Source: Setoptus koraiensis
Lineage: Eukaryota; Animalia; Arthropoda
Reading direction: 5' to 3'
Length of the DNA: 64,000 nt
Assembly (NCBI GenBank): GCA_048013815.1
Contig: CM106586.1
Location: forward strand, 15,500,001-15,564,000
The notes beneath the pieces were generated by a model. It saw nothing but the letters and a program-made list of their open reading frames with translations. It was not told where the DNA came from and did no database searches. Every line of letters starts with the position of its first letter. Position 1 is the first letter of the stretch. The translations under genes were made by a program, and so were the position numbers. Positions 1 to 64,000 of the stretch are shown piece after piece.

Positions 1-841
1 TTTAATCTGCACAGCGCGAGCAGGACTCGTTGGCGTAAGGCTTTGATTCTGCAGTGGTACGCACTCTCTAAACACTGCATACTGTACTGACAAAAGATAA
101 AAGCTGTGCACCATTCTTGGAATTGGTGCCTGGTGCAGAGTGCAGCTAAAGTATGAATTTATGGTGCACAGTAAAAAATCAAAGCGCAACAAACAAGAAT
201 CATTATCAATAGGCAAAGTTGTTGTCGTGATGATGAGTTTGTCATCACTAAAATTTATTATTGTATCGAATAACATCGTCTCATGCTAACAAATTGTCTT
301 GCAAATATTACTATCATCTGATCACTATTGGTTAGCGTCTATGATTCTCATCATTGTTAGTTATTATGAATCATCCATTAGAACTATAATAAGAAAGAAA
401 GTATCATATTTGTGATCAAATGACTGAAATCAATTCTACTTACACCCTATAATAGTCAATAGGATACCGATCAATCACAGAGATAGCACCAAACACATAT
501 CAACCAACTGGCCAAAAGGTTTTATTCGTATACATCCGTTTATCAACGATTTACTATTATTTATAAATTAAATTGATCCGCTCATTTTCAACGCTTCCAG
601 CAGTAGATGCACCCGCTTGCATCCGTCAAATGAACTCAATTAATATTATTAGACTTGCTACAAAAATACAATAATATAAATCCTCATAACAATTTGCCCA
701 TAAAATATATTACTGTAACCGATATTGTATCAAGCTGAAGAGCATCAGCTCAGCTTCAATAGTATTACATTGGTACCTGAGAACAAAACACACACGACAG
801 AGTGAATAGTCTAGGAACATTCGAGGTTTATTGGTAAAGTC

Positions 842-1330
842 ATGTCAATGTTAGAAAACATATTTGTAAACGTTTTCGGTCGCTCAAAGTCGTCCAAGAA
901 CTCAAAAAATCGAGCTCAGAACAACCAACAAAATACCAACCAATCTAATGTAGCTGATATGACGGGGCCCTTCTCTGGGCCTAGTATGCCTCAACCTCCG
1001 ACGCTTCCCTATCCACCACCAGCGCCATATCCAGCCTCCTCATTTTATCCCCAGTTACCTTTTAGCCAACACACCGATGATGCCTCAGCTTTAAATGATC
1101 CCGCTAACAACTATCAAAAGGGATTTATGCCCAACAGCCACGTAGCACCTCTAGATTCAGTGCCATTCGAAACTAATCTAACCTTAGGTAGTTCCTCAAA
1201 TCTGACCAGCTTGGACAACTTATTCAAGGATATTAAACGATCTGCAGATGTTGTCGATCAAGTGGATAGCTATCTGAAGTCGAATGAGAGCGAATACGAT
1301 TTCAGAGTCGAAAGAGGCTTCCTTTTATGA
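842..1330 (+). CDS. UMA (UBAP1-MVB12-associated) domain protein, UMAD1/Mvb12-like
   Basis: 162-aa single ORF; Pro-rich middle; C-terminal 'PLDSVPF...EYDFRVERGFL' resembles the UMA signature (LDGVPF...YDFSLER). Confidence 0.65.
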   Translation: MSMLENIFVNVFGRSKSSKNSKNRAQNNQQNTNQSNVADMTGPFSGPSMPQPPTLPYPPPAPYPASSFYPQLPFSQHTDDASALNDPANNYQKGFMPNSHVAPLDSVPFETNLTLGSSSNLTSLDNLFKDIKRSADVVDQVDSYLKSNESEYDFRVERGFLL

Positions 1331-1571
1331 GTGAGCTATGCATCTTATCTATTAGTTCACTACTACGTTGAATTGCAACTATCATAACTATCAACTTTAC
1401 TCAATGTACTAGAAGTCATCAAGGGCCTTACTATGAGTTTAACATATTTGCTTCAAGCATGTATCATGACCACCAGAAAGGTAAATCAGGTTGCATCATA
1501 TAACCGTTATAACCGGAATTCTAAATACTGAATTAATCGGTCGGTACAAATAAAAAGTGTAAATTAGGACA

Positions 1572-3404
1572 TTATTTATTATGAAAGTTGGTTTCCAAGT
1601 GGTACACTGTTTTGAGCTTTTCATCGATGTCGTCTGGACAATCGGTCATCACATCTCGACCAGTGGAAGACTTTGGGAAAGCGATAACCTCCCTTATTGT
1701 AGATCTTCCAAGTAGCAATGAAACTAATCTATCCATCCCGATTGCTATACCACCGTGAGGAGGACACCCTGAGTGCAGAGCATCAATGAAATAACCAAAT
1801 ACATTTTGTTTCACGTTTAGGATCTTCTCGAAAACGTATTTTTGAATTTCGTGATCATGGATACGTATGGAGCCACCAGCAATCTCCTGTCCATTCAAAA
1901 CAAGATCAAAATGTTGACCAACTACTTGAGTTGGGTCCGACAATAGGAGATGTTTAGTTGACTCACTTGGAGCAGTGAATGGATGATGACTTGATTCTAA
2001 ACTTCCATCATCATTCTTTGTAAATAAAGGGAAGTTTACAATCCACAAGAATCTGCACGGTTCGTGGTAAACTTTTTCGCCCAGCAAGTGAAGCTTTCTC
2101 GCACTATTCACTCTTAGCCTACCTAGCACCGAACAAACGTTTGTTTTTGAACCTCTTGCCGTGAATACAGTAAATTCAGATGGATCTGATCCATCGAGTT
2201 TCCGGCAAATACTATCGGGGTTCTCTTTGGACGATATAGTAGATAGAGTGCAGTTAGAGTTGGTTCTTTCCATAAAAGTCAACGCTTCTTGAATTAATTC
2301 ATCACGAACTGTGTCTTCAATAGCGAAAGGCACGATTAATCTATAGGATACATCATTAGTTGAATCTTTAGAAAAAGTTTCTTGATTTGTTATTTCCTGC
2401 AAATGCCACTCGAACCGGGTGTCTGGTTTATCGGTTCCGTACATGTTGAAGGCTTCTGAAAATGACATCCTATCGAGTTTACCTTCAATAAATGGATCAA
2501 CGTTGGCGAAGCTAGAATTATTCGCTTGCACGAATGGCCAGATATGTTTTAAAAGAGATTCCACAAGACTCATTACACCATCTTGTGAAGTGAAGGACAT
2601 CTCAATATCTAATTGAGTGAATTCAGGTTGACGATCAGGGCGAGTTGACTCGTCTCTATAACAGCGACATATCTGGAAGTATCTATCAGTTTGTCCAATC
2701 ATCAGTAGTTGTTTCAGCTGCTGCGGGGATTGTACCAGGCTGTAAAACTTTCCAGGCGTCCTCGTAGGAACTATGAATTCATTTGCGCCTCCGGGAGTAC
2801 CTTTGAAGAGTGTTGGAGTTTCACATTCAACAAACGCGAAGTCATTAATCAGCTTGTTTCTGAATAGCTGATTCAGTTTGGATCTGAACCTCAAAGTTGA
2901 TTGCATTTCATTTGATCGGAGATCTAGGTAACGATATTTCAATTTGAGGTTCTCATTTGTTGTCTGGTCATCTCTAGATAGTATTGGTAGATCCGTCTTG
3001 GCAGCACTCACTATTTCTATATCATCCGCTATTACTTCGATGTCTCCTGTTGTGCATCGAGCATCTGTTTGACTTGGAGGTCTAGGTTTGACCGTTCCGA
3101 CTATTTTCACAACTGATTCGTTTGTTAGAGTTTTTCTTATTGACTTTGGGATTGTTTTCGGCAGTATAACTTGAGTAGTTCCATAGCAATCCTGCAAAAT
3201 CAAAAATGTATTTTGAAGTCGTTTATATTTGATCCATCCATACAGCATAACTTTTGATCCAACTTGTTGTGAGGTTAGCTGCCCACAATTGTGACTCCGT
3301 AAGGTGAATGCATTCGATGAGAATCCCCTGATATTCGTTAAGATGAAAGGATTCAACTTTGACGTCAAGCTTGAAAATATCGAGGCCATGGTTTTGTTGA
3401 TCAT
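1572..3404 (-). CDS. DARS2: Mitochondrial aspartyl-tRNA synthetase, intronless
   Basis: RSHNCGQL OB-fold start, LKYRYLDLR, YFQICRCYRDE..R.DRQPEFTQLDIEMSF, PPHGGIAIGMDR, IAFPK; N-terminal presequence-like segment. Confidence 0.97.
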   Translation of the reverse strand: MINKTMASIFSSLTSKLNPFILTNIRGFSSNAFTLRSHNCGQLTSQQVGSKVMLYGWIKYKRLQNTFLILQDCYGTTQVILPKTIPKSIRKTLTNESVVKIVGTVKPRPPSQTDARCTTGDIEVIADDIEIVSAAKTDLPILSRDDQTTNENLKLKYRYLDLRSNEMQSTLRFRSKLNQLFRNKLINDFAFVECETPTLFKGTPGGANEFIVPTRTPGKFYSLVQSPQQLKQLLMIGQTDRYFQICRCYRDESTRPDRQPEFTQLDIEMSFTSQDGVMSLVESLLKHIWPFVQANNSSFANVDPFIEGKLDRMSFSEAFNMYGTDKPDTRFEWHLQEITNQETFSKDSTNDVSYRLIVPFAIEDTVRDELIQEALTFMERTNSNCTLSTISSKENPDSICRKLDGSDPSEFTVFTARGSKTNVCSVLGRLRVNSARKLHLLGEKVYHEPCRFLWIVNFPLFTKNDDGSLESSHHPFTAPSESTKHLLLSDPTQVVGQHFDLVLNGQEIAGGSIRIHDHEIQKYVFEKILNVKQNVFGYFIDALHSGCPPHGGIAIGMDRLVSLLLGRSTIREVIAFPKSSTGRDVMTDCPDDIDEKLKTVYHLETNFHNK

Positions 3405-4371
3405 GATTGGGACAGAAAGGTCATGTTTTCTTCCTTTTAGAGTACAACGTAGCGTGATGGATGATTCATGAATCCATAAACAAAAACAAAGACTAGTGTG
3501 AAGATCTAACTTGAACAGCTGATAATGAAACCACCTGGATTGTCACGCTTTTTGGGAGAATTTCACATTGAAAATGAGCCGCAACTGTAGCCCCTGAGGC
3601 CAACTTGCTTGTTATGATTCACGTAGCGAGTTGGAGGAGAGTCCTACCGGAGGTTACCGGCCACGAGAATTCATTTAAATTCAGTTTCCATCGCAAATCA
3701 ACCTAACAACCTTTGTTGAAGTACAGCTGCAAGCTGAGTCCAAAGACTCGATATTATACGACAAAATATTATAAGGCAAAGTATCTGAATCTAATATGTT
3801 CTCAGCAGCTATTCGTATTTGTTTTTAATTGAATCTATGTAGCATCCCCTCTTGAAGATTATTTAGATCTTTTAACAGTAGTGTAAGACAGTTACTCTCA
3901 CTTTTTAGCCAATCTTGTCAGTTCCTCTGAGGCTTTCTCAACTGACACCGGCCTCGTCGGCCTGTAGTCAAAAAGAGAGATTGCACAACAGACCCTGTAG
4001 GCAAAGAGAGACTCGCGGATACAAAGTTGGACAAATTTTGCTCAAAATATTGTAAATTTATTAAATCAGTGTTCATGTTTATCGTCTAATAGAAATTTTG
4101 ATCGTTATACTGTAGCAGTCTAAGTCTGGGGAAGGGATCTGATGAAATTTACAACAAATCTATGCTATTCAGGGGGTACAACAGGTATGAATATATTTAT
4201 AGCTATAGGTTTAATAGAAATTATTTATATTAAAGTTACGCTTCAGGTAACGTATTAGTAGCAACAATTCTTTACATAATTGATTTAGAAGGGAGGGCCT
4301 AGTTATATTATTAATTATACTGTTTTCCTAGACTCAATGTTGGTAGATTTACTAGTGCAGTCATGATAAAA

Positions 4372-6474
4372 TTATCTATCGTAGAGGTCGTCATCAAAGT
4401 CCAAAACAAGAAGATGGGTATCTTCTGTATCTGCAGTCCGAGAACCAACAGCGCACACCAATTTAGTATTAGAGGCTCTGATTCTCCAAACGACTCCGCC
4501 TTTGCCTGCCGTTGGTAAGACGATCAGGTTCCTTATAAATTCTCCAGATTTTATGTCCCACAACTTAACAGTTCCATCATCACTTGATGTTACAACGAAG
4601 CGCGAGTTGAAATAGACAGATGTGATGGCACTGACATGCTTGTCTGTGCCTTCAAGTGTTCTCAAACATTTTCCAGTAGAAATGTCCCATATCTTGCAAT
4701 ATGAATCAGCATTAGCAGAAACCAATATGTTTGATTTGAGCTGCATCTTACTGGTCAGGCTTGTGTGTCCGGTTAGTTTGTGCTTAAGCATCCCTGTTTT
4801 AGCCGACCAGATACATATAGAAGTATCAAGAGATCCACTGGCAATAACAGTTCCATCAAATTGCAAGGAATAGATGCGGTTCTCATGGGCCTCGAGAGAG
4901 TGTATACATAATCCAGTTTTCGCGTTCCATACCTTCACTAGGTTATCATAGGCGCCACTAACTATCATGTCGTCTTTATATTCGACACAACGAACCGCAG
5001 CACCGTGGCCAGTGAATATATGTTTGCATTCGTAAGATTTAATGTTCCATAATCTCAAGGTTGCATCACGAGATCCAGAGACTACAAGGTTACCATTTAG
5101 TGCTAAACAACGGACAGTAGATGTGTGACCAAAGAAAGTATATTTAGATTCACCGGTGAGAGCGTCCCATACACGGATGGTCCTATCGGTTGATCCACTT
5201 ATAATGGTATTATCGGGGGATAATTGGGAAGACCAAACTCCACCTGCATGACCCTTCAGGGTTCTTGAACATTTTCCATTACTGGCGGACCAGACCTTCA
5301 AAGTGAAATCATCACTACCGCTGACTATCAAGTCAGAGAGTGGATTATATTGTAGGCAGGTTATTACATGCTCTTCATGGCAGCGAAGCCGCATTATATG
5401 ACTTTGTCGCGTTGAATTTGTAGGGGCCGGACCCTTTTTAGATTCCGAAGATGATGAAGGAGATTGGGGGTCAGCGTTACGCGCATCCACCGCCAAGGAA
5501 GATGGAGATGGCGATGCATCCGATGATGATTTGTTTTGACCGGGCGCTCCTGATGAGGAGGACGATGTAGGTGGTGGAGATAACCGTCCATCGTTAGTTT
5601 GATTCATGTCAAAATTTCGATTTCGCCAGTTTCGAACAATGGACATCTGCCTCAGGTACGCCGCTTTATGTTCAGACCTCTGGAAGTTACTTTCGCTTGT
5701 GATATTGTAACGTTTGTTATTGAGGGTCCGATGGATGCGTTTCTTAAATAAATCATTGAATGTTTCCTCATGATTTAGTAAACCATCTTCTCGACATTTT
5801 TCTCTCCATATTCTATTATCTTCGCATACAATCCTATAATATCGACATGTTTGAGCGGCTAGGCATAAGTCTCTAGGTTGTAGAAAACTCATAATATACA
5901 GTGCTATTTCATAAGGTACATTACGAACAATATCGAATCTCAACCTCTTATCTAAAGAATCTCTTAATTGTCTCAATCCTTCAAAATCTAACATTTGGCT
6001 TGATATTAATAAATCTAATGCCGCTGAGCGTGTGTCTGGATCCCAACTAGAGAATTTATCTGACCATTCCCTGAGAGCAGTACTTTCTTTTTCTGTATCT
6101 TTTTTCACATCGGACACATCAGAGACATCAGAATCATTCAGATCAGTGGAAGTAGATGGTGAGATCTGATTGACGGACCGGCCATCGTCGCGACGTAATT
6201 TCTTTCTAGGTGGACAACGAGATTTTGCGTGACGAACAATAGTAACAGTTGAGCCATTTGATATTATTTGATCCCTAAGATATTCCTTGCCTGTATTCTT
6301 ATCTAGCAATCTGAAATCGGTGGTAAAATCTAAATATTTTATATCGTAACGTTGCATAATACTATGCATTAATGAATCACAGCGTATATTTGCTGTTGAA
6401 AATGTAATAACATCAGGTTCTGATAGGTCAACATCTGGCAGCACTCCGACGTCTATTATGCATCGGATAGACAT
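4372..6474 (-). CDS. FBXW7: FBXW7/archipelago-family F-box WD40 protein with an N-terminal DWNN-like ubiquitin-fold domain
   Basis: D-domain ([11 protein letters not shown]...ALDLLI), F-box ([33 protein letters not shown]), WD40 repeats with the three phosphodegron arginines (STVRC, SRDATLR, AAVRCV). Confidence 0.93.
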
Positions 6475-7541
6475 TTTTCTAATAAGCTGGATTCAATGTC
6501 CAGAAATTCCCCTGGTAGGCATTCAGCGTCAACACATACAATTTCTTATTGATAATTGATAGACAGATCCTAAATCATCTATGCTGCTCCTTGTGTAAGC
6601 TTAGGTTTTAATAGTAATTACAATGATAGTAATAATAATAATGGTAATAATATAATTATAATAATAATTTGCAGAGATAATTCGCAGTAAATATTTTTAA
6701 TTTTGCACTACACGGAAAAAAAATAGCAAACAACCGAGTATTCATTCGTTTGTATTGGCATCTGAATGGTCAAACCGTCATTCGTGGTTCAACTCTATCA
6801 AGAGCGACAGCACAAAAGGTTCATTTTCTCAAACTCGAACACACCCACCAATGCATTGAATATGCTGCTTGTTGTGAAGAGCGACATCTGGTGAACATTG
6901 AATTGAGTTGCCGCAATTTTACTAATGCAGCGGGTACTGAGCCCCAGTTTGACTGAACCACCTCACTTTCTCTATGCTTACCAATCTTACACGCCGAGCC
7001 TATAGATTAATGGCTGGCATATGTCTAGGTAATTGCTATTATTAGTAACATTAGAAGCATTTTCGATATATCTCACAATCCTAGTTATTAAATAAAAACG
7101 TTGATATATTTTGATAGATCCCAGATGTCCGTTCATCATGCGCTCTTGCATTAGTTGTAACACAGAAATTACAGCACCAATGTTCCTGTTTTGTTAGAGA
7201 GATGAGCGTGCATCAGTAGTACAAGCTCGCTCAATAGTAGAATTAGTTGCCATTTGCGACATTGATACGTTTTCACAATTTTAGATAAGACAATACGACA
7301 TGACGATGATTCTCTGAACTTGACAATTTCAGCCCACCACCTAATTGGGGAACCATAGTTTTATTTATTATAACAAGACATTAGTACCTACAAGAACCAC
7401 AATGGGTTTTCCATTGAAACGAATTCAATATCTTCGATAGAAGTCAATAGGTAACCCCGCTCAATCAGTTACATTAGTCATTTTTGTTCATTAAAGTCAA
7501 ATACAATTTGGAGGCCTCGCCAAGTATATGACCCAGCCAAC

Positions 7542-9932
7542 ATGGAGCAACAACTATCTGATGATGAGTTAGAGGTAAGTAGATTCACATCTAGTAACAG
7601 AACATAAAATATTACATAATGGAATTCACTCATCATGAAGTATGTCATTTCATAATAACAACTCGTCTTTTTCTCCAGAGCTTAAAAATGTTCATGCATG
7701 TAGTCAATAATGAGATTCGTGGAACCAATAGTGGCAACATAATGTCACAAAGGAACGCACTCAAATTTCTCGTGGCAAGGAAGTTCAACATTCAAAGGTT
7801 AGACTATGCCCAGCAATATAGATATCTATATTTATACATAACCCTAATAACTAACTTTGTATAAATTGTCTGTCTTGTTACGAGAAGAGCACTTCAACTG
7901 TACCAGCTCCATGAAATAACAAGGTTGAAAGAAGGGCTAGTATCTCTAGATCCTTCTAGAGAACCATTAAAAGCGGAGTTATATTCCTCAAAGTTCACTG
8001 TACTATCAACCAGAGATCATCAAGGATCCGCAATTGCCATATTTACAGCTAAACTTCATGCCACACCAGGAAATAAGAACCGTAATACCGCCCTTAGAGA
8101 CAATAATCATAAGACTACCCTTCAAGGTATTGTTTATCAATTAGATATAGCGCTGGAAACCATCGAAACCCAAAGATCCGGAATTGTTTTTATCTACAAT
8201 ATGAGTGGATCGGAATATTCGAATTTCGATTATGACCTCTGTCAGAAAATACTCAACTTACTCAAAGGTGCCTATCCGGCTAAGTTGAAAAAAGTACTCA
8301 TAGTTTCTCCACCGTTATGGTTTAGAGCTCCGTTCCATCTGTTACGCCTGATAGTTCGTGAAAAGCTGCGTGACAGAGTTTGGATGCTAAGTACAAGTCA
8401 ACTAGTCAATCATATACCATCTGAGGCACTTCCTCTCGAATTAGGCGGCACTTTGATACATAACCACCAAGAATGGATAGAAGAATGCAAAAGAATATCC
8501 TCGGATAGATTCGAAGACCTTTGTCACATCGCATCAGCTGAAAATTTGTCCAAGATATCATTTAAACAAAATAATGGAATTTCATCTAATCAATCGATCG
8601 GGCATTCTTCCTCCGACTTTCCATTATCGGAAGAAGTGAAAGAGAGCATTATATCTTGCACCAATTCAAACTCTTTAAATCTAACGCAAGAATGTAATCG
8701 TTTGAATATAAACACCATCGAAAGAATGCCATCGTGTAAAGTACTTTCCGAAAGGACAGAGCCTTACGACTATGATGCTAATGGTATGTCGCTTGAGCAA
8801 TTTATCCACCATATAAAGGCCAAAGGAAAGAAGGGTCTACTAGATGAATACATTCATATCAAACAAAATGATGCTATTGGGTCGTTCGAGGTTGCGCGAA
8901 ACAAGTTCAACATTCATAAGAATCGATATTGTGATGTACTTTGTTATGATCATTCCAGGGTCAAGTTGGAACCTTACGACACTAATCCACGTGATGAAAA
9001 GTCTAGCGAATCAAATGACTATATCAACGCTAATTATGTTGATGGATACCGGCAACCTAAAGCTTTCATTTCAACACAAGGACCTCTAGAGAAGACATTT
9101 TCCGATTTTTGGGCAATGATATGGCAAACAAATAGTCGAGTCATAGTTATGGTCACGCGTGCAATTGAACGAGATAGGCTCAAATGCGATCAGTTAGTAT
9201 AACCTTTCTTACATTGATCATTCTTATTTCGATATACCTTTCGACCTCAGTATTTTAATAGTTTATATTCCCGTATCCTGTCTGATGTAACCGATATAGG
9301 TACTGGCCGTTACCTAATAAGAAAGTGATCGTGTGTGGCATTTTTACGATCTCTCTTCTGAGACAAGACAGCTACGACGATTATAATATTTCGCAATTAA
9401 GTGTAACTAACACAGACATAAACCAAAGTCGCGATATATGGCACTTTCAGTACACGTCATGGCCTGATTATGGTGCCCCTTTATCTGCGTGTGCTCTGCT
9501 TGATTTTCGCGATCAAGTCAATAGGAAACAATCGGAAGCGTTGACAGCATGTCTGCCCAATTATCCTCCAATAGTTGTACACTGCAGGTAATAGGGATTT
9601 CCACATAATTGAATCCTGAATCAAGTTTTCTCACTAGGTTGCTAACTTTTGACTATCTGTTTATTGCCCTATCTATCATTCAAATCAGCGCTGGAATTGG
9701 AAGATCACCCACCTATATAACACTGGACATTTGTATACAACGATTAGAAACTACTGGACTTATCGAAGTTAAAGATGTCGTCGAGAAACTGCGCGAGCAG
9801 CGTTGCATGAGTATTCAGATGCCTGATCAATATGTATTTTGTCATACTTCTCTTCTCGAATATGCGCTCAGTCGAGGTCTACTTCAGGACATTGATCTAC
9901 CTGGTTTTGATGATGAAGATGACAACTATTAA
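7542..9932 (+). CDS. PTPN9: CRAL-TRIO/Sec14 + protein tyrosine phosphatase (PTP-MEG2), multi-exon
   Basis: Exon 1 [11 protein letters not shown] (7542-7574, GTAAGT donor); exon from 7679 with KFLVARKFN; Sec14 domain; KNRY, WPDYG, HC/SAGIGR split by an intron, and QMPDQY motifs all intact. Confidence 0.93.
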
Positions 9933-9961
9933 ATTATGATATTAAAATTTTTCATATCTCT

Positions 9962-10205
9962 CATGTTAAAAACAATTCCGGATCTTTGGTTTTCAATGCT
10001 ATGCCTAACTCTTCTTCAATGCTGCAATATGTCTAATCGATAAACAACACCTTGAAGGGTAGTCTTATGATTATTGTCTCTAAAGGCGGTATCACGGTTC
10101 TTATTTCCATGAAGTTTAGCTGTAAACATGTCAATTCGGATTTTTGATGATCTCTCGTTGAACTCTGATGAATTTAACTCCGCTATCAGCGGCTCTCTAT
10201 GGTCC
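9962..10205 (-). pseudogene. Inverted, decayed partial copy of the PTPN9 Sec14 exon
   Basis: Reverse complement aligns to ~7955-8190 (e.g. TTTACAGCTAAACTTCAT, AATAATCATAAGACTACCCTTCAAGG, CAAAGATCCGGAATTGTTTTTA), with 11-, 1- and 9-nt deletions and one insertion. Confidence 0.9.
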
Positions 10206-10460
10206 CGCAGATAACCATCGCTCATAGTCGCTGCTACTCGCTGGCGCAAAGAAAGCAGAGCAGCGCCGCCCTGACGGGTATTTTTATAATACTGTGTGTG
10301 TCGAAGGCACTTTTAGAATCTTTCAACTGGGCAACAATGATAGCCCACGCGCCATAATTGTTTTTGTTTACAGCGAGATAGACCATCATTCTCCCTGACA
10401 ATTTCCATTTTAAATTCAAAAAAAAAACATCTCTCATCTGACAGTTTTCATTTGATCATC

Positions 10461-10886
10461 ATGGACTCTGACAGACTGGATGACTTCATTGAGGAAGATG
10501 AGGCCGATTTATATAACATGATGGACGAGGCCGAAGAGGAGGAGGAGAACAACAAAGAAGATGAGAACAAGAAAACAAAGAAAATCGATGGAGTGCCAAA
10601 GGGGCCCAGAATAGTTACTAATCCTCGACCAAAACTAGATGCCGATAGATTGCTGGATGAACAACGAGGCCTCCCTGAGCTTCTCAAGATGTTGAGTAGT
10701 TTCACATTCCATCCTGGTCAAGAAGTTGAGGAACTGCGCAAGATGCTCAACGTCTATGAACTGTGGGCTCACAGACTTTTTCCCAAATTTACCTTCGGTG
10801 ATTTTTTAGAGAAATGCGAGGCTCTCGGCAAGAAGAGAGCTATCAAAACTCATCTCAGGAAAGTTCGGTCCGGACAAATCAGTTAA
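10461..10886 (+). CDS. TIPIN: TIPIN/Swi3/Csm3 replication fork protection protein
   Basis: Acidic N-terminus, then PRPKLDADRLL..RGLPEL...YELWAHRLFPKFTFGDFLEKCEALGKK (Swi3 domain). Confidence 0.92.
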   Translation: MDSDRLDDFIEEDEADLYNMMDEAEEEEENNKEDENKKTKKIDGVPKGPRIVTNPRPKLDADRLLDEQRGLPELLKMLSSFTFHPGQEVEELRKMLNVYELWAHRLFPKFTFGDFLEKCEALGKKRAIKTHLRKVRSGQIS

Positions 10887-10976
10887 TACGTTTGAATACG
10901 ATTGAAGTATCACTGTTTTTATTATTTTTATCATTAAACTGAGTTGAGTTGCCGATTTAGCAGCTCACTTTTTCAT

Positions 10977-12247
<1,271 letters not shown>

Positions 12248-12399
12248 TTAGTTTAGCTGTCAAGTTGGTCAAGTATCCGCTGTAAATTCTACTTTCAAAC
12301 AATTAACTGACCTAAAACGGATTGGCTTATGTGCGGTCTGCAAGTTTAATTTTTAGACTGAATACGACGGCGACGTTAGAATTCTATCACTGATATTCA

Positions 12400-12410
12400 A
12401 TGACTCAGCA
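12400..12410. promoter_or_regulatory. Perfect ARE / CncC-Maf consensus (ATGACTCAGCA) ~175 bp upstream of the cathepsin L start codon
   Basis: Exact 11-mer match to the NF-E2/Nrf consensus; function not shown. Confidence 0.35.
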
Positions 12411-13813
12411 TCAGCTTAATTTTAGCTCAGCAGACTAATGTATAATAAGTTTGACAGTCTTGATTGTGGAGATATAATTATATATATGTGTATGCATTCA
12501 GTATTCAATACTACTAAAACTAACTAGCTGGCTACTTGAACTGGCTTGTGCACTCATATATATGGTGCATGAAAATATATTCCCTCTCTCAACGTTTAGA
12601 GTGTTAATACGATCCCTTAGAGTTTGGTGTCTTTACTGCGTGTCTCTCCTGGGAGGCGATAGTTGCGTTTTTTCTTTGTTAAGTTTATTTTCCTTGAATA
12701 TATATGTCTTGATTTTATCGACATTTATTTACACCCACCAATAGGCTCACAATTGTCGGTACTAGCGAGACAACAAAGTTAAACATTAGCAAAAGTAATA
12801 ATTGATATCATTGCTTGATCATCATCATGTGACTTGTTATAGTCTCACAGTGTAAACAGTACCGGCTTTGGTGTTGTTGTTGTTGTTTTCTTTGTTTACT
12901 CTTGCTGTGATTTCTCACAAGAAAGTCAAATTATGGTGCGCGCGAATACATTTATATGAATTGGAGCGCATGCGTAACAGCGACATATGTTACTACATGT
13001 AACCTCCGAAATCTTGCGCCCTAAACAAACTTTTCTGAAGTCTTTTAGCTCAAAATTTTTGGGTCCCCACCAGTATGTTTACCACTATCCCGCAATCACG
13101 ATACCCTAGCTTTTGAAAAAATTCAAGAAAAGCTCATTCTCAGACGAGAGAATCTTTTTATTTTTGCAATTGAGTTTAGCCTACGACAGCATTGAACACG
13201 AGTTGTTGATGGTGATGAATGACAAACACAGTTGGTGATCTTGAGTCATTTGATCAAGTCTAGCGATGAGTGTATTGACACAAACAATTGAGGAAGTAGG
13301 CACCATTATCTTGATCACTCGTCACAATTATTGGAGCACTCTTTCTCTCTCTCGCTCTCTCTCTCCCTCCCATATCGTGATTGGATTCATGAGACGAGTC
13401 CTGCTCGTGTCTATTCAAGTTGCAAGGTAAGCTAAATTAGATAAATTATCTCAAGTTGGATATGAAATGGTTGTTTTCATGCGACAAATCAGCAGACCCA
13501 CAGTGGGTGTGTGTGATAGTTATCATACGATCATTTGAGAACTTTATGGGGTATAATTTATTTTATACAATGATACACACAAATTGTATTAGATAGAGTG
13601 TGTTGGATATTGTTTTGGTGTAGCTGAACCCTTGACCATCGTGCTGAGATCCGAGGCAGAAAAGAAGACTAACAACTGTGGGTTTGTTTCATACATCTCT
13701 TGTTTTTGGAGTGATATATGTATAGTAGTTGTATGTTCATATATATCGAAACACGTTGATTGTAGCAGTACTGTACAAAAAATGATAAGCAACATGGGTT
13801 CATCATTGAGGTG

Positions 13814-16173
13814 TTATTCCAATGGTATTTCATTTAAGCTCTCAAAGTCGCTATTAGCTTTTTTTGTTTTAGATTCGTCACCATTGCTTCGATCAGCCTT
13901 GTTCTCCATGGGTATGAATACGTCCCGGGTAGTTATCGAGTTCGGCCTGATTCCTCTGTGATGTAGTGCTGATGATGCTGCTTGTTCACTTGTTGCGTCA
14001 CCATTCTTGGATAGATTTTTTATCATTTTGCTTTGTTGTACAATGTTTTGTCCATCGGCACTTGTTGATGGCACTGGCTGGATTGTGGTTGTTGGAGTGG
14101 CAATTTGATCTGCTTCTTTTGAGGATGTGTCAATCTGAACTGAAGTCTCAGGTTGTGCAGATGGTACAGATTGTGGTTGTTCTTCTTCGAGTTCTGTTTC
14201 TGGTTGTTTTTGTGCTGGTGTTGAAATGGGCTCAATGGAGTTTTCGTTATCAATTTGCGATGGCTTCTGTTGTTCCAGTGATGACGATGGCGGCTCCTCA
14301 GACACTGGCTCATCTGGAATTTCATTCAATGTCGGATCACTGCCCCCTTGTGTATCAAGTGTCGGCTTATCACTAACTGGCGACTCGCTTGGCGTATCGG
14401 AAGCGGAAGAATCGTCACTGTTGATATTCACCGGTGGTTGAATAGATGGACCCACTAGGAGATTGGCAGCATCGGCGCCATTTGGCACCATACTGTTGCC
14501 CTCAATTGGACTGTCTGTTTCACCATTGGGCACCGAAGGATTTTCCTCCACATCATTCTCCTCTGGCGACACCGACGAGGACGGCATTGTGTCGGGTCTA
14601 AGTATGGGCTCAACGATACCGGGAGCTGTTTGGCAAGCCTGTAACCAGAGTTGTAAGTCAATTGTCAAATGTTGGACATTTTGTTCTAATTGCACTGGAT
14701 CACATTCGGGATTAGGCCCACAAACAGATGGGTTGACGCGCACTGGTTCGGGTATAATATCGGGATTTTGGCTTCCAATCATGTAGAATCTGAGAAAATG
14801 AAGAAGGTTCACTGGATCATAATGGAGCTCAATGACAATGCCTGAACCGTAATTGGGTATTCCTGTATATGTTTGCAGAATGTTCAGTAGAGCAATTAGT
14901 GTCTGATCGTGGCCCACATACACCAAAACTTTGCGCTTATCCGCTACACTGCTGTCCACTGTTGAACCGCCCGAACCTATCTGTTTTTTGATATTTTGTA
15001 TAATCTCATGCAATAGTCTACCCGCTCGCAACCTCTGTATCAATGGTGTACTAAATCTAATTTGATCAGTTTTATCTGCTATATACTCCAATCGTTTGGC
15101 GAATTCCGATGTGTACCACACGGGACTCGGTTCCATTGGCATGTTCACACGGCTCTTGAGTGCGTCATTTATAATCTCAGCCTGAGTGAGATCAGTGAAG
15201 ACCTTGTCGTTTCCGGTGTAATCGAATAATGTTTGCAAATCGTGCTTATATTCATTCAAATATTGAATATACTGGCTGGAGTTTCGGATTCGTTCCTCTT
15301 CAGCATCGGCAGCTGGACAGGGTGCATACGGATAGAGTAACTGTTCACAAATAACAAGAAGAAACAAACAAACAAATAGAGGGATTGTATGTTATGGCGC
15401 TGCGTAGCAAGTGCTCTGCATAATTTACTTGTAGATGAACTACTCACATCGTCATCTTCCTCTGGTACAGTGTGAACGGCGCTCGGCTGCCAATTGGGTA
15501 ACTCCTCTGACCAGACAAATCTGCCCGAAGGAGGATTTAGGCCCGAGACAAGAACTGAGGCACTTTCGAGGCATCTGTCGGAGTCAGAACTTCGCACATA
15601 TAGCTTGTTTGGATCTCCGTTCAAGAGGAGGTCGTAGTATTTCATTTTGAGATATTTGCCCAGCGAGTACATGCGTCTTTTGCCAGCCTACGTCGAAAAA
15701 ACGAACAAAATTCTATTAATACATGAAAACTCAGATCGTGTAACCAACGTGTGCCTGCAAATAGACACCGTCGGTCAACTCACCAGTGTTAGTTGACCAA
15801 AACCATCCAATGGCTCAATTAGACCCTCTTTTTCGCCTAGAAAATAAGAGTCCGGTGTAGGTGCCTGATGTACGACGTGAAATGTAGTAGAAATTGTATG
15901 AGTAAGGATACTTGGAGTGAGGATTTCTCAGATGGCAACACAAACAGGAAAGGTATAGATATCTTCTCGAAACCAAAGTACTAAATTCTATTAACCACTC
16001 ACCTTATCGCCATGTCTCACCAGTATTTGCACGGATTTTATGATTGTTGTGTCTGTTTGTCTCCTGGTGAACAGATCGATCGGGAATGCGAAAGTCAAAT
16101 ATAGTGTGAGCGCCATTAGCGATAGTATGGCCGCAACACCGAGATATTTTCGTTGGAAAGTTAATTGTGTCAT
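13814..16173 (-). CDS. Histidine acid phosphatase (ACP2/Acph-1-like) with N-terminal hydrophobic anchor and long S/P/E-rich C-terminal tail, four exons
   Basis: RHGDK|AP spliced across exons 1 and 2 (exon 2 = 15784-15864), FGQLT, YVRSSDSDRCLESA, WQP.AVHTVP, YVGHD motifs. Confidence 0.88.
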
Positions 16174-18629
16174 ATTAATTTAATGTCTTTTGTAGGTGTA
16201 TTTTCTTAAAGACTATTTCTCTTTGTTTTGATAGTCTGACTTGATCAATTTATTAGAGTTCGTGGCTAGTTCATTTAACTTGATCGATGGTTTATTTGCC
16301 AAGCCGGTGAGATCAAATGTCTGATTTTTTGCTGCTAAATGTTGTTTGCAAGTAGACAATCATACGCCTGTCACAAAATGTTCTACTACGTATCAGATTG
16401 CCTAGTATTTCTTTCAAATTTAATTCCTCTTTGTTTGTATTGTCTGTTTTGTCGCAATATTTTGTTGAGGTGAAAATGCTGAATTATCTGAGCACTTTAA
16501 GTTTGAATTATTGAACAATTTAGCTAAACAAATTCACTTGCTATGTAGTTGCAGGATAACAATATAATAATCAATCAACTTGTCGCGTCGATATATCGAT
16601 TCTTGACTGACTCAATCGTTGCTATTACATTTTTATTTTCGTAAATTGCTACGGAGAATATCATCTTTGTGGCGTGTCTAGAATATTGATGCATTCACTA
16701 CTTGTCCCGCACTCTCTCACCTGATTTCCATGACGTCGACACCAACAATAGACTATTACATTGTATGGAGACACAACAACGGAGAACTTCTTTCTCAATC
16801 ACAATAAGTTTGTGCTGTATGGTCTAACTAGTATAGTTGTCAAACATTAATAACTGACTAATTATCCATCGTCACAAGCTCCTAATGATGATGTTAGCTA
16901 CGGCACTGGCAACGTTATAGGTGATTTAATTGTGGCTTCTCTGTAACTTTCTATCCTCAGTTAATTGCTGCTGTTAGTATTGTGTTGCTGACCGGCTTAA
17001 GCTTATAATCCCTACATTAGAGTGACGACGGATATAAACAACAACAATAGCTACTTTATATTTATGTATGATGAGATGATAGGTGTGCCTTATTGCTAAT
17101 CATATTGTTGGTGATGGTTCAAATGAAGAAACACCTGTCAACAACATCACCAGCAACAACAACAACAAAAAGTGATACATTATATCACGGTCATTGCACG
17201 TTATAGTAACGTAATTATTCATATAAATTGACGGTTGCTCTCTTTGTTTTGTTATTCACTTTCACTCCATTATTCATTAGTTATGATGGGTAAGTTTTGT
17301 CATTAGAATCTAATTAGAGAGTGAGTATTGATCAGTCATTCATTCCAACACAGCATTGATTTGATTAACTTATGTGTGTGTGTCTGTGTGTGATTGATGA
17401 TCCGGATTCAATTCATATCAACGTCAAGTATTGTTGCTAATCAAATCAATGCCCTTGGTATATTTGTGATGAGACAATTATACAGATTTAATCATCCGAA
17501 TACAATTCATACACTGTGTTCGTATGGACATCAATAATTATTATTATCCAAACAAAAAATATCCATTGGAAGGATGACTAATCGGGAAAGAAGCCAACAA
17601 ATAGAAACAAACTGACGAATTCGTAGCACTGATACACGCAAAAACAAAACCGACTTCTTTCCTGACGTTGTATTCCTGAGTTGTATATCTGTCCGAAGCT
17701 GTCAAATGTTCAGATCATTTGTAACACAATGCGAGCTTATAGAATCTCATTTGTATTTTTTGATTCATAACAACAACAAATTTGAAGACGATTTTTTTGA
17801 CATTTATCTATCTGGTTCTATCTGCATGGACGTTTCCATACCGATCTATTTTGTCATGTTGGCTGACGCACAAACACAAACGAGATAGACACATAATATA
17901 CGATTGACTAATTGTATTTGTCAGGTTCAAATCGTGACATTGAACCCCAAATGTGCTACAAGTTGTAGCCTGCAACACTATACTTTGTACGAAATGTCTG
18001 GATGTATATATATCCAGTCGATTTTATTTAAGCATCCAGTATGAAATATTTGGTACAAAGAGAGTGTGTAAGAGAGAGAAAGCGTATATGTAAATGTGTG
18101 TGGATCGTGGACAAAGACAAATGAATCTATTGTATTTACACATTGTATAGACACTAAAGTTGTTAGTTAATTAGTGATAATTGTTGTGGTAAAGGTGATA
18201 GTTGTTGTATGCAAATTCTATTTTTGATGATGGTCCTCTTCGGAAAGGCGGTTAGTTATGTGTGAGATTCAGATCATAGGGATTGTTGTTTGTTGTTGTT
18301 GTTACAGGTTCGTCGTTTTAGTTGTTCGTTTGTCTATGGCAGAAAGAGAAGGCTTGACGACGGACGGCATTTGGCACTTGGTGTCAACAGGTCAACAAAT
18401 CAAATTGTCAATTGTCTGATAGACCTGAATGTTTGTTTGAATATAGTCTCTCATAGAAAATCTTTCTTTTTTTCTACGCTTCTTTCGCTCATTCTTCGTG
18501 TCATGTGTGTCAATTAGTGGCTCTGTCCTCCTGTGTTAACTTTTACAAATAACCGTACCAATAGTGGCTAGCGAGTGGCTTATATTGTCGATTTGTAGAC
18601 AACAATCATAGTTATTAGTTATCCATTAC

Positions 18630-19004
18630 TTATTGAGCTGTGGCTGGATTTCCTGTCTGAAACCAATCGTAGGAGAGGCGAGCCGCAGCTCCAAATGTCA
18701 CGCCGGTTATTATACCAAATACGCCGGCAAATATGCCGCCTATTTTAGCCGCTCCCGAACAAAGCGTCAACAATACCATTATTCCTGATACAATAAATAG
18801 CACTGTCAGTATGACCTCGTTAACCATCAAACTCAGTGGTATATTTACAAAATTTTCCAATGCCTCGTGAAATCTAACACAAAACATGACCAATACTAAT
18901 ATGGAGAATATAAGGCCATAACTGGAGACCCATTCGAAGAGTCTGTAGTCGTAGCCGCGACAACTGGACACCTCCTCCAAAATGAGACAAATGATACACA
19001 GTGC
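18630..19004 (-). CDS. MARVEL/CKLF-like four-TM protein, main exon (first exon uncertain)
   Basis: After the acceptor ...CACAG| it reads ALCIICLILEEV...FEWVSSYGLIFSILVLV with further hydrophobic helices; no ATG in this exon. Confidence 0.6.
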   Translation of the reverse strand, partial: ALCIICLILEEVSSCRGYDYRLFEWVSSYGLIFSILVLVMFCVRFHEALENFVNIPLSLMVNEVILTVLFIVSGIMVLLTLCSGAAKIGGIFAGVFGIITGVTFGAAARLSYDWFQTGNPATAQ

Positions 19005-21414
19005 CTGTGATTGGTGACGTGATTGATAGTAAACAATTGCATAGTTATAATTAATTATCTAACTACTATAAGCCGAATATTCTAATGAGTTTGCTACAGA
19101 CAAATGAGAGGTATATAAATGTAATTGTTGTGTGTGCTATTAAATGGATAATTAAACTTAGTTAATAAGTTTAGTTCTGCGTTTGTTAGTAAAAGTTACG
19201 TAATGACTGCGATCGGCATTCAGGCGAGAGAATCTCGGTTGGTGTTGTCTGTTACGAAAGCTCCGCCACTCCATCTAGCGGGCCGACGAGCAGGCGCTAA
19301 AATGAACTAATGATTAGAGCATGCTCACACAAACAGGTGCACAACATGCTGCACATGTTGTCTGTCCATATGATTACATAATGTGATACAGGGGGCCACA
19401 TGGTTTTATTTAGGCGAAAAAGTGACCCAATTTCCGGCTGAATTGTTTCGGAATTGCGACAAGCGGTTTTGTTTGGTGTGAAATATTGTTTTAGGGTAGT
19501 TTAAGTGTGCATGAGACTATACTCACAAAATGTGCGACGCGTAAAACGCCGTAGCGTGTTGTCACAAACTCGTTGTCCAATCCAGTTCCGTCTGACATCA
19601 TGTTTACAGTATTAGTTGCTCAATTAAAATAAAAAAATTAAAACTTTGTTATGTGCTGTTATAAATGCTATGATATGTTGTGTGTGTTTTGGCTTGATTC
19701 TGGCGATTCTTCCTCTTTCTTGTGACCTGTGTCGGTTGACGCACGAGCACGCCGATTGTAAATGCTACTTTGTGGGTGTGAGCCTCACGCGCTCATCAGT
19801 ATCGCCGGGCGACTGTTCGAAATGTGCAATTATTGTTATTGGTATTGCTGTTGCTGGTGGAGCCCTATTGTTGCACAAGTTATATAACAATGGCAGTGAC
19901 AACAATTGTCACACAAATAGCTCTATGCGGCCGGTACAATTATTACGTAAACACTAGTGGCGGGCGATTGACTAACTCAACTGTTGATCGGATTTGTATG
20001 GGTGTTGTGCTCGTATGGTGACTAACAGTTGATTTGATAAAGAATCAAACTTGTGATTGTTGCGGTAGTGCAAATAGTGGTGCTTGTACACAGCTAAAAG
20101 CCAGTTGTTTTATAAATGTTGCCAGTCTCAATGATTTAGATGTTGTGCGCCTAGTCAAATGTGAGTTGCATAAAAAAGCCTGCGATGCAAGAAGCTTCTC
20201 CTAGCGTTGCCTCCCTTATTCTTTCGCCCCCCGTCCAGCCCCTCTGCTTGCTTCAGCTTCGATGGCTTCTCTTGCTTCTTTAGCTTCGTTTGCTGCTGTT
20301 GCTGTTGGTGGTGAACGTTCTTCATCAACAGCATTCGTGCGTTCAATGCTCGCAGCGCTGCAACCAGCAACAGCAGCAAATTCAACAATTACATCTCGAC
20401 TCGACTATTGCTAAGTTTGCCCAAAGTGTGTTAATGCAATTTCGCTAACTTGCATCAAGCATCGAGTGTGTGTGTGTGTGTGTGTGTATTTGCACAAAAT
20501 GCAAACCGACTGACTGGCTGGCGGCATCACTTGGATGCGATTCGAACGAGCTAAAAATTAGTTGTTTTAATACAGTCGATGGCGGTTGTGGCGGTGGTGG
20601 CCAAGCCAACAGGCCAACAAGCAGCCTGTCGATGATGCGCCAACAGCAACGAGTGAGTCGCGTCTTGTCTTGTCTCACCGCATGAGCTTAATTTGATGCT
20701 AACTTTTATCTGTTCATTCCTCCTTTATCATGTGAATCATGAATCCTAGATGCAGACCGAAAGCAGCACCATATGCTCTATGTTGCTATACTTGCACAAC
20801 GAGCCACAGAGCGAGCGAGAGAGGTTACATAATATCTCAAAATATATATACACAAACTGTGCCCATTCAGCAGCTAGCAACATTTGAGTCCAGCATCTGG
20901 CTGCCTCCGGGAAGCGCTGAGGCTTGGCCATGGGGCTCAAAAAGAAGCAGCGGATAAGAAGCGAACGAGAGATAAAGAGAGCACATTCGGCGAGCTTCTG
21001 GTGAACAGGCCAACAGGGAAAGCAAGCAGATACAAACGTTGCATGCTGCGCAAAAGTGATTTATCTGATCTTGATCTGTTAGTTTCTGTCCTCTAATTCG
21101 ATCCGGACCAATCCAATCGAATTTCTCGCCTATTGTGTGGGCAATCACACCAATCGGATATATAGCAGTAGCAGGACAGACAGCACGAACAATGGCTATT
21201 CGAACTCCCAAGCCTGCTGCTTATCTCTCGCGCTATTCTTGCTATTTTTAGTTTCATTATCTAAGGCTTGTCAAACATTGCATCATTAACGCTCCATATC
21301 AACTTCTCGCATTCATATCTACAAGCAAGGCATCACATCACACGGACATCAAACGTTTCCGGTCCATCGCTACCAGTGTCACTGGATTTGCTCACTCAAC
21401 TCGTGGCCGCATCA

Positions 21415-22276
21415 CAACGCACACACAGTTATCTAATAATAATTGAGATGTGTCGTTATTGTTGCCTCACGAGGGTTCATGTAACACGCAACAAAGATGT
21501 CCATACAATTTATCGACGGTCGGGTCGTTGCGCCACAACAAAAGAAACAGCATTGATCGCGAATGTCTGGCTGATAGTTGCTATCAAACTGAGATATATC
21601 GGTGACATCTGCTGTCTTCTTCCTACTTTTGGCCTGATCACCGCCCTCGGGTACGCTCTTGTTAACAACGTCCATGTTCTCCAAGTCTGAGTCTGCTGTG
21701 GAGTTCCTCAGTGTCGTCATTTTTTTGGAAGTTGCTGTTTTAGCAGGGGGTGCTGTCTTGGCTGTGGACTTGAATTTGGTCGATGCCTCACCGACACCAG
21801 TGCTTGTAGCCTTTTTTGGGCTAATAGGATCCTCTTCTTCGTGAACGCTTTCTGGTTCACTTTCGGAGTCGACAATATCCATTTGAGAAAGTATTCATAC
21901 TGCTTTTCCTTGCCATTCCATCGTCCTTTGAGAATCTTCTCTACAACATATTCTTCGGCTTCTTCTTCATCGCCAGATTCGTCTTTGGTCACGTTTTCTA
22001 CTTCTGAATCTTCTATATCCGACATGTTTGATGTAATAGTTTGGTTGGTGGGTATAATCTGAACCTTGATGGCTAATGTTTTCGTAACTATGTGGTCAAT
22101 GATAGTCTAAATGAATTCGTCTCAACGCACACACAGTCATCTAATAATAATTGAGATGTGTCGTTATTGTTGCTTCACGAGGGTCCATGTAACACGCAAC
22201 AAAGATGTCCATACAATTTCTCGACGGGCGGATCGTTGCGCCACAGCAAAAGAAACAGCATTGATCGCGAATGTCT
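21415..22276. repeat. 154-bp direct repeat pair (21415-21568 and 22123-22276)
   Basis: Manual alignment: 7 substitutions, no indels. Confidence 0.95.
21433..22025 (-). pseudogene. HP1/chromobox pseudogene (truncated chromodomain, hinge, frameshifted chromoshadow-like end)
   Basis: EEYVVEKILKGR..GKEKQYEYFLKW ends abruptly with a frameshift; K/S/T-rich hinge; QFDSNYQPD then MLFLLLW and DIFVACY in different frames. Confidence 0.72.
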
Positions 22277-22523
22277 ATTGACTGCTCTTACTAGCCCACC
22301 TACGACATATGATGTATGTGACAAAAGTGACAGGCGGCCGAATGCTCTAGATAAAGCTGTTATCTTATCTAATTTATGCCTGTTGCAAATGATATTCATT
22401 CCATGGTGACGATCAGTTACGTAACAAACGAAGTTTCGCGCTCTCTCTCTCTCTCTAGTTTCATCATCAGAAAGGCGCATTCGCCCAACTGTTGCTCACG
22501 ACTATCATACTGAGCCATTATAG

Positions 22524-22617
22524 GGCACACATTACAAAGTACAAAAAGTTAACACCTGAGGAAATGTCAGTGTTAGCTATGGAACTCCGTCAGAGATTAA
22601 TGTCGTCTAAATGCTGA
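22524..22617 (+). pseudogene. Remnant of the NitFhit 3' coding end (followed by its 3' flank to ~22810)
   Basis: Encodes HITKYKKLTPEEMSVLAMELRQRLMSSKC* versus HVTKYKKLAPEEMSVVAMELRQRLAPTKC* at 32214-32305; downstream flank also matches 32020-32210 inverted. Confidence 0.92.
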
Positions 22618-22929
22618 TTGTGATTTAGTCTTTCTCATCGGAATGACGCGAAACGCCAGCACTTCATACACGTACTGTATAAGAAACCTTGAGTTGATTA
22701 ACTAACAATAACAGTTACAATAGAAATGAAATGTTGTGTGTTGAACGCTTTTGTAGGCCGAGTAAATCTTAGTTAGGAGAAACTCTTCCGTAATCATGAG
22801 TACTGTACTGACTATCATAGTTTTATTATTGATATCAACTTATCACGATGCCTGAGATGCTTCGTCGAGGTCAATTATACATATGGATTTATGTAGAAAG
22901 CACTCCTGTCTGGCAGTAGTTAGGGGCCT

Positions 22930-24801
22930 TTAAAGCTCAGGGTCTTCTAAATCCCTCTTGATCAATCTTTGACTATCTGGAATCGTTTGACCATCGTTGG
23001 ACTTGGTGTAAGGCTTCGAGTAGGCGGGGGGCAATTCGGGTCCAACACTAAATAGGACATCTTCTTCTAGTTCGAGATCGTCATCCTGTGAGAGCAATAG
23101 GTAGGGATTTGTTGGTATAGGCTGAAAAAAGTAGCCCGTCACTACAAAGAACACCAGAGTGGCCACTTCGGAAAGCACAACAGTGAGCCAATAATATTTG
23201 AAAGATAATACGGCCTGTAAGAGGTAAGTTATGATACGTGTAAAGTAAATATATCCCACTATCATGATGTAGAAGTGGCGAAATAGTTCCAATTTTTTTA
23301 GATTAATTGCCGCTTTGCCGTCCGTATGTGATGCCTCCTGTAAATGACGAACCGACCATACTATTGGGAAGAGTATAGCACCACAACAGGCTAAATCAAT
23401 AAGTGTGCATATTTCGTTCCAGAAACTATGCTTTAATTCTCCCTCTACGGACTCGTCGAACACAATATTCAGTATATTGGCAAGTATTTGCAATGGGACA
23501 ATGATCAAAACTATCTTTTTATCTTTGTCGCTGAGCATGTGCTTGATGAATGTCCAACCTGAACCAATGAGGATTATTGTGATGAAGAATAGAGCACCCT
23601 TGATAAGTCTGCTCATGTAGAACAGATACGCCCAAGTTTCGACAGGTGAGCCATCCATTGCAATGTAATGATAGTTGATTGCGTGGAAGAATAGAGATGA
23701 GGTTTTGGCGAATATGAGCAAAGTCATAAGATAATGAATCTTGAGCGCATTTTCCTTTTGTTGCCACATAAAGTTCATCCAGATTGTTCCAACCAAGAAG
23801 AATAAAACGGATAGAGCAAAATATAGTTGCGGTAAAGGTATGTGTCCCGCTGAGAGATAATTGTTGAGATAGTTTGTCTCGTAGACGTAGACATCCAGAT
23901 CAATGAGTTCCTGTTTAGTGAAGCCATATTCGTCAGTTTTACCTCTGCAGTTATGGAATGTCAAGAAGTAGACACCTTCCTCCGATGCTTCAAGTATTTT
24001 TATGGAGAAATTAAACGACACTGACATTCTATCTCGTGCATCCACAGTAACAATGAGCGGAATGAACGACAGGGTTTTGTCGCCAGCCCTAAACAAACAG
24101 TCCTTATTTCTTTGATCTGATGATTGCGTCTCAGGAACAAGCAATTCCGTATATTTTACGCCACTACTCGTTGGCTCACTTGGATGATTGACAAAAGAAG
24201 GTGAAGAAGAAACAGACTTGTTGGCACCATCGTAAGGTAGCCTGAGATCGCCGTCCACGTTGCCCATCTCGGATGGTTCAGACACATTGGATATTCTATC
24301 ATTTGTTGGAAAAACTGCAGCTCCTCGTCGACGGCGCACCTGATGATGATCATTGATTGTGGCATGATGATAAGTGGCTGGCATGCCAAACCAAAGCTTA
24401 TGGGTATTATGAAAACATTTGAGCTTCACTTGCTGATCTGCAAAACTGATGCCCATAGTTATGATATCATCTGAACTTAGAGAGCTTTTTGGGTTGTGAA
24501 GATAACAAGACCTCATCAATTTGTTGTCATCATTGAATGGATGGTTTAAGTGATTACTTCTTATTAGTGTCAGTCCAATTGATGGTAATTCTCCTTTTTT
24601 CTCGTCGATATCCGTGTCAATGGTGAGATTTTTCACATTGACTATAAGCTGACCGCCTATGTTATAGCCAAATGTCGACACGGGAAAGAATAGTCTTTTG
24701 TCATTCTTGAGAACAAGGTGATGTTTACGAGCGTCTATTAATTGTATCAAACAATAACAAAAAATAGAGATGAATAGCAGATGATTTTGTATGACAACCA
24801 T
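22930..24801 (-). CDS. GPR107: GPR107/GPR108 (Lung seven-TM receptor family), intronless
   Basis: Signal peptide, STFGY, YLSAGHIPLPQLY, LIGSGWTFIK..LSDKDKKI, VRHLQEASHTDGKAAINL.KL.LFRHFY, FQPIPTNPYL. Confidence 0.93.
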   Translation of the reverse strand: MVVIQNHLLFISIFCYCLIQLIDARKHHLVLKNDKRLFFPVSTFGYNIGGQLIVNVKNLTIDTDIDEKKGELPSIGLTLIRSNHLNHPFNDDNKLMRSCYLHNPKSSLSSDDIITMGISFADQQVKLKCFHNTHKLWFGMPATYHHATINDHHQVRRRRGAAVFPTNDRISNVSEPSEMGNVDGDLRLPYDGANKSVSSSPSFVNHPSEPTSSGVKYTELLVPETQSSDQRNKDCLFRAGDKTLSFIPLIVTVDARDRMSVSFNFSIKILEASEEGVYFLTFHNCRGKTDEYGFTKQELIDLDVYVYETNYLNNYLSAGHIPLPQLYFALSVLFFLVGTIWMNFMWQQKENALKIHYLMTLLIFAKTSSLFFHAINYHYIAMDGSPVETWAYLFYMSRLIKGALFFITIILIGSGWTFIKHMLSDKDKKIVLIIVPLQILANILNIVFDESVEGELKHSFWNEICTLIDLACCGAILFPIVWSVRHLQEASHTDGKAAINLKKLELFRHFYIMIVGYIYFTRIITYLLQAVLSFKYYWLTVVLSEVATLVFFVVTGYFFQPIPTNPYLLLSQDDDLELEEDVLFSVGPELPPAYSKPYTKSNDGQTIPDSQRLIKRDLEDPEL

Positions 24802-25363
24802 CGCTTTTTTGGGGGCGGCTAACACAAGCTTAATTCTGATAGTATTAATTAATTAATTTCTCTAATAATCCATTCCTTTTACTGTTTGCCCTGACAATTC
24901 ATTATAATAAGAAACAAACAAGACAATGATGACTCGATGTACAATCGAAATGCCGTAGTGAATTACGTGAAACGTGCTTCTAATGTACATTTTCATATAT
25001 AATGCATATACATGCATTTATTTCCATTGTTTCGGAGCGGTAAATTCAGAAATTCTCGTTCATGCTGACGCATAATTTTGACATTTCACGTATGAACAGT
25101 CACATATTGAACGCATTCACTGATGAATTGTTCGTTGTGCAGGCATTTACTGCAGTGGATTTCGACACAGAGATTCACAGTAGAGAAAAATGTCAATTGG
25201 AAAGGAATCGCAGCATACCAAGAATGGGACAAATCGAATTGATTAAAATCTATCGAGATATTGCTCATGTTGTTTTTAATAAATGGAAAATGATCGGTTC
25301 GATCTGACTAAAATAAACTTCCCTAAAACTTGTGCACTTCTTCGGGCGTAAGATGTGGTCATG

Positions 25364-26272
25364 CTAAGCCTCCTGCTTTCTCTTGTTTTTCTTAGCGAAC
25401 CATTCTTTCGATTTATCTTCCGATATAGACTGCTCGATAGCAGCTCCGGCACCTGCATCCACCTTGGACAGCTCTCTAAAACCCTCGTCGCCAACAAAGC
25501 AAATCTCATGGCCATCAGGATCGGCCAGAATAACAACCTGCACGGTGGCTTTGCCTGGAGTGTCCAAACTGATGTAAGGTGTCAGAATTTTATGTTGACA
25601 ATCTGACACTCGTTTCTCTAAGGGTCTCAATTCATCGGCTGGGCAACTGAAAGCTATTCGTCCGTATGCAGAGCCGTGATCGATGTCTTGATCAATCCGC
25701 TTGAAAGTGAGTGCTGCTTGTTTCTTGTCGTATCTTATAGAGCACTCATGGTCACTCTTGTTATCTAGTTGACATTCCAATAGTTTTGTCCAATATTCGA
25801 CAGTTTTATCAACACTCCTACAGGCCAGACACACTTCAACAATATCCTGCCCTTGTGATCTCTCGTCGTCTGCCTTGTTCACAATGAACCTGTATCCATC
25901 TGGAGATGTTAGCTCTAATTCCTGGGGTCCTATTGTCTTCAGTGTGGGCCATTTTGACGTGATAATATTATCAACAGTAGATTTTAAAAGTTTCATTCTT
26001 ATGAAATTGAAATCGTTGCCCAACTTGTAAGATCCGATAGCATAGTTGTAGGTGAGTTCCAAAACAAAGTGATCATCCTCTGGTCCGTAGCCTATCATTG
26101 TCTTGGACCATTTATTATCATATGGTCCATTGCAAGCTGCCTCGCAGCCACCCTCGAATACTTCGTGCCGAAGAACAGTCATTCCGAGAGTGTCTCGAAA
26201 GAATTTGAGGTTTTCATCTAATTGTGTCACTTTGAGAACAAAATGGAGTGCCCGCCTAGTAGTGGAAGACAT
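25364..26272 (-). CDS. GLOD4: Glyoxalase domain-containing protein 4
   Basis: RRALHFVLKV, EGGCEAACNGPYDNKWSKTMIGYGPEDDHFVLELTYNY, LDTPGKATVQVVILADPDGHEICFVGDEGF. Confidence 0.97.
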   Translation of the reverse strand: MSSTTRRALHFVLKVTQLDENLKFFRDTLGMTVLRHEVFEGGCEAACNGPYDNKWSKTMIGYGPEDDHFVLELTYNYAIGSYKLGNDFNFIRMKLLKSTVDNIITSKWPTLKTIGPQELELTSPDGYRFIVNKADDERSQGQDIVEVCLACRSVDKTVEYWTKLLECQLDNKSDHECSIRYDKKQAALTFKRIDQDIDHGSAYGRIAFSCPADELRPLEKRVSDCQHKILTPYISLDTPGKATVQVVILADPDGHEICFVGDEGFRELSKVDAGAGAAIEQSISEDKSKEWFAKKNKRKQEA

Positions 26273-26947
26273 TGTTGTTGTTGTTGAATATGAAGACGAT
26301 TGCGTTAGAAACTTTTTGTTTGATTTGTTTTCTAGGCAATGTTTAATAAGGGATATTATATTATATAACAGTTATTACTGTTTAATGACAACGTCGTCGA
26401 CGTGGCCCGGCAAGGATTAATAACGAGCAGAGCAACAACAACAATGCATTGTTAGTTAGTTGCGTCGTGTGAATTTTTCACAAGCATATGATTTCTCGAG
26501 CATGTGTAGTAGTGAAGCTGAAAGTGAAAGTGAAAATTGATTTGCCAGCATCGACGGGCCGTCTGTCATAGTTGCTAGTAACAACATTATCATTGTTGTT
26601 TGTCAGAGATAACACTCTATCCAATGAAAACTGTCTAGCCAATGTGTGTTCGATGGAACATGCTACTACTGTATTACTGTGTGTTCGATTTATAATGAAC
26701 AATCGAACTACGCGCTATGTTGTGATATATGAGATGATGATTTCTCGCTCTGAAGCGCTCGATGTGTTTGCTGGATGCTGTTGCCATTATGTAATATGCA
26801 CTCTGGGGCGCAGCGATATTTGTAGCTGCTATTGCTGCTAGGGTGACTGCGATCTCACCGCTTTTTTCCTCTGTTTTCTCACTCTCACTTTCTCTCTCCC
26901 TCCGTCGCTAATAACAGCAGCCTCTACGGAAAGCACTGGCATTAAGC

Positions 26948-27195
26948 TAAACTTTTGTGTAAAGAGAGACCATTTTTACTCCACCCTCATCGTGTTTGTC
27001 TACCAATGAAGCTAGGCCAAATAAGGAGACTATCCCTCAGTCTAGCAGTCTAGCCAGACGGGTCTGTTATACAGACGCAACGATCAATGAGAGGAGAGCT
27101 GTTTGTTGTTGTGTAAGCTGTTGGTGCTGGATGAAACGGAAAATCATGCGCTGAATCATTGAGGACATCTTGAAGGATTTTCATCATAATGATTC
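26948..27195 (+). repeat. Diverged dispersed repeat, copy 1 (inverted partner at ~46498-46690)
   Basis: Shared blocks TTTTTACTCCACCCTCATC..AAGCTAGGCCAAATAAGGAGACT and GGAAAATCATGCGC..ATCATT.AGGACA.CTTGAAGGATT. Confidence 0.85.
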
Positions 27196-27302
27196 ATAAC
27201 GTCTGCACTGGCATTAATTGTTGCTGCTGTTGTAGTGGCTGCCGCCAACGAATTAGCATTTAACCGTCGTCTATTCACACTGTTCACAATCATTTCTATT
27301 GG

Positions 27303-27370
27303 ATATATATATATATATATATTTGTATACATATACATATATATATATACATATATACATATATATGTTT
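27303..27370. repeat. (TA)n / (TACA)n microsatellite
   Basis: Directly visible. Confidence 0.9.
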
Positions 27371-27474
27371 ATAGAGGAAAAATACTATTTTGTGTAACCA
27401 ACTTGCAACTATTTTGACCAACTAACCATCATATTGATTTAAACGTCAACACACGCCTCGTAGCGACAACAACA

Positions 27475-30400
27475 ATGCCTGTGTTTCACACCAAAACCAT
27501 AGAGAGCATTCTCGAGCCAGTTGCCTCACAGGTGAGTCACTTTATTCTTGCGGACATGTCTTCTTGTTTGCGAGTAGTATTTTGCTCCAATAGTTTAAAA
27601 CGACTAGCTAACCCAATGTGTCATTTGTTTGTATTCAGGTTTCGCGACTGGTAATATTGCACGAAGAGTCCGAAAATGGTCGCGCCATGTCGGACCTCAC
27701 CAAACCTGTTGAGGCAGTCAGCATGGCAGTGGAAAATCTAAAGAAAGTTGGCAAGGACACTATTAATCAAAGCGACGACGAAATATTACGCAATGAGATG
27801 CCAAATTCATTGGTGCGAGTTGAGCAAGCGGCCCGCTTATTGGAGGAGGCCAATCAAATGTTTCGCGCTGACGCCTATTCACAACCTGCCAGAAAGTTAC
27901 TATTGGAGGGATCGCGTGGTATTCTCCAAGGAACCTCGTCGCTGTTGTTGTGTTTCGACGAATCAGAGGTTCGCAAAATTATCAAAGCCTGCAAGAGAGT
28001 TTTAGATTACATAAACTGTGTGGATGTCATAGAGAGGATAGAGGATCTGTTGCAGTTTGCCAAGGATTTAACGCCGGCCTTGGGCAAAATGACACGTTTA
28101 GTTGATGCCAGACAAAAGGAACTCACTCATCAGGCCCATAGCGATATATTAATCAAGTGTCTGGATCAAATAAAACAATTGGCTCCCGTCTTGATAAGCT
28201 CAATGAAGATTTATGTGCAACTTGCGCAAGACAATAAATCTATTCACGAGGCCAAAGAGAATCGCAATTACATTTCTCAGCGCACCTCAGACGAGGTGCA
28301 CGAAATAATACGTGTACTTCAATTGACCACCTACGACGAACAAGAGTGGGACGCAGATCCGTTGACCTACATGAAACGAGCATTGGGCGCCATGACGAGC
28401 AAATATCAATCGGCTCACGATTGGCTAGAGGATCCATATTCCCCGAACGGTGGCATTGGAGAGAAGTCGCTGAGGCAAATATTGGAACATGCCGAACGAA
28501 TAGCCGATAGGGCCCAACCGGACGATAGAGATGCCATAAGGAAGTGTTGCGGTGACATCCGGTCCATGGTCAATAGTTTGTGTGAATTGCGTCAGACGGG
28601 CCAAAATACTAGTCCTCAGGCACAATCGTTGGCAAAGAATATTGGCCAACAATTAAAAGATCTGTTGCAATTGTGTCAGAGAGCTATTGCCAATATGGAC
28701 AAACATGGCGCTGACAACAAACAAAGTCAAGTGTCACACACGCTCGCGGGCCGCATTGACCAAGCTCAGAGATGGCTAAATAATCTGACCAATCCTGGCT
28801 TCGACGATAACGGTCTAGGCGAGCAGGCCATTCAGGCCATTGTGGACGAGGCGCGTCAATTAGCGCTATATTTATCACCCGCTTCTTATTGTAAGCAATT
28901 GTTGGAGTTGTGCAACGACGTTGAACGCATGAACAAACAATTGGGCGATTTGAACAGATTGAGGCGCCAACAGCCCAATAGTGTCGACCAGCAACAGATG
29001 CTATTGTTGGCGAGAGAATTGTCGAAGAAATTGTACGAATTACAGCGTTTCGTTCATGCCACTCTCGTGTCTAGAGTTGTCGATGATTTCATAGACGCCA
29101 CACTGGCATTGAGACAATTTAGTGAGGCAGTTTTAGCGCCAGAGAACGATATTAATCGCGAACAAAATCTGTTGGATAAGGCACGTCAATTATCCGAATG
29201 GTCGAAGAAGGCATCGCAAACAGGTAGACACGTTGCCACCAATTGTGCCCACAACAAGCGTCACGCAGAAGCTATATTGGCCTCGGCCAATAGGCTCGAA
29301 TCTATGACGCCTCAATTAATTAATTCGGGCCGAATTAAATTTACCAATGTTAAAAACACAAATGCAAATGAGAATTTTATACAAATGAGGGACCAATACG
29401 AAACGGAAATACATCGCTTGAGACAATTAATCGACGAGGCTCTTGACACTAGTGCTTTTGTAATAGCAAGCGAACAAGCAATTAGAAAGCATACTCAATT
29501 GTGCGAGCAATCAATAGCCAATCAAAATGTCCAATCCATGATAGACAATGCTTCTATCATAGCTCGTTTAGCCAATCGTGTCCTCATGATAGCCAGACAA
29601 GAAGCCTCAAATTCTGAGGACAATTATTATACAACAAGAATTGAGGAATGCACAAGAAAATTACAAGATATTGTGCCAACAATGGTTCGAAACGCCAAAG
29701 ATGTCGCCATCAACATAACAGATCAGCGCAATCAAAATGCCTGGCGTCAGTCTAACCAGGAGATAATTGACACCATAACACAATTGAGCAAAGTGATCGG
29801 ACCAAGTCAATTGCCCGATTTGTCGCGCCTAAATATATCGTCACGTGAGTACTTCCATCCATTTCTGCTTTCTTTGTATGTTATCTTGATATATTTGCGC
29901 CTATTCCATCAACTTATATACTGTCGCATTTTTCTATTTACACACAGGTACAACTACCACAACTACAACTACGACAACTTACGATCATTCAAGCAACCAA
30001 CCAACACTGGACCGCTATGGAACAACTTCGAGATCTTCGGGATACGACACGGCCACCAGAGGTAAAGTTATCCATAAATTAAGTTCAGTCATACAGATAC
30101 TGAAATTTGCATATATCGATAGTTGACAATAATCGAGAGTTTATCCGTTCTTCCACTAATTTGTTTGCTGATAAACAGTCTCGCCTCGGCTTAGTGCAGC
30201 GTCACCATCGCGTCCATATGCGACGGAAACAGACGATGAATTCGACGAGAGGTTCCCCACTTTGCAACATAATCAACCCATCATGGTAAGTGGATAGTTG
30301 ATATTCAATCATACAAAATCAGCAATTAAATATTGGAAAATTTCATATAAAATCTTACAAAATTCACTCATTCCGCCCGATCAAATGACTAGATGGCCGC

Positions 30401-31094
30401 CCATGATTTGCATCAAGAGGTGAAACAATGGTCGAGCAAAGAGAACGAGATTATAGCCGCCGCGAAAAAGATCGCCTTACTCATGGCTAGACTAAGTCAA
30501 TTGGTGAGGGGTGACGCCGGGACCAAGAAAGATTTGATCAGTTGTGCCAAGGCAATTTGCGAAGCTTCAGAGGAGGTGACCAGATTGGCCAAAGAGCAGG
30601 CGAAATTGTGCACTGACAGAAAGATGCGAACGGTAAGTCACAAATAAATGTATATTTATGTTGCTCGACATACTCTTCAATTCAATAACAGCCAATTTGA
30701 TTATAACAAACAAATCAACTTACGACCTATTCTAATTAATCAACAAATTTCCAATCAACCTCTTTAATAAATCAACATTATATCTTCCATAACTTGCGAA
30801 TTGAAACTTGATAACTAAATGCAAATCAAATCGCAGAATATTTTGCAAGTTTGCGAGCGCATACCAACCATAGGAACTCAATTGAGAATATTGAGCACGG
30901 TTAAGGCAACCATGTTAGGCGTACAAGGATCCGAGGAGGACCAAGAGGCCATGGATATGATTGTAGGAAATGCACAAAATCTAATGCAATCAGTGAAAGA
31001 AACAGTTAGAGCTTGTGAGGCCGCCTCAATCAAAATAAGAACAGATCAAGGTGTCCGACTTAGATGGATCAGAAAAGAGCCATGGTACACATGA
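27475..31094 (+). CDS. Vinc: Vinculin, six coding exons
   Basis: [19 protein letters not shown] (27475-27531); exons 27639-29844, 29948-30061, 30179-30285, 30393-~30631, 30837-31094; tail [26 protein letters not shown]...[10 protein letters not shown]. Confidence 0.97.
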
Positions 31095-31871
31095 TTGATA
31101 TCTATACATCTAATATACCTATTTATAATGTCGCTGATAATAATAACAACACAAAACAAATATACACAATTTAGTTTAACACAACAACAGCAACAACAAA
31201 TGCACATAAACTGCTGAACATAATCTAGTCGATATAATTTATAAGAGGAAGAAATACATTAATGAGAATAATTTTCAACTTTACATCAACAACAGTGGCT
31301 CTCGTCACATCTTACTACTTACACAATATACACTACTTGTGGCCATTTTATAGTCATTACTACAACAACAACAACAACAACTAACACAACAACATTACTA
31401 ATTGTAAGCAACAACTAACTGTTACACCAATTATACCAATCGCACCACGAAGGATTAAGCAATATCGACAAACCAGTATAAACGAAACAAAATGAAATAA
31501 TCCATCCATATTGCCAGCAATAACAATAACAATGATAATAACAACGACAACAAAAACAATTATAATAATCACAACTGTAATAATAGGGATGATGTAATCA
31601 ATTATTGCTACTTTTGCCAATGTTGTATTTTGTTGTATCACTGTTGGTGGTACAAAATAAAAAACTATAAGCATATATGTAAAAATATATGCAAAGATAT
31701 ATGTATACATACACCTGTAAATGAATATAAACTGACTTAGCAATTGTTGTCCGATTTCACACCCTTCAATCAAGAGTAACGAACCACCCCTAACGGTTTG
31801 TTGTGCAACATCCGTTTTGAGTGGCAACTATGGATTCAAGTCCCCGAGCTGCCACTCGAGTCCGCAGCTAT

Positions 31872-32005
31872 CTTCCAAATACTATTGGCTCATTGTTGTG
31901 ATCTCCAAATATCACCAAGATGAGCCTTTGTAGTGACGGGCTACTTCTTTCAGCCTATACCAACAAAGCCTTACCTACTGCTCTCACAGGATGACGATCT
32001 CGAAC
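31872..32005 (+). pseudogene. Remnant of the GPR107 3' coding region
   Basis: CAAATACTATTGGCTCA..., then VTGYFFQPIPTKPYLLLSQDDDLE matching 23065-23200 inverted; ~260-nt deletion before the shared 3' flank. Confidence 0.92.
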
Positions 32006-32213
32006 GAGAAGAAGTTATGGTAGTCAGTCTAGTACTCGTGTCTACGGAAGAGTTTCTCCTAATAAAATTTATTCGGCTTGCAAAGGCGTTCAACACATTT
32101 AATTTCTATTGTAACTGTCATTGTTATTAAATCAACCCAAAATATCATATACAGTTCGTGTATGAGGTGCTGGCGTTTCCCGTCATTCTGATGAGAAAGA
32201 CACCGAATCACAA

Positions 32214-33815
32214 TCAGCATTTAGTCGGCGCTAATCTCTGACGAAGTTCCATAGCTACCACAGACATTTCTTCAGGTGCTAACTTTTTGTACTTTGTAAC
32301 GTGTGCCTTATCGTGGTTTTGCAGTTCTTTGTAGATTTGATCAACTTTTCCATCAAAATCAGTAGGTTTTCTTGGTAGAATGTGTACATGAACATGGAAG
32401 ACCGATTGACCGGCATCTAAACCATCTTGTAGTGTAAGGGTGGTGGACTTGGTGTCATGTAGTTCTTCTGTGACACTTTCGACACGCTGAACAAGCTGGA
32501 ACAAATCTGCAATCTCGGCCTTTGACAAGTCAGTGAATTTCTTGCAAACTCTCAAAGGTGATACAAGAACGTGACCCTTAAGAACAGGGCGATGGTTGAC
32601 AAAACCGAACGAATATCGGCTCCTTATAAAAACTTGACTTGAAGCTATATCTTGATCGGCGAATTTATATCTTATCGATTCATCATCTATCTCGTAAGAA
32701 TTAATTGCGGGCTCAATATCAGAGTATATATCGAATCGTCTGTCTGTCCATACTGGTAGTTTAGATCTGGAAGTATTGAGGAAACTGTGGTCTATCATGG
32801 CGATTGCATAACCTGTACCTTCACTGCAATGGGCCACTACTGTTCCCCAAGGATCTACAATCATCGCATGGCCGTATGAAGCCCTTTTAACATTATGTTG
32901 TCCTGTTTGGGCTGCTGCGATAACATAACATTGATTTTCGATTGCTCGTGCACGTATTAATGTCTCCCAATGGTAAGTGCCCGTTGGCACAGTAAACGAG
33001 GATGGATATGTCAGTATATCTGCCCCTGCTTTCGCATATGAAATTGCCATTTCAGGAAATCTAACATCATAACAAATACCCAATCCCACTTTACCCACTG
33101 GAGTGCTAACTGGATGGGTCAGTTTAGATCCAGCTATGTACGTTTCACCTTCTATGAGTCTAACAACATTGGGGATTTCCAGGTTAAATAGATGAATCTT
33201 GTGATAGATAGATCTTATTTCACCATAGTCGTCAATCACTAAATGAGCATTCAGGATTTTATCACTTTCTGTGATTCCTAAAGCTTCTTGTTTCTGATGC
33301 ATACCTCCAAGTGATAGCCAAGCTTTAACCTCTTTGGCAAGTTCGCGGTATCGGTTGATGGTGGGTCCATCGAGAGGCTCTGCCTTAGCAATAGCTAGTT
33401 CTCGCGAGCTCTCAATGTAATCAAAACATTCCGGCAAAAAAATCATCTTGGCACCAACACTGGCCGCCTCTCGAACTATTGTGCTCGCGACCTTAAAATT
33501 GGCTTCTTTATCGTTTTTGCTGTTCAGCTGGCAAACAGCTACCATTTGTTTTGTACCGTGACTGGTGGTCGATGACATGTTATGGCCTGGATGTGTCCGC
33601 AAAGAATAAGTTTCGTCTGTTTCAGAGGTGGCACGACTATTAAGCCGTCTGTAAATTTTACGAGTCACTATGTAGGACCTTGTGACTAAATGGAAAGGTC
33701 TAATTAGACTGGCCTCTTGACTGGTATGCCTGCCTCCTTTTGCACAGATTTCTAAAATTAATGAGTGCTGGACGGGCGGTCTGACCAAAGTTGTTAATAG
33801 ATATTTGAAAAACAT
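32214..33815 (-). CDS. NitFhit: Nitrilase-Fhit fusion (NitFhit) with N-terminal extension
   Basis: Nitrilase triad LPEC / YHKIHLF / GICYD; HIT motif GQSVFHVHVHILPR. Confidence 0.97.
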   Translation of the reverse strand: MFFKYLLTTLVRPPVQHSLILEICAKGGRHTSQEASLIRPFHLVTRSYIVTRKIYRRLNSRATSETDETYSLRTHPGHNMSSTTSHGTKQMVAVCQLNSKNDKEANFKVASTIVREAASVGAKMIFLPECFDYIESSRELAIAKAEPLDGPTINRYRELAKEVKAWLSLGGMHQKQEALGITESDKILNAHLVIDDYGEIRSIYHKIHLFNLEIPNVVRLIEGETYIAGSKLTHPVSTPVGKVGLGICYDVRFPEMAISYAKAGADILTYPSSFTVPTGTYHWETLIRARAIENQCYVIAAAQTGQHNVKRASYGHAMIVDPWGTVVAHCSEGTGYAIAMIDHSFLNTSRSKLPVWTDRRFDIYSDIEPAINSYEIDDESIRYKFADQDIASSQVFIRSRYSFGFVNHRPVLKGHVLVSPLRVCKKFTDLSKAEIADLFQLVQRVESVTEELHDTKSTTLTLQDGLDAGQSVFHVHVHILPRKPTDFDGKVDQIYKELQNHDKAHVTKYKKLAPEEMSVVAMELRQRLAPTKC

Positions 33816-34388
33816 CCACCTTGTTATTGCGGCTTATTTTGCACAAAAGAGTACGAGGTTTACCCAGTGGACTATACGATGAAAAATGGACCAAATATCC
33901 ACATGATTTAGCGTCTAAATTTGCGTGATATATATGTATACATGAGTGTAGTTAGATAGTATTGATAGGAGACTATTGAGTCACTTCACGTTTATATTGT
34001 ATTATCACTTATCATATTATATATTGTAAGCTCATTATAATAATCATAGACAGTCGTGATTTGGTATCGACAAGTTGTGATCCAACCTTCACAGTTAAAA
34101 TCCAACTCCTGGCTTGGTATAAGCATCACAACCTCTAACACATGTTCCATTTATTTGTTACAACGCTTCCACTGACAACAACCGAACGATCACTTCAATA
34201 CCATTGGTATAATACCAAAAACAGTTCAAACTTGGCGCGCTCACATTAAATATAAAGAAGAGTTGCAATGGAGATTGACAAGGAACTTGCTTTGTGATTT
34301 ACGTCAAAACAATTAATATTCACGATGATTATTCTCCTCGCATTGAATCAAGTTTATCTGATTCTTTTTATATTGTGACCGCCATCCT

Positions 34389-35735
34389 ATGCTAGATCAG
34401 TCTGCATACTTTGCTGTAGCTTCCATGGTGATAATTCTAGTGACAATTTTCAAATTACTATCTTGTGCCTCTTGCCTCAGTAAAAACAACAATAAACATA
34501 CTAGGAAAAATGATCCCGCCGTGGCCGCCACCGAGTGTGACGTCCAACATTTGGCCACCCCAATATTAATTTATCCGAGGCCTTTCTCTGAGCCTGCCGA
34601 TCGATCTTATGACTCAGTCGATGCTATACAAGAGAGCTCCAGTATTAATCACAATAATAATCACATTAATAATAATAATGATGGTGAAAATGACCAACAA
34701 ATAGCTGCTCTAACAGGATTGACGCCCATACCGGCCAGCATATCCCCGGTGCCCTCCTCATTGATTCAACACCATCCACAACAACAACAACAACAACAAC
34801 AACAATTACAATCACAACAACTACTACCACCACATGCAACCAGCAGCGGTGACAATAATATGAATACTATTTCTGTAAATAATAATATTAATTCACCTGA
34901 ACAAATTATCCAATCTCAGCAATCCGACACTCGTCAACCCGCTGGACACTCCTACGATATCATCTCAGTTAGGGAGCCATTGGCTAACGTTCTGGCAGGT
35001 AGATTGAATACTCAAGACGCCACACAAGGAACATCTCGATCAACAAAAAGCACACAAAAGCAAACGTCGGGAGATCATGAATATATCGAAGTAGATAGTG
35101 AGAGGACATCATGTTTCTATGAAGAAATTGCCCTGACTAACAATAATACGACCGGTCCAGTCTATTCTGTAATCGACAAATCAACAAAAAAATCAACCAT
35201 TCCAATTGCATTGCCCAGCTCATCGTCACAACGTTCGAGTTCTAGTCAAATCAATGAGCAAAACATTGATCTTCTATATGCAAAGATCGATAAAGGTGGT
35301 GAATCATCTAGGAATGCAATGAAGATGATGGATAGTGATCATCCCACCACCTCTTCTCCTCAGCCCCAATTGCCACCTAGGCCGTCTTCCTCATCCGTCA
35401 TGATACCATTATCAAGCAATTCTCAATCAAATGGAACAAGGCAACAGAATAAGCCGCCAGGATATGATCAAATATATGGTTTAGAAGACGACGAATCGGA
35501 GTGTGATGTAGGTTACGAATTCGTCAGATCAAACACATACCAAGAAATTATCGATGCTGGTTACGAAAAAATCAAAGAACCTGCCAATGCAACTAGTTCG
35601 ACCATGGCTGATTATGGAGGCTATGAAATTGTTCAGCCCGTTTATTCCTCACCCTCTGGAACCCTAGCGGAGCCAAATTACGAAGTTATTAGGTCTTGCC
35701 AACTTGCACCTTCAAATGATGAACCTAATCGGTAG
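34389..35735 (+). CDS. Type III single-pass transmembrane adaptor, PAG/Cbp-like architecture
   Basis: Very short ectodomain, TM, juxtamembrane CASC, disordered tail with about 12 YxxI/V motifs; no catalytic domain. Confidence 0.7.
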   Translation: MLDQSAYFAVASMVIILVTIFKLLSCASCLSKNNNKHTRKNDPAVAATECDVQHLATPILIYPRPFSEPADRSYDSVDAIQESSSINHNNNHINNNNDGENDQQIAALTGLTPIPASISPVPSSLIQHHPQQQQQQQQQLQSQQLLPPHATSSGDNNMNTISVNNNINSPEQIIQSQQSDTRQPAGHSYDIISVREPLANVLAGRLNTQDATQGTSRSTKSTQKQTSGDHEYIEVDSERTSCFYEEIALTNNNTTGPVYSVIDKSTKKSTIPIALPSSSSQRSSSSQINEQNIDLLYAKIDKGGESSRNAMKMMDSDHPTTSSPQPQLPPRPSSSSVMIPLSSNSQSNGTRQQNKPPGYDQIYGLEDDESECDVGYEFVRSNTYQEIIDAGYEKIKEPANATSSTMADYGGYEIVQPVYSSPSGTLAEPNYEVIRSCQLAPSNDEPNR

Positions 35736-35983
35736 AAATAACTGGATAAAAAAATTGTGTTGAGATACGTCACAATGACATGAAGCCTTCAACAAGCTAC
35801 TATGATATGGTCGCCCTAGAGTTTCGTTATCATGGCCTTGAGTAAAAGTTCATTACTTATGTCTGTTTGACTTTTTTTTACGCGGAGGAAATGATCCTTA
35901 CGATCATGTTTATTAGTTTTGTATAAACCAAGTTATATACCAATAATAAAAACAAAATATTAACTGTGTTCGAAGGTCTTGCA

Positions 35984-36880
35984 TTAGGAGTTTGGAAACA
36001 AATAGTTCAAGAACTTCATCGCAGTCTCATATCCTAGGAAACATGCAGCATTGGCTGGGAATGCTTTCAAAATGATAGGTGTCGCTCCTTTGTACAGGCC
36101 GCTAAACCCTCTTGTTTCATAGTCTCTTGGAATACATCAATCAAATCTTTATATTTGCCCTCTGGTGCTGTCTGCTGTCGAGACTTCAAGACATCAGCCG
36201 GTATCGCAACAATCCAATTGGCCAAGCCGGCCATACCGCCCGCCAAAAGTGTTCTTCCTGATGATGGTTAGTCTTTAGACTGACCAGCGGGTGTTAGAAT
36301 GCGTTGAAAATATTCATATGTCATGAAATAAGTTGCAGTAGCGGGAACGTCTCGGCACGCTGTGTCAACGGTGCCCACATATACATTTCCAATGCCTCAT
36401 ACAGTTGCTTGAAACAATCCGCTGGTCCATTGTATTTTGGCCTCACGGATGCATCTGTCTGAGCGGCGCTTTGTATTTGTAACAAACATTTGACTCTTTC
36501 ACCTGGTGCCAATATAGCCGTAGTGGCTAGACCGGCTAAACCACCAGCGTTGAATATTTCGAACAATGTTAATTGGTGATCGTCGGATTTCTTTTGTATG
36601 TCTTTACCACAGGTGAATGCCCAAAAGCATATGTCGTACATGGGTGCAACTCCGGCCACAGGTACTGCGATACCTTTGTATAATCCACGGAAGCCATCCT
36701 GGCGTAGAGTCTTCTTGAAACAATCCCAAGTTCCTGTATATTGTGCTGGTTTATTGTCGCTCGTGTTTGCCTGTATTTGTAGTCCAACTTTAATAGTATC
36801 TAGCGGGTGACCTGCCACTACGAGACACACGCCACCGAAGGCTCCCCGAAGAAATTCTTAGTTAATGAGTTTTCCATGGG
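35984..36880 (-). pseudogene. SLC25A20: Mitochondrial carnitine/acylcarnitine carrier (SLC25A20/colt) pseudogene
   Basis: [63 protein letters not shown]; disrupted by at least three frameshifts and an in-frame TAA (SKD*). Confidence 0.9.
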
Positions 36881-37129
36881 TGGGCGAGATTTATCCAATT
36901 GGTCACCATATTTGGACAGATGACTGCCTCTGCGCACAATTCGTGGTGCGCTTGAAAATCCAACGTGCTCCCCGCCTTGTTATGCGACAGTGAGTCAAAC
37001 TCGTAAAAAAGAAATCCTTTTCAAACTATCTCTTATTATTATGGTTATATAATTATACAATCATACAAACAAAGTCTCGAACGAGTCTCTTAATAGAGTT
37101 CGAAGCTGCTGTAATGCGTTCTCATCACG

Positions 37130-39053
37130 ATGACCACAGCAGTCAAGCTATTTAATGCCACATGCCGGCAACGTGCCTACGGAATTCCATGCAAGCGGAT
37201 AAATCAAACCTTATTGACTTTCAGACAATTATCTTCAAAAAACAATGGAGATGATCATTTTGATGTGATAGTTATTGGAGGGGGACATGCCGGATGTGAG
37301 GCCGCTGCAGCGGCTTCGAGAATGTCATGTAAGACTTTATTGTTGACACATCGGTTTGACACTATTGGTGAGATGTCGTGCAATCCATCCTTCGGTGGAA
37401 TAGGTAAAGGACACCTAATGCGTGAAATCGACGCATTGGACGGCCTTTGTGCCCGTATATGCGATCTCTCTGGTATTCATTATAAAATGTTAAATTCAGC
37501 CAAAGGTCCGGCGGTTAGGGTAGGTATAGTTACCAAAAGCATTTTAATCTCTGGCAAGACAAGCAGTTTTATTCCCATCTTTCATCTCTATTCCTCACGA
37601 TGCTATTCAGGGTCACAGAGCTCAGATAGATAGGAACTACTATAAGCGGGAAATGCAACAAGAAATAAAGAACACCCCCAATTTAATTGTTAAGACATGT
37701 GCTATTGGCGACCTGATCATTGACTCTGACGACAGACATTCGATAGAGAGTAGTAGAAGATGTCTTGGCGCTATCACTGAGGACGGCCATCGGTATTTCT
37801 CTAAGGCCACAATAATTACAACTGGAACATTCTTGAGAGGTACGATAAATATTGGAGATGTGTGCTATCCAGCGGGCAGGATAACCGATAAACCATCAAT
37901 CAAACTAGCTGAAACTATGGAGCGAATAGGCTTCAAATTGGGACGGCTAAAAACAGGCACACCTCCAAGAATAGATCCCAAAAGTATCGATTATGGAAAG
38001 ACAGAAAAACACCAACCAGACAATCCACCTGTACCATTTTCATTCATGAATGAAAGGGTCAGTATAGAACCAGATAAGCAGGTACCTACATGGTTGACAT
38101 TCACTACAAAAGCAGTCGCGGATATTGTAAAGCAAAATATGCATGTAAATAAACACGTGACAGGAGGAACGACAGGGCCTCGTCATTGTCCGTCCATAGA
38201 GTCTAAAATACTAAAATTCGGAAATAGAAGCCACCAAGTTTGGCTAGAGCCCGAAACTAGCAACTTCGATGTGATCTATCCAAACGGAATATCCTGTACA
38301 CTACCTGCTGAGGCCCAACAGAAGATGATCAACTCAGTTATAGGATTGGAAAATGCCGTTATGTTGAGGCCCGGATATGGTGTAGAATACGATTACATAG
38401 ATCCTAGAGAATTAAAACCTACACTAGAAACTAACAGAGTTGATGGTCTATTTTTGGCCGGACAAATAAATGGTACTACAGGATATGAAGAAGCAGCCTC
38501 ACAAGGATTGATCGCAGGAATAAATGCGGCTGCCAAAGTTCTAAACAATGGAAAGGAATTGATTTTGTCCCGCGAAGAGTCTTACATAGGATTACTTATA
38601 GATGACTTGACCAAAAAGGGAGTGAGCGAGCCATATCGAATGTACACCAGTAGATGTGAGTATAGGCTTTACTTGAGGCCAGATAATGCTGATATAAGGT
38701 TGACGCAAAAAGGTTTCGATTGTGGATGTGTTAATAAAAATCGCCATGATCAATTCACCGTTATGAGAGAATCTCTTGAAAACAGCTTGACATTACTGCG
38801 AAATGAATGGAAATCTTTCTACAAGTGGAGAAAAGATATAGGTCTTGATAATGATCAAATCAAGAACGCAGGGAGCTCAAGAAAGAGCGGATTAGAAATT
38901 CTGGGGATTTTTCCTGATTCTTGGCCACGTTTAGTCGAAATGTACCCAGATTTGACACAAACGAGATCTGATGTTATTGAGAGGATTCTGATCGAGGCAC
39001 ACTACTCATTTTGGCAACCGGAAAACGATTTGAAGATAGCTTATCCTTACTGA
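37130..39053 (+). CDS. MTO1: Mitochondrial tRNA modification enzyme MTO1/GidA, apparently C-terminally truncated; one intron (37520-37610)
   Basis: [92 protein letters not shown]. Confidence 0.9.
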
Positions 39054-39301
39054 TTATGAATCGAGTAAATAAACTAGTTTGAAGTGAGTTACTAGACAAG
39101 TTGTACATCTTATTTGAGATCCTTGCATATCATTAGGTGATAACTTTTAATAATGTTTATTCTAGCTGGATAATCTATTTCTCAAAATATCATTGTTCAG
39201 TTTAACTTGTGATGCTTTTTTTTTATTATAGCTGACAAGTTTATGACATGTCTTCTACACTGTCATTTGAGCGCAATTTTCTGAGGCAGTTCGTCTTTAA
39301 A

Positions 39302-40939
39302 TCATGACTTTTTATGCATCTCCATAACTTTATCCTGATCAACACTTTGAAAGATATGTGGTGCTTTCAAGAAAATGTAAATTGTTCCAATTGTCGTACC
39401 CAAGAAGAATAAAATGAGTTGTAATCTATCTATTGTCATTGCCACATATTTCCAATCCTCTCGAATCTACATATTTTATTTTAGATATAGAATAGATGAG
39501 AGCCCGTTAATTTGACAATCCTTAAAAAATTTAATCTACTTAGCGTCAAAAAAGCTGCCATCGTAACTCACCTGTATGTATTCGTCCTCGCATTTTAAAT
39601 GTTCAGCCACAAATTCTATTGCCTCAGTGGCTTTAGAGGCCTCTGGGCCCAACTGGTTCCAATCAGATGAATCTTGACTTAGGTGATTAGGATAACAATC
39701 GTGATTACAATCCGAAGATGAGTTTGTATCTTGATTTTGAACACCATCGGATTCATTATTGCATGGTGGACTTGATCCATGCATGTCCATCATCCATCGA
39801 AGGCGCGTCTTTTTAGGTCGTTTCATTCCTAAGAACGAAGGCAGATATTCTAAGAATATAACTCTTATGTAATTTGGCATACTATGTGTTCTGGGTCCTC
39901 TAAAATTGAAATTGATTATAACCACGGTGGTAAATATAGATAAACAATTCATAATAAATGTAAATAGAAGATATTTTGCTATGAGCGGTATAACCAATGA
40001 TGTCGGTGGTAAAATTTTTGATACCAGCAAAAGGAAGACCACCAAGGACAACAGAATGGAGATACCAAGAGTGACCTTTTCTCCTGCTTCAGCAGGCAGG
40101 TAAAACACCAACACACAAAGAAATGATATCAATACTGTTGGTAGTATCAAATTGACAGTATAGAATAACGTCTTCCTCCTGATTGTTATATAAAAAGTAA
40201 GTTTACTCTCGGTGGGCTTTCCAAATTTTGTACTGTTAGATGATTGAAGACAAGCGGGCACTTCTACTATATCCCAAGTACCTGATTTCCAATAATCAGA
40301 TAGATCAACATAGTTTCGTTTGTCATAAAATTTCAAAGTAACAGCATTGCCCATATAGGTCCAACTACCAAATATCATTTCGCATCTTTGTTGATCAAAT
40401 GGGAAATATGTCACATCTATTCTGCAGGTACTCTGATAAATAGCCGGCGGTACCCATTCTATTTTCCCCTCCGGATATATGAGCACATTTGATTTGTATC
40501 TGACCTCGTAGTTACCATCGGCATTGTTGAATAAAACAATATCAGGTCTCCAAACCTTATCTGGCAACAGTATAAGCTTTGTTATGCCACCATAATCGGC
40601 TGCATCCCATTTAAGTTGATAATCATGCCAGACAAAATTGAGCCAGACATTTGAGGTCATAACTTGATTTTTTTCATTTACATTGATCAATTGGATCATT
40701 GATAGACCCAGTTCAACTTCCACTGTCTGATTAACATATTCTACTGGTCTGATTAGCTTGTTATAATCTCTGAATAAATCTCTAACTAGCCTCTCCTCGT
40801 CTTCTGAGGCGAAAACAAACTTGTGGTTGTTGTGTACAAACAATAGCTCGAGTATAATCGGCACGAGCTGAGCAATTAGCAGTAAATTGTTCGGCCTTAT
40901 TGGAGTCATCTTCATGAGTGGTGAGCGCAAATGATTCAT
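39302..40939 (-). CDS. nAChRbeta1: Nicotinic acetylcholine receptor beta1 subunit; one intron (39467-39571)
   Basis: SEDEERLVRDLF, Cys-loop, no vicinal cysteines in loop C, beta1-type TM1-3; last exon IREDWKYVAMTIDRLQL (TM4) at 39302-39466. Confidence 0.95.
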
Positions 40940-41500
40940 TACTACAACAAATGGTGCATGTAATTTCTGTTTCTGTAGGTTTCGCTATTAGTCGGCTACA
41001 ATAAATCACATAGAAATCTTTTTTCCTTCTCTAATCCTAGCTCTAAATCTAAATTTCAACTAATACTAATAGTTGGTTTCATTCATAATATTCTAGATGT
41101 CATTATCTTTCGGGCATCTGTTCATCTCACCAGAAACCCGCCGTAAGGACAACTTGGTTGCTTAGTGATAATTTCTTCATCTTCACTTTGCATCGCCGAT
41201 TAATATTAGCTCCATAACGACATAACACAACGCTACGTGTTGTAAAAATCGAAGACGGACACTCTGAGATTTGTAGTCAGCTCAGCTTCGCTGACATCAA
41301 TCGAGAGTAGACATCTATTGCGCGTGTCAACTATCTCGTGTAAAGTGATCCCATCTTCAGAGGGCCTCAGTGCGAGCTGAAAGGTCGCTTCTTTTGCATA
41401 TGTATGCTAACCTTTGTCACAACTGCGAAAAGCTTTGTTTGCATTGTCATAACGTGATTACGTCACATTCAAGAGTTAGTTATACAAATGACTTCGATAT

Positions 41501-42361
41501 TCACCTGTCAACATGCTTGGACATTATGCGTTTTATTGAGTATTTGAAATCTTCAGGACTAGATTTATAGCCACAAGAAACACAAGAGAAATCATTATCG
41601 GCAAGTTGATTTGAATAAAGGCAATAGTAACAAAAAATGTGACGACATCCTATTTCATATGGAGTTACGGGACTATTTTTGCATATTGCGCAAGCCGTGT
41701 AATCCTCATCGGTTCTATCATCTATACTGGTGGTTTCTAACTTCTTGGATGGAATAGACAAAATTGAAGCTAGGGCGTTAGTGGCAACTCGTTTAACTCG
41801 TTGCAGATTTAATATTGGTATTGCAAACGTTAAAAACTCGGCTATTGTTTGCCTCATAAGTTCTTGATTCATCAGGTCATACTGAGAAGGGTCAGTATGC
41901 ACAGTCCTCCTCTCTGAGATAGCTCCGCAGCAGACACCCAAGATCCTCTCCTCGACTTTTCTAAATCTGCCATTTCTGAGGAAGAACAGAAAATTTACTA
42001 TGCTGGTCATTTTGTAAAACATTGTTGCATGATGGAAGTTTCTTTTGGTTAAGATCCAAGGTATAATGACATTGGTCAATGTTAGTGCAACCCGTTGATA
42101 CTGTTGCAAGTCACTCAGCTGATCACTGCTCGACACACTATAGTATCTCATACCAAACAACTGCAGGCCTATTGAAGATTCATTCTTTAGGAATTGCCAA
42201 AATAAATAGAGCTTGGCTACCAGGCCAACCTCTGATGCGAGTATTGGAAGATCAATTGACTGTTGGATGATCTTATCTATTTCTTTCTCCCAGATGATGG
42301 CCTCCAATTGGAGAGCTCTAGACTTGTAACGGTCAGGTAGTCTGATGGGTGTCTCGGCCAT
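41501..42361 (-). CDS. PEX2: Peroxin 2 RING E3 ligase
   Basis: RALQLEA N-terminal motif, SIGLQLFGMRY, NFLFFLRNGRF, C-terminal CAIC..GCRHIFCYYC..CVSC. Confidence 0.88.
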   Translation of the reverse strand: MAETPIRLPDRYKSRALQLEAIIWEKEIDKIIQQSIDLPILASEVGLVAKLYLFWQFLKNESSIGLQLFGMRYYSVSSSDQLSDLQQYQRVALTLTNVIIPWILTKRNFHHATMFYKMTSIVNFLFFLRNGRFRKVEERILGVCCGAISERRTVHTDPSQYDLMNQELMRQTIAEFLTFAIPILNLQRVKRVATNALASILSIPSKKLETTSIDDRTDEDYTACAICKNSPVTPYEIGCRHIFCYYCLYSNQLADNDFSCVSCGYKSSPEDFKYSIKRIMSKHVDR

Positions 42362-43792
42362 ACTGAGGCTGTGTTTGTCAGAAATATAAAATGGAAACCT
42401 GTAACAATTCTGTGAGATGGACCTAAATTCTGTAAATCAGTCTCAACAACGAACCACCTCAGCCCAAGAGAACTAACACACGGTACAGTATAAAGTTTAT
42501 AATTATAAACACTGAAGAGATGCATAACAACGCCGCGAAATACAAACTATGAAAGGGAGAGGAAACAAAAACACCTCTCGCCTCCCCGTGACTCCCCATA
42601 GAGGGCGGGAGGTAGAATATCTTCAGTGGGAAGATATTCCATGAGTATGTTTTTTTGAGAGGGTAGTTTAGTTTTGATTGTAGTTATGTCAAGAAAATCG
42701 TTTTTTTTTTCAAATATTGCCTCATATAACTTTTTGAATCGAACCAGGAGGCGCGGGAGCTCCCTCTACGCCGATCACTTAAGTTGTTACAATTTCATTG
42801 CAACAGTCAGACTAACTTGTTATCCACCCAGTCGTTGGATATAGGCAACCGTGAGTCGGGCTGCTGATCTTTTGGTTCTCTACTCCCATTTCTAGCATAT
42901 CTCCTGAAATATAAAGAGAAAATGCGATCCTGCTTGCAGGGAAAACAATTACAGGTGTATGACAGATTCCGTGCCCATGAATCCGGTTCCGGAATGCAAC
43001 TAATCAGATACTCTAGAGACATTTTTGGGTTTATCTGTCTTCGTCTGAAGGATGCAAAATTGTCATCATTGCGGCTACTCTCGTTTCGCACTGCATCCAG
43101 TTTGGATATCAAGTGAATATCAGTATTTCACGCACTTTGTGAACTATCGTTAGAACAAACCAACAATAAATTGGTTGCGCAAGGCGTAGTATGTCAGGTA
43201 ATATTGACATGGCAGAGTCGGGATTCTGACAAGTTTAATAGAGCCCCTAAGCACTCTGTAGCCTTATCGCGCTTATCCTGTTTGCCTTTTGTGTTGTCAC
43301 GATGATATCTTAGCTGTGGCAGGCACAACATCAGTTGACTACGGATATGAAAGAGATCATACTCCACTTCCGGACTTTCGGAATAGATTATCGCCAGAAA
43401 ACTCGCATAGATCTTCTTGAAGCGTCCGTTAACTCAGCATCCAAAGTTCGTAGCGATTTTTTTGGCGTCTTTGTCCGGCCTTTTCACCACAAGATCATGA
43501 AATGGTAGTTTTGTCGATAATTTCACTCGAGTTAGTTGAGGCATTCAATTCGTATTTTTAACTAGATCTACGAAGCATTGCTCAACAAGTACAAAAAAAT
43601 AAAACTCCAGGCAGACTCAAGAGAGGTTTAGTAGAAAATTATTTATTAATGTCGAAGCTCAATAGAGCCTGACAAACATACATGTATATGTTTATAGATA
43701 TATATTTACTAATATAAAGGCGCTTCTATGTTAGTTTGCGTCATCTAATTTTGGTTTGGCACCATGTAAGTTGACTATAGGTATGAGAGTGA

Positions 43793-45967
43793 TCATACCC
43801 AACCTCCAGTTAGTTTATGAAATAGGTCTTCATTTAGAGTTTGATTGCCGTCTTTAGAACGCATCGATAAGAATGTGTAACCACCGACAAATTCGTGGGG
43901 TATTTTACAGTCTGCACTTAAGCAAGCGAAGTTGACGTTTTCTTCTTCAAATTGCACCAACATCTGACGTATCTCCCAATTCACATTCCAAGCTTTCATC
44001 GTCTGGTATCTCCATACTTTGAGGTAATCACCATTACTTGGATCTATTCTTATGAGACGATCCGATGCAATACCGAGGATCTCTTCTTTCTTTTGACCAC
44101 CAAATCTAGCAACAAAATAATGGATTCCGAAATCTGGAAGAGCCATCCATGCTCTGATGTAATTCATTTTGCTTTCTGTTGCTGTTAGATTTTTCACGTT
44201 AGAGTGCGATTCCAGTATTCGTTGCGCAGGAGATTTTCCAGCCCTCAAACGTCTTGAGTATTTTGGTGCTATATATTCATCGGCATTTATGTTAGTATTG
44301 TTAGTGTTAATTACGGCCACAGATGAAGGGTGCTGAATGTTGAGAATATCTAGTGTAGCCCGCACTTCTTCATCCAGAGTTGTTTCTGTAAGTGGTCGAC
44401 CTTTCGAGGCTAGTCTAAAAGCTGCCATCCACCTTGCGTATTGACTCTCTGAATCGAATTTGATCAAATAATCAACTGGACCATCTACGCCTTGGGTGGA
44501 TAGTTTCACGCCATACTTAAATTGGCTTATATTAACATCGGGTGTTACGTCACATCCTCCAACATCGATCGAGAATGCTGCTTCATCGTTTACTCTATCT
44601 TCTCTAGTTCTGTAAGCTGTAAGGCGAGTTTCTTTGAAAACAAAGAACAATCTTTTGAAAGCCTTCAAAGTGAATTTTCTGAGTTTCATGAATCGCAAAT
44701 AGTCGCTCAATTCGATCGTGTGGTCATCTGAATCTTGGTGCCTTTGCAAATTGTTTGTTGTGTGAGTTGTGTCAATACTTTGCATGCGATTTTGAAGATG
44801 ATTGGACGTTTGAACAGTTGGTCTGTCATAAATGGTTGTACCTTCCAGTTGTAGCTGCAATGCCGTTAAGGCGGCATCTATATCATCATCGTTTGAGCTT
44901 CTAAGCTCAGATTGATTGGGATTGCCAGCTTGTTGTTGAATTTGTAGTTGGAGAGCGCCAAACATCATCATTTCATCCTCAGTGCACTCCACGGTCTCAG
45001 TCAACAATGACCATTTAGCTTGTTCGTAAATCTGATTGATTCTAACAGCGTCTATGCTGGGGTTCAAGTCGTAAAACGAAAGATACTTGAATACCAGTAA
45101 TAGTGTATCGAAATCTTTAACATTTTGCTCATATAGAGAGAGCGAAGAATCCAACCATCCTGCATTGATGCGGGCTTTCTCCATTAGGCTCTTTGGGTAT
45201 AGAAGTGAGCTCTTTGCCTCATAGGATGGAGTATAAGGAGTTGTGGCTAGTTCGATAGTTTTGAGGTCTTCGTTAAAGAGCGAGGTGTTATTAGTGAGAG
45301 TAAAACCACGATATGACGCATTCCTCGACAGCGTTGAAGTTACATCTGGCGATTGACTTCTAGTGTCGATAGTTCCACTGTGAGGTCCAGTAACAAGTGG
45401 ACTAGCCTTTCCATTAAGCGTGTCAGCTGTGCCTGGTCTTGTTGTACCCAAAGCATCGAAGCCTCTTTGTTTTGGAGTGACATTCATAGATTGTATGTTT
45501 CTTTTAAGATGTTCATGACTAAGCGGCCTCATAAATGACATCTCTTCTGGGTGACGAATGCCAAGTTCCTTGCACAATTGCACTACAGCCGTGAAACACT
45601 TGACTGAAAAGTCCACTTTGACATCAAGGAAACGCAAGTCTGGCAATTGGACTCGCAAAGGTTTATGCATGGGTGTGAAATTCAGGTAGGCGTCAGCTCC
45701 AACTCCGTAATGATTGAGGGTAGAACGTGTCCTGGTAAGCCAACAGTTCTTTTTAGGCCACCAGAGTGCATGATCGGACCAATCGATGGCGATATCTAGT
45801 TCCTCAACCAACTTTAGCATCACTCCTCCTATGTGCATGTCACCTTTTACTCTGAGTGTTCGCTCCACTTGTAGATCCGCTATAAATATTCTCAGATCCC
45901 ATGATGGTTCAGGTAATAGAAATCCACCTGCTTCCGAAGCTAGTGTTAGGCCACCTGTAGCGGTCAT
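43793..45967 (-). CDS. Fit1: Kindlin/Fermitin, intronless
   Basis: WDLRIFIADLQVERTLRVKGDMHIGGVML, DWSDHALWWP, FTPMHK.LRVQLPD, RINQIYEQAKW, PH insert, WNVNWEIR, HEFVGGY.FLSMRSKD.NQTLNEDLFHKLTGGW. Confidence 0.98.
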   Translation of the reverse strand: MTATGGLTLASEAGGFLLPEPSWDLRIFIADLQVERTLRVKGDMHIGGVMLKLVEELDIAIDWSDHALWWPKKNCWLTRTRSTLNHYGVGADAYLNFTPMHKPLRVQLPDLRFLDVKVDFSVKCFTAVVQLCKELGIRHPEEMSFMRPLSHEHLKRNIQSMNVTPKQRGFDALGTTRPGTADTLNGKASPLVTGPHSGTIDTRSQSPDVTSTLSRNASYRGFTLTNNTSLFNEDLKTIELATTPYTPSYEAKSSLLYPKSLMEKARINAGWLDSSLSLYEQNVKDFDTLLLVFKYLSFYDLNPSIDAVRINQIYEQAKWSLLTETVECTEDEMMMFGALQLQIQQQAGNPNQSELRSSNDDDIDAALTALQLQLEGTTIYDRPTVQTSNHLQNRMQSIDTTHTTNNLQRHQDSDDHTIELSDYLRFMKLRKFTLKAFKRLFFVFKETRLTAYRTREDRVNDEAAFSIDVGGCDVTPDVNISQFKYGVKLSTQGVDGPVDYLIKFDSESQYARWMAAFRLASKGRPLTETTLDEEVRATLDILNIQHPSSVAVINTNNTNINADEYIAPKYSRRLRAGKSPAQRILESHSNVKNLTATESKMNYIRAWMALPDFGIHYFVARFGGQKKEEILGIASDRLIRIDPSNGDYLKVWRYQTMKAWNVNWEIRQMLVQFEEENVNFACLSADCKIPHEFVGGYTFLSMRSKDGNQTLNEDLFHKLTGGWV

Positions 45968-46497
45968 ATTGAGTTATCAAAAATTTGTCAATCAGATGTG
46001 GTCAAAATTGCATAAAATTGTCTTGTAATGTAGTTTTTGTTCCAAAGTGTCTATCCAGCGTAGAATTGATTTCATCCAATTAAGTCTTAAAATTCGTTTC
46101 AAATTTTTCCGTCACATGTGAATTTGTAGTAATAATGGTGGTACATCTAATGAGAGCAACAGTTTTCAATGATTTTCACACGACACAGTTGATGTGTAAA
46201 ACAGCAGTAGAAGGTTACTGTACATTAAAGTGCAACGCTGAACACCAAGGCCAATAAACTGGAGCAAAAAATTATGTTAATATTGAGTGTGCTCTTTCTC
46301 GATGCTTGTGTGATGATAATAATACAGCAAAAGAATAAAAAATTAGCCGACGGATAATCCTTCTCCTGCTACGCAGCTGACTAAAGTATAAGTTCAAGAT
46401 CTTATTCCTCCGAATCGGTGCCGGGTTTCAAGTTAGTTTCATGATAAATTGTGAGTTCTCAGGAAGCGTCTCATCTTTATGAATCTCTTAGTACACA

Positions 46498-46690
46498 TTA
46501 TTAACAATCATGATGAAAATCCTTCAAGCTGTCCTTAATGATACGGCGCATGATTTTCCATCATCTCATTGATAACGATTGTACAATGACTGATTCGGGA
46601 TAAACAGGGAGAGTCTCCTTATTTGGCCTAGCTTGATGTAGGCAAACAAGATGAGGGTGGAGTAAAAATCGTCTGCATAAAAGTTAAGTC
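46498..46690 (-). repeat. Diverged dispersed repeat, copy 2 (partner at ~26948-27195)
   Basis: Reverse complement matches two blocks of the 27-kb copy. Confidence 0.85.
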
Positions 46691-46850
46691 TATGTCTATG
46701 TATTAAAGGCTTGATTATAAAAATATTGTGAAAATGCGTGGGCTGCACATGGCTCTTGGTACAATTCTTTGCACTTGTTTATACTGTGTTTCGTTTCTAT
46801 CCCATCTGTTCGCGCACTCTCCATAACTTCTTTGCGTTCGCCCATGATCT

Positions 46851-46856
46851 CTCTGT

Positions 46857-46898
<42 letters not shown>
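46851..46898. repeat. (TC)n microsatellite
   Basis: Directly visible. Confidence 0.95.
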
Positions 46899-46900
<2 letters not shown>

Positions 46901-47229
46901 ATTACTGCCTCCTCTCGGACTCCCTAATTGCTTCGACAATACGACATTAGAAGCATGGAAAGACACTAAACATGATCCAACGCTATTAAGTTCATTAGCT
47001 TGCCAAGATAAACAAAACAATTGTCTTGGATTCTTATCCAAATAGTAGTTACAAGTCAACATCAAGGCTTATGAAGCTAGAGAGTACCCGATTAGTTGGT
47101 TGTGTGAATTTGAAGCAACTTTTTTGCAATGCTGGTCGAAATTCTTAAAAATTCTCAAATTACATATTTCTGCTTTTGACATCTTCAATCAATCTTTTGA
47201 CATCAATATCTGGTACTCGGATATTAAAA

Positions 47230-48331
47230 TCACATAGTAAAGTTTTGTGTGTAGTCATACTCTATTGTCGGTATGACAGATTGAACAAATTTCAGGAATA
47301 CAATAAGATAAGAAAACACTTGCAACTCGCGACCACCATCCTCAACTGTTGATATGACCTTCTTCATTACTTCAGCGTGCCTGCAGGGATGAACCGACGC
47401 CATCACAGTGGGTATGTGAGGATGAGTCTCCATAGTAACAGTTTTTTTGGCGTGATCCTGACTGATGTCCTCATACATTTCATTGATCGTCAACGGTTTA
47501 TGATTTTCGTCATAACCAACTAGCCATAGTCTGGGCGTTTGGTAATATTTATCATATGTTATGTTGAGATCGTAGGTTCTAGTTGGGATAATGTTATCCC
47601 CACCGAATTTTCCTTGGCTATCACTTGACGAAGGTTGCCCGGATTGTGTGCTTGAAGGATTATCTCGAGCTTGTCTAATATCAGCTACAGCCTGAGTGCA
47701 TAGAGGAAAAAGTTGAATTTCAAATTGACTGAATTAGATTCTACAAGATCATGAATTTTTCTAAACGATAAACTAGCTCTATATCACAACTTACAGTGTC
47801 TTCCTCGTCTACCATATTTAAAAATTGATCCATATCTTCTGCTTCGCCATCGTCTTCGTCAGACTTGTGCTCTGACTCTGGATCTACTTTCGACCCATCC
47901 AAATCGCTCGCTGGCACATTGGCCTCCTTATCACCTTCCGAGTCATTAATGGTCATTTCGTTGACTAATTCATTGATATTCGATGATGATAAATGATGTG
48001 TGTCTACCCAACCCCCATCTCCATCATTATCCAGCACTATTCTTTCATCGCTTGCACAGTATTCTATATTTTTACATCGTTTGAAACAAGGAACACTTTT
48101 TGTGACTAAGTATTGCTTATCTGCGGGAAGGAAAGGTCTCTGGTAGGCTGGGTCGGCAGCGCTACTCCAAGACCATGTTGGACAGTGATGAACTAGATGG
48201 TCTCCAGCCATAACGAACTCATCTGGTGTCAGGACGCCCGTTTGCTTAAATTTTGATTGCTTCAAGACAGGGGTGAAGTACTCAGCGACCGAGAGAGCGG
48301 TCCCTTTTACAGCCTGCAAAAGATCTGACAT
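47230..48331 (-). CDS. ATG3: Autophagy E2-like enzyme ATG3; one intron (47692-47794)
   Basis: [89 protein letters not shown]. Confidence 0.98.
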
Positions 48332-48983
48332 TTCTTTTGGCTTTATTGCAGCTTAATACCTAGATAATAATTGAATTGGGCCTCGATAACTGCTGGTCTA
48401 TTTGCATTAGCCTGATTATGCTGATAGATGAAATGAAATTCCGAATCCTAACAGTGTATACAAGGGATTCTTTGCATGCAGAGCGACGCTCAAAAAATAA
48501 TGAGGGATCCAACAGTAGATTTTAGTTATTATAGTAATAATATTAATATCAAATCATCAGAGATAGAGATAAATTCTGTTGTGTGATACATGAGAAGAGT
48601 TAAGATAAGGGGTGATTTTAATTTTTACCTTAGTTTGCTCGCTAAAGCACAGAAGTCAGATTATTTGATGAAAGCGCAAGCACACAAATGAACGATTGCA
48701 TGTATTTATATGGACTACATGCGCGCTCATAGATGGAAAATTACAATCTGTGCGTGTCTTCGCAGTGTCGATGCATTTTATGCTTGTCGAGCCAAGCAAA
48801 CTGATGTATTCACCTAACAACAACAAACAAACCAGGATACATATGTGCGCACTACAAGTGACTCGAAAAAAGCGGCGCACTTGGATTTTTTATCTTCGAA
48901 TTTACCGCTCACAATGATCTGAAAATGAAAGAGGCAGTCTTGTCACATTCAGAGGTAACTACGATTACTTTAAAAACATCAAA

Positions 48984-49619
48984 ATGTCTGGGACCAATAC
49001 CGAAAATCTCGACGAGGACGCCGAGCTGAAGAATCTACTTGAGAGCGCTTTTAATGATTTCAACTCTCCAGGAACCTCTGATGTCAAAAGTGAAGATAAT
49101 TTCAAAAAAATCACCGAGGTGCTCAAATGTGACAACAACGAATTCGACAAGTTTCTGGAGGACCCGCTGAAGATGCAGCAGATGTTCCAGAATATAGCGG
49201 GCGTTGGAAGTGATGATATACAGAAACTGATCGGCGACTTAGATAGTCAACCTTCAGATCCCAATATTAACGAGTCCATGCCTCAAATATTCAACTTGGT
49301 TCAGAATCTATTGTCCAAGGAACTACTCTATCCAGCTCTGAAAGACCTATCTCCAAAGTTTGAGGAATGGATGAAGAATAACAAGGATAAATTGACAGGG
49401 GAAGACAAAGAACGCTACGCCAGTCAGATCAGTCTTATCAAGCAAATATGCCAAACTTTTGAAGATGAAAGCCTGCAGGACCAGCAACGCTTTGAGCGTA
49501 ATCTAGATTTGATGGACCGAATGCAATCTCTTGGTGCCCCACCGCCTGAACTATCAGTACCCTCAGATTTGGATAACCTTATTATGGACTCTATGAAGGA
49601 TAAATGTAATATAATGTGA
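48984..49619 (+). CDS. PEX19: Peroxin 19
   Basis: DAELKNLLESAFNDF, LLSKELLYPALKDL..KFEEW, LMDRMQSLGAPPPEL, C-terminal CaaX (CNIM). Confidence 0.95.
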   Translation: MSGTNTENLDEDAELKNLLESAFNDFNSPGTSDVKSEDNFKKITEVLKCDNNEFDKFLEDPLKMQQMFQNIAGVGSDDIQKLIGDLDSQPSDPNINESMPQIFNLVQNLLSKELLYPALKDLSPKFEEWMKNNKDKLTGEDKERYASQISLIKQICQTFEDESLQDQQRFERNLDLMDRMQSLGAPPPELSVPSDLDNLIMDSMKDKCNIM

Positions 49620-49769
49620 ACCATTTCAATTCCAGTTCCATTCCAATTCAATATCAATGTGGGAATATGCTCAATGGGAATTATAGTAAATAAAACACAT
49701 TTATATAAATAAATCTTTATATATACTTTCTCACAATATACTCTTTGAAATAAGTGTAAGCATCGATTC

Positions 49770-51980
49770 TTATTTGAGATTCTTTTCTTCCAATGTGACA
49801 TCGAGTTCTTGAGTATTCGACATAATTTGTGGACGAACTGCTGAGACATGCTTTAGCGGTAGGGCCGGATAGGGAGTTGTGATTAGTTGATTGATAACCG
49901 CTTGGTGATTTTGAAGAATTGGAGCGGGTGCCTGTGGCATTGCCGGCATCATTTGTGAGTGATACGTCTGAAACGATCGCATAGTATTTGTGGATGATCT
50001 GCGGCTCAATGTGGAAATTGGGTGATGCGAATGGTGCGTTACGTGATTTACCATATCACCCTGGAATGAACCGGCAACAGGGTCGTATAACAACGGTCTG
50101 TTGATTCTGAGACTGCGAGTGTTGTGCATATTGCCACTATTATATAGCTGAGATTGTTGCTCAATATTTAGAGGAGGTGGAGGTGGTGGTTGCTGATGGG
50201 GCGATGTTATCATTGGCATTTGCTGATTGAGATTGGTATTGGACTGGATTTGACTCGGTGGCGGAGGAAGTTGCATACGTTGCTGGTGCCTATTATTTAG
50301 AGTTTGTATATCGCCAATATGATCGGTCTCATCATAATATATGTAATTTGACTGAGGAGGTGATGTTTGGTAGTGGCCCATACTGTTATTTTGAGATTGA
50401 AATCTTACATCAGCACTTCCTGCTAAATGTGTCGTGAATTTGGGTGAATCGCGCTTTATGGATACCATGGCCAAATTCATCTCGCTTGGAGATTTTTCAG
50501 ATATGGTTGATTTTGCATCTATTTGGTCTTGATTAATCCACAGGTCAGGGGGCCGTGTCTCCCTGCGTCTACCGATGGTGGCCATTCTGTTGACAGAGGC
50601 CGTCGTTCCATATATACCATTTGCTTTCGATGCTTGTGCTTGTTGGTTTTGTTGGTTTTGCTGAATAGCGGTGGCAAGATTAGCGGCTTGCTTGTTCGAT
50701 TTCCTTGACCTGCAAGTTAAGTATGTAACTACAAAAGTTAGTGCAACAATTATAACTAATATGGCCACAACGAATAGAATTATAAGGTTAAAAGGTATTG
50801 CAGGATTGGGAATCAATGTGGCTGTCCCTGGAGCTTGATAAATTTTGGCCTCGCAAAAGGGTCCATGGCTTCTAGTGTTGCGTGCCTTGATCTTAAAAAT
50901 GTATCTATTTTCTGGAATTAAATCTTTGACGACAAAGCTAGTGACATCGGCAGAAACATCTATTTCTTTGCTCATGGTGCCGTCCTCTGCTGTATACGAA
51001 ATCGTATAGTTTCTGATTTCACCGTTCGGTGATTCTGGAGGCATCCATTGTAGTTCTACTTTGGTCGCATCTACCAACCCATTTTCAGTAATGAAAGTTT
51101 GAAGATTGAAATCACGAGGTACAGATGGTTCTCCTTCGTTTGTTTTTGTGTGAGTATCCATGCTCCAGCCAGAATCTCTATAGAAACGACCATCTAAATG
51201 GAGCAAAGTTTTCACAGCAAAACCATATTCAGTGTTTGGCTTCAATTCGTCTAGAGTTACTCTGTTCTCATTTGTTGTGTAATTTTTTTGATGAGTAGAA
51301 TTGGGTTGATTATTGATGTAATAGCGAACCGATACTGTACGCACAAAATTTGGTTGCTTAAGGTTGTTCATTTCACTACTCCAAGTTAATGTCACCGCCG
51401 TGGCTGATACAGGCTCAGCTTTGAGACCTATTGGAGATGGCAGTTTCATTTTGCTCGTGTCTATTTCTTGATCATCAGGACGCAAAGTTCTCACATAAGC
51501 GTACCTGGCAGGCCCCTCGCCAACTTCATTGCGTGCCCTCACATTTATCACATAGTCTGTATCCGGTTTTAGGTCCGTTATTATATGTTGTCGCAAATGA
51601 TTTTTGACTACGGCCATATGGTCATCAGGTGTGTGTAAACCATAGCGTACTACATAGTCTGAGATGTCTACATTTGTTGGTAGCATGTGCCATTTTAGAA
51701 GTATGGAGTTCTTTCTAGGTTTTGTTTCTAACTTTAGTAGATCTGGTGGTACTGGACCGAGATTTGGCGCATCAGCCTGATCATTGTTGGATGGTACGAT
51801 GGATTTATCGGAGATGGGCCCTAGTATTATAGAATCTGAGATGTTTTTGCTATTGTTGATGCTGCCCGATTGCACATTCATTCTAGTCGCATGCTGGTGT
51901 AAATGGCGGGCTTGGCCATGTTGGACTAGATGTATAAATAACAAAATAACAATTATCTTTTTGTGCTGCATCAGTTCCAT
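49770..51980 (-). CDS. Frazzled/neogenin/DCC-like receptor with only three FN3 domains
   Basis: Signal peptide, three FN3 repeats, TM, P1-like RPPDLWI, P2-like MRSF; no Ig domains in the ORF. Confidence 0.8.
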   Translation of the reverse strand: MELMQHKKIIVILLFIHLVQHGQARHLHQHATRMNVQSGSINNSKNISDSIILGPISDKSIVPSNNDQADAPNLGPVPPDLLKLETKPRKNSILLKWHMLPTNVDISDYVVRYGLHTPDDHMAVVKNHLRQHIITDLKPDTDYVINVRARNEVGEGPARYAYVRTLRPDDQEIDTSKMKLPSPIGLKAEPVSATAVTLTWSSEMNNLKQPNFVRTVSVRYYINNQPNSTHQKNYTTNENRVTLDELKPNTEYGFAVKTLLHLDGRFYRDSGWSMDTHTKTNEGEPSVPRDFNLQTFITENGLVDATKVELQWMPPESPNGEIRNYTISYTAEDGTMSKEIDVSADVTSFVVKDLIPENRYIFKIKARNTRSHGPFCEAKIYQAPGTATLIPNPAIPFNLIILFVVAILVIIVALTFVVTYLTCRSRKSNKQAANLATAIQQNQQNQQAQASKANGIYGTTASVNRMATIGRRRETRPPDLWINQDQIDAKSTISEKSPSEMNLAMVSIKRDSPKFTTHLAGSADVRFQSQNNSMGHYQTSPPQSNYIYYDETDHIGDIQTLNNRHQQRMQLPPPPSQIQSNTNLNQQMPMITSPHQQPPPPPPLNIEQQSQLYNSGNMHNTRSLRINRPLLYDPVAGSFQGDMVNHVTHHSHHPISTLSRRSSTNTMRSFQTYHSQMMPAMPQAPAPILQNHQAVINQLITTPYPALPLKHVSAVRPQIMSNTQELDVTLEEKNLK

Positions 51981-52744
51981 TTGGCTAATAGGAGGACGCG
52001 TGGTGATGAGATAATGTTTTTGTCATTGTTTGCAGGGTTAGGAGAGAATATCGAGAAAGGTGAATAAATGGTTGGCATTAAACTGATAAAGTTGCAAGTT
52101 GCAATAGAATATAGACGTCAAGGATGGTTTTGGCTGGTTGGACAAGTCATAAAACGGAATGGTAACTCACTTTTAGTGGGCGCGCGCGCGCTCAGTTGTG
52201 TGCGCTCTACAAAATATCGTGATAGTTGTGCACTGTGCCTAATGCTGTGTGTTGAGTTGTATCAGCTTGTTTATGCTGTGTGTGTGTGCGCTTCGTTGTT
52301 ATTGTGCGCCTGGTTTATGTGCTTCGCTGAATATTGTGTGCGCGTTTGTTGCTTATTTGTGAGTTTACACTTATACAGTGCGCGGCAGTTGCGGCAGCAG
52401 TGTGCAATTTGGTAGCAATTTGTTTTAATTTACTTGTTCTGTTTCTAATTGTTTTGTCGCTGGTGCTATTATACTGTATACTGGTGCCTCTGTTTACTGT
52501 GACACTGGCCCCGAACTGCTGGTTCCGGCCCGATCCCGTGAAACACGATCGGCGAGGGGTCGGCTCAATTTTTCGCTCGTTTCGTGCCTATTACAGTGAT
52601 AGTATTACTGGTGGCGACTGGTGTGTCGCTGTTCACTGGTTGCCGTTGTCGTGCTCGAGACTCTCGAGTCAATCAATCGGTGCTCGGACCAGACTGTGGG
52701 ACGCGGCGCGTACTGTGCGACGACACACACAAGTTGTCAGTGTT

Positions 52745-52829
52745 GGCGAGTATCGGCGAGTTTGGCGAGTTTGGCGAGTATCGGCGAGTTTGGCGAGTTT
52801 GGCGAGTATCGGCGAGTATCGGCGAGTAC
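52745..52829. repeat. Tandem array of nine GGCGAGT(ATC/TT) units
   Basis: Unit order A-B-B-A-B-B-A-A-A' (A=GGCGAGTATC, B=GGCGAGTTT). Confidence 0.95.
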
Positions 52830-53486
52830 AATTGTGGCGGCGATACAACGATTACCACTGTGCATGGGTGTCGGTGCCCGTGTGACGGCGATGAGGCTGC
52901 GATGGGGCTGGCGGCGGTCTGAATGTTGTTTCGCTGGACATTGTTGGGAGAGTGTGTCGAGAGAGCGGACGACGGCACCGGACTGCGGACTGGCTGGCTG
53001 TTGATGCTGCTGCTGGCCGACAAACACGGTCGACATTTGTTGCGATTGTTGGCCGACAAACACACCGTCGACAGTTGTTACAATTGCTGGCTAGTGCAGC
53101 GTCACTAATTGGATAATAATTAATTATTTTCACGAGTCGCACAATTGCGGAATAATTGAATAATGGTCGTCGCCTACTCTGACATTGGTGCACTGTGTCT
53201 AGCCAGCGATCGAACTTGCTGCAATGGTCGCTTGTGTCGTTCGAAATTCGAATCTTCTCCTCGTAGCGAGCGCTGTGTTTACGACTCGTAAATTACGAGT
53301 TAGTTCGACGACGGTCCCAGCTACACACAATGCGAGGGTGTTTTCAAGCAGGTTACACACACACGCACACACGCACGCACCCGACGCAAAAGTTCGATCG
53401 TCGACCCAGCGCAAGCAACGTGCGCTGTGAGTGCGCTCCACTCAGACGCTAACCAGGCCCACTGCCCCGTACAGCACAAGCGCGCT

Positions 53487-53538
53487 GTAACAGTGCTAAT
53501 GGTAACAGTGCTGATGGTAACAGTGCCGTTGGTAACAG
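53487..53538. repeat. Four GTAACAG units with 15-bp period
   Basis: Starts at 53487, 53502, 53517, 53532. Confidence 0.85.
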
Positions 53539-56157
53539 CGCCAGTGTGCGGCACGGAGTGAACCATTAGTTCGCAAAACGAACTTACTCGCCGCCGATAT
53601 GACTCACTGCTGCACAGTGCAGTCGGCCGCCGCCGCCGCCGCACTGTAACCATGCGTGTGTGTAATATAGCCGCTCGCAGTGCGAACGCCAGAGAAGTTC
53701 TCTCTGAGAGAACGTTCTGTTTTCTATTGCCATTGCAGCGATATTTACCGACTGCGTGAGCGAAATGGCGCTCCGACGACCACGGTCTGGTATTTATCAC
53801 ACAATAACACACACTGTGCGCCGTCTACCGCAGCACGCCAGTAACTAGTGCTCATGGCTTCACAAGAAGCCAGCGCTGGGCCCAGCGCTAATGTCACGTG
53901 CTCTCTCGGGGGCACTGCTTGGCACCGACATGGCGGTGCGAGCAGAACTTGTGCTGCAGTCTGCAGAAGCGAGAGCGGATCCAATAACAACCTGGCTTGA
54001 GCACCAATTATCCAGGCGACGGACCACGCAGCCAGCGACCCTGCACTGCATGCCATACAGCGGCTGAGCGACTAATGCGAGTAATGTGCGCCACCAGACT
54101 TGTGACTAGACCCTGTCAGACAAGTTCGAAATTCGAATGGGCGCGGATATGGGCCGCATAGTGCGCAGTGCAGTGCATAGTGTATGCAGCATAGGGAACA
54201 CGTGAACACTTTCGATTCGCCCCAGTGTGCTGGTCGTTCGCTAGCTGGCGCCGTCGTTGCGGCTGGCACCAGAAAATTGTCGTCTCGCGCTCTCTGGTCG
54301 TCTCTCACTCTCTGGTCGTCTCTCGCTGTCTGGCCGTCGCCAGACTGACGCCGACACACGAAATGCACCATATATGCAATATATGCACTACATATGCAAT
54401 ATGTACCGTGTGTAATATTACGAAATGCACACACAATCCGCACCGACGCCATCGCTGTTGGGGCCCGTCGCTGCCGGACACAGCCTGGTGCAGCAGTGAA
54501 CCAGTGGTGCTGCACCACTGGTGCACGTAAGCTTGAGCACAGTTACGCGCACACGACGCGACGTGTAAACGACCATTATGGTTGGCCACGTTCGGCGCGC
54601 ACAGGAAACACCAGCGCACCGATGACCAGCCAGAGAATAGATCCATTTGAATGAATCGGTGATGTACCGACGCAATGGCGAAACGGACGCACACACACAC
54701 ACATAATGGCATTATGATAATGCACGCCAGTGCAACAACGGTGATGACGCTGCGATGATGAGTCACAGACGCGCTCAAACTCAACGTGAGCTACTCAAGA
54801 GGGCGCCATCTTTGCGCCATCTATTTGCGCAATGAGCGCGCTCCCACATTGAACGAATACAGTTGCGTGACCGCCTCACAGAGGGCGCACTCGGGCCCGA
54901 ATTCGAGGCCTCCGTATCCGATACGGCGTATCGAGGCGCACAATTTAATTGTTTCGGGCCAAAACATTTTTCTCCGTCACTCTGTCACAGTTAGTTGTCG
55001 ACACTCTGTCCGCATCACGCGGGCCAGCGAGTCGACAACTAACTAAATTCAGTTGGTTTATTGGCTAACATTCAAAAGTCGCCAGAGTCGGGGGCGCCGA
55101 GGCGTTCTCAGCTCTGCGAGCTCGTTAGTCGGCGGGGCTCGGCAGTTCGCGGATCTCGGCGGTCCGGCTGATCGCTGAGCGCGGGTTGCTTGGTTTTGGT
55201 TGTGAGACCAAAACCAACCGTGAGACGCCGGGAATCGCAATGAGCAACCGTGCCGACTGGCGCTTCGGCGAGTCTCGCGCCTTCTGCACGCTGGCGGGCT
55301 GTTTAAGTCGAGCTGGAGGACCCTCGCTGGTGCTGGGTTGGCTCTGCGAACCGCGAATCGCCACTGCAAAACCGAACAACTTGTCATGTCCAACCGACTT
55401 GCGAGTTGCGAGTTGCAACAGGCAACAGTCGCAGAGCAAGAGCCGCCTGTTTGGCGGATTGCCTATTGAAACGGCGACAAAGTTTGTCGGACAAACCGTT
55501 TCGATAGGCACACGAGGCTCACCGGTAACCAGTGACTGGTTAGCACGTCGCGGAGCCCGGGGTAGGCAGCCAGCGCCGAGGGCACAACCAAAACTAATGA
55601 GCGGCAACAACGCGATAGATGAGAAGTGTGCGAGATTAACAACAACGGCAGCAAAAAAGAGAGATGACATGTCACCATGAGAGTTATGCAAATCTCCCCT
55701 ATCATGCCCTTGCTGGGCCATTATTTCTAGTTATCGTTGTTCGTGTTGCCTCAAATATCACCCCGAGTCTCAGAGTGTCTGACAGTGTCTGCACTCTTAC
55801 TTGGCGATTACCCGGCCATGTTTGCTCAAGTTGCCCTGCAAGTTGCGGCCCTACTTGTCGCTTCGACGCTGACGGAGCCGGCGCGCATTTCGGCCGGTGG
55901 CACCCCTGGCGTCACCGCTGGCAACACAGGTAAATCGCTGTCTGGTCGCGTTCGGTGCCGTTCGAAATTCGAATCGGTTCGGTGCCGCTGGGCTTTGTTT
56001 GGTTTGGCGGTGCTGGCATCGGGCAGCGACGCAACGAACAAAAACGACGGTGACACAATGAGCAGCACGTGCATTCTTATCGGTGCTCTACAAGTGGTTG
56101 CAGCGGCTCCCGTTTCTCAACACTCCGGTCACCGTCACGACACAATGCGCACTCACA

Positions 56158-56260
56158 CAGGTAATGGGAGCAGCAGCGGCAGCACAGGTAATGCAGGCAG
56201 CACCGCGGGCACACAGGTAATGGGAGCAACAGCAGCACAGGTAATGGGAGCAACAGGTAA
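56158..56260 (+). repeat. Cluster of five CAGGTAA motifs
   Basis: At 56158, 56185, 56214, 56238, 56254. Confidence 0.9.
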
Positions 56261-59200
56261 CTGCAGTCAGCGCGGGCACAATGACCGGCCATGATCCATT
56301 GCTGTTGTCGGGCGTCGTTAATGGTTGCTCGTTGCCGATCGGCCTGCATTATCGCCTGTTCGTTAGCGCATCTGATCATGGTTATCGTTGGCATTATTCG
56401 CATTATTATTATTATTATTCGCAGTAGTATTATTGGCAGTAGTATTATTGGCAGTGGTGGCTGCCGGTGAATGTCGCTTTCTTGCAAGTTGCACGAGCCA
56501 ACGTGCACTACTTGCAGCCCATTTGCTTGCACCACTTGAACCGTGCACCGTGTTGGCGCTTGCATCACAAATCTGATGCAAGAAAGAGAGTTGGTCGATT
56601 TGTTGTTTGTCGCGTTTATTCTCAGCGATTCGCTGACATCGCTGCTACCGTCATGATGCACCGACGTGCCGTCATCATAATGCACCGACGTGCTCTGTAC
56701 AAGGACATGATGCAATTTGACGCAACAAGCAGCAGTGGAAGCAGACAGACAGGCAGGCAGGCAAGAAGAAAAAGAATAAGTGGGGACAATTCTTTCGAGC
56801 ACACAATGGATCTGATTAGCGAAGCGTACAAGCCGACGTCGCGTTTCTTCGCGTCTGGCCCCACAATGTCAGCGATGATATCGATCAGCGGCCAGCTACC
56901 GAATGCGCAACAACAAATTGTTCTGGTGCCAATCGAATGGATCTGCTCAATACCACCAGCGCGATGCACCGATAGCAGAGTGGCATGCACCAGAGATTGG
57001 GGCCCGCCACCAGTTGCTTCTCGTCATTCGCATAGCTCCGTCCCTTTCCTCAGGAAAGTTTCCTGTGTTCTGGTGGCGACCAGAACGCAGCGCTCTTGCT
57101 TTGCGACCCAGTACGCAACATCTAGATTTATATTAGCTGCTAGTGGTCGTTATGATTGCCGGCCCGGCCCGGCCGTCATTATTATTATTATCATTATGAC
57201 GAGTCAATGGAACTATGTCAATGATTGTCACCGGCGACAGTCCATCCGCTGGCCTGTCCGACATTGGCCTGTCCGACATTGGCCGGCCGTGCTCAACTAA
57301 TGACGCTCGTCGTCGTGACCGCCGTCATCCACTGGCCATCAAACCCAAGATGGAACCTGATGCAAAGCCGAAACGTTTGCATCAGCAGCGCGACAAGCTT
57401 CGGCCATCAAACTGGCTGTTTGCCTCACTGCCAGGCTTAACGTTGAGCCCTGACGGTTGAGGCCGTCAAAAGAGATAAAAAGAAAGTTGTCAGCCGAGAA
57501 GCTTTGCGATTGGCTGGCGCAATTGGCCAAACGCTCAATTTTGAATATAAAATTTAAAATTATATTACGCGACAGCTTTGACGAGGCTCACTGGACGTTG
57601 CCGGTGGCCACTGGCCACTGTCCACCATCAACTGTGCACCGATGACCGTTCACTACCGACTGTCCAGTATCGACAGTCCGCTGGCCGGCCGACGGGCGAG
57701 CAATAGATTAGATTGAACAGTTTGGGCCCGGTTTGATCGAAGCGAACCGAGAAGCGAACTTGCGAGATTCCTCCACGTGGAATATATTAATGGCATTCGA
57801 TTATTTGAATGATGCAAGCGAGCAAGCAATTTGTTTTTTTTTTCTCTTTGTCGCTTCTTCGTCACCATTGTGCTTCTTTTTCGCCTTAGTTGGTCGCCTT
57901 TTATCTCTTTTTTCTTGCATATACACACAACATTGTAAAATTTATAGTGACCATTGCATTTGCGCGCTTCATTTAACTGTCGGACACCATTGTCAGTGGT
58001 CAGCGGCGGTTATGCATTTTGACGCGCTTGACCACCGACGGTAATTCTGCAACAACAGAGCAAAAGATAAGAAGAATTTCCTTTCACTGGGGCTCTTGAG
58101 AGTTGAGTTGGCCGTCGCTGTCGGTTGCATTATCAGTTGAGTTAGCGGCCAGGCTATCGGGGGGCCGACCAATGGAGCCGGCGAACCACCAACAAACAAT
58201 CTCTCGCTGCAGAGCGTGCAAAGAGGCGCGTAGTGGCCAACACGTAGTTGCATTGTCACCTAACTAATTCGAATAGGCAGTGGCGGCAGTTCTTGACCTA
58301 TCGCCACACCAATGGTCACTGTCAATATAATTCGAGTGTTTGAGTGTTGTAATTTAATTTGTTGTTCCATCGAACTCGACGCACACACACTCGCACGATT
58401 CGAAATAGAATGGTCACTTTCTTTTATCCGCTCTTTCGGCGTGGAGCGGAGCTGCCAATAGTGACACTTTTGCCATTCCATACGCCATTCGCTAACCGGA
58501 CCATTCTCTTATGGGCCATTCTCTGGCCCGCTCCGCTGGCAACAGAGCAAAACTTTTTGATTGGCTCGATCGGCACCACTCAGACGTGACCACCAATGGA
58601 TGACAATGGATAATCTGCCACCACCACGGACCAGACAACTGACCGGGCCCGTGTTTGCGCGTTTGCATGCTCGCATGCCTGCCTGTTTGCTTGTTCGCAA
58701 TTCGCTTCTTTGCGACACTTGCAATTGTGGTTCACGTCATTAGTGAGGCCCGTCGGGGCTTCGATGATTCGATGATTCGATAATTGTCCGGCGCGACGTT
58801 CTCTCCATGATTGGCAGCTCCGTGGCGCGCTTCTCATGGCACAAAACTTTTGTGGCAAAAGTTGAGTGACTGCTCTCTGGGTGCAAACTGTCCACTCTGG
58901 ACGGATCCACTTTGTATCAGAGTGGACAATTTGCGCCCAATGTTTGTGTCCATCAATGAGCGGTGCGCTCCACTAGCTCCTCGCCGGTCAATGTCGACAC
59001 TCATTAGTAATGAGGCCCCATTTTGCATAACTCGAGCGCCACTTCAATTGCGCCGTTTTGCCAGCCACGGCCGATGGGCGACCAGTGTTACCTGTTGAAT
59101 GTGGAGATTATCGTTTGTTGTTTTTTTCGTTGCATTTATAAACTCACATAGTTCATCTCGGATGGGACCAGTTCAGCATCGCGACAGACACTTAAGTCCC

Positions 59201-60240
59201 TAGTTGTTCAGTTGGCCCGATTGGGAGCCAACTCCAAATCGGGCACAGTGTGGCCGAGAGAAATGAACAAGCTGCGTGCAAACTGTCGTTCAGAACTTGC
59301 GAATCAAAGGTGAGTGCCGGATTTCGCAAACTGAGGGGCACAATGGCCATCGAACTGGCGCTTCTTTTTTGAGATTGAGAGAGCGAGGCCCGCACGAGAA
59401 ATGAAATCGTTTAAAGTGTCATAATGATGATTTATAATTTGTTTTGGCACACACTTAAGGCAGCGCCATTCTTCCACTAATGGTATTTGCATGACACCAA
59501 CTCGGTATTGAGACTCTCAATTTGAGAGGTCGCCGAATGACCAAACTGCTCTGGCCACTTGGGCCGCCCGTTTGTATGTGTGAACCGATATTTGCAAGTG
59601 ACACTCTCAAATATCGCAAACTCTCTGCAAAGACACCTCTCCTATGGCGACAATTTGGCGTCAGCTCGACAATTTGCCAGCAGCAGCAATTTGCGCGATG
59701 CTGCCACTGGGCAATAATGCGACAATAGAATACAAATAATAGTATTGATGATGCCCGTAATAATGAATGGGCGCTCATTTGAATATGAGTATCATTTGAA
59801 TATGAGTGTCGTCTGAACATGAGTAGTGGGAGTCGATGTGGCAGCACTCTTGTCATGATAGAAGCGCTATTATACGGATCGGAACAGCGACTATCGACTG
59901 TCGGCCTGGCAGTATCAGGTCGCTGGGCAGCTCACCTTTGGCGACGGGTCAACTCGTTGAGGCGAAACTTGTCGAGTGCTTGTTCGGTTTGTTTCTGGTG
60001 TCGCGCACTGGTCGAGATTGCTGCCCGGTAATGAGCTCACCGTTGACAATTGTTACAATGGCACCAGAATTGAATAGGAAATCTTTTCACGAAACAAGAT
60101 TAATGGTTTTGGGATTTGTCGCCTGCAATCAAAGAAGCATTAAGATTTGCAGCGCTTCCAGTCTGAATGCGCCGGGGCCCCGTTCGTAGCGTTCGTAACT
60201 TCGTAGCGACAAACGGGCTTGGGCGCTGGCCGACGACATT

Positions 60241-60297
60241 CGCAACGCCGGCGATACTCGCAACGCCGGCGATACTCGCAATGCTGACGATACTCGC
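60241..60297. repeat. Three 18-bp units containing CGATACTCGC
   Basis: CGCAACGCCGGCGATACT x2 plus CGCAATGCTGACGATACT. Confidence 0.9.
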
Positions 60298-62399
60298 GAG
60301 CAAAACACTGCTTCGGTCAAGGTTGCTCGTGTCGTGTCGTGTTGTGACTCGCGACTCGCGCTCAAACAGGCCAGGCTAGCCAAACTGCGGAGCCGAGCAT
60401 CGTTTCGGAGCCTCCAAAGCGGAGGGGCTCCCTTCGCTGTCGGACACTGGCCGCTGTTGAGCCGCTTTGGTGGCGACGGCCAAAATTGAGCGCGCCACCA
60501 GGATAACCCAGGCTAATCTAGAGCTCGCTTGTGCCGGGCAAGCACCATGCGACGGGCACGTGAATCAGCCGGTCTGGCAATCGCCAAAGTCGGACCAACA
60601 ACCATAAGCCGCTGGCTCGGTCCCCGTGGCTTCTGGTGGCCCATTTGCATACGATTTGTGCAAAAACGCCAACACAAATCAGCACACTGTTGGAATAGGG
60701 AGCACCCAGAGTGAGCCGAATCGGGATCGGTGCGCCCGACAATGATGAACACGGACACACAAGCTATTTGCGTCAGACAAAACAACAAAGATTAGGTGAT
60801 TGTTGCACGAGCAGCGTCGCAACAATGGCACGGCACCACGATGCAGCGATGATTAGCATAATGATGCCATTAACACCTCACTAGAGCCACTGTTCTATTT
60901 ATACCCCGCGTAAGCGTGCTCTGGCGCGCATCCTCTGAATGTTTCAGGCTGAAACCTGTATCGGTTATGGGCCGGTTTTGCGCCCAATGCGGGGCGCCTC
61001 TGAGCCAGTTCGGCCACTGGCCGGCCTGCCAATATCCAGTCGGCGACCGTGAGCATCGGCATCGGGCAGCGAGACAGCCGAGGGCCCACAGAAACGCTCG
61101 ATTGGCGCCGATTGGCTGCAAGCCAGCGAGCGGCTTTGTTGTTGTGCGCGCACAAACTGACCAATGACCCGTGACCCGTGACTGGTGAGTCAATGAATTT
61201 CGGATCGCCATTCTGCTTCTTGTTTCACCATTTAGGTGTTGATTGTTGTTGTGCGTGCCTGGCCCGCATCGCCAGTCAGACCCAGTGGCACCCAGTGGCA
61301 CCCAGCGGCACCCGACGCATTAGTTTGGTTGGCGTACTTGTTGCTGTTCAGCGCCATTGTGACAATATGATATTGTGCATAAATAAATGGATAGATTTGC
61401 AAATATTCATTCCATATTCGACAGTGTTCGGTGCGTGAATTTCGCTTTTTTGCACGCTTTGTGCTCTTGCTGTCCGCCTACGATAATTCTTTTAAACACT
61501 CACAACAACTACCACCGGCACGCCGGCGCAACCAAGATCGAAGCGAAGCGACCGACAGAAGCCAAAACTGGTGGGCGAGTTGTGTGTCGAATTGCATTAA
61601 TGCAACAGCGACATCATTGGGCAAAGTGGGCCAGTGGCCAAGTCAAGCGTAACTGGCGGCGCGCTGCTGTTATCACTAATAACTCACAATCCATTATCGG
61701 ATTCGCAAGTTCCAAATTGGAACGGCGGCAAACACTGGCGGTGTGCCGTTGTCTGTATAATTTATCCTCATTCCATGTTCTGGCGATTTTTTCTCCTTTT
61801 TCTTCTCATTGCTTCTTGTCGTCATCGGCCGAGATTTTCGTCAGTTTGTTTGCTCAGCTCTCCAACCGTTACGGGCGCTTCCTTTGGCGACTGTCCGGGC
61901 CCCTGGCCTCTGCAACAGCGACACGGGCAGTCGCTGTTGCCATCTAAAATAGTGTTGGCCATATGCAGTAATATTGTTGGCTCGTCAGTTGAGCCGGCCA
62001 GCGGTGACATAGCTGACAGTTTGTCCTGCGCTGCTCTGCACGATTCACCTGTTGGGCCCAAAAGAATTGTTGTTCACCGGAGCCTACTTGCGCCCTGTGA
62101 CACAGCGCTGGCTGCTGTGCAAACAGAGGAGATTCGTGCGGATATTTTTGCAACTCGTGATTGGTGCCGTCGATTCGACGGGCCCAACGGCGACCGGTTC
62201 AGCGGTCATCATGATGCACTGTCCGACAGTGACCAGCGCGCAGTGTTGCCAACGCCCGTTCGAACCGGGTCGCCGAAAGGAACAATCAGGCGACGGAATG
62301 GGAGCGGACGATCGAGTCGTTGGCTTGTTGCTTGGGCGACACACAGACAAACAAAGGAAGCACGTTAATCGATCCCATTGATCCGTCCTCATTCGCGTT

Positions 62400-62510
62400 C
62401 GCGGGCACAGCAACAACGACAGCGACAACGATAGCAGCAACAACGACAGCGACAGCGACAACGACAGCAACAACGACAGCGACAACGACGGCAGCGGCAA
62501 CAACGGCGCT
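62400..62510. repeat. Degenerate (RCAACG/RCAGCG)n low-complexity tract
   Basis: Directly visible. Confidence 0.85.
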
Positions 62511-62879
62511 GGCGAGAGAAAATCAACAACCTAAAATGATGTTATCATCATCGCTAGCGCCATTGTAGTTGTTGGTCTATGATGAAATAAATAACGACAA
62601 GCACCTAGGGTCATTATCGTAGGAGCCGGTTTTACACGGGGGAACTTGCGACAGCAACACGTACTGCACGTGTTGCTGGCCGGTCGTTGGTGTTGTCGTT
62701 GTTCGAGCAAACTTTTCAGTTTAATTCAACCGAGTGACACGAGCGACCGGCGGCAACTGATAGCTGCAACTGTGTTCTTTGGGAGCACGTCGAGCCATTC
62801 TCTCGGTGCATACTCTTGCTATGCAACTATGCCGGCCAGTCATACTTGCAGTTTACACTTATGCGGGCGACTCACAAAT

Positions 62880-62969
62880 ATAGCACAAGCCATAGATATA
62901 GCAAAAGCTATCGATTTAGCACGAGCCGTAGAATTAGCACGAGCAACAGATATAGCGCGAGCCACAGAT
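62880..62969 (+). repeat. Five 18-bp units inside a 58-aa small ORF (62829-63005)
   Basis: Translate as IAQAID IAKAID LARAVE LARATD IARATD. Confidence 0.85.
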
Positions 62970-64000
62970 CGGGGCCATAACGTTGCAATTGAATGGATTG
63001 AATGAAAAGAACGAAATGATACGACCAATGAAACGACGCCACGATATAGCGACGCACGAGACGCCGACGGCGCGGCGCGAAAAAGCGCGTAAATCACGCG
63101 TTGATTCGGCCGAATAACGCCTGAAAACAACGTCAAAGGATGTAAACAAAAGCACGAACGCAGCAAAGAACGAGCAAAGATTTAAAGATTCTTTTATAAG
63201 ACGACGAGACGCTGACTGGACAATGGTGCAATCTCAAGTGGAAACAGCAAATAAAACAGTTGTAACACAGCCAGACAAATGAGAAGTGGTGGGCGTACTA
63301 TTTGTTTGCTCTACTTCTTTATTTGTTGTCGTGCATGGGGCCGGCGCGGGCGACGTGTCGCGTACGTGGCACAGTCCGTGTTGGCCCGTGCGCACGTACG
63401 CAAACACGGGCCGGCGCATACCGACGCACATCCGTCCACCGCGCCCGACAATGAGTCGGGTAATGAGTGTTGGCGCGCATCTTGAGCTGATTGGCCGTTT
63501 GATTGGGTGCTCGTGGTCGACTTGTCCGCTGCCGGTTTGTCCGGCAAAGCGACCACTTTTGCCAACGGAGCCCCAACGGACCAACTGACCACTCAGCGAC
63601 TATATTTCGGCTCGTTGAGTGGCGAGCAAGTTGCGCGTTGCAAGTCGAGCGACGAAAATAGCGACGAAAACAATGAATTGGGGGGCCTCTGTCACTATTT
63701 TGGGACCAGAAGAGCAAAGCAAACAATGAGGCCGCGGCACAAACAAACCCACGCAAGATTTGTCGACAAGATTAGCTCACAATTGTCAGTGGGACAGCGG
63801 AGCGGAAGTTGACCGGTCATCGTCTAGTTTGCGCGCTAATGATGACGGGCATGCATTTTGCATTGGCGTCGGTTTCTTGCGGCAGCGATGCAAATGATGA
63901 TTGCAACTTGCAATTTATAAACGTCGCTTATGGACGCTTCATACGGTGCATTCTCTTGGTCGTATCATGCGACTCTGCGATGTATGAACTGGCCGCTGAT

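Follow-up and report, generated by a model that had tools for sequence, protein, structure and literature searches.

A probable DWNN-type ubiquitin-like domain at the start of an FBXW7-family protein of Setoptus koraiensis and a sister species

A 64,000-nucleotide stretch of Setoptus koraiensis DNA (hereafter the window) encodes a member of the FBXW7 family, the first 85 residues of which probably form a much diverged ubiquitin-like fold of the DWNN type, as judged from profile searches and predicted structures. The best explanation for the gene, and a probable one, is that it codes for a working FBXW7-type SCF receptor which has acquired this diverged domain, in frame, as a docking or regulatory head; we take this to be a domain gain specific to the lineage. 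FBXW7, a ubiquitin-ligase adaptor of the cell cycle, is among the most conserved and most studied of the SCF receptors, and its N-terminus is usually a tail without fixed structure, which differs between isoforms and determines localisation. The DWNN-like head was found on FBXW7 in two sister species only.

Organisation of the gene and identity of the protein body

The 700-residue open reading frame (ORF) runs, in order, through the DWNN-like domain, a basic patch, a linker, the D-domain region, the F-box and the WD40 propeller (Table 1). That the head continues without a stop through the PPRKKLRR patch, the D-domain region and the F-box into the WD40 repeats, as stated in a preliminary description of this DNA, was confirmed by the ORF and by the Pfam matches. 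The peptide quoted in that description corresponds to residues 21-81, while the span 6200-6474, to which it assigned the head, corresponds to residues 1-91. The start codon stands in the context AAAA-ATG, with an in-frame stop six codons 5' of it; the frame could thus be extended only by way of splicing, and read-through from 5' of M1 is ruled out. The basic patch is possibly a nuclear localisation signal, considering its composition.

Table 1 Features of the FBXW7-family gene in the window (positions are those of the window)
Feature	Position	Strand	Remarks and evidence
Whole coding sequence	4372..6474	(-)	Single exon; 700 aa + stop; ORF list
DWNN-like domain, probable ubiquitin fold (beta-grasp), aa 1-85	6220..6474	(-)	Pfam, own HMM, hhalign, AlphaFold, Foldseek, dN/dS
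Basic patch PPRKKLRR, aa 88-95	6190..6213	(-)	Sequence; invariant in sister species
Acidic Ser-rich linker, aa 96-140	6055..6189	(-)	dN/dS 0.29; 4-codon in-frame indel relative to sister species
Putative pre-F-box (dimerisation, D-domain) region, aa 141-182	5929..6054	(-)	Alignment to FBXW7 orthologues
F-box, aa 185-228	5791..5922	(-)	Pfam PF12937 (F-box-like), E 2.7e-12
Post-F-box linker with Ser/Pro-rich low-complexity insert, aa 229-355	5410..5790	(-)	Sequence; dN/dS 0.14
WD40 beta-propeller, aa 356-697, phosphodegron-binding domain by homology	4384..5409	(-)	Pfam WD40, E 7.8e-56
5' UTR	6475..6652	(-)	Transcribed at least to 6585; conserved in sister species to 6652 (blastn)
3' UTR	4260..4371	(-)	RNA contig 4260-5190, run X5

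Among solved structures the best match to the protein is human FBXW7 (7t1y_B and 2ovp_B; E ~4e-161). The alignment begins at residue 170 and includes the F-box, and residues 363-697 align end to end with the human protein, the next natural family being WDR5 (E 1e-62). Pfam distinguishes seven WD40 stretches, and its F-box-like model scores 46.7 bits, well over the cut-off (24.3); the F-box also has a sequence motif in common with mite FBXW7s. Three propeller motifs, ghtstvRc, sgsRdatlr and aavRcv, are identical to those of human FBXW7 in the alignment, and we take them to carry the human degron-binding arginines R465, R479 and R505; the phosphodegron arginines noted as intact in the preliminary description are thus borne out at all three motifs. 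The region before and after the start of the F-box (residues 141-300) shares 37-47 % identity with the corresponding region of 22 other FBXW7 proteins. The closest named homologue is that of the eriophyoid mite Aceria tosichella, with 44 % identity over the N-terminal half, and the protein groups with mite FBXW7 proteins. On its sequence, the gene clearly belongs to the FBXW7 family, sharing with FBXW7, Archipelago, SEL-10 and Cdc4 the F-box, a WD40 domain with the three arginine motifs and, as far as the alignment indicates, the pre-F-box region. An RBBP6 orthologue was also considered and is ruled out, given the FBXW7-like sequence that follows the domain and the absence of any zinc-knuckle or RING family from the best 25 of 49 listed Pfam matches to the complete protein.

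Resemblance of the N-terminal domain to DWNN

When the first 86-100 residues were compared with 24,736 Pfam models in a hypothesis-free scan, with E-values admitted up to 10, DWNN (PF08783) was the sole family matched, and it alone was returned, at E ~1.5e-5, in both species. The match pairs residues 19-81 with positions 10-72 of the 74-position profile (E 1.3e-5 to 2e-5). The protein of the sister species (P0001) likewise matches DWNN alone, with 24.1-25.3 bits and E-values of at most 4.3e-5. Pfam thus returned the family named in the preliminary description and no other, but the score of 25.2-25.8 bits lies 0.2-0.8 bits below the 26-bit gathering cut-off, for which reason the domain is classed as DWNN-like, that is, as a probable diverged homologue, rather than as a curated member of the family. 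The extent of the divergence can be seen from ordinary metazoan DWNN domains, which score 49-119 bits, against 25 for the domain with the Pfam model, although the former values come from a separate phmmer search, in which a human fragment of 60 residues was the query. Going by these scores, the head has departed from the family pattern much further than ordinary DWNNs have.

An alternative explanation is that the head is a lineage-specific extension unrelated to DWNN, which either resembles a beta-grasp by chance or convergence or has no ubiquitin-like fold at all. No sequence profile recognises the first strand. Against an unrelated extension stands, in addition to the result of the Pfam scan, a second profile, built from ten non-redundant metazoan DWNN domains taken from short DWNN proteins that were found with a 60-residue RBBP6 fragment. 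With this profile the window domain scores 18.2 bits (HMMER p ~1e-7), almost 8 bits above the best of 2000 composition-preserving shuffles (10.5 bits). When the alignment of the two species was compared by hhalign with that of the DWNN domains, the probability was 91.4 % (E 9.3e-7, 61 columns, 31 % identity). A two-sequence profile searched against 177,635 PDB sequences also put the RBBP6 DWNN structure 2c7h first, although at an E-value of 0.34. The pattern that had been read by eye in the preliminary description is therefore beyond chance. Furthermore, the DWNN match covers the whole domain, which begins at M1, the very start of the protein, where DWNN also lies in RBBP6 and Mpe1, and the conserved core positions are kept (D..TF, L..IM.R, T.EY and S.V..R). 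An extension of unrelated origin is consequently judged improbable.

Structure prediction is compatible with a DWNN-type fold, but is the weaker line of evidence. Single-sequence AlphaFold2 yielded one model of five with a pLDDT of 68.5 and the strand order beta-beta-alpha-beta-beta, while the other four remained below 47; with the two-sequence alignment the pLDDT was 56, worse than with the single sequence, and part of the sheet was lost. The beta-grasp order thus appears in one model, but with weak confidence in both predictions. The weak pLDDT 68.5 model was used for Foldseek searches of three libraries. Against the PDB, the ubiquitin-like domain of Mpe1, from the Ysh1-Mpe1 complex, came first and dozens of ubiquitins came after it, while the first four matches among the Swiss-Prot models were mouse and human RBBP6 and the Arabidopsis PQT3-like and PQT3 proteins. 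Entries for DWNN or RBBP6 made up at least eight of the ten top matches among 2.3 million AlphaFold clusters. These DWNN matches align at their own residues 1 to ~90, like the window domain. As Foldseek scores sequence besides shape, its ranking partly restates the sequence similarity on which the HMM results rest. A feature search of the ESM Atlas was uninformative, with scores of at most 0.81 and DWNN in fourth place behind unnamed and CIDE-N clusters.

The resemblance to the DWNN domains of RBBP6, Mpe1 and PQT3 (2c7h, 6i1d_B) thus extends to the position at the extreme N-terminus, a length of ~80 residues, a predicted beta-grasp and the conserved core positions. Unlike other DWNNs, the domain has a loop between its first two strands that is ~6 residues longer, and unlike RBBP6 and Mpe1, the protein continues with an F-box and WD40 domain in place of the zinc knuckle and RING. 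The absence of a terminal GG, remarked upon in the preliminary description, was confirmed from the sequence that follows the domain, and a cleavable ubiquitin-like modifier is rejected on this ground.

Expression, distribution and descent of the gene

The orthologue in the sister species (protein P0001, locus L001), which comes from an independent assembly, matches window positions 6652-4083 at 90 % DNA identity and has the same continuous ORF. The two species differ in the domain by 8 synonymous and 4 non-synonymous changes, which gives a dN/dS of 0.13, as compared with 0.05 for the propeller. Sequencing run X5 has the character of RNA: the neighbouring gene shows GT..AG joints (7572/7677 and 7794/7885), and intergenic DNA is uncovered. 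Three X5 contigs lie over the gene (4260-5190, 5212-6093 and 6179-6585), separated by gaps at 5191-5211 and 6094-6178; coverage ends at 4255, with none below. The contig 6179-6585 spans the whole domain together with 111 nt of the 5' UTR and is unspliced, in keeping with the expectation that the head is retained in the transcript. A single full-length transcript is likely, although the three X5 contigs are unjoined. RNA run X1 contains no more of the gene than 261 nt from the WD40 region.

The domain could nevertheless be present in the genome and usually be left out of the protein, through a transcription start further downstream or through removal of the segment. The RNA depth would agree with this, being 4.6 over 6179-6585 as compared with 7.2-7.3 over the rest of the gene, with the contigs unjoined, and so would the short, conserved upstream ORFs of the 5' UTR (MI and MPTRGISGH, each closed by a stop codon) and one contig of run X3, which joins 6346 to 5740. 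The X3 joint, however, has non-canonical ends and shifts the frame, and X3 resembles DNA, while X5 has no joint inside the gene. The methionines before the F-box are M1, M36 and M40, with M161 in one species only; as none follows M40 until M161 (199 in the sister species), translation has to begin inside the domain for the product to retain the basic patch and the D-domain region, and a shorter product would be without both. The dN/dS of 0.13 also speaks for selection on the coding frame. Habitual omission of the domain is accordingly thought very improbable, and translation of the head as part of the receptor is the reading followed here.

Outside the two sister species the domain was not encountered. 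A phmmer search with residues 1-95 against 1.84 billion representative proteins gave no homologue at E <=0.001, and a word-indexed search with residues 1-100 within full-length candidates recovered the sister-species protein alone. All 134 pattern matches obtained in a scan of metagenome contigs for the domain failed confirmation (0 confirmed), and a six-frame HMM search showed no second copy of the domain elsewhere in the window. The 22 other FBXW7 orthologues that were retrieved have short basic N-termini. Similarly, neither the domain nor a hidden exon encoding it was detected by six-frame HMM search at the FBXW7 loci of three other species (L002-L005, with ~3.9-10 kb upstream of each). A search for the fusion in related mites thus found it kept in the sister species, but absent from the three other mite-type FBXW7 loci.

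These three loci share the gene order PolE-B, FBXW7, RNase H1, an order not present in the window, where the gene has a SEC14-phosphatase gene on its upstream side and, downstream, an ORF resembling aspartyl-tRNA synthetase. In the phylogenetic tree, 21 mite-type FBXW7s form a supported group, and the window protein and its sister stand outside it on a long stem (0.91 changes/site), a placement in which long branches meet. The WD40 identity between the window protein and the mite-type FBXW7s is 71 %, as compared with 81 % among the latter. The gene thus differs from FBXW7 orthologues in its long branch and gene neighbourhood as well as in its DWNN-like head.

The long stem, the lower WD40 identity and the missing gene order would all be expected of a diverged, relocated FBXW7 paralogue with a new role, the canonical copy of which lies elsewhere; such an origin would be compatible with a real fusion. 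The same DNA and RNA libraries contain contigs for the F-box and WD40 domain of a canonical mite-type FBXW7, with the canonical F-box motifs DRLRLDIISG and LSPDDLCRAA in contigs of X2 (DNA, and probably the source of the assembly) and X5 (RNA) and canonical propeller pieces also in X2, and run X3 may hold a variant with a frame-shifting 605-nt deletion. However, the canonical contigs have DNA depths of 5.8 and 17.8, as compared with 110 for the window, and a G+C content of 0.52 as compared with 0.41. Considering this lower depth and higher G+C content, other organisms in mixed samples fit the canonical contigs better than a paralogue does. Strong purifying selection on the propeller (dN/dS 0.05) also argues against a paralogue with a new role, which is regarded as possible, though on the unlikely side.

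Comparison with other E3 components and candidate partners

By homology, the F-box of the receptor would bind SKP1, the WD40 arginines would bind phosphodegrons and the region before the F-box would dimerise. Parkin, FBXO7 and RBBP6 are E3 components with N-terminal ubiquitin-like domains. By analogy with these three, the head would most likely represent a non-covalent docking or regulatory module, which may bring a partner to SCF-FBXW7 or govern the activity or location of the receptor.

The preliminary description had proposed a possibly undescribed chimera. A full-text search of the literature returned no description of an FBXW7 with a ubiquitin-like domain or of DWNN combined with an F-box, in agreement with this proposal, but FBXO7 (PARK15) already pairs an N-terminal ubiquitin-like domain, which binds Parkin and PINK1, with an F-box in one polypeptide (PMC3814724), and any claim to an unprecedented architecture is tempered accordingly. 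The likeness to FBXO7 is one of shared design, not of homology beyond the fold class: in the present protein a WD40 domain takes the place of the FP domain and proline-rich region of FBXO7, and the ubiquitin family PF00240 is not matched. As the fusion is known from two sister species only, with a function that is so far putative, its value is evolutionary and hypothesis-generating, and not that of settling a standing question. DWNN is rare outside the RBBP6/Mpe1 architecture, and its occurrence here could serve to separate the role of DWNN itself from those of the zinc knuckle and RING. The fusion would also indicate that the N-terminal position of FBXW7 tolerates a new folded module, and could be treated as a natural experiment on the ways in which ubiquitin-like domains influence cullin-RING receptors, to be set beside FBXO7 and Parkin.

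If the domain is real, there is slightly better than an even chance that its partner is not among the known ones, or is lineage-specific. Docking to the proteasome or to ubiquitin receptors would be unlikely, and a partnerless domain with a structural or stabilising role only would be more unlikely again. The CPSF73 nuclease domain ranks marginally lower still as the partner of a real domain.

The ubiquitin-like domain of RBBP6 and Mpe1 binds the nuclease domain of CPSF73/Ysh1 (PMC6436931, PMC8887125). Isoform 3 of RBBP6 is a free protein consisting of DWNN only and is reported, as cited in PMC8887125, to compete with full-length RBBP6. Like this isoform, the head is a DWNN-type domain without zinc knuckle or RING, but unlike it, the head is tethered to another E3 receptor. 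That it still binds the CPSF73 nuclease domain, and so tethers SCF-FBXW7 to the mRNA 3'-end cleavage machinery, a link proposed in the preliminary description and suggested by family resemblance, would be a long shot: in a domain as diverged as this, the ancestral interface has probably escaped its usual constraint. Were such binding to occur, SCF-FBXW7 could ubiquitinate the 3'-end machinery or compete with RBBP6 in the manner of the DWNN-only isoform, and phosphodegron-dependent proteolysis would have been linked directly to 3'-end processing by domain shuffling. Mutation of D43 or R74 in RBBP6 abolishes the activation of CPSF (PMC8887125). With the residue numbering verified on P0024, D43 corresponds to D49 of the window protein, while R74 corresponds to R81 in the hhalign register or to H82 in the phmmer register.

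Genomic neighbourhood of the FBXW7 gene

In three other mite-type genomes (L002, L003, L004 and L005), the genes run from DNA polymerase epsilon subunit B through one further gene to a single-exon FBXW7 and then RNase H1, and this neighbourhood is absent around the window FBXW7. Likeness between the window and L001, the sister-species locus carrying the same FBXW7 open reading frame (ORF), stops approximately 290 nt past the FBXW7 stop codon (window 4083; L001:2580). Beyond this breakpoint, L001 encodes a 451-aa protein on the opposite strand, for which a Pfam search returned zero matches, while the window contains an ORF which by eye looks like an aspartyl-tRNA synthetase. Either these closely related genomes differ by a rearrangement here, or a contig is chimeric.

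On the upstream side lies what looks by eye like a PTPN9/MEG2-like gene combining SEC14-like and tyrosine-phosphatase regions, with RNA contigs confirming introns at 7573-7676 and 7795-7884. Part of its N-terminal region (28 residues) is repeated in an opposite-strand ORF, which suggests that the latter is an inverted partial duplicate.

Features of the window flanking and within FBXW7
Feature	Position	Strand	Remarks
610-aa ORF	1572-3404	-	Beyond the breakpoint; aspartyl-tRNA synthetase-like by eye
Ser/Pro-rich low-complexity insert, ~60 residues	5410-5590 (aa 296-355)	-	Between post-F-box linker and first WD40 blade
5' UTR with short upstream ORFs	6475-6652	-	
Putative SEC14-like plus tyrosine-phosphatase gene	7347-9932	+	PTPN9/MEG2-like by eye
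Opposite-strand ORF	10016-10249	-	Repeats part of the upstream neighbour

Conservation of the upstream ORFs and the insert

Two upstream ORFs in the 5' UTR, MI* at -104 and MPTRGISGH* at -48, are kept in the sister species, with the latter occurring there as MPTRIISGH*, and may point to translational control. The Ser/Pro-rich insert evolves faster than the domains which flank it.

Further FBXW7 contigs in the sequencing runs

Additional contigs coding for canonical mite-type FBXW7 are found in both X2, the DNA run from which the assembly probably derives, and X5, which behaves as RNA, at positions corresponding to window 5882-5919, 4685-4725 and 5342-5361. Their F-box is flanked by DRLRLDIISG and LSPDDLCRAA, and pieces of the propeller include QLRCHEDSVI and TGECLQT. 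These contigs have a higher G+C content than the window and a DNA depth of 5.8-17.8 compared to 110 for the window. Their source is either a paralogue or another organism present in the sequenced material.

A single 318-nt contig of run X3, which looks like a DNA run since intergenic DNA is covered, joins window 6346 directly to 5740, leaving out 605 nt and shifting the frame of the FBXW7 ORF. The ends of the joint are non-canonical (TT..TC, plus strand), and the depth of this contig is 3.8, compared to 5.7 for the collinear contigs. This contig could stem from an allele carrying a deletion, or it could be chimeric or an artefact of assembly.
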